Shown: positions 1 to 64,000 of the stretch, one piece after another
Layout: each line of letters starts with the position of its first letter
Numbering within the stretch: position 1 is the first letter of the stretch
Source of the DNA: Candidatus Poribacteria bacterium
GTDB lineage: Bacteria > Poribacteria > WGA-4E > WGA-3G
Direction of reading: 5' to 3'
Assembly: GCA_963665235.2 (NCBI GenBank)
Contig: CAXXLX010000001.1
Coordinates: 3,680,001-3,744,000 of the forward strand
DNA length: 64,000 nt
Translations under genes and position numbers: made by a program
The notes under the pieces: model-generated
Databases searched by the model: none
Told to the model about the DNA's origin: nothing
Seen by the model: the letters and a program-made list of their open reading frames with translations, nothing else

Positions 1-720
1 AAGGTGCTGCACGCTATCGCGAATGCAATTGAGCCTGGGGTCTCTACATATCACTTGGACATGGTGTCCCGCAAAGCGATTGCTGAACATAATGCAGCCT
101 CCTCCTTTCTGGGGTATAAATTTCCGGACCACAGCCCATATCCTGGGACAATTTGTGCCTCTGTCAATGACGTGGTCATTCACGGTATTCCGAATAAGGC
201 AGAGAAGCTGATGGATGGGGACATTATCGGTGTGGATACTGCGGTAAGCGTTGGGGGTTTTCATGGCGATAACGCGTTCACTTTTCCTGTCGGAAACATC
301 TCCGGCGATGCCCAAAGATTACTAGATGTGTCGAAAGCTTCCCTCTATGCGGCAATTTCAGCGGCGACACCCGGTAACCGCATAGGGGATGTCTCTTTTC
401 AACTACAAACTGTTGCAGAGTCCGCCGGGTTTTCTGTCATTAAGAATTTTGCTGGACACGGTATCGGGCGCCGCCTCCATGAAGGGCCCGAAATACCGGC
501 CGTAGGCACACCAGGCCGCGGGCCCCGACTGAAACCGGGGATGGTGCTCGCCATTGAAGCGATGGTGAATGCGGGAGACTCAGACGTAGAAGTTTTAGAG
601 GATGGATGGGGCATCGTAACATCAGATGGCAGTCTATCCGCCTTTTTTGAACATACTGTGGTTGTGCTCTCAGATGGGCCCGAAATTCTAACAGGAGGTC
701 CGATATGGCAAGACCTATAA
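1..720 (+). CDS. map: Type I methionine aminopeptidase (5'-truncated by window edge)
   Basis: Motifs CASVNDVVIHGIP, GFHGDNAFT, GHGIGRRLHEGP, AIEAMVN, FEHTVVV. Frame is open to base 1. Confidence 0.95.
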   Translation, partial: KVLHAIANAIEPGVSTYHLDMVSRKAIAEHNAASSFLGYKFPDHSPYPGTICASVNDVVIHGIPNKAEKLMDGDIIGVDTAVSVGGFHGDNAFTFPVGNISGDAQRLLDVSKASLYAAISAATPGNRIGDVSFQLQTVAESAGFSVIKNFAGHGIGRRLHEGPEIPAVGTPGRGPRLKPGMVLAIEAMVNAGDSDVEVLEDGWGIVTSDGSLSAFFEHTVVVLSDGPEILTGGPIWQDL

Positions 721-1472
721 CTGCTATCAGTTCCGCGTACCGTTCCTTGCAGGCTTCTGTTGTCAGGGAGGTTAGTGAAATATTCTCGGTATTTCGCCTT
801 TTATATCGTTCCCGGTTAGCTTTCGCTATCGCTGCAACGCTGCTATTCATCGCCATCTATTTCATCTTCAGCTACGCAGCAGTTGAAAAAGAGATGTTAG
901 AGGTCCAGAAAATCTTCTACTTTCACGTTTCAGCGGCGATGACTGTCTATATAGCGTTCGGCGTCAATTTCCTATTTAGCATCAAATACCTGATACAACG
1001 GGAATCCGATGATGATTTGTTGGCGGCTGCGGCAGCAGAAATAGGGCTTGTCTTTTGTACTATTGTCCTACTTTCAGGGCCGATTTGGGCAAAATATGCT
1101 TGGAATACTTGGTGGAACTGGGAGGCGCGTCTTACAACTACGCTCGTGCTCTACCTTATGTATATTGGATATTTCATTCTTCGCTCCGCTTTGGCTGAGG
1201 ACAAACGCAAAACCTATTCGGCTGTTATAGGGATTATAGCCTTTTTTGATGTGCCAATTGTCCATTACGCTACAAAATTGTGGGACGAAAGAGCACATCC
1301 GGGGCGTGGCGCGAAATTGGACGTAGCCCCAACAATGTTACACACTTGGGTTTTAGTCTTCATAACATTCATTGTACTGTTTACACTGCTATTCATCCTG
1401 CAGCACCAGATTAGAAAGACAGAGGCACGATATGAATTGGTGCACAGAAAACATCTAGAGGAGCCCTCCTAA
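705..1472 (+). CDS. ccmC: Heme exporter/cytochrome c assembly protein CcmC (CcsA family)
   Basis: KIFYFHV, WWD-type motif GPIWAKYAWNTWWNWEARLT, DVPIVHY; multiple TM helices. Confidence 0.9.
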   Translation: MARPITAISSAYRSLQASVVREVSEIFSVFRLLYRSRLAFAIAATLLFIAIYFIFSYAAVEKEMLEVQKIFYFHVSAAMTVYIAFGVNFLFSIKYLIQRESDDDLLAAAAAEIGLVFCTIVLLSGPIWAKYAWNTWWNWEARLTTTLVLYLMYIGYFILRSALAEDKRKTYSAVIGIIAFFDVPIVHYATKLWDERAHPGRGAKLDVAPTMLHTWVLVFITFIVLFTLLFILQHQIRKTEARYELVHRKHLEEPS

Positions 1473-1831
1473 TGCGAATTATAGTTTTAATAAGTTTTCT
1501 AATCGTTTTGGGGCTGCTGTTCGCGGCAATTCAGGTGCCAACTATAGACCGTACCAAACATATTGAACCCGCCATCAAAGCAGCCATATCGGAATCCCAA
1601 GTAAGTCCAGCAGATGAAAACATTGTAACGCGAGCCGTTATCCTTTCAGTTGAAAAATTAGAAGCTTCACAACGCACACGTCTCAAATACCTTGTCTCCG
1701 CCTACCTCGTTATATGGTTGGTATTTATGCTTTACCTGCTCCGGTTAGGACAGCAGCAGCGAGTCCTAGACAAACGTCTCACCCAATTGGAGCAAGAAAC
1801 AGCCGACAGTGAAACGGACGCTGGAACCTAA
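1472..1831 (+). CDS. CcmD-like small membrane protein with N-terminal extension
   Basis: C-terminal YLVSAYLVIWLVFMLYLLRL..QQR.LDKRL resembles CcmD. Coupled to ccmC by a TAATG overlap. Confidence 0.6.
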   Translation: MRIIVLISFLIVLGLLFAAIQVPTIDRTKHIEPAIKAAISESQVSPADENIVTRAVILSVEKLEASQRTRLKYLVSAYLVIWLVFMLYLLRLGQQQRVLDKRLTQLEQETADSETDAGT

Positions 1832-2093
1832 TTCCCATACCCATTTCCTAGTAGACACGTTTCCCCCAATCGCGCGTTATTCCATTTTTTACTATCTTTT
1901 TTGACCGAGCAGTCTCTATATAAGCAGAAGCATGAAAAATTGACTGTTTTTGTGATATGTGCTATTATTTTAGAATAGCGATTGGCTATTGGCTATTGGC
2001 GATTAGCAAGAAATGTCTGACGTGTGTCAAAAATTTGCTTAGAATCACAACCTTTTGCTAATTGCCTTTTCGTTAACGCGCTAATAGCCAATC

Positions 2094-2315
2094 AACGTGA
2101 GTTTGAAAAAAGTTTCATCTAGTATGAAGAGCGTGCTGTTTGCCCGAATACTGGGCGAGAAACCCGCTTCTTAGGGGCGATATGTTTATAGGCATCTGGG
2201 TTTCCGTCCCAACTTAGTCCCGTAGGGACGATATGTTTATAGAAGCCGTTTCCGTCCCAACTTAGTCCCAGTATTCGGGCAAGCAGCCCGCTCTTTAAGG
2301 ACGATATGTTTATAA
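2094..2315. repeat. Cluster of hairpin-core repeats (GTCCCGTAGGGAC-GATATGTTTATA) after an AACGTGAGTTTGA terminal motif
   Basis: Three core copies (~2170, 2214, 2263). The same core forms the arrays at 31198, 33668 and 56546. Confidence 0.8.
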
Positions 2316-2330
2316 AGGAGGTCGAATATA

Positions 2331-3923
2331 ATGCCTAAACATGATGAATTCAGGGGGGTTGTTAGCACGCTTAAGTCCGCTTCGTCGACCATTAGTGCTG
2401 AACAGCGTATTGGACTTCTCCGGCAAGCGGTACAGCAGTATGACCTCTCCGTTGATGAGGCATCTAAAATTATAGAGGAATCTGGCCTAGTTGTTGGTGA
2501 AAAGGTAAACTATTTTGCGACGCTGGAACTTTCTATTGAAGAACTTGAAGGTCAAAGCGAATCGGATATAGCGGCACGCGTCGATGATGCCCATAACCAA
2601 CGTTATAACGCCTCATTACAGGCCGGCGGACGGGTCCGCCCGGATGGCAGGAGTGAAGAGCAGTGGCGCGTTCTCTTGAATCAGGCACGGGATACCCTAA
2701 AAGACCCTCAAAAACGACAGGAACACATCGCTAACCTACAGCGAGATAAGGACGATGTTGCTCTAAACGGAGAAGCACGCCTCCTCTTTAAATTTTCTGA
2801 CGGTGTCGAAGCCACCAGCATACCCCAACTTGCAGACTTGATGATTAAAAATGCAAAGGAGGCCACCGATGCCCTCTATCGTGGGTACCTGGAGCAAAGC
2901 CTCGGAAGAGCTGGCGAAATGCACTTCGCCAGCGCAGCACGAGCCGCCACCGAGGAATTTGCCGACAATCCTGAACTCGGCCTCGAGGCGATGGTCAAAG
3001 TCCTACAGCGAAAGATAACGTTTGAGCACGGAATTAAAGCCCAAACCCTCGGACAAGCCGGTCAAAAGATAGAGGTACAGAAACAGAATGAAGCCCGAAC
3101 CCCTGAACAAATCGCACAGATGATCGATTCAAATTGGGAACAGGCAAAAGGTTTCTTATATAGCGGGTTCATGGCTTACTACCTTGAGTACACCGAACAA
3201 ACACAATTGGCAAGTATCGCAAAAGAAATAACTAACCGTTACAGTGCCGAAAAAGACATGGGTTTGGAGATGTTAGTTCAAGAGCTTGACCCGCATATTG
3301 GGAAACCAGAACCGGTACTCAGTCAGACCCGTATCGATTTCGGCAACGTTGATACGGAAACGCGAAAAACGATGCGTCTACAGATTACAAACGCCGGACG
3401 TGGATTCCTCTACGGTGATGTTCAATTAGCAGATGAAATATCCGGATTTCAGGTGTCGTCATCCCCCATCCGGGGGGAAGGGCTCGCTACTATCGAACTT
3501 GATGCAAGGCACCTTACCGTCAAACGGATGCACGAGCCTAAGTTGGTTTTTAGCACTAACGGCGGCGAGTTGCAGGTACCCATCTCCTGCTATGTTGATT
3601 ATCTAGTTATGAAATCAATTCACCGGGTCGGTTTAAGTAGTGCCTCAGTGGGAGCTATAACCCTTATGACGTGTCTAATAATCCTGCTGCTTGAGCGGCC
3701 TGGATGGTTAACGGCCCGCTTGACACCGGGAGGTTTCGTAGATTGGTCACAGTATTGGGGGTGGCTCTGGACCGAATGGGGTGAGTGGTTCATGGTGGGG
3801 TGGCCGGTCTACAGGCTCATTTCACCGGCGGCAGGCTTTGGATTTGTCCTTGCGTTAGTCTCGCTAGGCGTAGGCATTTTTCTCTATTGGTACCATTTCT
3901 TTAAGAAAAGAAGGATACGCTGA
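2331..3923 (+). CDS. Hypothetical membrane-anchored protein: J-domain-like N-terminus, duplicated helical repeat, Ig/BACON-like domain, C-terminal TMs
   Basis: VNYFATLEL...LLNQARDTLKDPQKRQEH resembles a J-domain without HPD. IDFGNV...ITNAGRGFLYG is Ig-like. GGAGG RBS upstream. Confidence 0.7.
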   Translation: MPKHDEFRGVVSTLKSASSTISAEQRIGLLRQAVQQYDLSVDEASKIIEESGLVVGEKVNYFATLELSIEELEGQSESDIAARVDDAHNQRYNASLQAGGRVRPDGRSEEQWRVLLNQARDTLKDPQKRQEHIANLQRDKDDVALNGEARLLFKFSDGVEATSIPQLADLMIKNAKEATDALYRGYLEQSLGRAGEMHFASAARAATEEFADNPELGLEAMVKVLQRKITFEHGIKAQTLGQAGQKIEVQKQNEARTPEQIAQMIDSNWEQAKGFLYSGFMAYYLEYTEQTQLASIAKEITNRYSAEKDMGLEMLVQELDPHIGKPEPVLSQTRIDFGNVDTETRKTMRLQITNAGRGFLYGDVQLADEISGFQVSSSPIRGEGLATIELDARHLTVKRMHEPKLVFSTNGGELQVPISCYVDYLVMKSIHRVGLSSASVGAITLMTCLIILLLERPGWLTARLTPGGFVDWSQYWGWLWTEWGEWFMVGWPVYRLISPAAGFGFVLALVSLGVGIFLYWYHFFKKRRIR

Positions 3924-4810
3924 TGATTTGGGCAGTTTCCATTAAACAAGCATTTCTAACACTGAATGTCAATCGGAAACTTATCGGTATTGCCCTTATT
4001 TCGGTGGTGTTCGGCAAAATCATCGACCTCATCGAGCAGTTTACGGACAAGACGTTGTACGGATTGATTGCTGCAAGTGTTAAAACAGAAGTTCTTCAGG
4101 CTGCCTTTGAAAACATGCAGGCGGGACGTTTTGACGAGGGGCTCCGGACATTCAACAGTATGGCGTATCTCAACTTGGAAGAACCGCAATTTCTGCTCGT
4201 TGTCGTAGGTCTCCTGATAGGTGCATTTCTAATCGCCTTCTATAACGATACAGGTTTAGCTGCCCTCATTCGGGACCTACTCGTCAAAAACAGCTACCGG
4301 TCAGCACAGGTTATCGCCTACGGCCGGATATATTTCAAGCCAGCGTTCCTCTTCAAAGGTTCATTTTACATAATCACTGCGCTTGTGCTTGTCGTAATTT
4401 CGCCCGTGCTGTTTGTTATTTATCACCTGCTAACTTCTGTGCTTTTCGCATGGATAACAATTGCGCTCTGTCTTCTACCGCTATTTGTCATTTACATCGG
4501 TTTTCAATCACTGGGGATGAAGTTTATCATTATTGAAGGAGAACAACGTGTTCGAACACTCTATCGACTTACCAAATCCTTCATGCTGGATAACCGAAGA
4601 GAGGTCGGCGCATGTTTTCTCTTTATGGCGTTGGTGACTGTTGGCTCAACAATCGGTGTTTACTATCTTATGGGGAGTCAACTCCAATTTCTTATCAGTT
4701 ATTCGCTAAGTATTTTTCTGCTCTCTTATATAACGGTGCTCCTGAAAATCACCAGCTTTGTTTTTTATCTCTTAATCCGAGATAAACAGAGTGCAATTGA
4801 TTTATCTTAA
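3923..4810 (+). CDS. Hypothetical multi-pass membrane protein
   Basis: About 6 hydrophobic segments; translationally coupled to the upstream gene. Confidence 0.75.
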   Translation: MIWAVSIKQAFLTLNVNRKLIGIALISVVFGKIIDLIEQFTDKTLYGLIAASVKTEVLQAAFENMQAGRFDEGLRTFNSMAYLNLEEPQFLLVVVGLLIGAFLIAFYNDTGLAALIRDLLVKNSYRSAQVIAYGRIYFKPAFLFKGSFYIITALVLVVISPVLFVIYHLLTSVLFAWITIALCLLPLFVIYIGFQSLGMKFIIIEGEQRVRTLYRLTKSFMLDNRREVGACFLFMALVTVGSTIGVYYLMGSQLQFLISYSLSIFLLSYITVLLKITSFVFYLLIRDKQSAIDLS

Positions 4811-4824
4811 GGAGGTTGCTAATT

Positions 4825-6000
4825 ATGTCTGAAATCTTAGGTGTTGCTATCGTTATTGCAATTATCGCCTTTATCGTTTGGCTTGTCGGTGTTGTTATTG
4901 CTATAGCCCTTTTCGTGGTTATTGTTATTCCGTTCTACGTTATCGTAAGTATATATGCCGTTGTGAAATTCATCGCTCTGAATATATTTGTGATGCTGGA
5001 TACATTCTTTTATCTCGGATTTGATGTCCCTGTTTTTGTCTCTTGGGTGTTCTGGGGACTTGTAATAGGGGCAGCAATTCAGGGATACCGAGAACTGAGG
5101 ATTTATGGACAAAAACGGCTAAGCATTTTAGTGGCGATTACCCCCGTGCTCTTGCTAGTTCTGTTCAGCGGCTTCAAAATCGCGAGCGACCGTTTTATTG
5201 ATACCGCGAACAAGCCTTCTATTGACATTGAAGCGGGGACAAAATCCGCGCCTTCCGAGCTTCTCATTCCTAAAGGCATGGTACTGATTCCCGCAGGCGA
5301 ATTTGAGATGGGAAGCAGCAACGGGGCGGACGATGAAAAACCTGTCCATACTGTGTACGTTGATGCCTTCCATATCGATAAATACGAGGTGACAAATGCC
5401 GAATATGTAACGTTTCTCAACACCCCAGGTGTTAGGAGCTACAGCTTCATAAATCCAGCATCGCATCGGATTAGGTATATCAATCAAAAATACTATGTAC
5501 AACCGGGCTATGAAAACTATCCTATATCTGGTATTCCGTGGCAGGGGGCAATGGCGTACGCCGCATCGGTAGGGAAACGTTTACCGACAGAGGCAGAATG
5601 GGAGAAGGCAGCACGGGGCGGGTTGGTAGGCAAGAGATTTCCATGGGGGGATACGATTGATGCCAGCAAGGCAAACTACGACTGGCATATTGAAGAGACT
5701 ACACCCGTAGGGAAATATTCAGCCAACGGATATGGGCTCTACGATATGGCAGGTAACGTCGAAGAGTGGTGTTTGGATGAATATAATGAAAATTTTTATG
5801 CGAATTCTCCTTATGAGAACCCAGTTGCTGGGGGCTCTATAATATCCATTATAGATGAGCCTGCAGCAGTCAAACGTGTGTTACGCGGCGGTAGTTTGTC
5901 CGACGGCGAGCGAGAAGTGCAGTGTGCCAGCAGGGCCATTTATAGCAACTTTGCGGGGTTTCGTTGTGTGAAACCAGTTCCACCTGCAGCTGTGGACTAA
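4825..6000 (+). CDS. Membrane-anchored formylglycine-generating-enzyme (SUMF1/EgtB/PvdO) domain protein
   Basis: MVLIPAGEFEMGS, KYEVTNAEY, KRLPTEAEWEKAARGG, YGLYDMAGNVEEWC, GFRCV. ATG at 4825 follows GGAGG. Lacks the catalytic Cys pair after RGGS. Confidence 0.9.
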   Translation: MSEILGVAIVIAIIAFIVWLVGVVIAIALFVVIVIPFYVIVSIYAVVKFIALNIFVMLDTFFYLGFDVPVFVSWVFWGLVIGAAIQGYRELRIYGQKRLSILVAITPVLLLVLFSGFKIASDRFIDTANKPSIDIEAGTKSAPSELLIPKGMVLIPAGEFEMGSSNGADDEKPVHTVYVDAFHIDKYEVTNAEYVTFLNTPGVRSYSFINPASHRIRYINQKYYVQPGYENYPISGIPWQGAMAYAASVGKRLPTEAEWEKAARGGLVGKRFPWGDTIDASKANYDWHIEETTPVGKYSANGYGLYDMAGNVEEWCLDEYNENFYANSPYENPVAGGSIISIIDEPAAVKRVLRGGSLSDGEREVQCASRAIYSNFAGFRCVKPVPPAAVD

Positions 6001-6779
6001 TTTTTCTGTTTTTTAATCTCGGGCATCTCCGGCCAATTGTGTTCTGGTGTGTATCCGAGCTCTTTTTCCGCCTGCTGCCAGTCAAAGCGGGAGTCGGTAC
6101 GTCCTGCGACGGCATTATACGCACCATAGCTCACCGTTTCGGTTTCAATTGCGCGTGCAACACATTGTGCAACATCCCGCGGTTCAACGTAAACGAACCA
6201 TGGGGCTGTCACGGTTTGAGGGGCTGTCGGGCCAGGGTTATGCCCATCCCCCGCAATAACGCCAGGGCGGATATGAATCACGTTCAATCCGTGCGCCTGA
6301 TGATACGCTAACCCAATCTGTTCACCTATGTGTTTCGACAGCGAATAGTAAAGGTCACCTGCTCCGAAACGGAACGGGTCGCCAACCTTATACGGTAATT
6401 CTGCATCCGGGGCTGGTGGGCACGCTGAAATGCTGGAGATGTTAACCAATTTTTGTACACCCTGTCGGACACATGCCTCTGCCACATTCCATGTGCCTTT
6501 TACCATAACATCTGCATAGAGCGATAGGGGTTTACCGTGCCGTTCGCGTACTAAGGCGACGAGGTGAACGACAGCATCCTGCCCTGCACACGCTGCTTCA
6601 ATTTCATCGGCATTCGTTATGTCTGCCTTGATGAAAGGCATCTCAGCCGACCTGCTTTGAGTAGGTTCGACAAGGTCGGTGAGTGTGAGTTGATATGTTG
6701 TGTGCAACCGTTCGATAATAAACTGCGCAAGGTATCCGGATGCTCCCGTGATTAGGATTTTTTCAACGGTTTCCATCAA
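5997..6779 (-). CDS. NAD-dependent epimerase/dehydratase (extended SDR)
   Basis: ILITGASGYLA Rossmann motif; YSLSK (YxxxK). Confidence 0.9.
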   Translation of the reverse strand: MMETVEKILITGASGYLAQFIIERLHTTYQLTLTDLVEPTQSRSAEMPFIKADITNADEIEAACAGQDAVVHLVALVRERHGKPLSLYADVMVKGTWNVAEACVRQGVQKLVNISSISACPPAPDAELPYKVGDPFRFGAGDLYYSLSKHIGEQIGLAYHQAHGLNVIHIRPGVIAGDGHNPGPTAPQTVTAPWFVYVEPRDVAQCVARAIETETVSYGAYNAVAGRTDSRFDWQQAEKELGYTPEHNWPEMPEIKKQKN

Positions 6780-6787
6780 TTTTTGTC

Positions 6788-7132
6788 CTATCGGTTTCCG
6801 AAGGGGGTTTCAGCATAGAGCGTCTCGTTGAAACCGACGAAAAAGACCTCCCCGATTTGCAGGGTCGGTGCGCGTAGGTTTCCGCTTCTGCCGATTACCG
6901 CCTTCAAAATAGATTCCTGCGTCTCAGCAGCTGGTACAAATGTTTCCACGCTTCTCCCCTTCGCTACTATGATACGTTTTGCAGTGCCCATTAAATTCCA
7001 TACCGCTGCTGCATCTAGTTTCTCTTTTCGTGCATCGGAGCGGTTTTCTGTCTTTACGTCATGTGCGTCAAGCAACGCTTGAACCTTTTTGCACGAGTTT
7101 CAGCCGTTCCGAAAATAGAGCCAGTCTACCAT
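6788..7132 (-). CDS. ArsC/Spx-like thioredoxin-fold selenoprotein (Sec at codon 11)
   Basis: ATG at 7132 overlaps the upstream stop (TAATG) and reads MVDWLYFRNG-TGA-NSCKKVQALLDAH, in frame with ORF 6788..7075. UxxC motif; C-terminal GRSGNLRAPTL..G....VGFN. Confidence 0.85.
7062..7095 (-). promoter_or_regulatory. Putative bacterial SECIS hairpin
   Basis: Minus strand GTGC-AAAAAGGT-TCAAGC-GTT-GCTTGA-C-GCAC. The apical loop starts with G, 23 nt after the UGA. Confidence 0.65.
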
Positions 7133-8169
7133 TACAATTCCTCCACGTGAACAAATTTACCGGTGTTGCGGCTTTTTACGGCTGCGTCGATGAGTGCCAA
7201 TGTCTGAACGGCATCCGAGAAAGGGGCGCGAATCAGGGATTTGTCGCCTGTTTCAATAGCACGCATCCATGCACCGGTTTTGTCTAAACCTATACTGTTT
7301 TGCGAACCAGCAGTCTCTTGTATTGTTTCCCCCTTAAGATAACCGTGTATTGTCCTTTCCGCCATGTTCGCGTTCAAACGTAAATGCGGCCCTACCACTT
7401 CAACCTCAAAACAGAAACCTTCCGTGCCGCAGTGATTCATGTGTGTTCCGAAAACACCACTGTCCAGTTGGTAAGTCATCTGTATAGCGTTTTCAGCATC
7501 AAATTCGGTTCGCTGTAGTGCCATATTTTTGACAGCCAAGGCGTGTGCTTGTACAGGTTTCGGGTTTCCTAAGACAAACCGCGCGCAATCTAGGACATGC
7601 ACCGCTTGTTCCGCTAAGGGGCCACCACTAATTTTGGACTGTAGGAACCACGGGGGCATTTGAAAATTGAGGTAGTAATTGATTGTGCACACTGTTCGTA
7701 CGAGATGGACCGTCTCGGTGGCGATTAGTGCCTTGAGTCGTTCATAGAGCGGGTGGTAACGGAGTTGGAATCCGACAGCTGCGATGACCTGTGCCTTTTC
7801 AATAGCTTCGAGGCATTTTCGGCCTTCAGCGATATTGAGAGCAGGCGGTTTTTCAATCATCAAAGGGATGCCGCGTTCACACGCCATTTTGATGGGCTCT
7901 AAACGAACAGGGGGTGGTGTTGTTACCACCACCCCGTCCATTTCTACATCGAAGAAGGCATTCAGTGCGTCGGTAGCGAGTTCAGCACCGGCAAGCGTGG
8001 CAAGCTCTTGAGCGGCATTGCGTTGTACATCGTGGACAGCGACTATCTGTCCGCCATAGTCGGTTACGGCTTTCTGGTGATGTCGTCCCATTCGCCCGGC
8101 ACCGATAATACCTATAGCTAAGGAATCGTCCTTGCGATTTTCCCACGTGGGGGGAGCATGCGGCATCAT
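7132..8169 (-). CDS. Gfo/Idh/MocA family oxidoreductase
   Basis: IGIIGAGRMG, IEKPPA, VGFQLRY. Start probably the ATG overlapping the upstream stop. Confidence 0.9.
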   Translation of the reverse strand: MMPHAPPTWENRKDDSLAIGIIGAGRMGRHHQKAVTDYGGQIVAVHDVQRNAAQELATLAGAELATDALNAFFDVEMDGVVVTTPPPVRLEPIKMACERGIPLMIEKPPALNIAEGRKCLEAIEKAQVIAAVGFQLRYHPLYERLKALIATETVHLVRTVCTINYYLNFQMPPWFLQSKISGGPLAEQAVHVLDCARFVLGNPKPVQAHALAVKNMALQRTEFDAENAIQMTYQLDSGVFGTHMNHCGTEGFCFEVEVVGPHLRLNANMAERTIHGYLKGETIQETAGSQNSIGLDKTGAWMRAIETGDKSLIRAPFSDAVQTLALIDAAVKSRNTGKFVHVEEL

Positions 8170-8876
8170 TTGCGTTTCAGTTGCCCCCACGTCACGGCGA
8201 GTTTACTTTTCGGTTCAACAGGAGTTGGGTTATAGTCCGGTGTTACGACAAAGATGTTATCGTACTGAGCGTATTCAGCCCCACTCATGCGGAACCCAAT
8301 TTTTCCTGTCGTAAAGGCTTTCTGTGAGTCGGTCCATTCACTCACGAGCGCGAGGTCATCAACGGTTCCGCCTACAGGCCCGAGATATGCCTTGAAACTG
8401 TAGCCTGCTCGAACCTCAAATTTTGCGCGGTACCATACATCTTGTTCACGATTAACGCCATCAACGAACGCCCCGGGCTCCGCTGCCCATCCGCCGTTGA
8501 CTCTTCGGTGCCATCGGATGTGTTGCGGGGTGTGAGCTGAGCCGGCTGTTGAAACTTGGTGCATGTAGATATTGCTTCCATCTTGCCCGTGGAAGACAAA
8601 TCCTGTTAGACCGTTCTGTAGTGCCTTAAAATCGGCGTAATAATCGTATTCTTCGGGAAACTCATCGACGCTAAGTCCGACTTCGCCGCCCTGGATGTCA
8701 AGAACATTTTCGCCGAGCACCTCGTGGTCATCAGGGTTCTCAACAATTTTCCAGGTGCCTTGTGCCGCCCATTTGGCATCGTCAATATTTCCGCTTTCGA
8801 AATCGTCGTGAAACAGAACTTCGGCAGAAACAGTGCCGACGCATAAAATCATTGCTAAACAGATTACGTATCGCAT
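8166..8876 (-). CDS. Secreted ConA/LamG-like (DUF1080-like) beta-sandwich protein with C-terminal VEPxxKLAVTWG motif
   Basis: Signal peptide, LFHDDFESG, GKIGFR...YDNI; tail VEPKSKLAVTWGQLKRK. Confidence 0.8.
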   Translation of the reverse strand: MRYVICLAMILCVGTVSAEVLFHDDFESGNIDDAKWAAQGTWKIVENPDDHEVLGENVLDIQGGEVGLSVDEFPEEYDYYADFKALQNGLTGFVFHGQDGSNIYMHQVSTAGSAHTPQHIRWHRRVNGGWAAEPGAFVDGVNREQDVWYRAKFEVRAGYSFKAYLGPVGGTVDDLALVSEWTDSQKAFTTGKIGFRMSGAEYAQYDNIFVVTPDYNPTPVEPKSKLAVTWGQLKRK

Positions 8877-9005
8877 TTTGTTATCATCTCCTATTTGTAA
8901 ATAAATGGGTAGAAACGGGATGGCACTACCGCCAAACCGTCCTCTCTCAATTTAATTGAACTACTATCTACTACAAATTATACCACAAATTCTGCTTATG
9001 AGGTA

Positions 9006-9731
9006 TTATTTCCGTTTTAATTTCCCCCAGGTCACTGCGAGTTTGTCTTTCGGTTCGACGGGGAAGATGTTAAATTCCGGTGTAGCGAGGACAATATTAT
9101 CGTATTGTGCGCGTTCACCCCCACTCATTCGGATGCCGATTTTTCCTGCTTTGAAAGCCTTTTGACTATCTGTCCATTCACTCACAAGCGTAAGGTCTTT
9201 GTCTTCCGCGCCGACATCGCCGAGATATACCTTAAACTTGTAGTTTTTCCGGAGCTCAAACTTCACACGATACCAAACACCCTGCTCGCGATTCACTTTA
9301 TCTTCAAAGGGTCCCGGTTCTACAGAGTATCCGCCGTTGACTTTTCTATGCCATCGGATGTGTTGGGGTGTGTGGGCTGAGCCGGCTGTGGAAACCTGAT
9401 GCATGTAGACGTTATTAGCGTCTTTTGCATGGAAAACAAATCCTGTCAAACCGGCTGATACGGTTTTAAAATCGGCGTAATAATCAAATTCTTCGGGAAA
9501 CGTATCGGTGCTGAGGCCAATCTCACTCCCCTGAACAGCAAGCACCTTTTTGCCGAGTACGTCGTGCTTATCGGCGTTATCCTCGATTGCCCAGGTGCCG
9601 TGTGTTACCCATTTTGCGTTGTCAACTTTTCCGCTCTCGAAATCGTCTTGAAACAGAATTTCAGCAGAGACGGTGCTGACGCACAAAATCAGTAGTAAAC
9701 AAATTGCATATCGCATTTTAATCTCCTTCAT
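9006..9731 (-). CDS. Secreted ConA/LamG-like protein, tandem paralog of 8166..8876
   Basis: Shares long identical blocks (YMHQVSTAGSAHTPQHIRWHR, VSEWTDSQKAF); tail VEPKDKLAVTWGKLKRK. Confidence 0.8.
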   Translation of the reverse strand: MKEIKMRYAICLLLILCVSTVSAEILFQDDFESGKVDNAKWVTHGTWAIEDNADKHDVLGKKVLAVQGSEIGLSTDTFPEEFDYYADFKTVSAGLTGFVFHAKDANNVYMHQVSTAGSAHTPQHIRWHRKVNGGYSVEPGPFEDKVNREQGVWYRVKFELRKNYKFKVYLGDVGAEDKDLTLVSEWTDSQKAFKAGKIGIRMSGGERAQYDNIVLATPEFNIFPVEPKDKLAVTWGKLKRK

Positions 9732-9736
9732 ATTTT

Positions 9737-10453
9737 TTAGAATTTAGTCGTTTTTACGTGTGCCCAAATTGTCGTTAGTTTAGCAGTCGGTTCAACTGCC
9801 ATCGGATTACTGCCGCCATAAATTTCGATTTCATCAATACGCGCCCCGTTATTGGCGCGGATGTGTATACGTAGCCACCGGGCTTCTACATCGTCAAAGG
9901 TAAGCTCGGTGGTTTTACTAATCGCTTCCCCTTTGTGAGTGTAGACCTTTTTCCATGTGTTCGCCTCGGAGTTTGCATCTGCTACGGTTGTTGCAACAAG
10001 AATATCGAAGTCGACAGTTGTTCGGTCAAGGAATCCTTGTGAATGGTCGCTTCCGAAAAAGATGCGGTTCACATTGGCAACGTTTCCAATATCAATCTGT
10101 GCCCAGCCGGGGATTGTTCCGATAATCCAACTCCGGCAGTTGTTATAGAAACCGTCGTTAAGATATTCGGTGCAGTGCCGCCGGGGACACCATCCCGCTA
10201 TTAGGGAGGAGGCTTCCGCTTTCGCATCCTTCAGGAGTGCCAAGTTCGGTTGTTTATCTCGAACTGTCGGTACGAACTCCGGGCCCGGTGCTCCGCCAGC
10301 ATCACAAGCATCAGTTGCTGCTTTGATATCCTGCTCCTTGAATTCGTAATGTCCGAATTTTTCCGGGCCCTGCTCCTCGTTATGCTCCGCTGAGGCAGCA
10401 GGGGCATGCCACATAATCACTATGACAAGCAAACAATATATTGTAAATTTCAT
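9737..10453 (-). CDS. Secreted discoidin/F5-8 type C-like domain protein with the same tail motif
   Basis: NLAL...AEASS, WAQIDIG, ARWLRIHI, IDEIEIYG; tail VEPTAKLTTIWAHVK. Confidence 0.75.
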   Translation of the reverse strand: MKFTIYCLLVIVIMWHAPAASAEHNEEQGPEKFGHYEFKEQDIKAATDACDAGGAPGPEFVPTVRDKQPNLALLKDAKAEASSLIAGWCPRRHCTEYLNDGFYNNCRSWIIGTIPGWAQIDIGNVANVNRIFFGSDHSQGFLDRTTVDFDILVATTVADANSEANTWKKVYTHKGEAISKTTELTFDDVEARWLRIHIRANNGARIDEIEIYGGSNPMAVEPTAKLTTIWAHVKTTKF

Positions 10454-10485
10454 AGTAATCCTCCTTCTAAAACGAACCGCGAGCG

Positions 10486-11565
10486 TTATTCGATTCTGGG
10501 TTGCCTTGCCGAGGGGTTTCTTTGTAAACGGATTTTTGAATCTTTCAGCGGGAGTTCAACTCGTGCGCCGTTGCGGCGGTGTGATTCGATGACACCAAAA
10601 ATCAGTTCAGTGCTTGCGTAAGCACATCGGACTCCGCCTCGCGTTGGTTCGCCTGTGTCTAATGCATGAACAAGGTCTTTAATCAGGTTTGCTGTGCTAC
10701 TCGCGCGTTCAAATGCGGGAAAAGTTTCGGGGACCTGACATGTTCGCCAGCCTGGCACGTCTTGTCGTTTACGGACGTGCCACTGCCAACCGTTGTTCCA
10801 ACATGTGATAGTTCCACCTTCACAAATTGCCTCCCATTCGCTACTCCGTGGTGTCAAAAGTGCGTGGGCTGTTACGCCATTTTGAAATTGGATTGTTCCT
10901 GCCCCAGACGGGTCAGCTTTCAGCACGTCTCCATCAAAGACAGAATCGCCTTGCGGGAGGTAACCGGAGACTGAGCTTGCCGGGGCATCACTATTTAGCC
11001 GTAAAACCAGATCGAAATTATGACTTGCAGTGTTGAAAAGTGTGCCGTTTGAGTAAATAATGAGCGTTCGCAGTCTTCCAATTTCGCCGCTATCAATAAT
11101 CTCTTTCATCTTATCAAAGCCTGTGTGCCAGCGTCGGTTTGTGCCGAGGTTAAAAGCGACATTGTTGTTTTCCACAGCGGACACCATTGCTGCTGCTTCA
11201 TCCATAGAGGCCGCCATCGCCTTTTCAGCATAGATAGCTTTTACACCGTGCGTTGCTGCGTAGATGACAATGTCTGCGCGATGTTCCGGTTGTGTAGCCA
11301 CACTGACGATATCGGGTTTTTCTTTTTCAAGCATCTCCCGGTAATCGGTGTATTGATTCGCTTTTGGCACATGATAGCGATTTCCAAAATGTTCCATTAT
11401 TTCTGTACGCAGGTCAGCACAAGCGACCAGCTCAGTTCGTTCTTCAGCAAAAAAGCCGGCGGCGTGTGAATAGGGCAACTGAATTGCCTCGTAATCTGGC
11501 ACTTCGTTGTCAATAAAAGCACCCATCCGGCTACAACCGATAACAGCGGCACGATACGTTTTCAT
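10486..11565 (-). CDS. Gfo/Idh/MocA family oxidoreductase
   Basis: AAVIGCSRMG, PDIVSVATQPEHRA, YAEKAMA. Confidence 0.9.
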   Translation of the reverse strand: MKTYRAAVIGCSRMGAFIDNEVPDYEAIQLPYSHAAGFFAEERTELVACADLRTEIMEHFGNRYHVPKANQYTDYREMLEKEKPDIVSVATQPEHRADIVIYAATHGVKAIYAEKAMAASMDEAAAMVSAVENNNVAFNLGTNRRWHTGFDKMKEIIDSGEIGRLRTLIIYSNGTLFNTASHNFDLVLRLNSDAPASSVSGYLPQGDSVFDGDVLKADPSGAGTIQFQNGVTAHALLTPRSSEWEAICEGGTITCWNNGWQWHVRKRQDVPGWRTCQVPETFPAFERASSTANLIKDLVHALDTGEPTRGGVRCAYASTELIFGVIESHRRNGARVELPLKDSKIRLQRNPSARQPRIE

Positions 11566-12560
11566 TTTTCTTTCTCCTCAAAGAATTTGTTGGCAACCGC
11601 AGCCACGAAATTTTTACCCATCACCCTATATCCCTCAGCATCGGGATGCAGGTTGTCCGGTAAGAGATGGACATAGTCAGCCCCGAATACGTCTAAACCG
11701 CTGACGTAATGGATATTCGCGTCGCCATAATTTTCAAGTGCTTCGGCAGCTGCTTGTACCTCTTCACGCATTTTCTGTAGGTTGAAACCGACAGCGTTTG
11801 GGTTTTCCTCCCGATTGGGACAGTAGATAGGTGACATCAAGACGATAGGTATATCGGGATGTTTTTCACGGATAATCTGTACAGCCCCGATAATTGCGGG
11901 TCGAAACGCCCGCGGTCCCAAACTAGACGCGCCCTGGATGTTGATACCGAGACACATTGACAGGTAGTCTACAGGCATGTCTCGAATCATCCGTGCCACC
12001 ATCGCATCGAGATGACACTGCCCGCCATAACCGAGGCAGGTTAGATTTAAGTCGCTTTCACGGGCAGCAATTGCGGGCCATGTCTGTGTCGGTGATGCTG
12101 CTGCACGGCACTGTGTGATGGAACTTCCGTACGTCACCCACCGGGGGCGTTCGTCAACGAAGGGTTCCAGTGTTGCGTCATCGTCTATGTCTAAACTACG
12201 GAGTTGAAATGTCCCGTATTGCGGCAGCCACAACTCAATCAATTTTTCCTGCGCCGGCAAGTTTTCAAATGCGAAGTTATCTTTGCTCCGCAGGTCGAGC
12301 GATTGTATGAATTCACCATCACAACACAGGTCAAGCATACCGGTTTCGTTTTGCGGAACGATGCTGCCTGCTATGCGCGTCGTGCTGCTTCGAAAACTGA
12401 TGCGAACCCCGGCGGGCATCGCTGAGCGTACCAGTAAGGGTTCAGGAAATAGGACATGCATCGGGTGCGGTGTTCGCCACGGCATAACGGAATCTGCTGT
12501 TTTCTGAAGGGACACAGCCCCTTGCCAATTCAGTTGTGGCGCGTCAGGTTTTAGTCGCAT
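11562..12560 (-). CDS. SGNH/GDSL hydrolase (SsfX3-like)
   Basis: YGSSITQ, LGYGG, GIN, DNLHP blocks. The ORF extension to 12668 runs through a MITE, so the start is set at ATG 12560. Confidence 0.85.
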   Translation of the reverse strand: MRLKPDAPQLNWQGAVSLQKTADSVMPWRTPHPMHVLFPEPLLVRSAMPAGVRISFRSSTTRIAGSIVPQNETGMLDLCCDGEFIQSLDLRSKDNFAFENLPAQEKLIELWLPQYGTFQLRSLDIDDDATLEPFVDERPRWVTYGSSITQCRAAASPTQTWPAIAARESDLNLTCLGYGGQCHLDAMVARMIRDMPVDYLSMCLGINIQGASSLGPRAFRPAIIGAVQIIREKHPDIPIVLMSPIYCPNREENPNAVGFNLQKMREEVQAAAEALENYGDANIHYVSGLDVFGADYVHLLPDNLHPDAEGYRVMGKNFVAAVANKFFEEKEK

Positions 12561-12573
12561 TTTAATAATCTCC

Positions 12574-12686
12574 CAGGACTTACGCAAATTTAAGCCATAT
12601 CCTTGTAGGGGCGAGGTCACCTCGCCCGCTATACCCTTTAAATTCCCACGCTCATAAAGACTTATCAACGCACTGCGTAAGTCCTA
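12574..12686. mobile_element. MITE-like element family A (TIR AGGACTTACGCA) with internal GTAG REP hairpin
   Basis: 12-bp inverted termini; internal GTAGGGGCGAGGTCACCTCGCCC; homologous copy at 49764. Confidence 0.8.
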
Positions 12687-12693
12687 ATTTCCT

Positions 12694-13506
12694 TTACATT
12701 GCATCAACAAGTGCACGGAGCTGGCGGACACCATCTAGCATCTGCGAAGGATTTCCCCAGTGCTCAATGCTGGCAGCCCCGGTAAATCCATCTTCGACGA
12801 GTGTGCTTAACAGCTGTTCATAGCGCAATTCTGTGTCTCTGAGCGGGTTCAATTTCTTCTCACGATTCGGTTTGACATGCACATGCCGTACGAGTCCCTT
12901 AATATGGGCATATCCCTCCGGCAGTGGATTTTCTCCACAGTGTAAACCGTTATTAACATCCCAGCAGACAGCGAGTGCGGGACTATTGCCGAGGACATCG
13001 ATGACAGCCCGTGTTTCTTCACAGGTGCCCGCGAGCGTTGAATCCTCATTTTCAAAGGCGAGTATCACGTTCGCGTCCTCCGCAATTTTGACGACCGGGG
13101 CAAGTTTTTCGCCAATGAGTTCCAAATAGTCGTTAATATCGGGCCGGGATGTCTCCTTAAGCCGCCGATTCGGGTTCCAAAATGCGAACCCTCGGATTAT
13201 CTGTGTCTCAAATGCATGTGCAAGTTCAATCATCCGGTCGAAGTATTGGAGGTGCCGTTGGTATTCTTGCGGGTTGTTAATTCCGCATTTGCCAAAGGGT
13301 GAACCGATGCTGGCGACACGGACATCATAAGCTGCTAGGACATCTTGTGCACGTTTCACATCGTCATCGTTAATTTCGGTTACGTGTTTGCTCCAAACCC
13401 CTCCACGCACTTCCACGGTAGTGGCACCGGCTTCAACGCCAAGTTTAATAGCTTCCTCAAAGTCTTCTCTGGAAACTTCGTCAGCAAAAAAACAGACATC
13501 AATCAT
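12694..13506 (-). CDS. Sugar phosphate isomerase/epimerase (xylose isomerase-like TIM barrel)
   Basis: FADEVS, SIGSPFGK, LAFENE, WDVNN, HVHVK. Confidence 0.85.
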   Translation of the reverse strand: MIDVCFFADEVSREDFEEAIKLGVEAGATTVEVRGGVWSKHVTEINDDDVKRAQDVLAAYDVRVASIGSPFGKCGINNPQEYQRHLQYFDRMIELAHAFETQIIRGFAFWNPNRRLKETSRPDINDYLELIGEKLAPVVKIAEDANVILAFENEDSTLAGTCEETRAVIDVLGNSPALAVCWDVNNGLHCGENPLPEGYAHIKGLVRHVHVKPNREKKLNPLRDTELRYEQLLSTLVEDGFTGAASIEHWGNPSQMLDGVRQLRALVDAM

Positions 13507-13567
13507 TTCAAATCTCCTCCTGTACCTTTTCTGTTTGTAAGTGGATTTAAAAAACCTCCCTAGCCTC

Positions 13568-15247
13568 CTATTGATTATTCATGCTCCATAGGATAAAGGG
13601 TGCCAGTTTGGCTAGCATTTCAATCGGTGTCTCTTTCTCTGATAACGTTGCTTCCAAAACGGCTTCATTTTCCTTCACAGAGACCCAGGCGAGGAGCGGT
13701 TGAATTTCTGCGCTTGTTGCGATGAGCATATCGTCCGGGGGGGCACCTGCTGATAATTCTAGCAAGGCTGGTAAGTTAAGTTGTAAAGTCATTGTAGGCG
13801 TTTTAGGCAGCTGTTTTAAGTAGGCAGGTCTCTTTTTTAGCTGAAGTCCATCAGCAATTGCGTATATCTGCTCCTCCGAGAAACCGAGAAAAAACAGCCC
13901 ATCTTTTTTGCCGTAGTAAATATTCGAGGAGAATTCGGATACTGTTGTGCCTTTATACTCAGTTTGAGAAACAGAGGTGTTTTGTAAATTAGAGAGGCTA
14001 TTGCCAATTTGATTCCATTTTGAAAGATTATTCGGGTTGAAAATTAATCCGCCGTTTGTTTCTACGTCTGCTGCGTCTATTTCAAGGGAGCCATCGATAT
14101 TAATATTAAGAGCCTCCAAAGCCTCAGGGTCAAACTGTGCAAAATTGTCTATCGACAAAGCGAGTTCGCCTGTCAGTCCTGCGATAATATCCTCCTCCCA
14201 GTTAAGGTTGAGAGTTCCCTCAAGGAATAAAATAAAGGCATAAGCATCATCCGTTTCGCTGTTATTAAGTTCATCTCTGGCAATTTGCCACACAGCTTCT
14301 AGGAAGGCTGGTGCTGCTGCGAAAAACAGATTTTCGTTCCCGGATACGCCTTTAAGGGTTGCTAGCTCTGTCCCCTCTTTCAGGAAGAGTGAAATCGTGT
14401 TATCCTGCAAATTTGGGGTGAATTCTGTATGAATCTGGAGCATCGGTCCAGATTCTAATAGATTGAGTTGTGCGAAAACAGTTTTAAAGGTTTGAAGTTC
14501 TCGCAGAAGCTCTGGGTCCATGTCATCGTCATCCATGGCTTCCATCAAAGGGAGTGCGGTTTGCATGTTGATGAACGTTGTGAGTTGTCCCGCGTCGAAC
14601 TTTTTTGAAACGTTTTTGTACACGTCATCTTTTTGGATAGCCGGGTGTTTTTTGCGATAGGTGTCAATCAATTTCTGAAAACCGTTTTCGCCGATGCCAA
14701 CTACGAGAAATTCACTCACAAAACCGTAAGCGATAAGGAGGTCCTGTATTTCGAGTGTACTGTATTTTACCTTCAGATGTTCACCCGCGTTAAGCGTTAA
14801 TCTGCCTTCACTCATCCCTATCATGCCTGTAATAATTTTGGTGAAACGTTGGAGTTCACCGAGGTTGCCGCCGGAATGTACAACTATCCCCGCTTTAGTG
14901 TCTTCTAGTGCCTGTCCCCACATTGCGAAACCTGTTTGGTATCCGACTGTCTCAATGAATTCCGGTATGCTTGTTCCAAAAAGCGTTTTAAATGCATCCA
15001 GGCCTTGGTTTATCTCTTGCGTTTCTGGAACGTTGTTCGTCAGGAGCGTTTGTATCTTCTCCCAGTTTTCAGAGAGTTCGATTTCGGCGTATACCTCGTC
15101 TATATCTTGCAGTTTCAGATAAACGAAGCTATCGCTGGGGATAAAGTCGTCAACTTTTGCTGCGTGTGCGGAAATAACAATTCCTATTAGGCATAAGCTA
15201 AGAATCGTTATCTTCAATTTCTGTATCATTGAAAACTGTTCCTCCAT
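13568..15247 (-). CDS. Secreted hypothetical protein (DUF3352-like, internally duplicated)
   Basis: Signal peptide; long acidic ORF; architecture resembles DUF3352 proteins (recognition only). Confidence 0.6.
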   Translation of the reverse strand: MEEQFSMIQKLKITILSLCLIGIVISAHAAKVDDFIPSDSFVYLKLQDIDEVYAEIELSENWEKIQTLLTNNVPETQEINQGLDAFKTLFGTSIPEFIETVGYQTGFAMWGQALEDTKAGIVVHSGGNLGELQRFTKIITGMIGMSEGRLTLNAGEHLKVKYSTLEIQDLLIAYGFVSEFLVVGIGENGFQKLIDTYRKKHPAIQKDDVYKNVSKKFDAGQLTTFINMQTALPLMEAMDDDDMDPELLRELQTFKTVFAQLNLLESGPMLQIHTEFTPNLQDNTISLFLKEGTELATLKGVSGNENLFFAAAPAFLEAVWQIARDELNNSETDDAYAFILFLEGTLNLNWEEDIIAGLTGELALSIDNFAQFDPEALEALNINIDGSLEIDAADVETNGGLIFNPNNLSKWNQIGNSLSNLQNTSVSQTEYKGTTVSEFSSNIYYGKKDGLFFLGFSEEQIYAIADGLQLKKRPAYLKQLPKTPTMTLQLNLPALLELSAGAPPDDMLIATSAEIQPLLAWVSVKENEAVLEATLSEKETPIEMLAKLAPFILWSMNNQ

Positions 15248-15249
15248 TT

Positions 15250-16941
15250 TTACGGCACCCGAATGTTATCAACCAGAGTTTGTACTTCATCAGGTGGCGG
15301 GGGTGTAAAAGCGGCTACAACGATGGCAGTGATAAAGTTGAGTGCCATGCCGAGTGTGCCGATGCCTTCAGGGGAGATGCCCCACAACCAGTTTTCTGGT
15401 GTGTTCAGGTCCGGATTGATAAATTTGAAATAGATGATATATGTTGCAGTAAAGGTGATGCCGACAATCATACCTGTTACTGCGCCTGCTTTGTTCATTC
15501 GCTTGGAGAAAATTCCCATAACGATTGCTGGAAAAAATGAACTTGCTGCCAATCCAAAGGCGAATGCGACGACTTGCGCCACAAATCCGGGCGGATTTAT
15601 GCCGAAATACCCGGCAATACAGACAGCAAACCCGGCGGCGATTCTCGCTGCGGTTAATTCCTTTTTCTCCGATAAATCCGGGGCGATACATCCCTTAAGT
15701 AGGTCATGGGCGATAGCGGTTGAGATGACTAAAAGCAGTCCTGCAGCAGTGGACAAAGCCGCTGCTAATCCTCCCGCTGCAACTAATCCTATAATCCAAT
15801 TCGGCAGTTTTGCGATTTCAGGATTTGCTAACACCATGATATCCGGGTCAATTTCCAGTTCATTTTCAACTGCGGATTTTGGTCCTCGGTACTGAATCTT
15901 TCCATCGTTGTTGAGGTCATTAAACTTAATCAGTTCGGTTGTTTCCCAATTCTTGAACCACTCTGGTACGTCCTCATATCTGACATCTACCAATTCGCCA
16001 TTCTGCTCGGGACTGACGGTTTTGAGCAGGTTGGTTCGCGCGAACATTCCGACAGCGGGAGCGGTTGTATAGAGAAGCGCGATGAACAGTAGTGCCCATC
16101 CAGCAGACGCTCGTGCCTCTGATGCTTTTCGCACCGTGTAAAACCGAATAATCACGTGCGGAAGTCCGGCGGTTCCCAACATCAAGGCTGCTGTAATGAA
16201 AAAGACATCAATGGTGGCTTTGCTTCCATCCGTATAGCGGTTAAAACCGAGTGCCTCATTGAGCCCATTGAGGCGGTCAAGGAGGTATACACCTGTGTCG
16301 TCTGCTCCCCCTAGTCCGAGTTGCGGAATAGGGTTGCCGGTAATCAGAATAGAGATAAAAATAGCAGGCACGAGGTAGGCAAAAATCAGGACGCAGTATT
16401 GTGCTACCTGCGTATAGGTAATGCCTTTCATCCCACCGAGCACGGCATAAAAGAACACAATCCCCATGCCGATGAGTACGCCTGTTGTAACGTTGACGTT
16501 TAGAAACCGGGAAAAGACGATGCCGACACCACGCATCTGTCCCGCTACGTAGGTAAATGAGACAAAAACAGCGCACACAACAGCGACAATCCGTGCCAAT
16601 TGTGAGTAATAGCGGTCTCCAACGAAGTCGGGCACGGTATACTTCCCGAATTTCCGGAGATAAGGTGCCAATAACAACGCAAGCAGTACATACCCCCCTG
16701 TCCATCCGAGCAGATAGACAGAGCCATCTCTTCCCAGAAAAGCAATCATTCCTGCCATTGCGATGAAGGAGGCGGCACTCATCCAATCCGCTGCGGTTGC
16801 CATACCGTTCACAACCGGATGCACGTTGCTGCCAGCAACATAGAAATCTCCCGTGGAACGGGCCTTAGCCCAGACGGCCAAGCCGATATACAGCACGAAG
16901 GAGAGGCTCACCATTATGAAAGTCCAGGCTTGCACGTTCAC
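15250..16941 (-). CDS. Sodium:solute symporter, ActP-like cation/acetate symporter
   Basis: NGMATAADWMSAASF, LRKFGKYTVPDFVGDRY, GTAGLPHVIIRFYTV. Confidence 0.92.
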   Translation of the reverse strand: MNVQAWTFIMVSLSFVLYIGLAVWAKARSTGDFYVAGSNVHPVVNGMATAADWMSAASFIAMAGMIAFLGRDGSVYLLGWTGGYVLLALLLAPYLRKFGKYTVPDFVGDRYYSQLARIVAVVCAVFVSFTYVAGQMRGVGIVFSRFLNVNVTTGVLIGMGIVFFYAVLGGMKGITYTQVAQYCVLIFAYLVPAIFISILITGNPIPQLGLGGADDTGVYLLDRLNGLNEALGFNRYTDGSKATIDVFFITAALMLGTAGLPHVIIRFYTVRKASEARASAGWALLFIALLYTTAPAVGMFARTNLLKTVSPEQNGELVDVRYEDVPEWFKNWETTELIKFNDLNNDGKIQYRGPKSAVENELEIDPDIMVLANPEIAKLPNWIIGLVAAGGLAAALSTAAGLLLVISTAIAHDLLKGCIAPDLSEKKELTAARIAAGFAVCIAGYFGINPPGFVAQVVAFAFGLAASSFFPAIVMGIFSKRMNKAGAVTGMIVGITFTATYIIYFKFINPDLNTPENWLWGISPEGIGTLGMALNFITAIVVAAFTPPPPDEVQTLVDNIRVP

Positions 16942-16943
16942 GG

Positions 16944-17219
16944 TTATTCTAGGTCCTCCGTATCGCGCTCGGCACGATATTTTTTATCTAAACGGTTCAT
17001 CAACCATGCGTAAACAAAAATTAGGACAACGAAAATCCAGATTGATGCTTGTTGTGCAAAAAAGAACCCGAGGCGAAATCCACCGAACCGTATTTTGTCT
17101 AATTGTTCAACAAACACAATTGAGCAGAGATATGATGTGACAAACCAAATGCCAAGCAGAATGGCGAGGTATTGCAGGTTTTTGCGCCAATACTGTTTAC
17201 CGTTATCCGATGTCTTCAC
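16944..17219 (-). CDS. DUF4212 small subunit of solute symporter
   Basis: YWRKNL, GFRLGFFFAQQASI, MNRLDKKY; usual partner upstream of ActP-like genes. Confidence 0.9.
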   Translation of the reverse strand: MKTSDNGKQYWRKNLQYLAILLGIWFVTSYLCSIVFVEQLDKIRFGGFRLGFFFAQQASIWIFVVLIFVYAWLMNRLDKKYRAERDTEDLE

Positions 17220-17403
17220 GACAGGGTGTCCTCCTCCGTTTTGAAACTCGCGAATTTTCGGGTGAAAGTTGTCTATCAGGACATGTTATCAGAAAATACA
17301 ATTTTTGTCAAACATTTTTTAGCATTTGCTGAATCCAATCTTCCACCCTTCCAGTCTTCCACCTATCCCTTTGACTTTACGCACCCCTAAAATTGTCCAA
17401 AGT

Positions 17404-17991
17404 TCAGTAATTCTCTGGAAACATCAATCGCTCCACATGTTCTATCAGGACGTGCAACACCTTAATATGGATTTCTTGGATTCTATCGGCGGTCTCCCCG
17501 GGTGCGATAAGATAACTGTGGCAGTGGTGTTTAAGCTGGCCGCCATCTCTGCCGAGTAATCCGAAGACTTGTATTTTTCGCGATTTCGCTGCTTCGGCGG
17601 CGCGTACTACATTTTCAGAATTCCCACTCGTCGAGAGCACGACTAATAAATCACCAGGGTGGCCGAGTGCCAGCAGCGGCCGCGCGAACACCTCTACAAA
17701 CCCGAAGTCGTTTGCTGTGCAGGTAATGTGTGCTGCATCGCTCAGTGAAATCGCTGGAAGGGGGTGCCGGTCATCTCGAAATTTTCCAGTGCATTCTTCG
17801 GCGAAATGGATGGCATCACACAGACTTCCGCCATTCCCACATGCAAAGATTCTCCCCTGTCGTTCAAAGACATCTTGCATTAGCTTTGCTGTCTCTGCAA
17901 TAGTTGCGATATTTTCTGGGGTTTGGATGAATTGATTGAGTACGGCTTGTGCATCTAACAATGCACGCCGAATGCTATGCAAGATGTCCAT
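17404..17991 (-). CDS. gmhA: D-sedoheptulose-7-phosphate isomerase
   Basis: CGNGGSLCDAIHFAEE, ANDFGF, LSTSGNSENV, DRIQEIHI. Confidence 0.93.
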   Translation of the reverse strand: MDILHSIRRALLDAQAVLNQFIQTPENIATIAETAKLMQDVFERQGRIFACGNGGSLCDAIHFAEECTGKFRDDRHPLPAISLSDAAHITCTANDFGFVEVFARPLLALGHPGDLLVVLSTSGNSENVVRAAEAAKSRKIQVFGLLGRDGGQLKHHCHSYLIAPGETADRIQEIHIKVLHVLIEHVERLMFPENY

Positions 17992-18084
17992 TGTGTTCCT
18001 CTCCTTACAGGGACGATTTTATCTCACTATATTTTACCATGAGCTCCGCGCTGTTTCAAGTTATTTTTTAAGAAAGACGTTCTC

Positions 18085-18561
18085 GGGTGTGTAAAATTCT
18101 TAGAGGCCCAAGGGATAAATAGAGGTCTGGAGGCGTGGAAATCCAAAGTGACGCATCCGTTTTTCAGGTGTCCGCCCCTGTTATAGGCCCCGCCTAAGTT
18201 TCAACCCAAAATAGTGCTACGTCACTTTACAAACGGTGGAGAACTACATGGAAGATTAACACATAAGAAAACACAACAACACAACACAACCTAGCCCCAG
18301 CAGGGCGGTATCTTTATAGAAGCACAAGGGCCAGACAAGCTAGCCCCAGCGGGGCGGTATCTTTATAGAAAACACAACACACTAGCTCATAATCACAAAC
18401 CTTCTATTGTTACGCATCTTAAAATCCGATAAATCCGATAAATCCGCGATTCAGACAACACACGCGCGAAATCCATCCTTCCCCCCTTCCAATCTTCCAA
18501 TCTTCCAATCTTCCAATCTTCCAATCTTCCCTCTATCATAGTACAAAAACTTTACACACCC
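18085..18561. mobile_element. MITE-like family C (TIR GGGTGTGTAAA / TTTACACACCC) carrying two hairpin-core repeats and (CTTCCAAT)n
   Basis: Inverted termini. Internal 18268-18410 nearly identical to parts of 31925-32167; about 5 copies of an 8-mer at ~18486-18530. Confidence 0.7.
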
Positions 18562-18759
18562 ACACACCCCACCCGGGTTGCGTTTATCTAGAACTTGTGA
18601 TAACATGTCTAGCAAGTGGTGTGACTTTGTATTCATCTGCTTTACCTCTAAATACTAAAATAAGATAAAAATCTTGAGGTAAAGTATATCAGATGTGGTG
18701 TAAAAAGTCACGCCACATCTACATATAAAGGTGTCCAAAAACTCACTTTCGACAATTGA

Positions 18760-21009
18760 ATGCCTCTGTCACATCAACAGAGAAGGTCCATTATGGTGTT
18801 GATGGAATATGCTACGTTCTGTTCAGAAGAAATTAAACTATTGGCAGTTGAACTTGCTAAACAGGAATTGCCGCTCATTGCACAGCTGGAACCGATTGCG
18901 GATTTTGAAGAACTGCTTACCTTTGCGGAAGCACATCCCACGCCGATTGAATTCGAGCCGAGGTCTCCTGCATGGCGACTTGAATCCGTAGCAGCGCGTG
19001 TCATTGAGGCTATCGCTATTGCCGCGCACGAATCGCTTGACGATACCGAATGGCAAGAGCTCACACGCATCCTTTTGGAACATGCAGCATACCTCTACAC
19101 CTATCCGGACACCCCTACGAATCGTGAAAAGTTGGAAGCAGGTACAGCACTAGCATTAGTCAGCAGTGTGTGCGCGTCTTTGCCGCAAGCCGAACTGTGG
19201 CGACTCGCCGGGTTCGGACGGATTGCGGCAGTGCTCTCGGAGGATGCACCTGCACATGTCATTCAACCGCTTGATGTCGCTTTTCTGCTTGCAAATGAAC
19301 GAAATCTGCCAATTCTGGATTCAGCAATTGCACGCTATAACACAGTTCTGAACCGTCACCTCACACTTAAGCACACATTAAGTTTTCCGCTAAGCGACAC
19401 AGATTTCTTTGACCACCTCAATTTGGAGTTTGCAGGTATGGACACGATAAAATCTGCTGTTTTGGCAGGGGACATACCCAGTGCAAAATCGGCATACACG
19501 GCGTTTCGCCAGCAGCTCTTAGACCGTTCCCTATTAGAAAAAGCGGACACGTATCGTACTGCGAAATTGTCCCTCGAATGCCTGCTTCAATTGTCTATCC
19601 AGCCATCACCGCCTATCGTTGGCACCACGGAGCTCGGCATCGCTGCCCTTCTCCTGCCGGAATTTCGAGGGAGCAAACAACTTCTCTTGCTAGCGTTGCG
19701 CCGCTATAAGTGGATAACCGATACGCTCTTCTATCCGGACGGTTTTCACATTGACACATCCCCGCGTTCTCAAGTTGAGGCTGTTGCCGATTTTGTGAGA
19801 TTTCTGTCTGTTTACGATAGCACAGCAGAACCGCCAGTTGAAAATCTGAAAACATTACTGAAAAAACAGGTAGCGGCATGCATCTCCATAAGTCAACCGG
19901 ATTTGTCGTTTCCACCGTTCGGTGCATCCCCAATCCCGCCTAATTTTGATGTTATTGAACTGTGTCAACAAGTAGGGAATATCGGTTTTGAACGTGACGA
20001 TTTCCTATATATCGCCTCCGCAAGAGCACAAGGAAACGAACCGAACACAACATCGCATGCCCTGCCTTACGTAGGCTATTACGCAATGAGAGATAGCTGG
20101 GGCCCTGATGCACAATATCTGCTTTTTGACACCGGCCCATTGGGCAAACCGGGCTATGAGGACAAGCTTAGTTTTGTGTTACATGCACACGGACAGCAAT
20201 TAATTACGCACAACCATCAGGATAGACACGGAAATTCAGAGAGCGCAGCGAGTCAGGCACACAATAGCTTGCACATTGATGGGAAAGGGCAAAACCGCGC
20301 GGAACAGGCGGAAGCAGAGATTGTTCCGGATGCAGATGCACGCTGGTTAACAACGTCAACATTCGATTTCGTAGAAGGGTGGTATAAAACCGCCGACTTT
20401 CAGCATAAACGTTCTATTTTCTATACTAAAGGCGAATATTTTATACTCCATGACGTAGTCCTCGGCGATGGAGAACGGACGCTATCCCAGACTTTCCATC
20501 TCAATACACTTGGACAGAGCGGAGCTGCTATACACGTCGCAGCGGATGTCGGGCACGCCTGGACGCAGGAAATAGCACAGAGTAATATTTTTATCGGCGC
20601 GGTCGATACAACAAATCTTCGTGTTCAATCGGATGCAAAACGTATCATCTATAACGTTCGCCAGAAATTGCCGGCAGTTATGAACACGCTCCTTTTGCCG
20701 ATGAAACCGCACGTTGAAGAACGTCCCACCCTTACACCCATTGCGGTTAGCACAGACGCGGATGTGTTAGCAACCGGTTTCTCTGTGGAATTGAACGGCG
20801 TAACCGACACCTTTCTCATCTCTGATGACGGTTTAGCGACAATGTCCACCTCAGATTTGTCGGAGAAGGTTGAGTTTATAGGAGAATATCTATTTTTGCG
20901 AGGGGATACGTTCGTAATGCTGAATGCGCGGTTTCTCAAAGTGGGGGCTCAAGTGCTCGCTGCATTAGATGAACCGCGCGCGTACTATGTAGGGATGCGC
21001 CGCGCTTAA
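18760..21009 (+). CDS. Heparinase II/III-like (alginate/GAG lyase family) protein
   Basis: GYYAMRDSW...YLLFDTGPLG...EDKLSFVLHAHG...AHNSLHIDGKGQ. Start may be ATG 18793 or 18802. Confidence 0.8.
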   Translation: MPLSHQQRRSIMVLMEYATFCSEEIKLLAVELAKQELPLIAQLEPIADFEELLTFAEAHPTPIEFEPRSPAWRLESVAARVIEAIAIAAHESLDDTEWQELTRILLEHAAYLYTYPDTPTNREKLEAGTALALVSSVCASLPQAELWRLAGFGRIAAVLSEDAPAHVIQPLDVAFLLANERNLPILDSAIARYNTVLNRHLTLKHTLSFPLSDTDFFDHLNLEFAGMDTIKSAVLAGDIPSAKSAYTAFRQQLLDRSLLEKADTYRTAKLSLECLLQLSIQPSPPIVGTTELGIAALLLPEFRGSKQLLLLALRRYKWITDTLFYPDGFHIDTSPRSQVEAVADFVRFLSVYDSTAEPPVENLKTLLKKQVAACISISQPDLSFPPFGASPIPPNFDVIELCQQVGNIGFERDDFLYIASARAQGNEPNTTSHALPYVGYYAMRDSWGPDAQYLLFDTGPLGKPGYEDKLSFVLHAHGQQLITHNHQDRHGNSESAASQAHNSLHIDGKGQNRAEQAEAEIVPDADARWLTTSTFDFVEGWYKTADFQHKRSIFYTKGEYFILHDVVLGDGERTLSQTFHLNTLGQSGAAIHVAADVGHAWTQEIAQSNIFIGAVDTTNLRVQSDAKRIIYNVRQKLPAVMNTLLLPMKPHVEERPTLTPIAVSTDADVLATGFSVELNGVTDTFLISDDGLATMSTSDLSEKVEFIGEYLFLRGDTFVMLNARFLKVGAQVLAALDEPRAYYVGMRRA

Positions 21010-21074
21010 TGCAACTGAAAAGGCACCGATTTTTTCCCATCACTTCCACCGCCTCAATTAGATTGTCGCCTTAA

Positions 21075-21593
21075 TCATTGAAGTAACGATAACACCTTTA
21101 TTCGGAGCGTTTCCACTTCTTCGGCAAGTGCGCTAATCATCTCATTTTGTTTGTGTATAAGTGACGCAATCTGTTTCTCCGCCGCCCTCTCCTTCATACT
21201 ACGCCATGCTATGATAATCTGGGGTATACCTACAGCTAAGACTATAAGAGCTATCAAAGCGAATACAAAGTTCGCGACCATTACTATCTGTTTTTCAACA
21301 CCTGTGAGCTGTTTTTCAATGCCTATGACCTGTTTTTCAACGCCGGTTAAACGTGTATCTAATCGTCCAAACCCCGATTTTAAAAACACAATATCGGCTT
21401 TCATAGACACAATATCAGCTTTCATAGACACAATATCGGCTTTTATAGGTGTGAGTTCCTTGTCAATTACTCTTTCGACTTCCTCTTTGACAATAGAGCG
21501 AATTTCTTTGAGGTCTTGAGGGGTCAACTGAGCGAAAGATGGCAGCGTAAACACACACAAACAGACCGATAAACAGAAAATAGATTTCAACAT
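21075..21593 (-). CDS. Hypothetical signal-peptide/coiled-coil/TM protein
   Basis: Heptad repeats KADIVSM x3 and GVEKQ x3, then a TM segment. Confidence 0.75.
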   Translation of the reverse strand: MLKSIFCLSVCLCVFTLPSFAQLTPQDLKEIRSIVKEEVERVIDKELTPIKADIVSMKADIVSMKADIVFLKSGFGRLDTRLTGVEKQVIGIEKQLTGVEKQIVMVANFVFALIALIVLAVGIPQIIIAWRSMKERAAEKQIASLIHKQNEMISALAEEVETLRIKVLSLLQ

Positions 21594-21702
21594 GATTTCC
21601 TCCTACAAAATTTTTCTAAAAGAAATTATACAGAATTTCTCCGATTAACGCAACATCAATTTTTTCCAAACAGATCAGGCATGAACCCGCCGCCAGCAGC
21701 AG

Positions 21703-21730
21703 AAAAAAAGGCGAGGCACAAAACCTCGCC
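21703..21730 (-). terminator. Intrinsic terminator
   Basis: GGCGAGG/CCTCGCC stem followed by T7 on the minus strand, just after the FGE lipoprotein stop. Confidence 0.7.
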
Positions 21731-21749
21731 GAGGTAAAGAGGTAAACAT

Positions 21750-22877
21750 TTAAGGCGTTACAACCCTCACACAACGAAAACCGTAGTAGTTGGCCGACTC
21801 AACAAAAAGTAAAGGGTAGTGGCGATAGGCGACCCGCACGAAGCGTTCCTCACTGGTCCAGTCTCCACCACGCAAAACGCGGAATCTTTTAACATTTTTA
21901 TAATTATTTATTAACCATTCAATGCTATTCGCACCCGACAGCGGATTCTGAACAGGCGAAACCGAATAGAAACCTTTGTTATACTCGTCTAAGCACCACT
22001 CCCTAACATTCCCCGCCATATCAAATAAACCGTAGCCATTTGCAGCATACTTACCAACTACAGTGGTATAGCCACTTGGGCCACCACCATCGAAATCGTA
22101 GTTCGCTTTAGTAGAATCTATGGTGTTCCCCCAAGGGTATTTTTGACCTGCTAAACCGCCACGTGCCGCTTTCTCCCACTCCGCTTCTGTCGGCAGACGT
22201 TTGTCCACCCACTCCGCATAAGCCATCGCACCATACCAACTCACGTAGTTAACAGGATGATTCTCATACCCCAATCTCACACGGTACTTACCGGATACGA
22301 ACCTAATCATCCAAGCACGCTTAGGAATATTATACCATGTGATCTCACCCTCAGCGTGTTTGCCTTTAGCATTTAGAAACCTTGCATATTGGGCATTGGT
22401 GACCTCGTACTTATCCATGTAAAACGCATCTACATAGACAGAATGGACAGGTTGTTCGTCATTCGGTGCATCTTCATCGTTGCTGCCCATCTGAAATTCA
22501 CCAGCAGGGATGAGGACCATACCCTCAGGGGGTGGCGGAATATCAGGTTCCTCGGGTTCAGGTGCTGCAACAGTGTAGGTAAGTGAAGTGGAACCGCCAT
22601 CCCACGTGAGGACAAGGTTCAACGTGCCTTGCGTAAAAGGACCTTTTATTTTCGCATTCACACCAGAGAGGGATACTTTTCCGTTATTCGCTTTCAGTCC
22701 CGTAGGGGTGCCATCAAAAATAACGATAATCTCCGTATCTGTTTGGATGGTGCGGCCATCCGCGGGAATCGCTTTGGTAAACGACACCGTTTCTTCTGTC
22801 TCACCACAACCACTGAAGACAATCGCAAGACAGCTGACAAGCATAACTATTCCTATGAGACGAAAACATTTTTTCAT
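21750..22877 (-). CDS. FGE-sulfatase (SUMF1) domain lipoprotein
   Basis: Lipobox FSGC, Pro-rich linker, RLPTEAEWEKAARGG, GFRCVR. Confidence 0.9.
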   Translation of the reverse strand: MKKCFRLIGIVMLVSCLAIVFSGCGETEETVSFTKAIPADGRTIQTDTEIIVIFDGTPTGLKANNGKVSLSGVNAKIKGPFTQGTLNLVLTWDGGSTSLTYTVAAPEPEEPDIPPPPEGMVLIPAGEFQMGSNDEDAPNDEQPVHSVYVDAFYMDKYEVTNAQYARFLNAKGKHAEGEITWYNIPKRAWMIRFVSGKYRVRLGYENHPVNYVSWYGAMAYAEWVDKRLPTEAEWEKAARGGLAGQKYPWGNTIDSTKANYDFDGGGPSGYTTVVGKYAANGYGLFDMAGNVREWCLDEYNKGFYSVSPVQNPLSGANSIEWLINNYKNVKRFRVLRGGDWTSEERFVRVAYRHYPLLFVESANYYGFRCVRVVTP

Positions 22878-23081
22878 AAAATGCTCCTTTGTTTGTTAAC
22901 GTGAGGTTGATAATAAATGTCCGTTGATTTCCGTAGAAACGTTTCAGGTTCTCCGAAAATAGCACTATGATTGTAGCCCAAACTAAAAGTTTATGCCACA
23001 AAACTTCTGTGTTTTCAGACTATACTTGTCCCAGGATGGCCGAAAATTAGGGGGTAGAAAAATTCCGCGCTTGCATATTAA

Positions 23082-23852
23082 TCAAGCGGCGTTGAAATAG
23101 TCCAATATCACGTCATGCAGCAGCCCATTCGTTGCTACGAGTGACGATGTGTTCTTAGAGACAGGTTGTCCTTGCATATCTGTCACCTTTCCACCGGCTT
23201 CGCGCACAATAACGGTGATAGCAGCGATATCCCAGACGCTAATCGCTGCTTCAATAACAGCGTCCGCTCTACCGGAAGCGATGAGATGATACATATAGAA
23301 GTCACCGAATCCTCTGGAGCGGGCGGTGGTGTTGATAAGCGCGCACATATTGGTTAAAACGTTTTTCTCTGTAAACCACTTCAGGCCGCCGTGGCAAATC
23401 ATCGCGTCTGCGGGTTGTGCTACGTTGGACACCTGAATTGGTTCACCGTTTAGGAACGCACCTTTACCGGCTTCCGCGTAAAGCAGTTCGTTCAGCAGGG
23501 GGGCATTGGAGACACCCAGTATCAGCGCGTCCCCCTTCATCAGCGCGATTTGTGTGCCGAAGATGGGAATTTTCCGGACATAATTCTTTGTCGCATCGAT
23601 GGGATCAATAATCCAGAGGTATGGCGATGTGCCCTCTTCTGTGCCGTATTCTTCCCCCAAGAAGCCGTGGTCAGGAAAAGCCTGCCTAATCGTTTCTCGG
23701 ATAGCTTTCTCCGCTTCCGTATCAGCACGGGTGACAGGCGTTTCGTCCGATTTGATTTCGACCTGCATGGTATCACCTGTGTAATAAGCAGTGATAATTT
23801 CTTCCGCATTTTTGGCGGCTTCTAGCGCAACGGTTAAAAATTGACTGGACAT
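23082..23852 (-). CDS. Inositol monophosphatase family protein (histidinol-phosphatase HisN-like)
   Basis: GEEYG, WIIDPIDATKNY, RGFGDFY, WDIAA. Start placed at MSSQFL after GGAG. Confidence 0.88.
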   Translation of the reverse strand: MSSQFLTVALEAAKNAEEIITAYYTGDTMQVEIKSDETPVTRADTEAEKAIRETIRQAFPDHGFLGEEYGTEEGTSPYLWIIDPIDATKNYVRKIPIFGTQIALMKGDALILGVSNAPLLNELLYAEAGKGAFLNGEPIQVSNVAQPADAMICHGGLKWFTEKNVLTNMCALINTTARSRGFGDFYMYHLIASGRADAVIEAAISVWDIAAITVIVREAGGKVTDMQGQPVSKNTSSLVATNGLLHDVILDYFNAA

Positions 23853-24074
23853 AAGTTCTCCTAAATTAGCAATTAGCAATTGGCAATTGGCAGAAAGGAG
23901 AAATAGATGAAAATCTGCGATTTTCATTATTTTCTCTCCTAGCAAGATGTTGTGATTCTAAATAACCCTTTGACGCGCGTGCATCTACCTCTTCCTCTTG
24001 CTAACGGTTTCTAACGGTTTCCAAAAAGCAATGAATGGTTTCTCTACTACGAGCCCTGTCTATATTTTGTAGCG

Positions 24075-24240
24075 TGAACTTCTATATTGCACACTTATGC
24101 CACAAACTAGGAAGTTCGTGATACTATGCATGAACTTCTATATTGCACACTTATGCCACAAACTAGGAAGTTCGTGATACTATGCATGAACTTCTATATT
24201 GCACACTTATGCCACAAACTAGGAAGTTTGTGATACTATG
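24075..24240. repeat. Three tandem 56-bp units derived from the REP doublet of MITE family B
   Basis: Units start at 24075, 24131 and 24187, followed by the family-B-like terminus GGCACCTTGCGTTA. Confidence 0.9.
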
Positions 24241-24252
24241 TGGCACCTTGCG

Positions 24253-26067
24253 TTATTTGCGAAGGGAGATTGCGGGGCAATAAATTCCCTTCCGTTCGCG
24301 GACCCACCATGTACCTTCTGCGCGTTTCGTAGCGATATCGGTAAAGCGATAATCGTACAACGTGGCGCGGATGTAACGTGGCGCTCCATCCGGAAACGGG
24401 TTTTCTGCCAACAGCTTCAGCACCTCAGGCTTACCCTCTAGCAGGACTGCCATAAAGTTGAGAAACCAGGGGGTATTTCGATAATTGCCTCGGAGCGCAG
24501 CAAACCACATCTGCCAATCCAGACGCGGTTGATGCGGTGCAACCCATTTAGGGGCATGTGTGAGGTTGCCCGGTTTCCATCGAAATTCGTAGGGTTTCCA
24601 CGTTATCCGGTCGTTGCTGCCCTCAACAATAATTTCGGGACGCGACTCAGTCATATCCGCAAAAAGTCCGTAGGTGTTGACGCTTCGAAAGGGGGCAATC
24701 CAAGCAACCTCCGGTAACCGTGCTGTCCTGAAAAGTTGTTCAGTGAACCGCATACCGCTCAACAGAAAGAGAAACATCGCAACAACCGCTATACCGGTCC
24801 GTAGATAACGAGACGACGCGTTTTCAACGGAATGAAAAACCCCTCTGAAACGTTTCGGAATCAGACATTTCCACGTGACATCGTCAATGAGAAGGAGGCA
24901 GAGCACGATTGTTAGCAGATTAAAAAAACAGTAATTTCCTGTCAACAGAATTAACAATTGGAGCCCGACCAATCCGATAGCCCCTACGTTCCGTAAACGG
25001 CGCGGGGCAAAGATTAGGAAAGGCAGCATCAGTTCCACAGCGAACATACCGACAACAGAGACTTTTTGAAACCATTCCGGCAACTGATGGGCATACCACC
25101 CTATCCAGGTCGGCAATGGCTGCGTTTCATAATGAACGTTGAGTGCAGTGAGGTTCCGCCAGGTCTCATCGCTGGCAAGTTTAACAAATCCAGAGGCAAA
25201 CATCAAACGGAACAGAAGCCAACGTAAGAGCCACGTAAATGCAATAGAGGGCTGAGCGACGCGCACAAATGTCTCACGTATCCGCAGAGGTGCGAAAAAG
25301 ATTGCCAAAAATCCTGCTTCTAACAGCAACGCATCCCACTGGAAGCTGAGAAAGGTTTGCCCCACCGTCACAAGGGACAGGTAAAACACCCATAAACCTG
25401 CTAACGCAAATGGTGAGAAGAAGCCTGCGATTAAGACGAGAGACAAAAACACACCGCCAGCACACAAAAAATGAAGACATGCATCTGTCGGATTTAGCCA
25501 AAACAACGTTGGAAAAAGCGAGTACCCTTCCGTTCCGAACCGCTGATGGACAACCTCCAGATACTGTTCCGCCGGTAAGATGCCGCTGCTCCCGATAAGT
25601 CCATGAATTTGCACCCACAGGGAGAGGAAGGCGATGAGATAGATACAACCGAGCCCACGCAGAAACAGCCAGCGCGACAAACCGAACGTTGTCCTATCGC
25701 TATGTGTTCCCCACAACCAACGCGTCATCGCGGAGAAAAATGTACGGTGCTTTGCAACGAATCGATAGACAGCTTCCGATATCTTCGCGAACCCGGGCAG
25801 CTGAGCGTAAGACCAAAGCAGCACGCGGTTGTTTAAGGCACGCAAAACCGCCTCTGCCCCGCTAAAAACTGTGCCATTTTCCAAAATTAACTGGACCGAG
25901 GTTTGGAACGCGGACAGCGGTATTTCTGGAAACTGCGGAGCCACCTCCTGGTAGGCGGCGTAATCCACGCGGTCGCCTGTGACATGTTGCCATTGGGCAA
26001 TCCAGTAGCGGCAAAAACCGCAGTCATTATCGTAAACGAGGAGCGGTTTGCTGCGCTTGCTATCCAT
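24253..26067 (-). CDS. DCC1-like thiol-disulfide oxidoreductase (DUF393) fused to lipase maturation factor (LMF1)
   Basis: VYDNDCGFC; FLSFQWDALLLEAG, HYETQPLP, NTYGLFA, PHQPRLDWQMWFAAL. Confidence 0.92.
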   Translation of the reverse strand: MDSKRSKPLLVYDNDCGFCRYWIAQWQHVTGDRVDYAAYQEVAPQFPEIPLSAFQTSVQLILENGTVFSGAEAVLRALNNRVLLWSYAQLPGFAKISEAVYRFVAKHRTFFSAMTRWLWGTHSDRTTFGLSRWLFLRGLGCIYLIAFLSLWVQIHGLIGSSGILPAEQYLEVVHQRFGTEGYSLFPTLFWLNPTDACLHFLCAGGVFLSLVLIAGFFSPFALAGLWVFYLSLVTVGQTFLSFQWDALLLEAGFLAIFFAPLRIRETFVRVAQPSIAFTWLLRWLLFRLMFASGFVKLASDETWRNLTALNVHYETQPLPTWIGWYAHQLPEWFQKVSVVGMFAVELMLPFLIFAPRRLRNVGAIGLVGLQLLILLTGNYCFFNLLTIVLCLLLIDDVTWKCLIPKRFRGVFHSVENASSRYLRTGIAVVAMFLFLLSGMRFTEQLFRTARLPEVAWIAPFRSVNTYGLFADMTESRPEIIVEGSNDRITWKPYEFRWKPGNLTHAPKWVAPHQPRLDWQMWFAALRGNYRNTPWFLNFMAVLLEGKPEVLKLLAENPFPDGAPRYIRATLYDYRFTDIATKRAEGTWWVRERKGIYCPAISLRK

Positions 26068-27292
26068 GCCAGGCCTGCTGAATTTTGGCGATAGCCTCTA
26101 CAACCTGGTCCATATCCCGTTCTGAAGCGAGGAGCTGGTTTTGGAAAAGCCATACGCTCTGTTCACACACCAAGGCAGCATTCGGACACGGTAAGGTCCG
26201 GATGAGGTGTGGATATTTCTCTGCGACGTGTGCTATGCCCGGCTCCTGCGAAAGCGGGGACCGGTAGCCGATAGAACACGGAATGCCTTCGGCAGAGAGC
26301 GCGTTCACAAATTCCTGCCGAGACCTGCCACCGAACCCATCAGACTCATATTTCAAGCAGTAGAGGTGATACCCGTGTTTCGTAACCCACGGTGCAAGCT
26401 TTGGGGGGGTGATACCCTCAATTGCCGCTAATGCATTGGAGAGATAGGCAGCGTTCCGATTGCGGTGGTCTGTCTGCGCCTCTAGGAGTTGCAACCGCAC
26501 AGATAATATCGCAGCGAGGTATTCTGAAGGGCGATAGTTCCAACCGAGGCGCGGGTACTCCCATCTTGCACCGCCGGGGGCACGTCCGACATTCATGAAG
26601 GCACACACCCGGTCGTGAATATCTTTGTCGTTTGTTGTGACCATGCCGCCTTCGCCGGAGGTGAGATTTTTCGAGGATTGGAAGCTAAACGCACCGACAT
26701 CGCTGAGGCTGCCGACCTTTTTGGTCTGATATTCAGCACCGTGTGCCTGGGCGCAGTCCTCAATAAGTGCTAGTTGATGCCGTTGTGCAATGTCCTGGAG
26801 TGCTCCCATATCGGCTGGGTGCCCGCCGAGGTGGACAGGCAGAATAGCACGAGTTTGCGGCTGGATGGCTGCCGCTACCGCTTCAGGGTCAAGCGTGAAG
26901 GTTTCTGCTGAAATATCCACAAACGCTACGGTACATCGGCGTTCTAAAACCGCGCTTGCTGTCGCTACGAACGTATAGTTCGGGACGATAACTTCGCCAC
27001 CATCACTAAAACCGTCCAAATCGAGGGCACCAGCCAAGGCGGCACTGATAGCATCGGTGCCGTGCGGCATCAAAAGCGCGTACGCCGTTCCTGAATACTG
27101 AGCATATTGCTCACCAAACCGTCCACTCATTGCCCCCCCGAGCCCCTCGTTTGCACTCAAGTAGACCTCTCGCAACAGCGGTTCAATTTCCGATTCCCAC
27201 TCCTCAAGCGTATTTAGGGGCCATGCGGGCCAGGGATTGTCTTCTGTATTGCGAACAGGCGTACCGCCTGAAATTGCTAATTGGTTCAACAT
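26060..27292 (-). CDS. DegT/DnrJ/EryC1/StrS PLP-dependent aminotransferase
   Basis: PVHLGG, IEDCAQAHGA, FSFQSSKNLTSGEGG, GWNYR. Confidence 0.92.
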   Translation of the reverse strand: MLNQLAISGGTPVRNTEDNPWPAWPLNTLEEWESEIEPLLREVYLSANEGLGGAMSGRFGEQYAQYSGTAYALLMPHGTDAISAALAGALDLDGFSDGGEVIVPNYTFVATASAVLERRCTVAFVDISAETFTLDPEAVAAAIQPQTRAILPVHLGGHPADMGALQDIAQRHQLALIEDCAQAHGAEYQTKKVGSLSDVGAFSFQSSKNLTSGEGGMVTTNDKDIHDRVCAFMNVGRAPGGARWEYPRLGWNYRPSEYLAAILSVRLQLLEAQTDHRNRNAAYLSNALAAIEGITPPKLAPWVTKHGYHLYCLKYESDGFGGRSRQEFVNALSAEGIPCSIGYRSPLSQEPGIAHVAEKYPHLIRTLPCPNAALVCEQSVWLFQNQLLASERDMDQVVEAIAKIQQAWHG

Positions 27293-27340
27293 GATATATT
27301 CGTCTCACAAGTTTTCTTATAAAAACTGTGCCAAAATTTC

Positions 27341-28180
27341 CTAAAAAAATGGATAAAGGACTAAAACGATAGCATACACCACACCTGCTAAAACTGCCCC
27401 GACGAGGGCATCAATTGCATAATGGAATCTACCGTACACAGTGCCAAGGGTTAACCCTACACACATCGGCAGTAAAATCAAGAATGCTGTGCTATCATAG
27501 CGGAACGCACACAGCAACACTATGACCGATAACGAGACGTGCGAACTCGGAAACGCTGTCCCTTTTGACGAACCCCTTGAGAGAATTGAATGTGTGAGTT
27601 TGAAAAAAAAACCGCTAGACAACTTCCCCTCAATCTTCTCAAATATGTAACGGGGCCCGGTTGCCGGCAGAAATGGATAACAGAGTAGACTCAGATTGAA
27701 TGTTAACGTTTCAGCAAAGACCGTCTCCTGAAAGGGGACTAACCGCCCATCGAAATAGAGCCACGCCGCTAAAAATACGGCAATGACGTAATAACTAAAA
27801 TAGCAGCAGTGTAAAACCTCTGACAGAATCAGAGAGGAGAACCGACTGCTGAGTTCGAGGCTCGGCATCCCCCTAAAAATCTTTTTCTCCCAGCGGATAA
27901 CGGTGTCATCGAAGTAGCGTTGAAACACCATTTGCGTTAGGTTTCCCATCTCAAAATAGAACAGCGCGATAGTAGACAGTGGATACCAATCCCGTAGAAA
28001 TCGCAAAGGGAGTGGCATAGATGCGTCAACGCGTGTCAGCAGGATAATGCCGATAATACAAAGTCCACGTGCAATCAGATAGCGATACCAGTGCCCAACA
28101 TTCTTGTGGAAAACTGTAAGCAGTACACCTGTTATAGCTAAGTATCCGATGGCAACCCAATCGTAAGGAAGAAAATTCAT
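27341..28180 (-). CDS. PAP2 family membrane phosphatase/phosphotransferase
   Basis: PATGPRY, AFPSSHV, TVYGRFHYAIDALVG. Confidence 0.88.
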   Translation of the reverse strand: MNFLPYDWVAIGYLAITGVLLTVFHKNVGHWYRYLIARGLCIIGIILLTRVDASMPLPLRFLRDWYPLSTIALFYFEMGNLTQMVFQRYFDDTVIRWEKKIFRGMPSLELSSRFSSLILSEVLHCCYFSYYVIAVFLAAWLYFDGRLVPFQETVFAETLTFNLSLLCYPFLPATGPRYIFEKIEGKLSSGFFFKLTHSILSRGSSKGTAFPSSHVSLSVIVLLCAFRYDSTAFLILLPMCVGLTLGTVYGRFHYAIDALVGAVLAGVVYAIVLVLYPFF

Positions 28181-28393
28181 AAGTGTCGTCTTTTACCGTT
28201 GTGTTTTTTTAAGTTTACGCTATTTTCCAAAAAACAGCAAGGAAAAAATTTGAACACCTAATGGGAGGAGGGGCCACCATCTGGAAACGGCGGCCACCTA
28301 TAAAGTGAAAAGCGGGAAGAACGTTACAGGGGTACAAAACTACCCTAGACGAATCCTTGAGGATAACTTTAAACCTTGATACGGAAGTCCGTC

Positions 28394-29674
28394 TCAGTTT
28401 GGGTCATTTGGATTGGCCCTGTGGTGCAGCGGCTTGAAAGTAGCTTTTAGACAGAAGGAATTGCTGCATTTTCTATATTTTGTGTTACAGGGGTTCCCTC
28501 GATTCCCGCCTCTTTGCTTACAAATTAAGACTTTATGGCTGCCAGGTTCTCGACAAGTCCAATAGGAGACTCTGCATCCGGGTACTCCGGGTACATTACT
28601 GAGCTCGTTACCACAAACCACTTCTTTGTGCTTGTCCGCTTCTGCTTCTTTGACGACTTGATTGCATCCGGGACATAGGAACGTCTTACCTTCGCCTGGC
28701 GTGTAATACTCACAATCATGTGTGCACTTGCGATAGGGTGCTCCTACGCTGCAATGTCCATCCTCTGAAGTGGCTGGGCCAGGACATTTGTCCTGTAACT
28801 TATGGGCATCGGGGATGTAATATTTACATTGGACATGTGCCCCACAACCACCGTTCATGATACCCGATCCTTCGGGACATATCCAATGGTGGTCGTGGAT
28901 TGCCATAAGTGATTGCTCACATTGAGTATCTCCACAGACGTAATCACTGGCAACAGTCCAAGTCCCGGAACCATCTAAAAAACGGTCGCTCGGGATGCCT
29001 GATATATCGTCGGCTACACCGACTGAGCTACCTACACTTACGCTATAGGTGCCTGCTGGAGATAGACCCACTTCTGTCCCCACCGTTTGTGTAATTGATA
29101 CAGTGCCATTACCTTCCCAATCAACGCCCCATATCTCTACCTTACCTGAGGCGGTCCAATTATAGGTCCCCGGCACCGCCTTTATCGGAGAATAGAAGAA
29201 AACTTTGCGAGTAACGGTATGTGCCACGGGGTTTGCAGTCGCAGCCCCCCCGATTCCGCCTCCCCAGCTGCCAACCTTGATGGAATCTCCTCCAAGATTG
29301 AGTACTTGCGTATTGTCAGCACTCGCCGGGTAAATAGAGGCTTTGGCTTGACCGTAACCAACAATATCTGCTGCTATGGTGATTGTCACCTTTCTATCAG
29401 ATGGATCATACCTTGTTGTAGGAGTGTGTGGACCGCCTTTAGGTGGGTGCCCACAAGTCTGAAACTGGTAAGGATGCTCACTCATTGGGCAATACTGCTG
29501 CTTTGTAACTGTGTCTGGACTGCTTGACATCCTTGCCCCTGATTTAAACACAATTGTTATATTGCTAATGGGTGGGGGCTTGCTATCGGCAAAAATACCT
29601 AGATTCCATAGAAACAGAAGGGCAATAACCAAAGTGGATGAGAGCCCGAGATAAAATAACGTTTTCTTTAACAT
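28394..29674 (-). CDS. Secreted protein with Cys/His-rich C-terminal repeats
   Basis: N-terminal hydrophobic signal, Gly/Thr-rich beta region, repeated C..C...H...C units. Confidence 0.75.
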   Translation of the reverse strand: MLKKTLFYLGLSSTLVIALLFLWNLGIFADSKPPPISNITIVFKSGARMSSSPDTVTKQQYCPMSEHPYQFQTCGHPPKGGPHTPTTRYDPSDRKVTITIAADIVGYGQAKASIYPASADNTQVLNLGGDSIKVGSWGGGIGGAATANPVAHTVTRKVFFYSPIKAVPGTYNWTASGKVEIWGVDWEGNGTVSITQTVGTEVGLSPAGTYSVSVGSSVGVADDISGIPSDRFLDGSGTWTVASDYVCGDTQCEQSLMAIHDHHWICPEGSGIMNGGCGAHVQCKYYIPDAHKLQDKCPGPATSEDGHCSVGAPYRKCTHDCEYYTPGEGKTFLCPGCNQVVKEAEADKHKEVVCGNELSNVPGVPGCRVSYWTCREPGSHKVLICKQRGGNRGNPCNTKYRKCSNSFCLKATFKPLHHRANPNDPN

Positions 29675-29701
29675 TGTGATGTCCTTCCTTATAAAAATTG
29701 A

Positions 29702-30430
29702 TTACTCAACCATATATCCTAAGTCCATATCTATATAAGCTTGTCTCAGGATTTCACTTGCTCTTTGATCGGTTGCTACCGAAGCTGCTTCAGCGAGATG
29801 TGTTGGTACACTCTGTGAGGCCGTAACAATAGGTATGTCGCCTTGTGCCTCTTTTTCGAGTTGGTCGATTTCAGCATTGAGGCGATCGGCTTCGGCATCA
29901 TTGCCGGCATGACGCTCGATATCCCTCACTTTTATCAAATGAAGGTAGTGTTGGTACTGTTCGTAAGTTGGCGCGAAACCTGTTCCGATGGCAACATCAA
30001 ATATCGGTTCTCCCTCTTTGTATAGCATTGGATTACCGTTTTCATCTAACTTGAGCACCCCCGGGTCAGACATGCGGTATGCGTATCCTGGGGGTGGCGG
30101 TTCTACCCCGTATTTCTTATAGATACGTTCAAAATATCCGAGTCTTACCGTTCCCCCTTGTTTTTCCGTTGCCCCTTGCAAGGCATTCTTGGTTTGTGTA
30201 GCAGTGGGGGTTCTATTTTCGGAGGTTTCGCCGGGGGGCGGTTGTTCGTCCACTCCCTGTGCTTTCCGTTCGGCGATGTCCTCCTTAATCTTTTGGATAA
30301 CTTCCGGTGACGGCGGCTCAAAAACAACTTCGGGTTCCAGGTCGATGTTCCGCTGCATCAGCAGGAAAACACCGGCTGTGAATAGGATAACAATGAGGAC
30401 AGCAAGACCCCAATACATTTTTCTACGCAT
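29702..30430 (-). CDS. Hypothetical N-terminally anchored protein
   Basis: MRRKMYWGLAVLIVIL signal anchor; GGAGG RBS. Confidence 0.8.
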   Translation of the reverse strand: MRRKMYWGLAVLIVILFTAGVFLLMQRNIDLEPEVVFEPPSPEVIQKIKEDIAERKAQGVDEQPPPGETSENRTPTATQTKNALQGATEKQGGTVRLGYFERIYKKYGVEPPPPGYAYRMSDPGVLKLDENGNPMLYKEGEPIFDVAIGTGFAPTYEQYQHYLHLIKVRDIERHAGNDAEADRLNAEIDQLEKEAQGDIPIVTASQSVPTHLAEAASVATDQRASEILRQAYIDMDLGYMVE

Positions 30431-30442
30431 TGTGAATCCTCC

Positions 30443-30808
30443 TTATTTTCGACTATCCCTTATATCGCTGCGGGGCTGCGATAAAGGGCATTTGACAGAT
30501 GGACACGGTGATTTTTCCGGGAGCTCCTTGTTACATGTCCATTCCGGACAAGTGGGAGCGTCTGTTTGTGTCGCAGCAATCCGTTTGATTGTACCAAACA
30601 GTAGGCACCCACCCATCAAAACAATCAAAGCCGTGGTGAGGCTTATCTTGCGCCAGCGGTGCCTTTTCGGTTGCGGAGTGTCCTGATGTTTTAGGGACAG
30701 AAACCCCCATAACGAAATAGCAAAGGCGACGACACTGAGGTGGAGCCCGTGCTGCACGAAAAAGAGCGCACAGAACGAGCTAACAATGAGCCCTCCGAAT
30801 GCAGCCAC
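30443..30808 (-). CDS. Hypothetical small membrane protein with Cys-rich tail
   Basis: Three hydrophobic segments. The track start at 30880 coincides with a -35 box, so a downstream GTG is proposed. Confidence 0.45.
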   Translation of the reverse strand: MAAFGGLIVSSFCALFFVQHGLHLSVVAFAISLWGFLSLKHQDTPQPKRHRWRKISLTTALIVLMGGCLLFGTIKRIAATQTDAPTCPEWTCNKELPEKSPCPSVKCPLSQPRSDIRDSRK

Positions 30809-30851
30809 GGCGGCTATATCTACATTTGTTGTTAAAAGTTTCGTTTTCACA

Positions 30852-30880
30852 ATTATATATCCTCCGCTAAAATCTGTCAA
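30852..30880 (-). promoter_or_regulatory. Consensus sigma70 promoter
   Basis: TTGACA-17 nt-TATAAT on the minus strand. Confidence 0.75.
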
Positions 30881-31197
30881 GGGGTGCGTAAAATTTTTGT
30901 ACTTAACGTGTTATGTAGGAGCGTGCTGCGCAGGCGACCTCCCCGCCTCTGTAGAAGCGTGCTGTGCACCCGATACCTTTCTAGATAGACATACACCTCT
31001 TACAATCCGCGTCTTCCGCGTCCTCCGCGATAATCCGCGATTTGCGGCGTACTCGCCCAAATGCGACGTGCATTCAGACAAGACATACACAACATCCCTT
31101 CCATCCTTCCCTCTATCATAGTACAAAACTTTACAGGGTGTGTAAAATTTTTGTACTTAAACGTGAGTTTGAAAATAAATGTCCGTTTTCACTAATC

Positions 31198-31675
31198 TCT
31201 ATAAATATATCGTCCCTACGGGACTAGGGGTTGTCGAAACATCTACTTCTATAAATATATCGTCCCTACGGGACTAGGGTTGTCGAAACATCTACTTCTA
31301 TAAATATATCGTCCCTACGGGACTAGCGGTTGTCGAAACATCTGCTTCTATAAATATATCGTCCCTACGGGACTAGCGGTTGTCGAAACATCTGCTTCTA
31401 TAAATATATCGTCCCTACGGGACTAGCGGTTGTCGAAACATCTGCTTCTATAAATATATCGTCCCTACGGGACTAGCGGTTGTCGAAACATCTGCTTCTA
31501 TAAATATATCGTCCCTACGGGACTAGCGGTTGTCGAAACATCTGCTTCTATAAATATATCGTCCCTACGGGACTAGCGGTTGTCGAAACATCTGCTTCTA
31601 TAAATATATCGTCCCTACGGGACTAGCGGTTGTCGAAACATCTGCTTCTATAAATATATCGTCCCTACGGGACTA
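31198..31675. repeat. Tandem array A: 10 cores, 50-bp period
   Basis: Unit TCTATAAATATATCGTCCCTACGGGACTAGCGGTTGTCGAAACATCTGCT. Confidence 0.97.
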
Positions 31676-31683
31676 CGTCGAAA

Positions 31684-32130
31684 CAGACAAGCTAGCCCCA
31701 GCGGGGCGGTATATTTATAGAAGCACATGTTATAAGGGCCAGACAAGCTAGCCCCAGCGGGGCGGTATCTTTATAGAAGCACAAGGGCCAGACAAGCTAG
31801 CCCCAGCGGGGCGGTATCTTTATAGAAGCACAAGGGCCAGACAAGCTAGCCCCAGCGGGGCGGTATCTTTATAGAAGCACAAGGGCCAGACAAGCTAGCC
31901 CCAGCAGGGCGGTATCTTTATAGAAAACACAACAACACAACACAACCTAGCCCCAGCGGGGCGGTATCTTTATAGAAGCACAAGGGCCAGACAAGCTAGC
32001 CCCAGCGGGGCGGTATCTTTATAGAAGCGCGAGGGCCAGACAAGCTAGCCCCAGCGGGGCGGTATCTTTATAGAAAACACAACAACACAACACAAGCTAG
32101 CCCCAGCGGGGCGGTATCTTTATAGAAAAC
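31684..32130. repeat. Tandem array B: 9 cores, ~49-56-bp period, opposite orientation to array A
   Basis: Core CTAGCCCCAGCGGGGCGGTATCTTTATAGAA with two main linker types. Confidence 0.95.
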
Positions 32131-32452
32131 ACAACACCCTAGCTCATAATCACAAACCTTCTATTGCTTAAAATCCGAGAAATCCGATAAATCGGAACGG
32201 TCTCAAAAAGTAGGAGGCAGAACGATAAGAAAAGTAGGCAGAACTGATAAACGAAAAATCGGCGGTCGAAATGTCACAACTCATTTTTTTTGTGTTGTGA
32301 AAAAGACGGGTCGAAAATGCTTCTAAACATAGACGGGGCGTGAGTTTGTGCGACTGCAGCACTGAGAAGTAAATGTTACACTTTGTGTCAAAAGTGTAAC
32401 ATTTACACCGGTTTTGTACAAAAACTTTACACACCCAACTTTACACACCCAT

Positions 32453-32481
32453 TTGACAATCAGAGAACAAACGTGTATAAT
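32453..32481 (+). promoter_or_regulatory. Consensus sigma70 promoter
   Basis: TTGACA-17 nt-TATAAT. Confidence 0.75.
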
Positions 32482-32636
32482 AACCCAAGTTGCTACTTAT
32501 AAGTTTTTAGACCCGGAAACACCGTCTTTAATGAAAATATGCTGATAATTAGGCAATATTTGTAGCGTCCACTTTTAGTTTGCACACAAATATGCACAAT
32601 CTGGAAGATTATGCTACTATGTGGCAACTTAGGTTA
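32481..32636. mobile_element. MITE-like family B (TIR TAACCCAAGTTGC) with GTAG REP doublet; TAA flanking duplication
   Basis: Inverted termini; aligns with the reverse complement of 61059..61203. Confidence 0.8.
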
Positions 32637-32769
32637 TAATATAAATAGGATTTACAAAGCCTACTGTCTGTGTTTTCACACGGACGCTAGACAGAAAAAT
32701 CTAAGAGCAGATTTTCGCATAAGTCTCATTGAAATTTAAATACTATCTACTAACAGAAGGAGTCAAAAG

Positions 32770-33678
32770 TTGAAAAACATTTTTTTATTTTTAATGCTGC
32801 TCGTTGCCGGATTTGCAACGGTCAGCATAGTTGGCTGTGAAAAAGGTATAACTAAGCCGGTTGTGGATGGGATGAAACCTACAATGGATGACCCTGAAGC
32901 ATATACAGTCGCTACAGTTGAAATGGCAATTGAGCGTTACAAAACCGAAGGTCGCGATGCCACCCTCGCCTACTATAACGACCCTATGAGCATCAATGGA
33001 CAGTGGTATGTCTTTATCGTTGATGATACCGATATTTTTGTAGCACACCCTGCGTTACCTACGTTAGTAGGGACAGATCTGAAAAACGTCGTTGGTGCTG
33101 ACGGTTATCCAATCGGGATAGAAATCGCCAAGGCGACAGAAGATGGACATTGGATTAACTATTTATGGCATAATCCAGCAGCGAACAAATTAGAGACAAA
33201 ACGTACGTGGGCCCTCCGGTATGATGGTTATATCTTCGGTTCCGGGCATTATGAACCGTGGAACCCCGACCCCGCTACACTTCCAGAGGTCTCCAAAGAT
33301 GATCCGGAGGCGTTTACAGTTGATTTTGTATACAAAGCAATTGCCCGTTATGAGTTTGAAGGGCTTGAAGCTGCGGTAGCTTACTACAACGACCCAGCGA
33401 GTATTGATGGTCAATGGTATGCGTCTATCACATCTCCAAACGATATTTTTCTTGCACACGCGCCAAGACCTGACCTCGTAGGGACAGACATCAAGGATGT
33501 TAAAGGCCTCGATGGTTCACCGCTCGGGGAAGAACTTGTCACAGCGACAGGCAGCGGAGCCTGGTTTGAATATGAGTGGGCCAATCCTGAAAGCGGCGAA
33601 GTAGAGCTGAAACGCGCGTGGGCAATTCGGCACGACGGTTACCTCTTCGGTGCCGGGTACTATACATTAGTCCCGTAG
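32770..33678 (+). CDS. Lipoprotein with two tandem single-Cache domains
   Basis: Lipobox IVGC; two repeats D(D)PEA(Y/F)TV...YYNDP.SI.GQWY...GTD.K...W..Y.W.NP...KR.WA.R.DGY.FG.G.Y. Confidence 0.85.
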   Translation: MKNIFLFLMLLVAGFATVSIVGCEKGITKPVVDGMKPTMDDPEAYTVATVEMAIERYKTEGRDATLAYYNDPMSINGQWYVFIVDDTDIFVAHPALPTLVGTDLKNVVGADGYPIGIEIAKATEDGHWINYLWHNPAANKLETKRTWALRYDGYIFGSGHYEPWNPDPATLPEVSKDDPEAFTVDFVYKAIARYEFEGLEAAVAYYNDPASIDGQWYASITSPNDIFLAHAPRPDLVGTDIKDVKGLDGSPLGEELVTATGSGAWFEYEWANPESGEVELKRAWAIRHDGYLFGAGYYTLVP

Positions 33679-34309
33679 GGACGATATATTTATAGAAGCG
33701 AAGGTTCAGGTCCCAGCGTAGTCCCGTAGGGACGATATATTTATAGAAGCGAAGGTTCAGGTCCCAGCGTAGTCCCGTAGGGACGATATATTTATAGAAG
33801 CGAAGGTTCAGGTCCCAGCGTAGTCCCGTAGGGACGATATATTTATAGAAGCGGAGGTTCAGGTCCCAGCGTAGTCCCGTAGGGACGATATATTTATAGA
33901 AGCGAAGGTTCAGGTCCCAGCGTAGTCCCGTAGGGACGATATATTTATAGAAGCGGAGGTTCAGGTCCCAGCGTAGTCCCGTAGGGACGATATATTTATA
34001 GAAGCGAAGGTTCAGGTCCCAGCGTAGTCCCGTAGGGACGATATATTTATAGAAGCGGAGGTTCAGGTCCCAGCGTAGTCCCGTAGGGACGATATATTTA
34101 TAGAAGCGAAGGTTCAGGTCCCAGCGTAGTCCCGTAGGGACGATATATTTATAGAAGCGAAGGTTCAGGTCCCAGCGTAGTCCCGTAGGGACGATATATT
34201 TATAGAAGCGGAGGTTCAGGTCCCAGCGTAGTCCCGTAGGGACGATATATTTATAGAAGCGAAGGTTCAGGTCCCAGCGTAGTCCCGTAGGGACGATATA
34301 TTTATAGAA
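33668..34309. repeat. Tandem array C: 13 cores, 51-bp period
   Basis: Unit TAGTCCCGTAGGGACGATATATTTATAGAAGCGRAGGTTCAGGTCCCAGCG, followed by a variant core and a terminal motif ending at 34401. Confidence 0.97.
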
Positions 34310-34408
34310 AACACCGCCCCTAGACCGGACTAAACCCCGTAGGGGTGATATGTTTATAGAGGTTAGGGAAACCAACGGACATTTATTATCAAACTCACGT
34401 TCACACAA

Positions 34409-35473
34409 TTAATCCTGCACAAGGAGAGAACGAATTGCACGCGCGGCTGTTTCTGTATCCTGAAGTGGGACAGTAGAGACAGGTTCGCTAAGTGCTTCGG
34501 CAATATGCTGTTTTAATCCATCAAGTCCACAGCAGGTTACAATGCCGTGTTCCGCTAAATATTGATATACGTTGTCCCGTTTCGGCCGTCTCGCTTTCAC
34601 TTGTGACAACGTTAAGACAATCACCTTATGTCCACTGCTTGCCGCTTCACAGACCATAGAGAAGCTGTCAGCAGTGACGATAAGGAGGTCGCTTAAGGCA
34701 AGGATAGCTTGATACGGGTCGGCAAGTGCTGAAGGCGTGTCGGGGGTAATGAACAGCGGACACCACGCTGCATCTGTCAGTACTGCTGATAGGTATGCCG
34801 TGACATCAGGGGGTGTTCGGCGGGAAACTGTGACGAATAGTTGCGCGTTCATTTTTTTCGCGACCGCTACGCCAATTTCGTGCAGACGTTCGGCATCCTT
34901 TATGGTAATCGTCTCATGTCGATCTGTCCCGCCGAGGAGGACGCCGATGCGTGTGCAGTCCGGCAGGTTAAGCTCCTGTGTGAGCAGTTTCCGCTCGGCA
35001 TTCAACGGACCTGGCGAAATAGGGTTCGGCACGCCGATTGTTTTACATATTCTATTGCTACGTCTTGTGCTGTGCCACGACAGCATCGGGAGGATAGCAA
35101 GCTCGAAATGACGAATGCCTACCGGTGAAGGTCTGCGACAGGTGACGGTCTTAGCATGAAGCACTTTGCCCAAAAGGAGGTTGACCGCTGCTACAGATGA
35201 GCCGGTGGAAAGGATAACGTCAGCCGTGCGGATTTGTGAGATAGCATTGGACGCAGATTCGGTCAGGCTCCATCGGAGGAGCATGTAGATAAAGGGTGTA
35301 GGCAATGGCATGCCGCCGAAAATGCATATCAAAATGCGCAAGAGATTGTCGCGCCACTTCTGCCGGAATTCTATCTCAAGCCATTCCATTTGGCAGTCGG
35401 GCAATTTTTGGACAATACCGAGGGATTGCTTGTAATGTCCCGGTTTGTTGTCGCTTAAAACAATAACCTTCAT
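34409..35473 (-). CDS. ELM1/GtrOC1-like (mitochondrial fission ELM1 family) putative glycosyltransferase
   Basis: SDNKPGHYKQSLG, VLLGG, VTVSRRTP, IVTADSFSMVCEAASSG. Confidence 0.85.
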   Translation of the reverse strand: MKVIVLSDNKPGHYKQSLGIVQKLPDCQMEWLEIEFRQKWRDNLLRILICIFGGMPLPTPFIYMLLRWSLTESASNAISQIRTADVILSTGSSVAAVNLLLGKVLHAKTVTCRRPSPVGIRHFELAILPMLSWHSTRRSNRICKTIGVPNPISPGPLNAERKLLTQELNLPDCTRIGVLLGGTDRHETITIKDAERLHEIGVAVAKKMNAQLFVTVSRRTPPDVTAYLSAVLTDAAWCPLFITPDTPSALADPYQAILALSDLLIVTADSFSMVCEAASSGHKVIVLTLSQVKARRPKRDNVYQYLAEHGIVTCCGLDGLKQHIAEALSEPVSTVPLQDTETAARAIRSLLVQD

Positions 35474-36237
35474 TTTACCGTATAATCAATCAACGTTGTA
35501 ACCCCGCGTTCATCTTCCATTTTGACGATGCCGACATACGGCACAAACCATACTGTCTGACGCTGCACTGCTATTTCAGTTTTCTCGAAGACGAAATGGG
35601 CAATTTCTGTCTGATATTCAAGCTGATATGCATTCTCAAAGTTGCCAGCAGGCGTTTCAAGCGGTCCCTCGGCAACAACTGAGCCCTTAACACTAACCTG
35701 CACCTCAAAAGGTATATGGAGCAGACCCAAGTTTTGCAAGAAGATATGTCCCATGCGTTTCACATTGAGTGCCTCCCATTGACGATTACTGCTCAGCGGC
35801 TCCTGAAGAAAAACGAGGTCCGGGGCCGTGATTGGGTCTATAACAATTTCTAGAGTCAATCCCACAAATTCATCTTTCACGATTTTAGGAAGTTCATTCT
35901 GAATATAACGGTCTAGCTTTTCACCGACAGCGAAAAAAACCTCGTTTTGCGTAACGCGACACTGCTCAGGTTTCAGATAGTCCACTTCGGTTTCAGATAG
36001 TGGTGGACGGTAGACGAAAATCTTGTACTCCTCTCCCCGCAAGTCCAATTCCTTTGCAGTCTCCCGTGTCCATTGTGTCCCATCGGGATTTTGATAACCC
36101 CATCGGCTGCCGACAGCATCGGGAAAGTAGTTCGGCATCACCTCCACATCTGGCGGTGCTGTTTCATCAGAACCACAGCTATATAGCAGTAGCATGCTAC
36201 AGAGGATGAGAAAAGTTAACCGAATTTGATTCTTCAT
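35470..36237 (-). CDS. Hypothetical lipoprotein
   Basis: Lipobox LYSC; NYFP..VGSRWGY, ETPAGNF, WFVPYVGIVK (DUF3108-like signature). Confidence 0.75.
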   Translation of the reverse strand: MKNQIRLTFLILCSMLLLYSCGSDETAPPDVEVMPNYFPDAVGSRWGYQNPDGTQWTRETAKELDLRGEEYKIFVYRPPLSETEVDYLKPEQCRVTQNEVFFAVGEKLDRYIQNELPKIVKDEFVGLTLEIVIDPITAPDLVFLQEPLSSNRQWEALNVKRMGHIFLQNLGLLHIPFEVQVSVKGSVVAEGPLETPAGNFENAYQLEYQTEIAHFVFEKTEIAVQRQTVWFVPYVGIVKMEDERGVTTLIDYTVK

Positions 36238-36307
36238 GTTGCCTCTTGCCCATAAGCGGGGTTTCAAACCCGACTAACAGCTGAATATGCATCAAACGCA
36301 AACCTAC

Positions 36308-37636
36308 TTAGGCTATCCCGATATACCGTGCGACGAAGAGCGCAGCGAAGAAGTAGATGAGCGGGTGCAGCTCTTTTCTGCGTCCCGTGACCAACTTCAT
36401 AAACGCTATGGATATAAACCCGAAAGCAATCCCATGCGTAATACTGAACGCAAGCGGTGTCATCACCAAAGTCAGGGATGCGGGTATAGCTTCCGTGATA
36501 TCGTCCCAATCCACATGGATAAGCTCTTTGAGCATCAAGAAACCGACGATGATTAAAGCGGGAGCGATAACTGGGTAAAATGTATTTCCATCGATAACAT
36601 ATCCGGACCCAACAATTTCAACGACCGGATAAAAGAATAGGGCAAGCAGCATGAGAATCCCTGTGACAATAGAGGCAAGCCCAGTGCGTGCGCCTGCGGT
36701 AATACCTGACGCACTCTCAATGTAACACGTTACTGTGGAAGTGCCAAGGACAGCTCCGCCTGCTGACCCGATAGCATCGGACAGAAGTGCCTGTCGTGCT
36801 TTTGAGAGTTTTCCATCTTTAAGCAGCTCCGCCTTATGCCCGGTAGCTGTGAGTGTACCGATGCTATCGAACATATCTTGCGCGAAGAAGACAAATATCA
36901 CAGGAATCAATTCTTGCCGAGCGAAAATATTTGGAAATCGTAGTTCAAAAAGTGTCGGTAAGATGGAGGGCGGCATGGAGACTATGCCTTGATATTTGGT
37001 AAACCCAAGCGCAAGTGTCAAAGCCGCAGTCGCAAGGATGCCGATGATGATTGCTCCACGGACCTCCCTCGCCATGAGTATCAGTATCACGAGAATGCCG
37101 AAGAGCGAAAGCAGCACCGGCGGAGATGTGAAATTGCCGAGCGTTACAAATGTGGCAGGATGTGCCGTAATGATACCGCTCATCCGCAAACCGATAAAGG
37201 TGATAAAGATGCCAATTCCTACAGCAATTGCGTGATGAAGCGAGACCGGCAACGTGTTCATAATCGCCTCACGTAACCCTACAAACGATAGCAGAATGAA
37301 CAGGACACCAGATATGAAGACAATACCTAATGCCTCTGGCCACGCTACACCTATTAGGTCAGGGTTGCACACCTCAAAAACAAAATAGGCGTTAATTCCC
37401 ATCGCGGGGGCAAGCGCGACAGGATAGTTCGCGAGAAACGCTATCAGGAACGTTGCACCTGCACTGGAAAGACAGGTCGCAACCATCACTGCACCCTGAT
37501 TCATGCCGGCCACTGAAAGCATCGCTGGTTGGACAAAGATGATATAGCACATCGTCAGGAACGTTGTGCATCCCCCGATAATTTCTCGCTTGACTGTTGT
37601 CTCAAGTTCTTGTAAGCGAAATAGCTTTTCTAACAT
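36308..37636 (-). CDS. NCS2/AzgA-family nucleobase permease (PbuG-like)
   Basis: TTFLTMCYIIFVQP, LAPAMGINAYF, YIESASGITAGARTGL. Confidence 0.93.
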   Translation of the reverse strand: MLEKLFRLQELETTVKREIIGGCTTFLTMCYIIFVQPAMLSVAGMNQGAVMVATCLSSAGATFLIAFLANYPVALAPAMGINAYFVFEVCNPDLIGVAWPEALGIVFISGVLFILLSFVGLREAIMNTLPVSLHHAIAVGIGIFITFIGLRMSGIITAHPATFVTLGNFTSPPVLLSLFGILVILILMAREVRGAIIIGILATAALTLALGFTKYQGIVSMPPSILPTLFELRFPNIFARQELIPVIFVFFAQDMFDSIGTLTATGHKAELLKDGKLSKARQALLSDAIGSAGGAVLGTSTVTCYIESASGITAGARTGLASIVTGILMLLALFFYPVVEIVGSGYVIDGNTFYPVIAPALIIVGFLMLKELIHVDWDDITEAIPASLTLVMTPLAFSITHGIAFGFISIAFMKLVTGRRKELHPLIYFFAALFVARYIGIA

Positions 37637-37775
37637 ATTTTTCTCTTCCTTTTCCGATTTTTTTAATTACAATTTGCACCTATCTTTCTATTATACACAG
37701 AAAACCCTAACTTTGTCAAGAACAAATTTAATCTACACTTTTCTAAAGTTTGGACAATTTTATGAGTTTACATTC

Positions 37776-37985
37776 GCGGTGTTGTCTGAATCGCGGATTA
37801 GCGCGGAGAACGCGGAGAACGCGGAGTGTCCGGTGCGTAACAATCCAAGCTTTGTGATTATAGGTTAGGGTGTTGTGTTTTCTATAAACATTCCGCCCTT
37901 AAGGAGCGGGCTGTTTGCCCGAATACTGGGGCTAGGTTGTGATGTGGTTGCGTTTTCTATAAACATTCTGCCCCTACGGGGCTGC
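37776..37985. repeat. Mosaic of the same intergenic modules (two hairpin cores, CGCGGAGAA repeats), reverse orientation
   Basis: Reverse-complement similarity to 18290-18460. Confidence 0.7.
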
Positions 37986-38211
37986 GCTTCCGCGCATTCG
38001 AGTCTATTTTCTACAAATTGGACTTGTGTGAGGAACTTAGAGAAAAATGAGAAATGCTTTGGAAATCGGGCATCAACCGGGCAGATATTGTCCAAACTAC
38101 AGTACACTTTTGCAATTTGTTTTGTTGCAAATTCCCCTATAATATGTTATACTTTAAGAAAATGGAAACGTAACTGGAAAACACATTCTGTCACTTTACG
38201 CGGAGAAACGC

Positions 38212-38855
38212 ATGGCATCGGTTGCAGTTCAGACGTATCTGACCCCCGAGCAATATCTCGCCTGGGAACGGAAGACAGATACCAAACATGAATACCTTTA
38301 TTGTAGCATAAACTTCCAGTTTGTGCTCTTTATTGTAGCATAAACTTCCAGTTTGTGTCTTCCGTTCTCCGTTTGATTTCTAACAACCGGTAATGATAGA
38401 ATAATTAATAAAAATGGTATAACAACCGCGCTTAACAACGAATTGGTCGGAAGCGATTGTATAGTTGTTGCAAGTGATATGCGTGTGCGGACTAGCCCGG
38501 ATACATCTTACTTCTATCCGGATGTCGTTGTCGTTTGTGGTGAACCACAATTTGAGGATAACTCCTTCGATGTGCTACTCAATCCGGTGCTTATCGTAGA
38601 AGTGCTCTCCCCCTCAACAGCAGATTACGACAGAGGTGAAAAATTTGAGCACTACAAGCAATTAATATCCTTGCAAGAATATATCATCGTTTCACAGAAT
38701 AGGGTTCACATTGAACACTATCTGCGCTTCGGGGGCGATGGGTATTAAACGAATTTCGTGCACCTGAAAATGTGCTCCCGCTCCCTTCAGTAGAAGGGGC
38801 ACTGGTTCTGCGGGACATCTACGCACGGGTCAAATTCCGTGAGAATTCACTATAG
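38212..38855 (+). pseudogene. Uma2 family endonuclease pseudogene
   Basis: MASVAVQTYLTPEQYLAWERKTDTKHEYL is interrupted by duplicated GTAG REP copies (~38298-38358). It resumes as DMRV..YPDVVVVC..VEVLSPST..YDRGEKF, with a frameshift near the G5 run at 38731. Confidence 0.85.
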
Positions 38856-38916
38856 GCACGGTGCCAGTTAGGTTGAAAAATTAGGTTAACTTCACAATTT
38901 AGATAGGAAAACATTT

Positions 38917-39972
38917 ATGCCGATTGTATCTCATGTTGTTTTAAGAGAGTTCGTATACGATATATATCGCGCCGCTGGTGGGACCGAAGAGGATGCACGT
39001 ATCGTTAGTGACCACGTCGTCGATTCTAATCTCGCTGGGCACGATTCCCACGGTGTCATCAACGCTCCGAACTACATCGGTGGCATGTCAGGTGGCCCAT
39101 CAGTAGACAAAATGGAAATTGTCCGGGAGAGTGGTGCAGCAACGGTTATCAATGTGAACGGGGCATTGGGGATGGTTGCAGCACGGAAAGCGATGGAGAT
39201 AGCCGTTGAGAAGGCACGTACCTGCACTATCGGTGCGGTCGGTTTACATCGGTGTGGGCATGCTGGCCGGATGGGTGAATATCCGCCTATTGCTGCACGT
39301 GCGGGGATGATTGGCATCGTCTTGTTGAATGGCGGCGGCCGGTTTATGCATCCGCATGGAGGTACGTCCCGAAGGTTACCTCCGAATCCGATTGCGATAT
39401 CGGTGCCTCGTGCGAACGGCAACCCGCTTCTGTTAGACATGACGCTCAGCGTAGTTGCCGGCGGAAAATTTCTCGTCCAAGAAGCACGTGGTGAACCCAT
39501 ACCGGAGGGATGGTTGATAGATGCAGCGGGCAACCCGGTCACCGATGCCGCTGCGTTTCGTGAACGGGGACAGGATACTGCTGTCATGCCCCTCGGTGGA
39601 TTTCAGTTCGGACACAAAGGCTTCGGACTCGGGGTGATGATAGACGCTATCGCTGGTGGGCTATCCTGGGCAGGATGCAGCAGTGAAAAACCAACGCGCG
39701 GCGCAAGCGGTATTGCAATGTTTGCTATTAACATCGAAGATTTTATTGACCTCGCCGATTATGAACAAGAAATTGAATATCTCGTCGAGTGGGTCAAGTC
39801 ATCAGCAAGGCTACCGGGGGTCGACGAAATTTATGTCCCCGGTGAATTTGAGGAACGGAGCCGAGAGAAACGTCTGAAGGAAGGTATACCGATTGAAGAA
39901 TCAACATGGCAGCGACTTGTTGACGCAGCGAAACGCCTCAACGTTGCTACACCGAACGAGGAGGAAAAATGA
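38917..39972 (+). CDS. Ldh_2 family (malate/L-lactate/sulfolactate dehydrogenase-like) oxidoreductase
   Basis: SNLAGHDSHG, HAGRMGEY, NPIAI, LDMTLS, GHKGFGL, VPGE. Confidence 0.92.
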   Translation: MPIVSHVVLREFVYDIYRAAGGTEEDARIVSDHVVDSNLAGHDSHGVINAPNYIGGMSGGPSVDKMEIVRESGAATVINVNGALGMVAARKAMEIAVEKARTCTIGAVGLHRCGHAGRMGEYPPIAARAGMIGIVLLNGGGRFMHPHGGTSRRLPPNPIAISVPRANGNPLLLDMTLSVVAGGKFLVQEARGEPIPEGWLIDAAGNPVTDAAAFRERGQDTAVMPLGGFQFGHKGFGLGVMIDAIAGGLSWAGCSSEKPTRGASGIAMFAINIEDFIDLADYEQEIEYLVEWVKSSARLPGVDEIYVPGEFEERSREKRLKEGIPIEESTWQRLVDAAKRLNVATPNEEEK

Positions 39973-40580
39973 AAATCTTAACGAGTTTGTTCACCCTTCT
40001 GCTCATCAGTATCACAGGGTGTGCACTGCTAAACCAGCCGATAGATGAACTTGATTCATCACAACTAACCTGCGAAACTAACCCGCGCCTCGTAGATGGC
40101 GATTTGGAAACAGTCAGTGTTCTTACCGTGAACGGTCTCGTCCGAAAAGAGTATAAAATTTTCGAAGGCGGACGCAATGACCCTTTTCGCGAACAGCGGC
40201 AATATGTGACTGAACTTGAAGGCACGCTCCGAACCGAAGCCGTGATAAAACTAGACGCGCCGACCTATGTGTCCCATATTGTGCTTTATCCGGCATCGCG
40301 CATCCCCAAGTTGTCATTAGTGACAACAACGGTCGAGCCCCCACAGTTTAGTGTCTCATTTGAAGCTGTCCGAGACAAACAACACACGGATATAGAGAGC
40401 CTGAAACCGATTCGATTCAACATTGCACGAAAGGTGCTTTATTTACGCATTGGTGCAAACGCAATTGAGGATAAAAAGAATTCCATACGTGGTGAAAACG
40501 ACGCGATTGAAATACCGTTGAAAGGGGCTGAAATCCGCGAGATTAAATTTTACGTCCGAAAATCTGATGAACCGATGTGA
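39969..40580 (+). CDS. Hypothetical lipoprotein
   Basis: Lipobox ITGC; LVDGDLET and IREIKFY suggest a discoidin-like fold. Confidence 0.75.
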   Translation: MKILTSLFTLLLISITGCALLNQPIDELDSSQLTCETNPRLVDGDLETVSVLTVNGLVRKEYKIFEGGRNDPFREQRQYVTELEGTLRTEAVIKLDAPTYVSHIVLYPASRIPKLSLVTTTVEPPQFSVSFEAVRDKQHTDIESLKPIRFNIARKVLYLRIGANAIEDKKNSIRGENDAIEIPLKGAEIREIKFYVRKSDEPM

Positions 40581-40636
40581 GCGAGGCCCTAAAAAGACCG
40601 CAGCACCCCGCGGAAATTTGTATTCGATAAAACATA

Positions 40637-40666
40637 TTGACATATTTCTATAATATTAGGTATAAT
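40637..40666 (+). promoter_or_regulatory. Sigma70 promoter 5 nt before the Rpn start codon (probable leaderless mRNA)
   Basis: TTGACA-18 nt-TATAAT, then ACTTT-ATG; no RBS. Confidence 0.6.
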
Positions 40667-40671
40667 ACTTT

Positions 40672-41583
40672 ATGGCATATTATGATGAAATCATTAAACA
40701 CATTACGGGGAGGTTTCCCAATTCGTTAGCAGCGTTAGCCCTGGGGACATCAAAGATAAAGGTCCTAGGGCAGCTGAACACCGAGCACGTCACGGTTCGG
40801 AGGCATCACAGTGATATGACGTTTCGTATCCGGCTGGCTGATGAGGAGGCTATCCTACATATAGAGGCACAAACCGACGACAGCAGGCATAAACCGATGC
40901 ACCTCCGGATGCTGGCGTATTCGAGTTTTCTTGCCCTTGAACACGGTAAGAAAGTTTATTCAACGGTGTTCTATCTCCGTCCTCCTGCGGGTCAAAATGA
41001 CCTCGGTTTCTATAGCTATGGCAACGAAGAGCTGGGAGGTATATCGTTCCGGTACAACGTCATCCGTGTCTATGACCTGCCGGGTGAGGCGTTTTTAGAC
41101 CCTGCGGCTATAGGATTGCTCCCTTTCACAGCTTTGATGAAACCGCCCGCGGATATGACCCCTCAAGCTTGGGTTGAGAAGTGTATAGAGACGACCCAGG
41201 CAGCGGATGTCAGCCGAGAAATGCGGGCGAACCTTTTATTTGCACTCTCCCTTTTTGGGAGTTTAGTGCATCCGAACGAGCTTTTTCAAGACCCTAGATT
41301 GGAGGCAATCATGCAAGAATCTCCATTTTACGAACTGGTAATACAACGCGGCATCACACAAGGCGATGCACAAGGCTATCAACGCGGCATTGAACAAGGT
41401 GTGCGCGCCAAACAGGATGCTGTTATCAAGTTGCTGACGCACCAATTCCCGGAAATCTCTGATACCGTTGTAAATGAAATCCGACAAATCAAGGAATTCT
41501 CACGGCTTGATACACTCTTCGATCAGATACTCACCGCTAAAACCTTTGAGGATATCGAGCTCAACGGAAGTAGCACACAATAG
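40672..41583 (+). CDS. Rpn family recombination-promoting nuclease/putative transposase (PD-(D/E)xK) with DUF4351-like tail
   Basis: SDMTF...ILHIEAQ...MHLRMLAY; tail MQESPFYE...RGIEQG...LLTHQF. Confidence 0.85.
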   Translation: MAYYDEIIKHITGRFPNSLAALALGTSKIKVLGQLNTEHVTVRRHHSDMTFRIRLADEEAILHIEAQTDDSRHKPMHLRMLAYSSFLALEHGKKVYSTVFYLRPPAGQNDLGFYSYGNEELGGISFRYNVIRVYDLPGEAFLDPAAIGLLPFTALMKPPADMTPQAWVEKCIETTQAADVSREMRANLLFALSLFGSLVHPNELFQDPRLEAIMQESPFYELVIQRGITQGDAQGYQRGIEQGVRAKQDAVIKLLTHQFPEISDTVVNEIRQIKEFSRLDTLFDQILTAKTFEDIELNGSSTQ

Positions 41584-41666
41584 GCATTAGACATTATAAT
41601 GATTTAATCGGAGTATGCAAGCAAAGATAGCGAGGTCTCCTGTCCCTATAAACAAGGGTTCAAATC

Positions 41667-41689
41667 GGGTGGGGAAACCCCGCCCCTAC
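41667..41689 (-). repeat. Solitary GTAG-type REP hairpin
   Basis: Minus strand GTAGGGGCGGGGTTTCCCCACCC. Confidence 0.7.
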
Positions 41690-41812
41690 GCTGAACCGGC
41701 ATAATGTCTCTTAAATAATCTAAGTTGTCACCTTTGTAACATAGTCTACTGACTTTTTCTATAGAACCGTGTTAAGCTAAACACATTACATGTTTGGAGG
41801 ATTAAAACCCGA

Positions 41813-42829
41813 TTGCAAAAACAAGAATTGAAGGGCGTTCCTATACAGAGCAACGCTGAAGTACAAGCCCTTTTTGGGCAGAGCGATACGTTCTTGAAGA
41901 TGATTGAAGACGATTTTGATGTGCGTGTCGTTTTGAAAAGTGACAGCATTGCTGTCATCGGGGAAGATAACAAAAAGGTTGATCAAGTTGTAACGGTATT
42001 AGAATCGCTCCTTCACCGCATCCGCAAAGGAGAACAGATTCAGGCAACCGATATCAACTATGTCATTCGCGCATCAGAGGTCGGTGAAACGACTGGCTTA
42101 GATGAGGGCAAAGCGGAGTCTATTCCGGTGTTCTCAAAACGCGGCGTAATCCGTCCGAAAACTGCCGGGCAAAAAAGATACGTTGAGGCGATTAAGCATA
42201 ATGACCTCGTGTTCGGCATCGGACCTGCGGGAACAGGGAAAACCTACCTCGCTATGGCAATGGCTGTCTCCGCCCTTAAAAGTGGACAAGTGAGCCGTAT
42301 CATCTTGACGCGCCCGGCCGTTGAAGCCGGTGAACGTCTCGGTTTTTTACCGGGCGACATCGCCGCAAAGGTACACCCTTATCTCCGCCCGCTATACGAC
42401 GCATTATACGATATGATGCCACCAGAAACGCTTGACAACTACATTGAACGGAATGTGATTGAGGTTGCCCCAATCGCTTTCATGCGCGGCAGAACTCTTA
42501 ACAATTCTTTTGTCGTTTTGGACGAAGCACAAAACGCAACAATTGAACAGATGAAAATGTTTCTAACACGCCTCGGCTTCGATTCAAAAGCCGTCGTGAC
42601 AGGTGATATTACCCAAACCGATTTACCAACGCACAAAGTCTCAGGACTCGCAGACGCACAAGAAGTCCTCTCCGGAATCAAGGGGATTCAGTTCATATAC
42701 TTCTCAAAAGTGGATGTCGTCCGGCACGCATTGGTGCAACGCATCATCGAAGCTTATGAACAGGCAACACCACAAGATGTAAGACAGATACCGACAGGGC
42801 CAGAAAAACCTGAAGAGGAGCAGCTTTGA
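41813..42829 (+). CDS. phoH: PhoH family ATPase
   Basis: GPAGTGKTYLA, LTRPAVEAGERLGFLPGD, FMRGRTL, LDEAQN, GDITQTDL. Confidence 0.96.
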   Translation: MQKQELKGVPIQSNAEVQALFGQSDTFLKMIEDDFDVRVVLKSDSIAVIGEDNKKVDQVVTVLESLLHRIRKGEQIQATDINYVIRASEVGETTGLDEGKAESIPVFSKRGVIRPKTAGQKRYVEAIKHNDLVFGIGPAGTGKTYLAMAMAVSALKSGQVSRIILTRPAVEAGERLGFLPGDIAAKVHPYLRPLYDALYDMMPPETLDNYIERNVIEVAPIAFMRGRTLNNSFVVLDEAQNATIEQMKMFLTRLGFDSKAVVTGDITQTDLPTHKVSGLADAQEVLSGIKGIQFIYFSKVDVVRHALVQRIIEAYEQATPQDVRQIPTGPEKPEEEQL

Positions 42830-43311
42830 TTGGCATAACGAACACAAGCTGCAGGACAACGTTTGATGTAGCTGTTATTTATAAGGCAGCATTGGCAACA
42901 TTAAAGGCACATTGTGCCGAAACATGTGAAGTTAGCGTCCTCTTAACAGATGATGAAGAGATGCAGCGGCTCAACAATACCTATCGCGGGATTGACGCAC
43001 CGACAGACGTTCTAGCGTTTGCAATGCAGGAAGGCGAAAATGTGGGCGGTACCAATTTGAACCTGCTCGGCGATATCGTTATCTCCTTGGAAACAGCAGC
43101 ACGACAGGCTAAAACCGCAGCACACTCGCTTGAAAACGAAGCCGCATTTCTAACGGTACATGGCATGCTGCATCTACTCGGATACGACCATCAGACCCCA
43201 GCGGAAACTGAAATTATGTTTGAAAAACAGGAAAATATTTGGCGTGCGCTCTGCCCGAAAAAAACAGAGGCCATAAACCCAGTTTCCGCACAAAACACCG
43301 CAGAAACATAA
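42826..43311 (+). CDS. ybeY: rRNA maturation endoribonuclease YbeY
   Basis: LNNTYRGIDAPTDVLAF, HGMLHLLGYDH. Confidence 0.96.
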   Translation: MIGITNTSCRTTFDVAVIYKAALATLKAHCAETCEVSVLLTDDEEMQRLNNTYRGIDAPTDVLAFAMQEGENVGGTNLNLLGDIVISLETAARQAKTAAHSLENEAAFLTVHGMLHLLGYDHQTPAETEIMFEKQENIWRALCPKKTEAINPVSAQNTAET

Positions 43312-43318
43312 CGGAGGT

Positions 43319-44608
43319 GTGATTTTAAGATTGGATGAACTACATTTAGTTATCAAATTGGTTAGCTTAGGGATTCTATTAATTTTAAGCGCGCTGTTCT
43401 CCGCAGCGGAGGCGTTGCTTGCACGATTGACGCGAGCCGATATCCTTTCACTTGCAGAAGAGGGCGGAAAACGTTACGAGGTATTGACCTCCCTCTTACA
43501 CAACCCGCGCCGCTATTCGTTGACGATTATCACAGCGAAAATGCTGCTTATAGTCGCAAGTGTCGTCCTCTTTCTGAAGTTCTGGAACGTAAACGTCTTC
43601 GCGACCGCCGGGCTCGCTGTCGTGCTCCTCGTCGTTTTTACGGAGCTGTTTCCCAAAAACTATGTACAGGGAAGTGGCAGTGGAACAACTATCCGCGCGT
43701 TACGGATTTTACGCGCTGTCTACTGGGGCGGATTCTTAATCCTGATCCCTTTGAACTTTATCGCAAACCTCCTCATCCGTATCTCTGGCGGAAAGGTTAC
43801 GTCTGAACAGGATAGCCTTGTGTCACCAGAGGTACTGGAAACGTTAGATAACGTCGCCGACAGTCAGGAAATTTTAGAACCGGACGACCGAGAAATGATA
43901 GCACGGATTTTAGATTTACCCGATAAAGTCGTCCGAGAAATTATGGTGGCACGAACCGATATGGTCTGTCTCGACCTCGCAACCCCTGAAGCGGAAGTCT
44001 TACAGACAACAATTGCATGTAGACATACCCGTATCCCTATATATAAGGAGACTATTGACGATATTGTCGGAATTTTGCACGTCAAGGATATGTTAGATTA
44101 TTGGGCGCAAGGAAAACCGATTAATCTGAACGAACTTATCGTTGACCGGTCACCTTTCTTCACGCCTGAAAGCAAAAATATTTCGGAACTGTTCCGCGAA
44201 CTGCGCGAACATAAACAACACATCGCTATTGTCGTAGATGAATACGGCGGTACAGCCGGAATTGTAACCCTAGAGAATATCATTGAAGAAATCGTCGGCG
44301 AAATCCAAGATGAGGACGAAGCGGACGAGCAAGAGGAATACGTCCAAACCGGACCTAACACCTATTCTGTTGATGCCAGACTAAACCTCGTTGAATTGAA
44401 CGAAAAACTCAGCACAGCATTGGAGGCTGAGAATATTGATACCATCGGCGGCTTTGTCGTAGACCATCTCGGACGCGTCCCTGAAGCGAACACCGTTTTT
44501 GACTACCGAGGTATCCGTTTTACGATACTGGAGGCAGACGAACGGCGAATCCATCGTATCCAAATTCAGATGCCGCAAACGGCTGACGAGGATGCAGATT
44601 CCGAATAA
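43319..44608 (+). CDS. HlyC/CorC (CNNM-CBS-CorC) family transporter
   Basis: SALFSAAEA, ELFPK, VREIMVARTDM, VVDEYGGTAGIVTLENIIEEIVGEI. Confidence 0.93.
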   Translation: MILRLDELHLVIKLVSLGILLILSALFSAAEALLARLTRADILSLAEEGGKRYEVLTSLLHNPRRYSLTIITAKMLLIVASVVLFLKFWNVNVFATAGLAVVLLVVFTELFPKNYVQGSGSGTTIRALRILRAVYWGGFLILIPLNFIANLLIRISGGKVTSEQDSLVSPEVLETLDNVADSQEILEPDDREMIARILDLPDKVVREIMVARTDMVCLDLATPEAEVLQTTIACRHTRIPIYKETIDDIVGILHVKDMLDYWAQGKPINLNELIVDRSPFFTPESKNISELFRELREHKQHIAIVVDEYGGTAGIVTLENIIEEIVGEIQDEDEADEQEEYVQTGPNTYSVDARLNLVELNEKLSTALEAENIDTIGGFVVDHLGRVPEANTVFDYRGIRFTILEADERRIHRIQIQMPQTADEDADSE

Positions 44609-45025
44609 TTGAGAACTCTCATGAAACTCTGTTTACAAACCCTGGCAACTTCAATCACACTGATTGTTATTTTCTTGGCAGGCTGCATAGACCCGTCTAC
44701 CGTAAAGCCAAATGAGGTAACGCCCAAACCGCGCGGCAAAACGGCAAAGGTATCTCCAAAGAACTTCGTTAATCTGGAGTACCTTGCTACCCTAAAAGGT
44801 GTAGAATATATAGAACTCGCACGCGAAAAGAAAGGGGGAATCCCTCTGCCGTGGGAACCGCTCACTGTTTCTGTAGACACGTGGAAAAGGCGATTGGAAA
44901 AACAAAAGGAATTGCTCCTAGGCATGAGATCAAAACAGATAACTCTTGAAGAATATAATGAACAAACACTCCAAGTTTATCGGGAAGATGGTCTTGTAAC
45001 GACTATCCATGCAGCTAATAATTGA
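44609..45025 (+). CDS. Hypothetical lipoprotein (possibly the N-terminal part of a frameshifted gene)
   Basis: Lipobox LAGC; overlaps the next ORF by 17 nt. Confidence 0.6.
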   Translation: MRTLMKLCLQTLATSITLIVIFLAGCIDPSTVKPNEVTPKPRGKTAKVSPKNFVNLEYLATLKGVEYIELAREKKGGIPLPWEPLTVSVDTWKRRLEKQKELLLGMRSKQITLEEYNEQTLQVYREDGLVTTIHAANN

Positions 45026-45572
45026 ACTATGGCGAGTTCAATTGACGACGGCGTTTCGAGAATGGTCGAACCTTGTGTATGCCGAAAATCCTGATGATTT
45101 TGATACCTTGCTGCTGTGGGTACTCGCAGGGGGAATGGATGGGAATTGGGTACATCCTTATGGTGCAGAAAAGACAGCAGCGACCCGGCGTTTGTATGAA
45201 ATGAACCCGAACCACCCCTGGGTCCTTCACAAACTTGCCAAATGTCTTCTGGGAACAAACCCACAAGAGGCACTCGGTTACGCACAAAAGGCACAAGAAT
45301 TAGACCCGCGTTATCTTCCGTTGGGTGTTGAGGGATTATGTTACTTTCAAATGGGTGATTACCAAAAAGCATTAGCATCGTTTCTACGCTCACATCAAAA
45401 TGCGGTGGTAACCTCACAACCCTCTTACATCATCAAAGCTATCAGTGTGTGGGTAGGTCAAGCAGAAGATGTTGTGAACAGTAGAGGCGAAGGGGAGGAA
45501 ATACGTGAAAAGATAAGAAAAGCTGGGCAACCTATCCTCGGTCGTGAGCTACCTACAAGGTTGTACCGATAA
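45009..45572 (+). CDS. TPR-repeat protein (possibly a C-terminal fragment)
   Basis: EALGYAQKAQELDPRY...GLCYFQMGDYQKALASF. Confidence 0.7.
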   Translation: MQLIIELWRVQLTTAFREWSNLVYAENPDDFDTLLLWVLAGGMDGNWVHPYGAEKTAATRRLYEMNPNHPWVLHKLAKCLLGTNPQEALGYAQKAQELDPRYLPLGVEGLCYFQMGDYQKALASFLRSHQNAVVTSQPSYIIKAISVWVGQAEDVVNSRGEGEEIREKIRKAGQPILGRELPTRLYR

Positions 45573-45646
45573 AACAAAAATATCCGATGTACATAAGGAA
45601 TGTTGCCACACCCATCATACCAAAGAATGCCTAAGATTAAAAAAAT

Positions 45647-45676
45647 TTGACAAAGGTCCTAAGTTTGTGGTATAAT
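45647..45676 (+). promoter_or_regulatory. Sigma70 promoter of tRNA-Pro/recO
   Basis: TTGACA-18 nt-TATAAT with extended TG. Confidence 0.7.
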
Positions 45677-45699
45677 ATATATGTTATGAAAACGAAAAA

Positions 45700-45774
<75 letters not shown>

Positions 45775-45797
45775 TTTTATCTCCGCTGGATAAAAAC

Positions 45798-46562
45798 ATG
45801 CCTATCCAAAAAACCCCAGCAATTGTGCTTCGCGCTTTTCCGCTGCGCGAAGCACATAAAATCATCACCTTCTATACACCAGATTTTGGTAAAGTTAAAG
45901 CTGTCGCCTACGGGGTCAAAAGCCCAAAAAGTCGACTCAGCGGCAGTTTGGAACTGCTTAACCACGGCATGCTTTTTTTTAACTATCGCGAAAACAGAGA
46001 ATTGCAAAGTCTTAGCAACTTTGAGATGATAGAAGGGTTCGATGGAATTCGCACCGATTTTACACGGATTACCTACGGATGCTATTTCGCCGAATTAGTC
46101 GACGCTATGGCATTAGAGGGGGATGCAAACCCCGCCATCTTTAATTTACTCCGAAATACCTACCACGTTTTAACCGATACCGAGGATGTCCGACTGCTCG
46201 CCCGGGTTTTTGAAATTAAATTTCTCGACCTGGTAGGGTATGCTCCGCAACTTTCGCAGTGTGCCTATTGTGATTCCGTTCCTGAAAACGCAGGCGCAAC
46301 TACGCGACTATTTAGTGTGCCACATGGCGGACTGCTTTGCACGAAGTGTCAACATAAAGACATTACCGCATTTTCAATGGCACCCGGCAGTTGCGAATTG
46401 CTAAAGGCATTACGGAAATCGGAGTTGAGCAAACTAAACCGAATTCGTGCTTCTACGCGTAATCACCGTGAACTGAAACTGGTGCTCAGTAGTTTTATCC
46501 AATACCATACAGAGCGAAATCTGAAAAGCCTCCGATTCATTGAAACCGTTTTAGACGTGTAA
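45798..46562 (+). CDS. recO: DNA repair protein RecO
   Basis: AIVLR...EAHKIITFYT..GKVKAVAYG..KSRL; Zn-binding CxxC...CxxC. Confidence 0.95.
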   Translation: MPIQKTPAIVLRAFPLREAHKIITFYTPDFGKVKAVAYGVKSPKSRLSGSLELLNHGMLFFNYRENRELQSLSNFEMIEGFDGIRTDFTRITYGCYFAELVDAMALEGDANPAIFNLLRNTYHVLTDTEDVRLLARVFEIKFLDLVGYAPQLSQCAYCDSVPENAGATTRLFSVPHGGLLCTKCQHKDITAFSMAPGSCELLKALRKSELSKLNRIRASTRNHRELKLVLSSFIQYHTERNLKSLRFIETVLDV

Positions 46563-46746
46563 TTCTATACACATATCGATATTTTTTCTAAAAAAAATTG
46601 CTTGACATATTTCGAAAAATATGATATTCTATTGATATTATGTTGGTGAGGTTTTGCCATCATTCCCCTTTAAATGCTATCACCTCGTCAACAGACCGTG
46701 CGAAGTAGGATACTATTATTTAAAAGCTAAAAGGAGTACTGGTAAA

Positions 46747-49700
46747 TTGAAAGTAGATAACATCTTAAAAACATTACTGTGTGTTCTGAGCATCTGCATG
46801 TTCATAACCGTAGTTGGTATTCATACCGCTTCTTCTGCCACAATCGGTAAAATTTCCGGGATTGTTACAGCGGAAGCGACAAAACAACCGTTGGCGAACG
46901 TCACTGTCACAATTGTCGGGACAAGTAGCACGGCAACGACAAACGATGCCGGTTACTATGTCATGACCAACATTCCCCCAGGCGGCTATGATGTAAAAGT
47001 TGAAATTGCTGGTTACCGTTCCAAGACTATTTCCGCAGCAAAGGTTTTCACAGGGCTCACCACAACCCTAAACTTTGCGTTAGAAGTCTCCGAAGTTGTT
47101 GAACTTGAAGGCGTAACGGTAACAGCTACCAAACCCCTAATTAAGAAGGACGTTACGCAGACAACGCGGATTATTGAAGCAGACGAAATTGCGTCTATGC
47201 CACGTGACACGGTAAACGGCATTTTGCAAACGCAAGCGGGTGTCTCAGTGTTAAACTCAACTGGCAGCCTCCATATTCGCGGTGGTCGCTCCATGGAGGT
47301 TAAATATCTTATTGACGGTATTCCAGTAAACGACCCGATTTTCAGCGGTTTTGGCGTACATATCAGCACGAACGCGCTTGAACAGATGGAAGTCATCACC
47401 GGCGGGTTCAATGCGGAACATGGCAACGCACAATCTGGGATTATTAATCTTGTTACGAAGGTCGGGCGGCAAAACTTTTCTGGCAGAATCCGCTACCGAG
47501 TTGGGCAGTGGGCACAACATCACGGCGACCCAGTATACGGCTCATGGCGCGATCCGGACAACGGTTTCCAACCTGTCGCGCTTGAACCTTTCAGAGGCAT
47601 TTTCATCGGTGAACCCCACGATTATCAAACCCCCTACAGAGGTCAAGACGTTACCGTCGAGGAGCTAGCAGAACGAGAAGGGGATGACAAGGTAGTCTTC
47701 ACAGAAATCCTCCCTGGCGTGTATGCGGATAGAACAGAAAACCCGCTCCTTCCGGTGATAGACCCCGATACAGGGGAAGCGAAGGTTGACCCCGATACAG
47801 GCGAAACGATTATGGAACGTCAACCTTATACGGATGCCGATGGCACCGTTATCGACTATGAGAAAAAACAGGTCACGCTCATAGATGGCTACATCGTAGA
47901 TCTGGAACAGTATAGCGGGTTATTCAACGATACCAAAAAGTATGACCTTTCGCCAAGTCATGTCGGAGAATTTGCACTCAGCGGCCCCATCTTGGGCAAC
48001 CGCTTGACCTTCTCCCTCGCCAGCCAGCTGCGCCGAGATGAAAGCTATTTACCCAATAGTGGTGGGGATGGGTATACCCTTCAGGGGAAACTCAAGTTTG
48101 AAGTAACACCTGAACTTAAACTCACCACAAGCGGTCTGTTCGATACGCGCGAAAGTTTCTCTTACGGTGGCGGTCTCCGATTTGCGCCTGATGCAATACC
48201 GGTGGGTACGAGAGATTCGCGAAACCTCTCGATTCAACTCTCACATAATCTCAGCTCCGGCACCTTTTATACCCTTACGTTCGGCCAGTTCTACCGGACC
48301 GTTTCAAGCAATCAGCCCGGAAAAGTGTGGGATCCGTTGAATAAAACGTTTGAGGAAAATGCCTACGACCCTGAAAAATCCTTCGAGCAGAATCAGGAAG
48401 AGGGACGCATTAGAAACCCACCGAAGGAGGCATATAACGACACAACCTACGCAATCGCGGGAGACAACGAATCCTGGGCCGACCGCAATTCGACCACCTC
48501 CATCTTTAAAGCGGATTTCGCAAGTCAGGTAACAGCGAATCATCAACTCCAGACAGGTATTGAATTCACCACAAATCACCTCTACAACCTGGGAACATCA
48601 AATTACGGAAGTTCAAACCTCTATATGGAGTATTATGACGTAACGCCTTCATCCATGACTCTCTATGCACAAGATAAGATGGAGTATGCGGGTATGATTG
48701 TCAATGCAGGTTTACGGTATGATATGCATAATCCGGATGGGGTTTCCCCCGCCGATCCGTTAGACCCGCTTGAATTGAATGACGATGGCACTATCAAATT
48801 GGATAAGACCGTTTATAAGGTTGGGCTCCCTGTCATTAAAGACCCGGTTGAGCCTTCTACTAAACATACCATCTCACCGCGACTCGGCATCTCCTTCCCG
48901 GTTACCGACAGGGCAAAGTTGCACCTGACTTACGGGCACTATTACCAGATGCCACGGGGCGATGATCTCTACGAAAATCTTAGCTTTGATATGCGTGGTG
49001 CCATCCGAAGAAGAGGAAACCCGGACCTCGAACCCGAACGGACTATCGCCTACGAAGTTGGTGTTACCCAACAGTTCACCGATGATTTAACCGTTGACAT
49101 TACAGGATTTACCAAGGATATTGATAACCTTATCAGTAGCATACATGTCGACATCACAAACGATTACAGCTATTTTATCAACGACATCTACGGACGCGTT
49201 CAAGGCGTTGAGCTCACAGTTCGTAAGTGGCGCACGGCACAAAGTCGGGTCTCCGGTATGCTGAGTTACACCTATTCTGTTGCGAAAGGCAAGGGTTCCA
49301 GTCGAAATTTAGGATACCTCACCTATTACCGGCAACAGCCTGAAGTCACCGAAAGTCATCCGTTAGCCTGGGATCAGCGGCACATCGTTTCTGGGACGTT
49401 AGATATCCAATTGCCGTTTAATTCCTCAGTCAACTTTGTCGGACGGTATGGTAGCGGTTTACCCTATACCCCGAATCCACGGTCACCGACTAAGCCTGAT
49501 ATCAACTCGAAGCGTTACCCAGCAACTTACAATGTTGACGCGCTTATCAGCAAACGGAGCCGAATTGGGGGGATAACGTATACCTTCTTTGCGGACATTC
49601 GGAACATCTTCAACACGAAGAATCTGGATGACCTGCTCGATGCAGTCACCTATGATCGATACGGTATTCCGCTTACTTCACAGAAGCATACCAGTCCGTT

Positions 49701-49752
49701 TTCGTGGAGTTCGCCACGCTTAGTGATGGTAGGCGTAAGTTTGGATTTTTAG
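46747..49752 (+). CDS. TonB-dependent receptor with N-terminal carboxypeptidase-regulatory-like domain
   Basis: GKISGIV, plug HIRGGRS.EVKYLIDG, TGGFNAEHGNAQSG, GNPDLEPERT, terminal F. TTG start after AAGGAG. Confidence 0.92.
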   Translation: MKVDNILKTLLCVLSICMFITVVGIHTASSATIGKISGIVTAEATKQPLANVTVTIVGTSSTATTNDAGYYVMTNIPPGGYDVKVEIAGYRSKTISAAKVFTGLTTTLNFALEVSEVVELEGVTVTATKPLIKKDVTQTTRIIEADEIASMPRDTVNGILQTQAGVSVLNSTGSLHIRGGRSMEVKYLIDGIPVNDPIFSGFGVHISTNALEQMEVITGGFNAEHGNAQSGIINLVTKVGRQNFSGRIRYRVGQWAQHHGDPVYGSWRDPDNGFQPVALEPFRGIFIGEPHDYQTPYRGQDVTVEELAEREGDDKVVFTEILPGVYADRTENPLLPVIDPDTGEAKVDPDTGETIMERQPYTDADGTVIDYEKKQVTLIDGYIVDLEQYSGLFNDTKKYDLSPSHVGEFALSGPILGNRLTFSLASQLRRDESYLPNSGGDGYTLQGKLKFEVTPELKLTTSGLFDTRESFSYGGGLRFAPDAIPVGTRDSRNLSIQLSHNLSSGTFYTLTFGQFYRTVSSNQPGKVWDPLNKTFEENAYDPEKSFEQNQEEGRIRNPPKEAYNDTTYAIAGDNESWADRNSTTSIFKADFASQVTANHQLQTGIEFTTNHLYNLGTSNYGSSNLYMEYYDVTPSSMTLYAQDKMEYAGMIVNAGLRYDMHNPDGVSPADPLDPLELNDDGTIKLDKTVYKVGLPVIKDPVEPSTKHTISPRLGISFPVTDRAKLHLTYGHYYQMPRGDDLYENLSFDMRGAIRRRGNPDLEPERTIAYEVGVTQQFTDDLTVDITGFTKDIDNLISSIHVDITNDYSYFINDIYGRVQGVELTVRKWRTAQSRVSGMLSYTYSVAKGKGSSRNLGYLTYYRQQPEVTESHPLAWDQRHIVSGTLDIQLPFNSSVNFVGRYGSGLPYTPNPRSPTKPDINSKRYPATYNVDALISKRSRIGGITYTFFADIRNIFNTKNLDDLLDAVTYDRYGIPLTSQKHTSPFSWSSPRLVMVGVSLDF

Positions 49753-49763
49753 TTGAATAGAAT

Positions 49764-49877
49764 CAGGACTTACGCAAATGTAGCAGGACCCTCGTAGGGG
49801 CGGGGTCCCCCCGCCCGCTAGGTCTCCCCTATGCTCCCATTAGCATAAGGATTTATCAACGCGCTGCGTAAGTCCTA
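49764..49877. mobile_element. MITE-like family A, second copy
   Basis: CAGGACTTACGCA...TGCGTAAGTCCTA with internal GTAGGGGCGGGGTCCCCCGCCC. Confidence 0.8.
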
Positions 49878-49899
49878 TAGGATAATACGGCGGTGAATA

Positions 49900-50142
49900 A
49901 TGCGAATGCAAGAAATTGTAGAAGCTATAAAGACGTTAAGTCCCACCGAGCGGTACCACCTACGGTGCCTATTGAAAGAGCAGGACGAAGCTGAGAAACT
50001 GGAAGTATTTCATCAAGTCCTGCTTTCGAAAGGCTTAATTAAAGAGGTGAAGAAACCTCCTGTCACTGACACGTCTGAACGGCAACTCATTGAAGTCAAG
50101 GGAAAACCTGTCTCAGAAACAATCATTGAGGAGCGGAAGTAG
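49900..50142 (+). CDS. Putative antitoxin (VapB-like)
   Basis: Small ORF directly upstream of a PIN toxin; tail GKPVSETIIEER. Confidence 0.7.
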   Translation: MRMQEIVEAIKTLSPTERYHLRCLLKEQDEAEKLEVFHQVLLSKGLIKEVKKPPVTDTSERQLIEVKGKPVSETIIEERK

Positions 50143-50145
50143 GCG

Positions 50146-50607
50146 ATGATCTACTATATGGATAGTAGTTGTCTTGTTAAAAGTTACATCAATGAAATTG
50201 GTTCAGGATGGGTTCTCAGCATCACTAATCCTGTTGCAGGAAACGAAATTTATACTGTCCGCATTACAGGTGTTGAGATTGTTTCTGCTGTCTCGCGACG
50301 GAAACGGGAGGGCACAATTATCTCTGCTGATGCCGCGATGGTAATCGCTACCTTGAAAAATGACTTACTCAATACGTATCACATCATTGAGGTGACCGAG
50401 CAACTAGTGAATCGGGCGATGACTTTAGCTGAAACTCATGGTTTACGCGGCTCTGATGCGGTGCAGCTCGCAGCGGCATGCGAAGTTCAGGCACTTTGTA
50501 TCCCAAGTGGAATTCCACCGCTTTCCTTTCTCTCCGCGGATAGGGCACTCAATACCGCAGCTATCGCTGAAGGACTGTCAGTAGATGATCCAAATGCCCA
50601 TCCTTAA
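50146..50607 (+). CDS. vapC: PIN-domain VapC toxin
   Basis: YYMDSSCLVKSY..E.GS, LRGSDAVQLAAA, FLSADRAL..AAIAEGL. Confidence 0.9.
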   Translation: MIYYMDSSCLVKSYINEIGSGWVLSITNPVAGNEIYTVRITGVEIVSAVSRRKREGTIISADAAMVIATLKNDLLNTYHIIEVTEQLVNRAMTLAETHGLRGSDAVQLAAACEVQALCIPSGIPPLSFLSADRALNTAAIAEGLSVDDPNAHP

Positions 50608-50859
50608 ATAAGGAATTCACCACGCTTGATTACGGTGGGCGTGAGTTTAGATTTTTAAAGCAGAATCTGGGAAAAGTATGTGAAGGAATATGCAGCGGGA
50701 ACAAATATTGTCCGCCTAGCAATAGATGTTGCCGCTGCTTTTCCTAATTAGATAGACACAGGCGAACGCGAGTCGGGGCAACGCATATCAATACAGTTTA
50801 AATTAAAAAAGATAGCATATTCGCGTAGAATATGCTATCATAATCTATATAATGAAGAG

Positions 50860-51336
50860 ATGTCCATCATAATGATTGAAAATCAAAAAGATTACGATAG
50901 AGATAACGAAATTGTTCCTTTTATCGGCATCCAGCGAAAATATGTAAACCTAGCGTCAAAAGTCTATTCGATCCTGTTTTTAGGGTATGCGTCCTGGATT
51001 TTCACACGAAAGTTCCTCAACAGCAGCAAAATATTGGAGGAAAGATTAGATGGAATTTGGGCACACCTTGCCGGGTTCAGTATCGTAGAGGGTGTCGTTA
51101 TGATTGCTATTATTCAAATCGGAGATATTGCTATGTATTTGACAAATAAGTTGAAAAAACAGGCCGAAACAGCCGAAGCTAAAGGCAGAGCCGAAGGTAG
51201 AGCCGAAGGCAGAGCCGAAATCTATCAACTGTGGGCAGCATGGAACGAACGCAGAATGGAAGCTGAAATGAAAGGCATACCGTTCAATGAACCCCCACCC
51301 GAACCTCCTCAAAACCTGAACGATATACAGGATTGA
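50860..51336 (+). CDS. Hypothetical 2-TM protein with Rpn-like GRAE-repeat tail
   Basis: Two hydrophobic segments, then KGRAEGRAEGRAE...WNERR...PFNEPPP. Confidence 0.7.
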   Translation: MSIIMIENQKDYDRDNEIVPFIGIQRKYVNLASKVYSILFLGYASWIFTRKFLNSSKILEERLDGIWAHLAGFSIVEGVVMIAIIQIGDIAMYLTNKLKKQAETAEAKGRAEGRAEGRAEIYQLWAAWNERRMEAEMKGIPFNEPPPEPPQNLNDIQD

Positions 51337-51518
51337 TGCCAACGTTCGCTAGACCAGAACGCAACGTTATTATTTCACTCTTAGATCGGTTTCTATAAAC
51401 ATATCGTCCATACTGGACTAAGAGGAAGGGGCAGAAACACCCGTCCCTTAGAGATGAGTGTCTATAACGGCTATGACGCGGAAAAAACCAAGTTACAAAA
51501 CTATTGGAAGACTATTAA

Positions 51519-52346
51519 ATGAATCTTCAAAAGACAAAAAAACTATCAGAAATCTACAACCGGGAAGAGGATTTCTCATCGGATCTCGCCGATAACCTTG
51601 AAGTACTACAGGTCGGAAATTTTGAAGACTCGGAAACTGAAGCCAACGTCGGCACGCGCAGGGCAGATATTGTTGCCGTTGGAACAGATGGGACACTCGT
51701 GGTCGAAAATCAATTCGGCAAAGCAGATTGGGATCATTGGGGCAGACTTGAGGCATACGCGCGCCTGAAAGAAGCCGATGTAGCGGCATTAGTCGCTGAA
51801 AACTTTGAAGAGCTAATGATTGTTACATGCAATCTTCGTAATGAAGATAGCAAGGTTAACTGGTATTTGATTCAAGTAGAAGTAAATTCACACGACGAAC
51901 TTGCTTTTCACCACGTTGCACGCCCAGCAATAGATATCCAAACCGAAAAGAAAGCTGACATTGGATATAGCGAATTCTGGCAGCCGATTCGTCAGGGTGA
52001 ATTCGGGGAACTATTTTCAGGAAAACCTGTACGTATAAGGGACGAAGGTTGGATTCCCAAGAACGTCAGCGGAGTGCAAATGTTTCTTATACTTAACAAT
52101 CACGATTGCTACATTCAGCTGACATTTAAGAGAACCGATAGAGTGGAACACCGGGACAAAGTTATGGAACTATTCCCAAAATCAGAATACAACTACGAGT
52201 ATACAGAAGCAGACAAATCTGTATCAGTTGTATTTCCCCTACTTGACAAAGGTAAGAACAACCGAGAAGATTGGAATGAAATCCGTCAGAAATTAGTCGA
52301 CTTAGGCACCGACATCTACAATAAAATAGATGAATCTGACCTATAG
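51519..52346 (+). CDS. PD-(D/E)xK (NucS/EndoMS-like) nuclease domain plus DUF4268-like domain
   Basis: EEDFS..L..NL..L, RADIVA...VVENQFGKADWDHWG; C-terminal YSEFW...DW.EI. Confidence 0.7.
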   Translation: MNLQKTKKLSEIYNREEDFSSDLADNLEVLQVGNFEDSETEANVGTRRADIVAVGTDGTLVVENQFGKADWDHWGRLEAYARLKEADVAALVAENFEELMIVTCNLRNEDSKVNWYLIQVEVNSHDELAFHHVARPAIDIQTEKKADIGYSEFWQPIRQGEFGELFSGKPVRIRDEGWIPKNVSGVQMFLILNNHDCYIQLTFKRTDRVEHRDKVMELFPKSEYNYEYTEADKSVSVVFPLLDKGKNNREDWNEIRQKLVDLGTDIYNKIDESDL

Positions 52347-52602
52347 TGGGTTCAGAAATGCCTGATAAAATTTAACTTCCCGAAGGACAACGAAACGAGG
52401 AAAACAAGGCGGCTCTATTATGAAAACATTAAGAAGCAGGCATTTCCGCCCCAACTCTTAGTCCCGTAAGGACCGATATGTTTATAGAAGCAGCGGTTTC
52501 TGCCTCACTCATTCCGCTTTTTTCGGCATGAAAAGTGTTTAGAGCAAACGGATATTTATTATCAAGCTCACGCGTAAGTTACAAAACTATAGGAGTATTA
52601 AA

Positions 52603-53001
52603 ATGAATAACATTGAATATAGCGAATTCTGGCAGCCGATTCGTCAGGGTAAATTCGGGGAACTATTTTCAGCAGAACCTGTACTTATCAAGGAGCGTTG
52701 GATGTCTAAGAGAATCCCTAACCGTGACATCTCAGTTTATCTCTGGCTTAACGCCAAAGACTGTTACGTTCAATTATATTTCAACGGAGAAAACCGCTCG
52801 GAACGCAGAGAGGAAATTTTGGCGTTATTTCCAGAATCAGATTATACTAGGGAACGTAAGAATTCTCCCAAAGAAACAAAAGTCAAATTTCCTGTTCTTG
52901 ACAAAGGTAGGAACAACCGAGAAGATTGGGATGAAATTCGCGAGGCATTAGTCACCATGGGCGCCGACATCTACAACAAAATCAACGAATCTGACCTATA
53001 G
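52603..53001 (+). CDS. Stand-alone DUF4268-like domain, paralog of the upstream C-terminus
   Basis: Shares YSEFWQPIRQG.FGELFS and LDKG.NNREDW.EIR..LV..G.DIYNKI.ESDL with 51519..52346. Confidence 0.75.
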   Translation: MNNIEYSEFWQPIRQGKFGELFSAEPVLIKERWMSKRIPNRDISVYLWLNAKDCYVQLYFNGENRSERREEILALFPESDYTRERKNSPKETKVKFPVLDKGRNNREDWDEIREALVTMGADIYNKINESDL

Positions 53002-53040
53002 CAAAACATTTAACGGGAGACCTATCTAGAGGAATTCACA

Positions 53041-54042
53041 ATGGACACAAATTATAACGTAGCAATCATCGGGTGTGGAGGAATTTCCCACATGCATGCC
53101 GCGTGGTATGTGAACGAACCGAGGGCAACCCTAACCGCAGTTGCCGACCTCGACCAGGAACGCCTGAATACATACCAAGAAAGATACGGGGTCGAAAAAC
53201 AGTACACCGATTACATCGAAATGCTCAAAACAGAGGATATCGACCTTGTATCGGTCTGTACACGGCCGAAACTGCATGCCCCGCTCGTCGTTGAAGCGGC
53301 AAAACACGGCATCAAAGGCATACTGTCAGAAAAACCGATGGCGGAAAATCTCGGCCAAGCAAAGGCGATGCTTGACTCCTGTTCACAGCACGGCGTGAAA
53401 TTGGCGATTGACCATCAAGTGCGATTTAGTGCCCCCTATCAGCAGGGACAAAAAATGATTGCGGATGGGGTTATCGGAGACGTTTTCCGCATTCACGGCA
53501 TCTGTGGCGGCGGAGATCTAAAGGATAACGCAACACATACCGTCGATCTGATGCTATATATCTACGGAGACAAACCCATCAGTTGGGTGATAGGTCAGAT
53601 TGAACGTATCGGCACGCCCACCAAATACGATTTGCACTCCGAAAATTTCGCAATCGGATACTTCAAATTTGAGGACAATGCCCGCGGTATTATCGAATCC
53701 GGCAGCGATACCGCCCCTGGATATCATCACATCTACTGCTACGGCACAGAAGGCGAACTGGAACTCGCCGCCCCTGGCGGACCAGGTCTCCGCTACCGTA
53801 ATCAGGCATCCGGCGGCGAATGGGTCACACCCGAACTGCCTTCCGAAATCACGCCTGTAACAGACCTCATTAACGCCATTGAAGAGGATAGAGAACACCG
53901 CTCAAGCGGTTATCAAGGATACGCCACCCTTGAACTGCTCATGGCAATCTACGAGTCATCTCGAAAACGGAGACGTGTTCAGCTGCCTATGGAAGAGATG
54001 GAGTCACCGTTGACACTGATGATTGAGGATGGTTGGGTATAG
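53041..54042 (+). CDS. Gfo/Idh/MocA family oxidoreductase
   Basis: AIIGCGGIS, LSEKPMA, DHQVRF. Confidence 0.9.
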   Translation: MDTNYNVAIIGCGGISHMHAAWYVNEPRATLTAVADLDQERLNTYQERYGVEKQYTDYIEMLKTEDIDLVSVCTRPKLHAPLVVEAAKHGIKGILSEKPMAENLGQAKAMLDSCSQHGVKLAIDHQVRFSAPYQQGQKMIADGVIGDVFRIHGICGGGDLKDNATHTVDLMLYIYGDKPISWVIGQIERIGTPTKYDLHSENFAIGYFKFEDNARGIIESGSDTAPGYHHIYCYGTEGELELAAPGGPGLRYRNQASGGEWVTPELPSEITPVTDLINAIEEDREHRSSGYQGYATLELLMAIYESSRKRRRVQLPMEEMESPLTLMIEDGWV

Positions 54043-54053
54043 GAGAAAAGTAG

Positions 54054-54668
54054 ATGAACTTCGATTCCACCAGCACAATATTTCTGATCGGATTTCCGAT
54101 TCTGTTCGGGATTATGGCACTCTTTTTCTTGGTAATTGGGTTGCGCGGCATTTTAACCAAACGCCCTTTCTTAGTGTCAAATAGATGGCTGCTTCTGATA
54201 ATGTTTGCAATATTCGTACCGCTCACCTTACAGACGTTGTTTTTTCCGCCACCCGGTTCATTTCTCGTCAAGTGGTTAAACCCAAGCATATTCATAGTTG
54301 TGCTTGTCATGATGTGTTTTGCATTGAGAGGATATGTCGCTTATGGCGTTACGGATACGTCATTTCGTGACGGACTGCTGGCAGGACTCCAAAAACTACA
54401 ATTACCTTACGAGGAAAGCCTTTCCATCGTTCGGCTTCCATCTGTTGAGGCTGACTTACAGGTGTCCGTGCAGGCTTGGATGGGTGCCGGACAGATTAAG
54501 GTCAAACAACGCGGACACGGTTCGCTGCTAGCAGAAATTATCAGTGAAATGAACGAACATTTCCGCATGTCGTCTACGCCTGCAAACCTGACTACCTGTA
54601 TTTTCTTTGTGATTATGGGAGTGATTATGATTACTGCTGGAATTGGAACGGTGCTGCTATTCCAATGA
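54054..54668 (+). CDS. Hypothetical membrane protein
   Basis: Four TM segments; GGAG RBS. Confidence 0.75.
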   Translation: MNFDSTSTIFLIGFPILFGIMALFFLVIGLRGILTKRPFLVSNRWLLLIMFAIFVPLTLQTLFFPPPGSFLVKWLNPSIFIVVLVMMCFALRGYVAYGVTDTSFRDGLLAGLQKLQLPYEESLSIVRLPSVEADLQVSVQAWMGAGQIKVKQRGHGSLLAEIISEMNEHFRMSSTPANLTTCIFFVIMGVIMITAGIGTVLLFQ

Positions 54669-54724
54669 GAGCAGCAAAGACCGCTCTATTCTTAATCCGC
54701 TACGATAAGCTTGGGACATAACAG

Positions 54725-56539
54725 ATGATTTCTGAGTACTTGAACGAAAAAAACCGCGCTATCCTCATAAAAGTCATCCTATTTTGCATTCTGATTACTG
54801 CGGGAGCGTTGGTCCTACGAAACCTTGGGCACAGCAAAATCACCTATTGGGATGAAGGTTTCCATGCGATTGTTGCTCGGAATTTGACGAAACATCCGTT
54901 GAAGTTCACCCTCTATGATCAGCCGTGGCTTTCATACAATTATAAAAGTTGGGGGGATAATCATATATGGTTACACAAACCGCCTGTCGCCATGTGGGAA
55001 ATCTGTCTTTCTCACTTCATTTTCGGCATCAACGCCTTCGCGCTCCGGTTGCCATCTGCTATCAGTCTTATTTTGGTGGCCTGGTTGACATATAGAATCA
55101 CTTCCACGCTTTTCGATAAACGTGCTGGACTTATCGCGGCATTCCTTCAGGCGTTCAATCCGTTTCTCTTTGAATCTGTTCACGGCTATCGCTATTCGGA
55201 CCACATTGACATAGCACTGCTTCTCTGGGTGACAGTTTCGTGTTGGTTTCTGCTTCGTGGGATTCAGTCAGGGAAACGGCGAAATTACATCTTATCCGGT
55301 GTCGCCATGGGAATAGCCTATCTCTCAAAAAGCTATCTGGCACTGATAACTTTCGGCATAGCGTTTGTCGTTTGGTTTGTTGCATGGTACAAACGGAGAC
55401 TGCATCCCGTAAGCGTCACTACAGAGGAGGAAGCCGCCCCACGCTCTGATGGCGAAAAGATGCGAATTCGGCTCAGCGATGTGCTCCTACAACTCCTCGT
55501 CGGCATTGGAACGGTCGCCCCGTGGACACTCTACTGTTTGATAAAACACCCGAAGGAATTTTTATGGGAACATAAACGTGTTATCGACCATCTCAATACG
55601 GATGTTGAAAGTTGGGCAGCATCGTGGGACCGGCCGCTCTTTGACTATATGACGTTGTTCTACCCGCTTTTTTACGCCGCACTCTTTGCAATCGTGTTGT
55701 GTCTGCTGATAGTGATGTTCAGACGTTGGCGGTTACCCGAGCTTTTCATATTAGCGTGGGCAATCGGTGTGATTGTTCCGCACACACTTGCACAGACGAA
55801 AACGCCATCGGCGACGATGATAGCTGTTCCACCCCTACTTATATGTCTCGCAGCAGTCATAAGTCAGGCCTGGCAAAGACGCGATTGGCTTTACACAGCG
55901 ATTTGGGGGGCAGCAATGCTTGCAATTTTTATCATCCCTGGCGGGCAAACGCTAGTCCGGGGGCGGGACCAATTTGATGGAGCGGATATATTCCTGCCTT
56001 TCGTTCGGACAAACTTCTGGATTATTGAGCAGCTCCTCGGATTTGCCGTGTTGCTGGCACTGTTCGCTGGAATGTCCTACCTAATACGCAAAAGAGCTTG
56101 GCAGAAATGGATATGGCTTACAGTTCGCATAGCTGCCCTATCACTCGCTCTATTTTACGCGGGACATTACGTAAATGCAGCATACAGGGTCACATCGCGA
56201 AATCTGCAAATTCCGTTATATGTCCAAAGTGGGGAACGTATCCAACGTGAGCTCCCTGAAAATGCCTGCTTTTTCCTTGACGATGAACGGAGGGGCTCAC
56301 ATTTCGATTTGATGTACTACGCCGATAGGTCTACGTATCCTATCTATCACAGCGGCATGGCTGCCCCGCGAGACCTGCCACGCGACGCAAGCGCAGCACG
56401 CGCAGCAGGAGCAATTCCCTACATCTTCTCTATCAAAGAGACGCAATACGATTACCCACTGCTGATTGAAGCGGAGGTAGATATAGGAGATGGCAAAAAA
56501 CAGTGGTATCGAATCTTTGAAATCACAGAAACAGAATGA
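54725..56539 (+). CDS. ArnT/PMT-like GT-C glycosyltransferase
   Basis: YWDEGFHA..ARN, WLHKPP..MW, FALRLPSA, LSK; many TMs. Confidence 0.88.
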   Translation: MISEYLNEKNRAILIKVILFCILITAGALVLRNLGHSKITYWDEGFHAIVARNLTKHPLKFTLYDQPWLSYNYKSWGDNHIWLHKPPVAMWEICLSHFIFGINAFALRLPSAISLILVAWLTYRITSTLFDKRAGLIAAFLQAFNPFLFESVHGYRYSDHIDIALLLWVTVSCWFLLRGIQSGKRRNYILSGVAMGIAYLSKSYLALITFGIAFVVWFVAWYKRRLHPVSVTTEEEAAPRSDGEKMRIRLSDVLLQLLVGIGTVAPWTLYCLIKHPKEFLWEHKRVIDHLNTDVESWAASWDRPLFDYMTLFYPLFYAALFAIVLCLLIVMFRRWRLPELFILAWAIGVIVPHTLAQTKTPSATMIAVPPLLICLAAVISQAWQRRDWLYTAIWGAAMLAIFIIPGGQTLVRGRDQFDGADIFLPFVRTNFWIIEQLLGFAVLLALFAGMSYLIRKRAWQKWIWLTVRIAALSLALFYAGHYVNAAYRVTSRNLQIPLYVQSGERIQRELPENACFFLDDERRGSHFDLMYYADRSTYPIYHSGMAAPRDLPRDASAARAAGAIPYIFSIKETQYDYPLLIEAEVDIGDGKKQWYRIFEITETE

Positions 56540-56545
56540 CAGGTG

Positions 56546-56865
56546 TTTATAGAGAACGTGATGGTTGTGAAAACTAACCCCGTAGGGGTGCTATCTTTAT
56601 AGAGAACGTGATGATTGTGAAAACTAACCCCGTAGGGGTGCCATCTTTATAGAGGACGTGATGATTGTGAAAACTAACCCCGTAGGGGTGCCATCTTTAT
56701 AGAGGACGTGATGGTTGTGAAAACTAACCCCGTAGGGGTGCTATCTTTATAGAGGACGTGATGGTTGTGAAAACTAACCCCGTAGGGGTGCTATCTTTAT
56801 AGAGACGTGATGATTGTGAAAACTAACCCCGTAGGGGTGCTATCTTTATAGAGAACGTGATGGTT
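56546..56865. repeat. Tandem array D: 6 full units plus a partial, 50-bp period
   Basis: Unit TTTATAGAGRACGTGATGRTTGTGAAAACTAACCCCGTAGGGGTGCYATC. Confidence 0.96.
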
Positions 56866-57010
56866 ATTGGCTATTGAAAACCGTTGGAAACCATTAGCAA
56901 GAGAAAGAAAACAAAGAGGAAGAGCCATCTTATATTTCTTGCCAATTGTGCGCCAATCCCCAATCGCTAATCGCCAATGAGCTATTTGCCAAAAAAGGAT
57001 ACACCGGAAT

Positions 57011-59152
57011 ATGTTAGAGCCAAATAATTTTACCACTTGGGCATTACCGCCCGATGCCTTGGCACGATTCGGAAAAGGACAAGTGCTTGACTTAGCTGTC
57101 TCCTCGGATGGTAAATATCTTGCCGTTGGAAGTTGGGCCGGCGCGTGGTGGTATGAACTCTCCACAGGCACCCCCCTTACGTTGTGTGAAACAGAGCGAG
57201 GTATGATTGACTGTATTGCCCTTTGCCCTGCTGAGAAACCGTGGTTGGCTATTTCGAACTCCGATAGGCATGGGGCACCGGTAGTCAAAGTGTGGGATGT
57301 GCAAACAGGTGAATGTGTATCTGTTCTCGCTCCGTTGCCGAAACCGATTTGCGATTTCCTCTGTTTTTCGTCGTCATCAGGTGAATGGGTTGCTGCAGTC
57401 GCAGAAGAACTTAATACCGAGTTTTCTATCTATATTTGGAACGCGGCGACTGGCACACTACACGCTGAGTTGAATCTTCCGATTGCTGACATTCCATCGC
57501 ACTCGTACGACGATTTGCTCTACTTTGCTACTATCGGTGCTGTGGCGTTTTCACCCAACAATCGCCTGCTTGCCGGTATTCCTAGCTCCCGTGCACTTGA
57601 TAACGCTGAACGCGTTAGTTTCATTTCTGTATGGGATACAACGGTCCAGGAACACATCAGTCTTCTCACAGACGATACGGAAGTTTTGCACTCCTTATGT
57701 TTTTCACCTACCGGACAGCTCCTCGCTACCGGGGGTGCTAAAGGGAGTGTCAAGGTATGGGATGTCTCTACTTGGCAGCTGCATCAGACATATCCATCAC
57801 GTGGGGATTATCTGATGAATGTTTCCTACGCCTCCGATGGTACACTGCGCGTAATGGGTGTCTCTCATGATGAATGCACGGTCACTGTATGGGATGTAGA
57901 ACAGCAAAAGGAGCTTTCCACTTTTCAAGGAAAAATCTATTTTGATGGCGAAATTCAGCCCACTCATTTTTCCAGCGGCGCTCATCTCGCCTTAAAAATT
58001 GATTCTGAAGTGCAGGTCAAATCGGTAAGTGCCAACGGCAAGCTTTTCACACTGCCTTGGGACCTCGGTTATCCACATTCGCTCACATTCTCGGCGGATG
58101 GAAAGACGCTCGCCTGTGGTTATCGCAACTTTGGGGGTGTCATGTTATATGATAGGACAACCCATCATTCGCAACAGATAGCCGTTGAACCGATGTGTGA
58201 AACTCATGCCGTTTTTTCAGATGCTACATCGGGAAAACTCTATACGACCGGGTTTCCGCCAACCTCCAGTGAGTATTGGGGAGACACCCTCACGTTGTGG
58301 GAAATTGGACAAAGTGAACCGATAGCTGAATTGCCTCCTCCTGTCGAGCATCCGGAAAAGTTTGGTCGGTATAGCATGGCATATTCGCCCATAACAAACC
58401 TTCTTGCTTGCGGAAATGAAACGAATGCTGAGGACTTGCCTGAAAATGACCCTGAAAACGGCGCGGTTTATGTATGGGATGTCGCCCGGGGACAGATGCA
58501 GCACATATTCAGAGGCAAACATACGGATTCTGTCGGGTTTGTGAGGTTCAGTCCGGATGGCACACGCCTTATCAGTAGAGATACTGATGGCACAGATCGG
58601 GTGTGGGACGTAACGTGCAGTGAAGAGATAGTCGAATTTCCTGAAAATTTTATGAAGCATGGAGTTTTTGACTACGCTCGTTATGAAGCTGAATATGAAG
58701 CGTTAGCAGAACGCTTTGAAGAGGTATACTTTTTATCTGGTTTCAGACCTCAGGTGTTTTCTTCGTGTGGAAATCTCATTGCGGGTGCATTTTCTGATGA
58801 CAAGATATTAGTGTGGGATATTGAGCGGTGTGAAGCACGCGTGACAATACACAAACCTCTGACAGTGTCAAGGCCTCCTTCGGTGGATCCGATAGAGCTT
58901 TCCCCTTGTGGTCGGTATTTAGCTTACGGTGAAGTTTGGGAAGAGGGTGTAAAGAAAGTTCCTGTTCGGTTGTGGGACATCAGCACCGGTGAAAACATCG
59001 CCACCTTTCGGGGGCATCCGACAGATATTCAGTGCCTTGCGTTTTCACCGGACAGCACAGTTTTAGCAAGCGGTAGTTTCGATGGCACTATTCTGCTCTG
59101 GGATTTGACACCTTATCTATCTCATCACGGATGCAATACGGGAACATTGTAA
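57011..59152 (+). CDS. WD40-repeat beta-propeller protein
   Basis: LPPDALARFGKG N-terminus, many ..WD ends, GHPTDIQCLAFSPDSTVLASGSFDGTILLWD. Confidence 0.93.
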   Translation: MLEPNNFTTWALPPDALARFGKGQVLDLAVSSDGKYLAVGSWAGAWWYELSTGTPLTLCETERGMIDCIALCPAEKPWLAISNSDRHGAPVVKVWDVQTGECVSVLAPLPKPICDFLCFSSSSGEWVAAVAEELNTEFSIYIWNAATGTLHAELNLPIADIPSHSYDDLLYFATIGAVAFSPNNRLLAGIPSSRALDNAERVSFISVWDTTVQEHISLLTDDTEVLHSLCFSPTGQLLATGGAKGSVKVWDVSTWQLHQTYPSRGDYLMNVSYASDGTLRVMGVSHDECTVTVWDVEQQKELSTFQGKIYFDGEIQPTHFSSGAHLALKIDSEVQVKSVSANGKLFTLPWDLGYPHSLTFSADGKTLACGYRNFGGVMLYDRTTHHSQQIAVEPMCETHAVFSDATSGKLYTTGFPPTSSEYWGDTLTLWEIGQSEPIAELPPPVEHPEKFGRYSMAYSPITNLLACGNETNAEDLPENDPENGAVYVWDVARGQMQHIFRGKHTDSVGFVRFSPDGTRLISRDTDGTDRVWDVTCSEEIVEFPENFMKHGVFDYARYEAEYEALAERFEEVYFLSGFRPQVFSSCGNLIAGAFSDDKILVWDIERCEARVTIHKPLTVSRPPSVDPIELSPCGRYLAYGEVWEEGVKKVPVRLWDISTGENIATFRGHPTDIQCLAFSPDSTVLASGSFDGTILLWDLTPYLSHHGCNTGTL

Positions 59153-59226
59153 ACAGGAACGGCTAACGGACGTGGCGTTTCAACATCCGCATTCCATAAA
59201 AATTCAGCATTTTTTCATAAAAAAAA

Positions 59227-59255
59227 TTGACATTTCTCGAAAATTAAGGTATACT
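59227..59255 (+). promoter_or_regulatory. Sigma70 promoter upstream of the split HigA-like gene
   Basis: TTGACA-17 nt-TATACT. Confidence 0.7.
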
Positions 59256-59469
59256 TGATATGTCAACTGGGGATGTAACGATGGCGTGTCCATACTACTA
59301 TATAATCTCAGCGAGTTAACCACTAAGGTGATAATTATGGAGATTAAACCAATCAAAACTCAAGCAGACTATGAAGCTGCACTGAAGGAAATAGAACGAC
59401 TTTGGGGGACGAGCCACGGGTCGCCAGAAGGGGATAAACTTGATGTGCTTGTTACACTAGTAGAGGCTT

Positions 59470-59680
59470 GTAAAGATCACCCAGCTAAAGCTTGGGTGCT
59501 TTGACAAAGCGTAGCCACACACGTTCCCTGTCAAGGATTAAGTTCTTCACTACAGTAATATATCGGGTATTCTGAGCGTGGCAGCTCATAAGATGTCTCG
59601 GATGCTCCCCAAGTCCGACCCCTCTCTGAATACCTGATCTGGATGGGGAAATATACAACCCGAAAGGGAGATTACAAACT
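59470..59680 (+). ncRNA. Putative omegaRNA scaffold
   Basis: 211 nt between the element end and the ORF. Contains a GGATGCTCCCCAAGTCC motif and a terminal CCCGAAAGGG hairpin, typical of IscB/IsrB loci. Confidence 0.75.
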
Positions 59681-60709
59681 ATGTTTGTTCCGGTTCAAAG
59701 CAAGTCTGGCAATCCATTAATGCCGACAGATTCTAACAAAGCAGGCGTGCTAATCAAAAAAGGATTGGCAACGCCATATTGGCGTAACGGTATCTTTTGT
59801 ATTCGGCTAAACTACGAGACAAAAGAACACACACAGAAAATCTGTGTAGGCGTGGATCCTGGTTCCAAGAAAGAAGGCTTCACGGTGAAGTCTGAGGCTC
59901 ACACATATCTGAATGTGCAAGCCGATGCACATAACAAAGTTGGAAAAAAAGTTAAAAGAAGACGTATCTTGAGACGGGGTCGTAGAACCCGGAAGTGTCC
60001 AAACCGGAAGCATCGAACAAATCGAGCAGCGAAGAAAGAACGTCTTCCGGCAGGCACACGTGCCCGTTGGGATTGGAAACTTCGGATATTAGATTGGTTG
60101 TCTAAACTCTATCCTGTTACACACGTCTGTGTTGAGGACATCAAAGCACGGACTATTGAACATGCTAAGAAATGGAACACAGCTTTTAGTCCGCTTGAGG
60201 TGGGCAAGACATGGTTTTATGGTGAAATAGAAAAGCGGTGGGAACTGCTAACCCTTCAAGGGTGGCAGACAAAACAGCTGCGCGACAGGCTCGGTTTGAA
60301 AAAGTCATCTCAAAAGTTGGCAGCGACTTTTGAGGCACATTGTGTTGACGCGTGGTGTTTAGCCTACCATACCGTGGGGGGGGATGCGGAAACCGTGGAC
60401 AATACAGATATATTCTGCATTTCACCGATACCCATACGCAGGCGGGAACTGCATCGGCAGAACCCACAAACCGGGGGAAACAGACCCCGCTATGGGGGGA
60501 CTGTGCTAACGGATACACTTATCAAAAACACACTGATCAAACATGGTAAGCATGGTATCACACGCCTTGCGGGTATTAATGCGAAAGGGGTGTTTTCTAT
60601 CTATAGCTTAGAAGGCGAACGCCTCACAACAAGTGCGAAACGCACAGATTTTCAAGTCCTAACACGCTTGAACTTCAACTACAAAGGCGGATTTTCCTCC
60701 CCCGCATAA
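59681..60709 (+). CDS. isrB: IsrB RNA-guided nickase (PLMP plus split RuvC, no HNH)
   Basis: PLMP, RuvC-I VGVDPGSK, bridge helix RRILRRGRRTRK, RuvC-II CVEDIK, RuvC-III HCVDAWCLA; 342 aa with no HNH insertion. Confidence 0.88.
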   Translation: MFVPVQSKSGNPLMPTDSNKAGVLIKKGLATPYWRNGIFCIRLNYETKEHTQKICVGVDPGSKKEGFTVKSEAHTYLNVQADAHNKVGKKVKRRRILRRGRRTRKCPNRKHRTNRAAKKERLPAGTRARWDWKLRILDWLSKLYPVTHVCVEDIKARTIEHAKKWNTAFSPLEVGKTWFYGEIEKRWELLTLQGWQTKQLRDRLGLKKSSQKLAATFEAHCVDAWCLAYHTVGGDAETVDNTDIFCISPIPIRRRELHRQNPQTGGNRPRYGGTVLTDTLIKNTLIKHGKHGITRLAGINAKGVFSIYSLEGERLTTSAKRTDFQVLTRLNFNYKGGFSSPA

Positions 60710-61058
60710 ATGCTGGGGGTTTCCAATCCGAAGAACTTGATGAAGAGGAACATTATCCGATTCCACCGCCAGACCCTATTGAAGCAATCCTTCACTACAT
60801 GGAAAACCAAGGGTTATCTGAAGATGACCTCGAACCCTATCTCGGTTCGTGTCCTTACGTATTAGAAGTCCTGAATCGGCAACGCAGCTTGTCTCTGGAC
60901 ATGATTCGGAAATTGCACAAAGCACTCGGAATTCCAGATGATATCTTGGTTCAACCTTATGCATTACGAACGAATTCATGAAAAATTTCGGTTTTCATTA
61001 GAATTAGTTTCAACAACATTTCCACTTTGTAGGAATTTGTTATCAAAACTAGCTATAT

Positions 61059-61203
61059 TAACGCAAGTTGCCATATAGTAGCACAAACTTCCTAGTTTGT
61101 GCCATAAGGGTGTAAACTAAAAGTTCACGCTACAATTAGCAGCAGTTTTTCACTAAAAGCGGCGTTCCCAAGTCTAAAAACTTATAGGTAGCAACTTGGG
61201 TTA
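61059..61203. mobile_element. MITE-like family B copy; TAT flanking duplication
   Basis: TAACGCAAGTTGC...GCAACTTGGGTTA; internal GTAGCACAAACT-TCCT-AGTTTGTGC and a second, inverted REP. Confidence 0.8.
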
Positions 61204-61225
61204 TATTATGAGGAAAACAAAAATT

Positions 61226-64000
61226 ATGAGATTATTACGATATATACTATGCCTATTCACAATTTTGGCATTCCTTGCACTACCGGTAAGTGCGGATGTC
61301 GATTGGAAAGCACTTGATGTAGGAAATTTATCCTCTGCTATTTACAATACCGCAGTCGTTGGATTTCCCAGTAGTCCTACATCGAACCCCTCCGGATGGT
61401 GGCCTGCCGGAACAAATGACTCCTACATCTATGAAGGCGATATTTGGATCGGTGCCAAAAAAGGCGGGGAAATTGGCGTTTCTGAAGCAGATGGACGGCA
61501 CAGCGAAATTTGGCCGACCGACGACGTGCCGGAGGTCATTTCAAACAAACCCGGTGTGACAGCAAAAGGGACACCGACAAGTCAAACCATCATGTTCAAA
61601 TGCTCTGACACCAACCCCGCAGCAAACACGGGGTTAATCCTCGGGCTAGAACTTGAGGTCAACGGATATCAATGGAGTTATGCGCCACTTTACGATTTCT
61701 TTATCCTTGAGTACAACGTCAAAAACGTTGGAGAGGACACGCTTGAAGACCTATTTATGGCGTTCCGATACGACGTGGATATCTCCAGCAATGAAACCGG
61801 GACATCGAACTACTCCGCTGATGACTTCGTCGCCCTCGATCAGACTCCAGACGGGCTCAACCCTGACGCACACCCGAACCGTTATCTCTCTTACGGATTC
61901 TCCAACGCTTCCTCACCGGGTTACATCGGTTTGCGTGTTCTAGACGCATATCTCGGGGAGGATGAGGAAGATGCCGCGGCAAAAATCCCGTTCACAGCAC
62001 ATAAGCGGATTACGATTTCTACTGACCCAACCACTGATGCCGAGATGTACGCGCTAATCAGTACTCCTGGGGTTGAACCGCTTCCTGCAAACTATGACGA
62101 CCAACGTTTCATCCAATCTTATGGCCCGATTGAATCGTTCGCGCCCGGCGACTCCTTCAATATCATAATCACAGTCGCAATCGGCGAAGGCCTTTCAGGA
62201 TTGCAAGCGGCTTCGGATTGGGCCCAGAAATTGTACGACGACGATTACATTGCCCCAGCACCACCCCCCTCACCCCTTCTCGCAGCTTATCCAGCAGATG
62301 GACAGGTGTCGCTCGTCTGGGAGAGTGCCGAACGTTGGGTGGATGCGGGAGTCAATAAAAGCATTGAGGAATACATTGACCCAACCGACCCGGATAAAAT
62401 CTTTGAAGGATATCGGGTGTACAGACGGGATACCAGTTACAATCAGGACACCGGCACCCCTGTGGAAAGCTGGAAATTGCTAATGGAATTAGACAAACCG
62501 AGTGCCACAGGCAATTTCTTCACAGTGGCACACGTCGGCAAGCAGTCCGATGCTATCATTGAAAATGAGGGAGACGAGCCCTACTTCGCTGACTTCTTCA
62601 AAAACGCAACGTACGCCATTAAATTCAATTCAAGCACTAATTTTGAGGTGATTAACACAACGTTGTGGGAAGTTATGGCGTATAATGCCGAATTTCCAGC
62701 AAATGGCGGCGGGTACGTTGTCGTCAAAGATCCGGCCACAGGTGAAGCTTACCCGGATGGGACATACCGCTCTGGAGAACTCATCTATTTCGGTGGGCTC
62801 TACGTTAAAATTACCGATGGTCCCTCAGGGCCTCCGGTCGCAGGGGATATTTTCCGCGTCGTTTCCACACCATCAATTGCCCTCGGTGAGGATGTAGGTA
62901 TCAAGAATTTCTATACCGATGAAGGGCTAATTAATGGAACGCAATACACCTACGCGGTCACCTCTTACGATACAGGCAACCCGCAAAAGGGATTGCCCGC
63001 GATGGAGAGCAGTCAAATTGAAACGATGGTTCATGTTGTACCACGTCCTCACCCAGCAGGATACAAAGCACCTGTTGTTGAGGTCAAACAGGCCGACGCT
63101 GTAAACGTCACTGTTGAACCCATGGTGCTCGTACCAAGCGATATTACGGGAAATGAATATAAGATTGTCTGGTACGGCGCAAAACAGGTCGGACCCGCAG
63201 GATACATCACAGGCCCCGGCTATCAACCCCCCGGTTATGAAATCGTTGACACCGTAACGAATCAAACGGTAGTCGAAAGACAACCTTTCGCTTGGTATGA
63301 CCCTGCCAACCAGCAAGCTGTTGAAGTGCTCTCCCCGATGTTTGATGGCATCGTCTTGAAGCTAACAGGTGCTGATGTCTCCTACGGAACCCCAGCCGAA
63401 AACGGAATTAACGCCGTTAAATTGACAGCAGGCACAGTCACCGACTGGTCAGTGAAAATTGAATCCCCCGGCGTGGCTGATAACACCTGGCCAAACGTCT
63501 GGTGGTCCACCTATTATCGTCCGCATACCTACACTATCACGTTTACTGACGATACACACGTCAAAGTGGTAGACGAAGATACGGGGGAAGAGATAGCATT
63601 CAATGACCAACGGGCCGATGGATACGCTATCCTGACAGGGGCAGGTTGGAGCGATGAATACGTCCCAGCGGATACAGCAGGTTATTTCCGTATTTTCATT
63701 CGCGGTGCTTACGTGTACATTTTCGATCCGAACAGTGAAATCTCTGCTGGCGATGTATTTACTGTCGAAATGGGCGGTATTAGTGCACCACAAGATGGAG
63801 ACGAGCTGCTTTTGACAACTCAAGGCGCATCGCTTGATGCTGAAGACATCAAAGCGGAGCTCGAAAACATTCGCGTCGTGCCGAATCCTTACCTTGTCAC
63901 AAACAGAGCTGTAACCGAAGTAGGAACAGACAAAATCTTTTTCACACATCTCCCACCTCGATGCACAATCCGAATTTATACGCTGACAGGTGAATTGGTA
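61226..64000 (+). CDS. Large secreted protein with FN3-like region and T9SS-like C-terminal domain (3'-truncated; absent from the ORF track)
   Basis: MRLLRYILCLFTILAFLALPVSA signal, G.WPAGT...YIYEG.IWIGA, FEGYRVYR, YTYAVTSYDTG. The start and the final IRVVPNPY...IFFTHLPPRCTIRIYTLTGELV are in the same frame. Confidence 0.85.
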   Translation, partial: MRLLRYILCLFTILAFLALPVSADVDWKALDVGNLSSAIYNTAVVGFPSSPTSNPSGWWPAGTNDSYIYEGDIWIGAKKGGEIGVSEADGRHSEIWPTDDVPEVISNKPGVTAKGTPTSQTIMFKCSDTNPAANTGLILGLELEVNGYQWSYAPLYDFFILEYNVKNVGEDTLEDLFMAFRYDVDISSNETGTSNYSADDFVALDQTPDGLNPDAHPNRYLSYGFSNASSPGYIGLRVLDAYLGEDEEDAAAKIPFTAHKRITISTDPTTDAEMYALISTPGVEPLPANYDDQRFIQSYGPIESFAPGDSFNIIITVAIGEGLSGLQAASDWAQKLYDDDYIAPAPPPSPLLAAYPADGQVSLVWESAERWVDAGVNKSIEEYIDPTDPDKIFEGYRVYRRDTSYNQDTGTPVESWKLLMELDKPSATGNFFTVAHVGKQSDAIIENEGDEPYFADFFKNATYAIKFNSSTNFEVINTTLWEVMAYNAEFPANGGGYVVVKDPATGEAYPDGTYRSGELIYFGGLYVKITDGPSGPPVAGDIFRVVSTPSIALGEDVGIKNFYTDEGLINGTQYTYAVTSYDTGNPQKGLPAMESSQIETMVHVVPRPHPAGYKAPVVEVKQADAVNVTVEPMVLVPSDITGNEYKIVWYGAKQVGPAGYITGPGYQPPGYEIVDTVTNQTVVERQPFAWYDPANQQAVEVLSPMFDGIVLKLTGADVSYGTPAENGINAVKLTAGTVTDWSVKIESPGVADNTWPNVWWSTYYRPHTYTITFTDDTHVKVVDEDTGEEIAFNDQRADGYAILTGAGWSDEYVPADTAGYFRIFIRGAYVYIFDPNSEISAGDVFTVEMGGISAPQDGDELLLTTQGASLDAEDIKAELENIRVVPNPYLVTNRAVTEVGTDKIFFTHLPPRCTIRIYTLTGELV

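What the first reader, a model, noticed from the sequence alone, without database searches (positions are those of the whole stretch)
59337..60981. IsrB OMEGA element splitting an antitoxin gene, with guide, target and TAM readable from the flanks
Seen: a 342-aa PLMP/RuvC protein without HNH, a 211-nt structured leader, subterminal hairpins and no tnpA. Removing 59470..60739 restores ...GTAGAGGCTT|ATGAAGAG..., an intact HigA-like ORF (EAY-EEEH). Established: IscB/IsrB take their guide from the DNA 5' of the omegaRNA and need a 3' TAM; NTGA is reported for DtIsrB. Inference: the guide is the last ~20 nt of higA' (TTGTTACACTAGTAGAGGCTT), the TAM is ATGA, and the host promoter at 59227 supplies the transcript. 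The element would then nick the empty higA allele. The scaffold is short, so this is a candidate compact ortholog from a poorly sampled lineage.
Basis: partly seen in the sequence, partly recalled or inferred. Interest (0 to 1): 0.8.

Follow-up and report, generated by a model that had tools for sequence, protein, structure and literature searches.

The report
IsrB guide-RNA transposon splitting a higA-like gene
A small mobile element that carries an RNA-guided DNA nickase (IsrB) and its guide RNA has landed inside a small regulator gene; it is a clear, well-bounded example of a kind of element that is already known.

Summary
Window 59470-60739 (1270 bp) is a non-autonomous IS200/605-type element. 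It carries a ~211-nt omegaRNA scaffold and an intact 342-aa IsrB (PLMP/RRXRR, split RuvC, no HNH; best solved relative DtIsrB, E 7.7e-38). It sits inside a HigA-like HTH gene.

Uninterrupted orthologues in 11 related genomes, and contigs of four public runs, join 59469 to 60740 as predicted. So ATGA (60740-60743) is host sequence: the transposon-adjacent motif. The genome holds about 20 intact isrB copies and 30 omegaRNA copies. All 15 scored 5' ends start GTAAAGATCACCC after unrelated flanks. All 31 scored 3' ends are followed by ATGA. The RNA fold has strong covariation, and the isrB copies show dN/dS of 0.07-0.23.

Guide (59450-59469), TAM and dependence on the host promoter follow published IscB/IsrB biology; nicking is untested. 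The "compact ortholog from a poorly sampled lineage" claim is not supported.

Two extras emerged. More than half of the copies lie exactly before a host start codon. One near-identical strain contig lacks the element and reads GTAA where the TAM was.

Verdict: a new member of a known kind, of moderate to low interest.

The parts
59227..59255 (+). Sigma-70-like promoter of the host higA-like gene (TTGACA, 17 nt, TATACT). It is the presumed source of the transcript that carries guide, omegaRNA and isrB.
   Evidence: 11 of 12 consensus matches. It is the only + strand promoter-like site in 59100-61100. Function is inferred, not shown.
59337..59469 (+). 5' part of the interrupted HigA-like HTH gene: codons 1-44 plus the first base of codon 45.
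   Evidence: 74-85% nucleotide identity to the 5' parts of uninterrupted orthologues in 11 loci.
59450..59469 (+). Predicted guide segment of the omegaRNA: the 20 nt of host DNA directly 5' of the scaffold.
   Evidence: Position follows the IscB/IsrB rule. The 3' 16-mer occurs once in the genome. At its own site it is followed by GTAAAG, not NTGA. Length (20 nt) is borrowed from DtIsrB, not measured.
59470..60739 (+). The mobile element (1270 bp): non-autonomous IS200/605 (ISC1-type), without inverted terminal repeats and without target duplication.
   Evidence: Boundaries come from 15 of 15 5' junctions and 31 of 31 3' junctions in the genome, from empty orthologous alleles and from contig joints 59469->60740.
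59470..59680 (+). omegaRNA scaffold. Elements: S1 59470-76/59544-50; SL1 59478-98 (also the transposon-end hairpin); SL2 59499-536; S2 59553-55/59639-41; long helix 59562-72/59628-38; SL4 59573-88; SL5 59598-618; SL7 59659-68, with SD-like GGGAG at 59666-70. Pseudoknots: 59514-18 with 59578-82, and 59607-10 with 59645-48.
   Evidence: Rfam HEARO spans 59470-59675 end to end but weakly (18.7 bits, E 0.57). Own model R1 scores 227 bits. Covariation: 27 of 50 pairs with compensatory changes against 6-11 in slid controls, and 30 of 50 against 9-14 in five other genomes.
59681..60709 (+). isrB, 342 aa plus stop. PLMP domain, RuvC-I D59, bridge helix, RuvC-II E152, RuvC-III H220/D223; no HNH.
   Evidence: DtIsrB (8dmb) at E 7.7e-38 (single sequence) and 6.6e-43 (profile), aligned over residues 3-315. 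The catalytic residues are invariant in 15 of 15 copies aligned. dN/dS is 0.07-0.23 in the 10 of 12 pairs that gave a dS.
60699..60719 (.). Subterminal imperfect hairpin at the TAM-proximal end (the left end in transposon convention). The isrB stop codon lies in its loop. The foot lies 20 nt from the cleavage point.
   Evidence: The same architecture is seen next to three resident tnpA genes: target, 20-nt spacer, C5...G5 hairpin.
60740..60743 (+). ATGA: host-derived transposon-adjacent motif (TCAT on the transposon's top strand).
   Evidence: 31 of 31 3' junctions in this genome. Present in 7 of 11 uninterrupted orthologues at this exact position. In five related genomes: ATGA 16, GTGA 4, ATGG 1 of 21 parsed. 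DtIsrB cuts NTGA, including ATGA.
60740..60981 (+). 3' part of the HigA-like gene (rest of codon 45 to the stop), holding the helix-turn-helix.
   Evidence: HTH_3 at 8.8e-4, below Pfam's cut-off; 88-90% protein identity to orthologues; the intact orthologue matches HigA 5ycl/5ifg at E 2e-5.

Best explanation
Window 59470-60739 is a non-autonomous IS200/605-family (ISC1-type) insertion sequence. It consists of an omegaRNA gene followed by isrB, the RuvC-only relative of IscB/Cas9.

Shown by comparison:
- It inserted without duplication into codon 45 of a HigA-like HTH gene, directly 5' of the host tetranucleotide ATGA (TCAT| on the transposon's top strand).

Inferred from published IscB/IsrB work:
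- Transcription from the host promoter at 59227 reads through the last ~20 nt of higA' into the scaffold. This gives an omegaRNA whose 5' guide matches the left flank.
- IsrB bound to this RNA would recognise the flank sequence only when it is followed by NTGA. That is the empty site or donor joint left by excision, or an unoccupied allele. It would nick the non-target strand there.
- Repair from an occupied copy would then restore the element (restorative homing).
- At the occupied site the guide match is followed by the scaffold's own GTAA, so the element does not target itself.

Inferred for mobility:
- Mobility itself would need a Y1 TnpA supplied in trans. The genome has about eight intact tnpA genes. 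Three of them sit in IS605-type elements whose end architecture resembles this element's TAM-proximal end.
For: Protein:
- Pfam RRXRR 1.4e-30, with no HNH.
- The best solved relative is DtIsrB 8dmb, at 7.7e-38 and 6.6e-43 by profile over residues 3-315. IscB structures match only the N-terminal ~115-138 residues.
- D59, E152, H220 and D223 are invariant in 15 of 15 aligned copies.
- dN/dS is 0.07-0.23 in 10 of 12 pairs; dS was saturated in the other 2.

RNA:
- HEARO aligns from exactly 59470 to 59675.
- 94.0% of cells are paired. 27 of 50 pairs have compensatory changes, against 6-11 in slid controls. Covariation score is 0.386 against 0.05-0.08.
- This replicates in 30 copies from five other genomes: 30 of 50 against 9-14.
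- Both pseudoknots expected for IsrB omegaRNAs can be drawn, and the SL2/SL4 one covaries (architecture from PMC9581776).

Boundaries and TAM:
- 15 of 15 5' ends and 31 of 31 3' ends.
- Empty orthologues.
- Joint 59469->60740 in 4 of 4 runs, on contigs about 91% identical, that is from relatives.

Transcription:
- Promoter-like site.
- The published rule that IscB-type guides need outside transcription.
- In one metatranscriptome's contigs the scaffold region has depth 98-1031. The first 282 nt of the ORF (59734-60015) have depth 0, and 60016-60579 have 4.7-7. A DNA run of the same study gave 205-625 against 26-226 over the same stretches. This is a weak hint, from relatives.

TnpA in trans:
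- 13 Y1_Tnp matches, 8 of them full length without stops.
- Three have target, 20-nt spacer and C5/G5 hairpin like this element's end.
Against: - No biochemical activity was tested. Guide length, TAM use by the protein, and nicking are all inferred.
- The HEARO match is far below Rfam's gathering score (18.7 against 83 bits).
- The resident tnpA-bearing elements sit next to TTAT, not TCAT. I could not show that their TnpA would act on this element.
- Restorative homing has been shown for TnpB and IscB, but not for the nickase IsrB (review PMC13565253, passages read).
- One 203-nt contig of run X1 comes from a near-identical strain (2 differences in 177 nt, depth 18.9). It lacks the element but joins 59472 to 60743 and reads GGCTT-GTAA-AGAGG (E-A-C-K). 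I read it as a derived footprint for three reasons. All 11 orthologues have T|A(T/C)G at this point. G1 and U2 of the scaffold pair in helix S1. The deletion lies between two AAGA repeats. But the contig has only 26(+4) letters on its short side, and it is a single contig.
- The RNA evidence comes from assembled contigs at 90% or more likeness, not from this copy.
Confidence: 0.85

Rival explanations
1. The element is a real IsrB insertion sequence, but this copy (or the whole family here) is a relic. It no longer moves and IsrB no longer acts; what we see is fixed debris.
For: No tnpA in the element. Resident tnpA elements use a different flanking tetranucleotide, TTAT. Several fragments and copies with internal stops exist (for example C1:3813658 with 4 stops, C1:1512867, C2:58834). 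No empty allele from the same strain with a precise junction was seen.
Against: - 20 of 31 protein matches are full length without stops.
- dN/dS is 0.07-0.23.
- The first 140 nt are 100% identical in three copies, and the elements are 92-95% identical overall.
- The omegaRNA structure is kept by compensatory changes.
- The locus is polymorphic in a near-identical strain.
Confidence: 0.1
2. The conserved ATGA is the last four bases of the element, which would then be 59470-60743. The host gene would not be restored by precise excision, and the TAM and guide reading would be shifted.
For: BLAST similarity between copies runs through ATGA (query positions up to 1344/1345). All 31 copies share it, as a terminal sequence would. 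The X1 contig lacking the element also lacks ATG.
Against: Uninterrupted orthologues in 11 of 11 loci carry the tetranucleotide as part of the TAT-GAA (Y-E) codons: ATGA in 7, ATGC in 1, ACGA in 3. Removing 59470-60743 would create an in-frame TAG (read). In related genomes the position varies (GTGA, ATGG), as a flanking motif would.
Confidence: 0.03
3. IsrB and omegaRNA here have been co-opted for a host-directed role, such as regulation of the gene downstream of the insertion, rather than transposon maintenance.
For: 16 of 26 elements in this genome, and 11 of 21 parsed in five relatives, lie exactly between a host 5' UTR and its start codon, in sense orientation. Expression of element and host gene must therefore be linked.
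Against: The catalytic residues are intact. The guide of each copy matches only its own flank, where no TAM follows. The window copy is inside a coding region, not at a start codon. The placement is explained more simply by the known need for outside transcription.
Confidence: 0.02

Closest known systems
DtIsrB-omegaRNA (Desulfovirgula thermocuniculi; PDB 8DMB; Hirano et al. 2022, PMC9581776)
   Same: Domain order PLMP, RuvC-I, bridge helix, RuvC-II, RuvC-III, C-terminal part, with no HNH. Size ~350 aa. Scaffold starts GU(C/A)AA and ends in an SD-containing hairpin just before the ATG. TAM NTGA, with ATGA cut in vitro.
   Different: Sequence similarity to DtIsrB is distant: E 7.7e-38 with the single sequence, 6.6e-43 with the profile. 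The last ~27 residues, where DtIsrB's TAM-reading R323/Q326 lie, did not align. The scaffold is ~205-211 nt against 262 nt, with no counterparts of the peripheral SL3, SL6 and SL8. Pseudoknot partners are SL2-SL4 and SL5-tail, the arrangement the paper describes for CsIsrB, K2IsrB and BbIsrB.
IS200/IS605-family non-autonomous IscB elements of Geobacillus stearothermophilus (Meers et al., bioRxiv 10.1101/2023.03.14.532601)
   Same: Scaffold derived from the transposon right end. Guide outside the boundary. Reliance on outside transcription, with an orientation bias. TAM shared with TnpA's target. Scarless donor joint. tnpA supplied elsewhere.
   Different: The effector here is IsrB (a nickase, no HNH). 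No excision or interference data exist for this family. The placement bias is sharper here, at the SD/start-codon junction.
Rfam RF02033 HEARO RNA
   Same: The match covers the whole model (1-211) and starts at the element's first base.
   Different: It scores 18.7 bits against a gathering score of 83. By Rfam's criterion this is not a member, although the fold is supported independently.
E. coli HigA antitoxin (PDB 5ycl, 5ifg): the interrupted host gene
   Same: The intact orthologue (L041, 128 aa) aligns over residues 6-113 with HigA residues 21-132, at E 2e-5. It has a C-terminal HTH.
   Different: No higB-like gene is adjacent in the window or in L041. No NCBIfam hit; Pfam HTH_3 is below its cut-off. 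The strongest library hit is the N-terminal 127 positions of PADLOC PD-Lambda-2_B, at 5.4e-43.

Membership tests
IsrB (OMEGA RuvC-only nickase) | N-terminal PLMP domain and arginine-rich bridge helix (Pfam RRXRR) | tested here: met
   PF14239 at 1.4e-30 over residues 3-155. NPLMP at residues 11-15 and RRILRRGRRTRK read.
IsrB (OMEGA RuvC-only nickase) | Split RuvC with catalytic D / E / H..D | tested here: met
   D59, E152, H220 and D223 align with the VDPG, TED and H..D motifs of DtIsrB. They are invariant in 15 of 15 copies.
IsrB (OMEGA RuvC-only nickase) | No HNH domain between RuvC-II and RuvC-III | tested here: met
   No HNH family at E<=1. Only 67 residues lie between E152 and H220. NCBIfam guided_IscB matches residues 5-155 only, at 89.6 bits against a cut-off of 175. 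IscB structures align only to about residue 138.
IsrB (OMEGA RuvC-only nickase) | C-terminal TAM-interacting domain reading NTGA | tested here: inconclusive
   The profile alignment to 8dmb stops at residue 315 of 342. The region of DtIsrB R323/Q326 is not aligned. No structure was predicted.
IsrB (OMEGA RuvC-only nickase) | Cognate omegaRNA directly upstream, with guide adaptor (S1/SL1/SL2), nexus, two pseudoknots and an SD hairpin | tested here: met
   The HEARO match itself is sub-threshold.
IsrB (OMEGA RuvC-only nickase) | Guide- and TAM-dependent nicking of the non-target strand | not testable with these tools
   Needs biochemistry or an interference assay.
IS200/IS605 family (ISC1 group), non-autonomous | Subterminal imperfect hairpins instead of terminal inverted repeats | tested here: met
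   Hairpins at 59478-59498 and 60699-60719, each with a bulge.
IS200/IS605 family (ISC1 group), non-autonomous | Insertion 3' of a fixed tetranucleotide, with no target-site duplication | tested here: met
   31 of 31 3' junctions are flanked by ATGA. Empty alleles show no duplicated bases.
IS200/IS605 family (ISC1 group), non-autonomous | Mobilised by a Y1 HUH transposase TnpA | tested here: inconclusive
   None in the element. There are 13 PF01797 matches elsewhere in the genome. Three have a similar left-end layout but sit next to TTAT. Excision was not tested.
Rfam HEARO (RF02033) | Score at or above the gathering threshold of 83 bits | tested here: not met
   18.7 bits, E 0.57.
HigA antitoxin of a HigBA pair (host gene) | Adjacent HigB-type toxin gene | tested here: not met
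   No such ORF lies next to the gene in the window or next to the intact orthologue in L041. Fold-level likeness to HigA comes only from sequence.

The most novel reading that the evidence does not exclude
This IsrB family lives as a 'promoter trap'. Its TAM (ATGA, sometimes GTGA) doubles as a start codon plus one base. Copies are preferentially gained or kept exactly between a host gene's ribosome-binding site and its start codon. There the host promoter makes the guide-bearing omegaRNA. The purine-rich element end (..CCGAAGA....G|ATG), or coupling to isrB translation, keeps the host gene translated.

In addition, the only same-strain empty allele seen is one whose TAM was replaced (ATGA to GTAA). 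That would be the survivor expected if IsrB really removes precise excision products in nature. It would be the first natural population-level trace of restorative homing by a nickase.
Probability: 0.3. Interest if true: 0.55.

Novelty: new member of a known kind. Interest (0 to 1): 0.3.

Why it matters
As an annotation it is ordinary. IsrB/omegaRNA elements, their TAM logic and their need for outside transcription are in print.

Its value is as a clean natural system. One genome holds about 20 intact isrB genes in several diverged subfamilies, 30 omegaRNA copies (7 of them stand-alone), resident tnpA genes, exact empty alleles in relatives and a polymorphic locus.

Such a system could be used to test what has not been shown for IsrB: whether a nickase supports restorative homing. 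It could also test why copies accumulate at start codons. The TAM (ATGA) and the scaffold boundaries are defined well enough to build the RNP directly.

Tried and rejected
- Rfam alone does not settle the RNA. HEARO is sub-threshold, and a Ribosomal S15 leader hit at 60960-61018 (E 0.1, 20.3 bits against 39.5) is chance.
- RNAalifold on the plain MAFFT alignment recovered only part of the fold, because SL2 and the long helix were out of register. I replaced it with a hand structure and a covariance model.
- Exact-motif search for the element's ends next to nine tnpA genes found nothing. Only the layout is shared.
It fits the tnpA elements (AAAA with TTAT) but not this element (GAAA or GAGA with TCAT). 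This rests on recall, so I left it out of the argument.
- The four 31-nt matches to SL1 are ends of another IS605-type family flanked by ATAA, not copies of this element.
- I checked one start-codon-adjacent copy by looking for orthologues of its host gene in 25 relatives. None was found with this query, so it led nowhere.
- The metagenome scan for same-species higA alleles gave 88% identity at best. It adds no information on the footprint allele.
- Parts of the read-laying output without cover, and small-share runs X9-X12, were not used.
- No structure prediction, complex prediction or atlas search was run. The TAM-reading residues therefore stay unassigned.
- Supplementary files of the papers were not seen. 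TAM logos and omegaRNA lengths of the other IsrB orthologues may be there.
- Papers: PMC9581776, passages and sections 6 and 8 read. bioRxiv 10.1101/2023.03.14.532601, passages only. PMC13565253, passages only.
- That a start-codon placement of IscB/IsrB elements is not in print rests on one search listing and those passages. This is a weak basis.
Full report
**What is in the sequence**

On the + strand, a promoter-like site (TTGACA, 17 nt, TATACT; 11 of 12 matches) lies at 59227-59255. An ATG at 59337 opens a frame that runs normally for 44 codons. It then reads through ...GAGGCTT|GTAAAGATCACC... into a stop at 59502-59504.

From 59470 to 59680 there is a 211-nt non-coding stretch. A 342-aa ORF follows at 59681-60709. 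Its stop codon sits in the loop of a hairpin at 60699-60719. Twenty bases further on come ATGA (60740-60743) and the C-terminal, helix-turn-helix part of the interrupted gene, ending at 60981.

**The boundary is right, and ATGA belongs to the host**

The C-terminal piece finds orthologues in 20 of 40 related genomes. In the 11 loci fetched, the DNA matching the left piece and the DNA matching the right piece abut. In L039, for example, they occupy 1363-1495 and 1496-1727. The junction reads T|ATGA in 7 loci, T|ATGC in 1 and T|ACGA in 3. L041 and L045 read GAGGCTT|ATGAAGAG letter for letter.

Contigs of four public runs, laid on the window, carry a joint 59469->60740 that skips 1270 bases. These contigs differ from the window at about 9% of positions. 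They are therefore uninterrupted genes of relatives, not excision products of this strain.

If ATGA were removed with the element, the frame would hit TAG. So the element is 59470-60739. It made no target duplication, and it lies 5' of a host ATGA.

**It is one member of a large family in this genome**

A DNA search of the assembly (5.3 Mb, 4 contigs) gives 57 matches. Three copies are 92-95% identical over the whole element, and about a dozen are at 69-76%. The protein search gives 31 matches, of which the top 20 have no internal stop. Their ORFs are 322-372 aa.

All 15 5' ends that BLAST aligned from base 1 start GTAAAGATCACCC after unrelated sequence. All 31 3' ends that aligned to the last base end ...TTG and are followed by ATGA and then unrelated sequence. 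A second group of copies starts GTCAATAACCCC. The 20 nt upstream differ in all 20 full-length copies.

**The protein is IsrB**

- Pfam gives RRXRR at 1.4e-30 and nothing else at E<=1.
- NCBIfam's IscB model matches only residues 5-155, below its cut-off.
- Among solved structures the best match is DtIsrB (8dmb), at 7.7e-38 over residues 3-277. With a profile of 15 copies it is 6.6e-43 over residues 3-315.
- IscB structures match only the N-terminal ~115-138 residues.
- The RuvC residues D59, E152, H220 and D223 align with DtIsrB's and are invariant in 15 of 15 copies.
- Only 67 residues separate E152 and H220, which leaves no room for an HNH domain.
- Between copies, dN/dS is 0.07-0.23 in 10 of 12 pairs; dS was saturated in the other 2. 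The protein is therefore under selection.
- The last ~27 residues, where DtIsrB reads the TAM, did not align. I cannot name the TAM-reading residues.

**The leader is an omegaRNA**

Rfam's HEARO model aligns end to end from exactly 59470 to 59675, but at only 18.7 bits (gathering score 83). That is a lead, not membership.

Folding each distinct copy in three segments gives the same topology in all subfamilies:
- an outer stem S1;
- SL1, which is also the transposon-end hairpin;
- SL2;
- a short stem and an 11-bp long-range helix enclosing two hairpins;
- a last hairpin holding the Shine-Dalgarno sequence.

I wrote this structure on the alignment, built a covariance model and re-aligned. In 30 copies of this genome (24 distinct):
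- 94.0% of cells pair;
- 27 of 50 pairs show compensatory double changes, against 6-11 when partners are slid by 1-3 columns;
- the covariation score is 0.386, against 0.05-0.08.

In 30 copies from five other genomes (28 distinct) the figures are 88.8%, 30 of 50 against 9-14, and 0.390 against 0.05-0.07. Both alignments are fitted to the model, which favours the structure. The slid controls share that bias.

Two pseudoknots can be drawn. The loop of SL5 (CCCC) pairs with GGGG just before the last hairpin; this is invariant, so uninformative. The loop of SL2 pairs with the loop of SL4, and this one changes in step: GCCAC/GUGGC, ACCAC/GUGGU, UGCCA/UGGCA, UACCAA/UUGGUA.

This matches the core that Hirano et al. 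describe, four stems plus SL1/2/4/5/7. The pseudoknot partners are those they report for CsIsrB, K2IsrB and BbIsrB. The peripheral SL3, SL6 and SL8 of DtIsrB are missing, as in several published orthologues (PMC9581776, sections 6 and 8).

**How it most likely works**

The following is established for IscB/IsrB, not shown here.
- The scaffold derives from the transposon right end, and the guide is the adjacent outside sequence.
- Transcription must start outside the element.
- TnpA and the nuclease use the same TAM.
- The nuclease cuts the scarless donor joint, so that recombination restores the element (Meers et al., passages).
- IsrB nicks the non-target strand next to NTGA, and DtIsrB cuts ATGA targets.

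Applied to this copy:
- the guide is 59450-59469;
- the TAM is ATGA;
- the target is the unoccupied higA-like sequence;
- the transcript would come from the promoter at 59227, since no + strand promoter-like site lies in the leader.

The guide's 16-mer occurs once in the genome. There it is followed by the scaffold's own GTAAAG, not NTGA, so the occupied site is not a target.

In a metatranscriptome's contigs, summed depth over the scaffold is 98-1031. It is 0 over the first 282 nt of the ORF (59734-60015) and 4.7-7 over 60016-60579. A DNA run of the same study gives 205-625 against 26-226 over the same stretches. These are assembled contigs at 90% or more likeness and may come from other copies and relatives. 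I count this as a weak hint only.

Mobility would need a Y1 transposase in trans. The genome has 13 PF01797 matches, 8 of them full length. Three of these sit in tnpA-tnpB elements whose left end has the same layout as this element's TAM-proximal end: target, 20-nt spacer beginning CAAGT.TTC, then a C5...G5 hairpin. Their target is TTAT, not TCAT.

**The awkward allele**

Run X1 has a 203-nt contig (depth 18.9; neighbouring perfect contigs 20.9-26.7). It matches 60743-60919 with 2 differences. Its first 26 letters match 59447-59472, and four letters (AAGA) fit either side. It therefore reads GGCTT-GTAA-AGAGG.

I do not think it refutes the boundary, for three reasons.
- All 11 orthologues have the tyrosine codon and none has GTA.
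- G1 and U2 are paired members of scaffold helix S1, in this family and in relatives.
- The joint lies between two AAGA repeats (59473-76 and 60743-46), as a microhomology deletion or an off-register excision would.

The simplest reading is a derived footprint that lost the TAM. Such an allele would be immune to IsrB, which is what one would expect to survive if precise excision products are re-targeted. It rests on one contig with a short side, and I could not lay reads again, so it stays a lead.

**Placement at start codons**

Of 26 elements in this genome with both ends paired, 16 are followed by an ATGA whose ATG opens an ORF of 120 aa or more, with an in-frame stop less than 50 codons upstream. 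Of these, 11 also have an SD motif in the 5' flank. The background is 5.75% and 2.55% of 39646 ATGA sites (binomial p 4e-14 and 2e-11). Against a deliberately generous baseline, counting only start-like and non-coding sites (32.5% and 14.4%), p is 0.003 and 0.0005.

In five related genomes my script parsed 21 of 30 elements. The TAMs are ATGA 16, GTGA 4 and ATGG 1. Eleven of the 21 are start-like and 6 also have an SD. The 9 unparsed rows were dropped from this count, and no background was computed for those genomes.

This sharpens the orientation bias already reported for IscB. The window copy is not of this class, because it splits a coding region.

**Comparison and novelty**

Everything that defines IsrB and could be tested by sequence is met. 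The RNA fold is supported independently of Rfam. The IS200/605 hallmarks are met, except that TnpA action is untested.

- The protein size is ordinary.
- The scaffold is at the short end of what is published, but not shorter than the HEARO model, and it has the known core.
- Close relatives are plentiful. There are 3078 proteins at E<=1e-10. The best 120 are at 73-94% identity, and the 6 with names are 'RRXRR domain-containing' or 'hypothetical' proteins of Candidatus Poribacteria.
- IsrB was found in 14 of 40 related genomes, 13 of them among the 24 of the same family.

It is a new member of a known kind.

**The host gene**

The host gene is HigA-like by sequence (E 2e-5 to 5ycl/5ifg). No toxin gene lies beside it. 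'Antitoxin' is therefore a family resemblance, not a shown role.

Noticed in passing
G000-wide; for example C1:935821(-), C1:672984(+), C1:504553(+). Relatives: L186, L190, L191, L193, L201, L206: More than half of the IsrB/omegaRNA elements lie exactly between a host 5' UTR (often with an SD) and an ATG(A) that opens a long ORF, in sense orientation. Counts: 16 of 26 here, against a 5.75% background, and 11 of 21 parsed in five related genomes. Many downstream ORFs begin MK.., as real N-termini do.
   Followed up: partly
window 59472/60743 (run X1, contig 'record 5'): A near-identical strain allele lacks the element but has GTA in place of the TAM's ATG (GGCTT-GTAA-AGAGG, E-A-C-K). The joint lies between two AAGA repeats. 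It looks like a TAM-less footprint. The evidence is a single 203-nt contig with a short side of 26(+4) letters.
   Followed up: partly
G000 C1:337433-337901, 504553-505002, 532866-533432, 681345-680877, 1154421-1154878, 1888563-1888074, 19462-19942: Seven short elements (about 450-570 bp) keep both ends and a full-length omegaRNA match (122-148 bits, with an insert of ~40 nt in the SL5 region) but have no isrB. They are stand-alone omegaRNA elements, a class reported for IscB systems.
   Followed up: partly
window ~61054-61202: A ~148-bp interspersed repeat lies just downstream of the higA-like gene. It has 68 copies of 120 nt or more in the genome. It has very high depth in all four runs and is absent from relatives' contigs (joint 61053->61202). 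It looks MITE-like and was not characterised.
   Followed up: partly
G000 C1:3153209, C2:339792, C1:32727 (tnpA-tnpB); C1:4266716, C1:1142329, C1:646537: A second IS605-type family has tnpA followed by a tnpB-like ORF. Its end hairpin (CCCCC.AGCTTTAGCTGGGGG) nearly equals SL1 of the IsrB elements, and it is flanked by TTAT/ATAA instead of TCAT/ATGA. It is a candidate source of TnpA in trans.
   Followed up: partly
G000 copies C1:3598792, C1:3020110, C1:2522249: Three copies carry an extra 40-85-nt hairpin insert between the omegaRNA core and the SD hairpin. It reuses the motif ..GGTCATCCGTTTTACTTCCG.., sometimes twice. An 8-aa indel (PRSHRGHP) is polymorphic among IsrB copies.
   Followed up: no
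L041:1366-1749 (intact orthologue of the host gene): The HigA-like protein matches the N-terminal 127 positions of the 402-position PADLOC model PD-Lambda-2_B at 5.4e-43. The same module therefore occurs fused in a candidate defence protein.
   Followed up: no
window 57011-59152 and 61196-64000: The neighbours are a 713-aa WD40-like repeat protein upstream and a large secreted-looking protein (more than 935 aa, running off the window) downstream. Neither was analysed.
   Followed up: no
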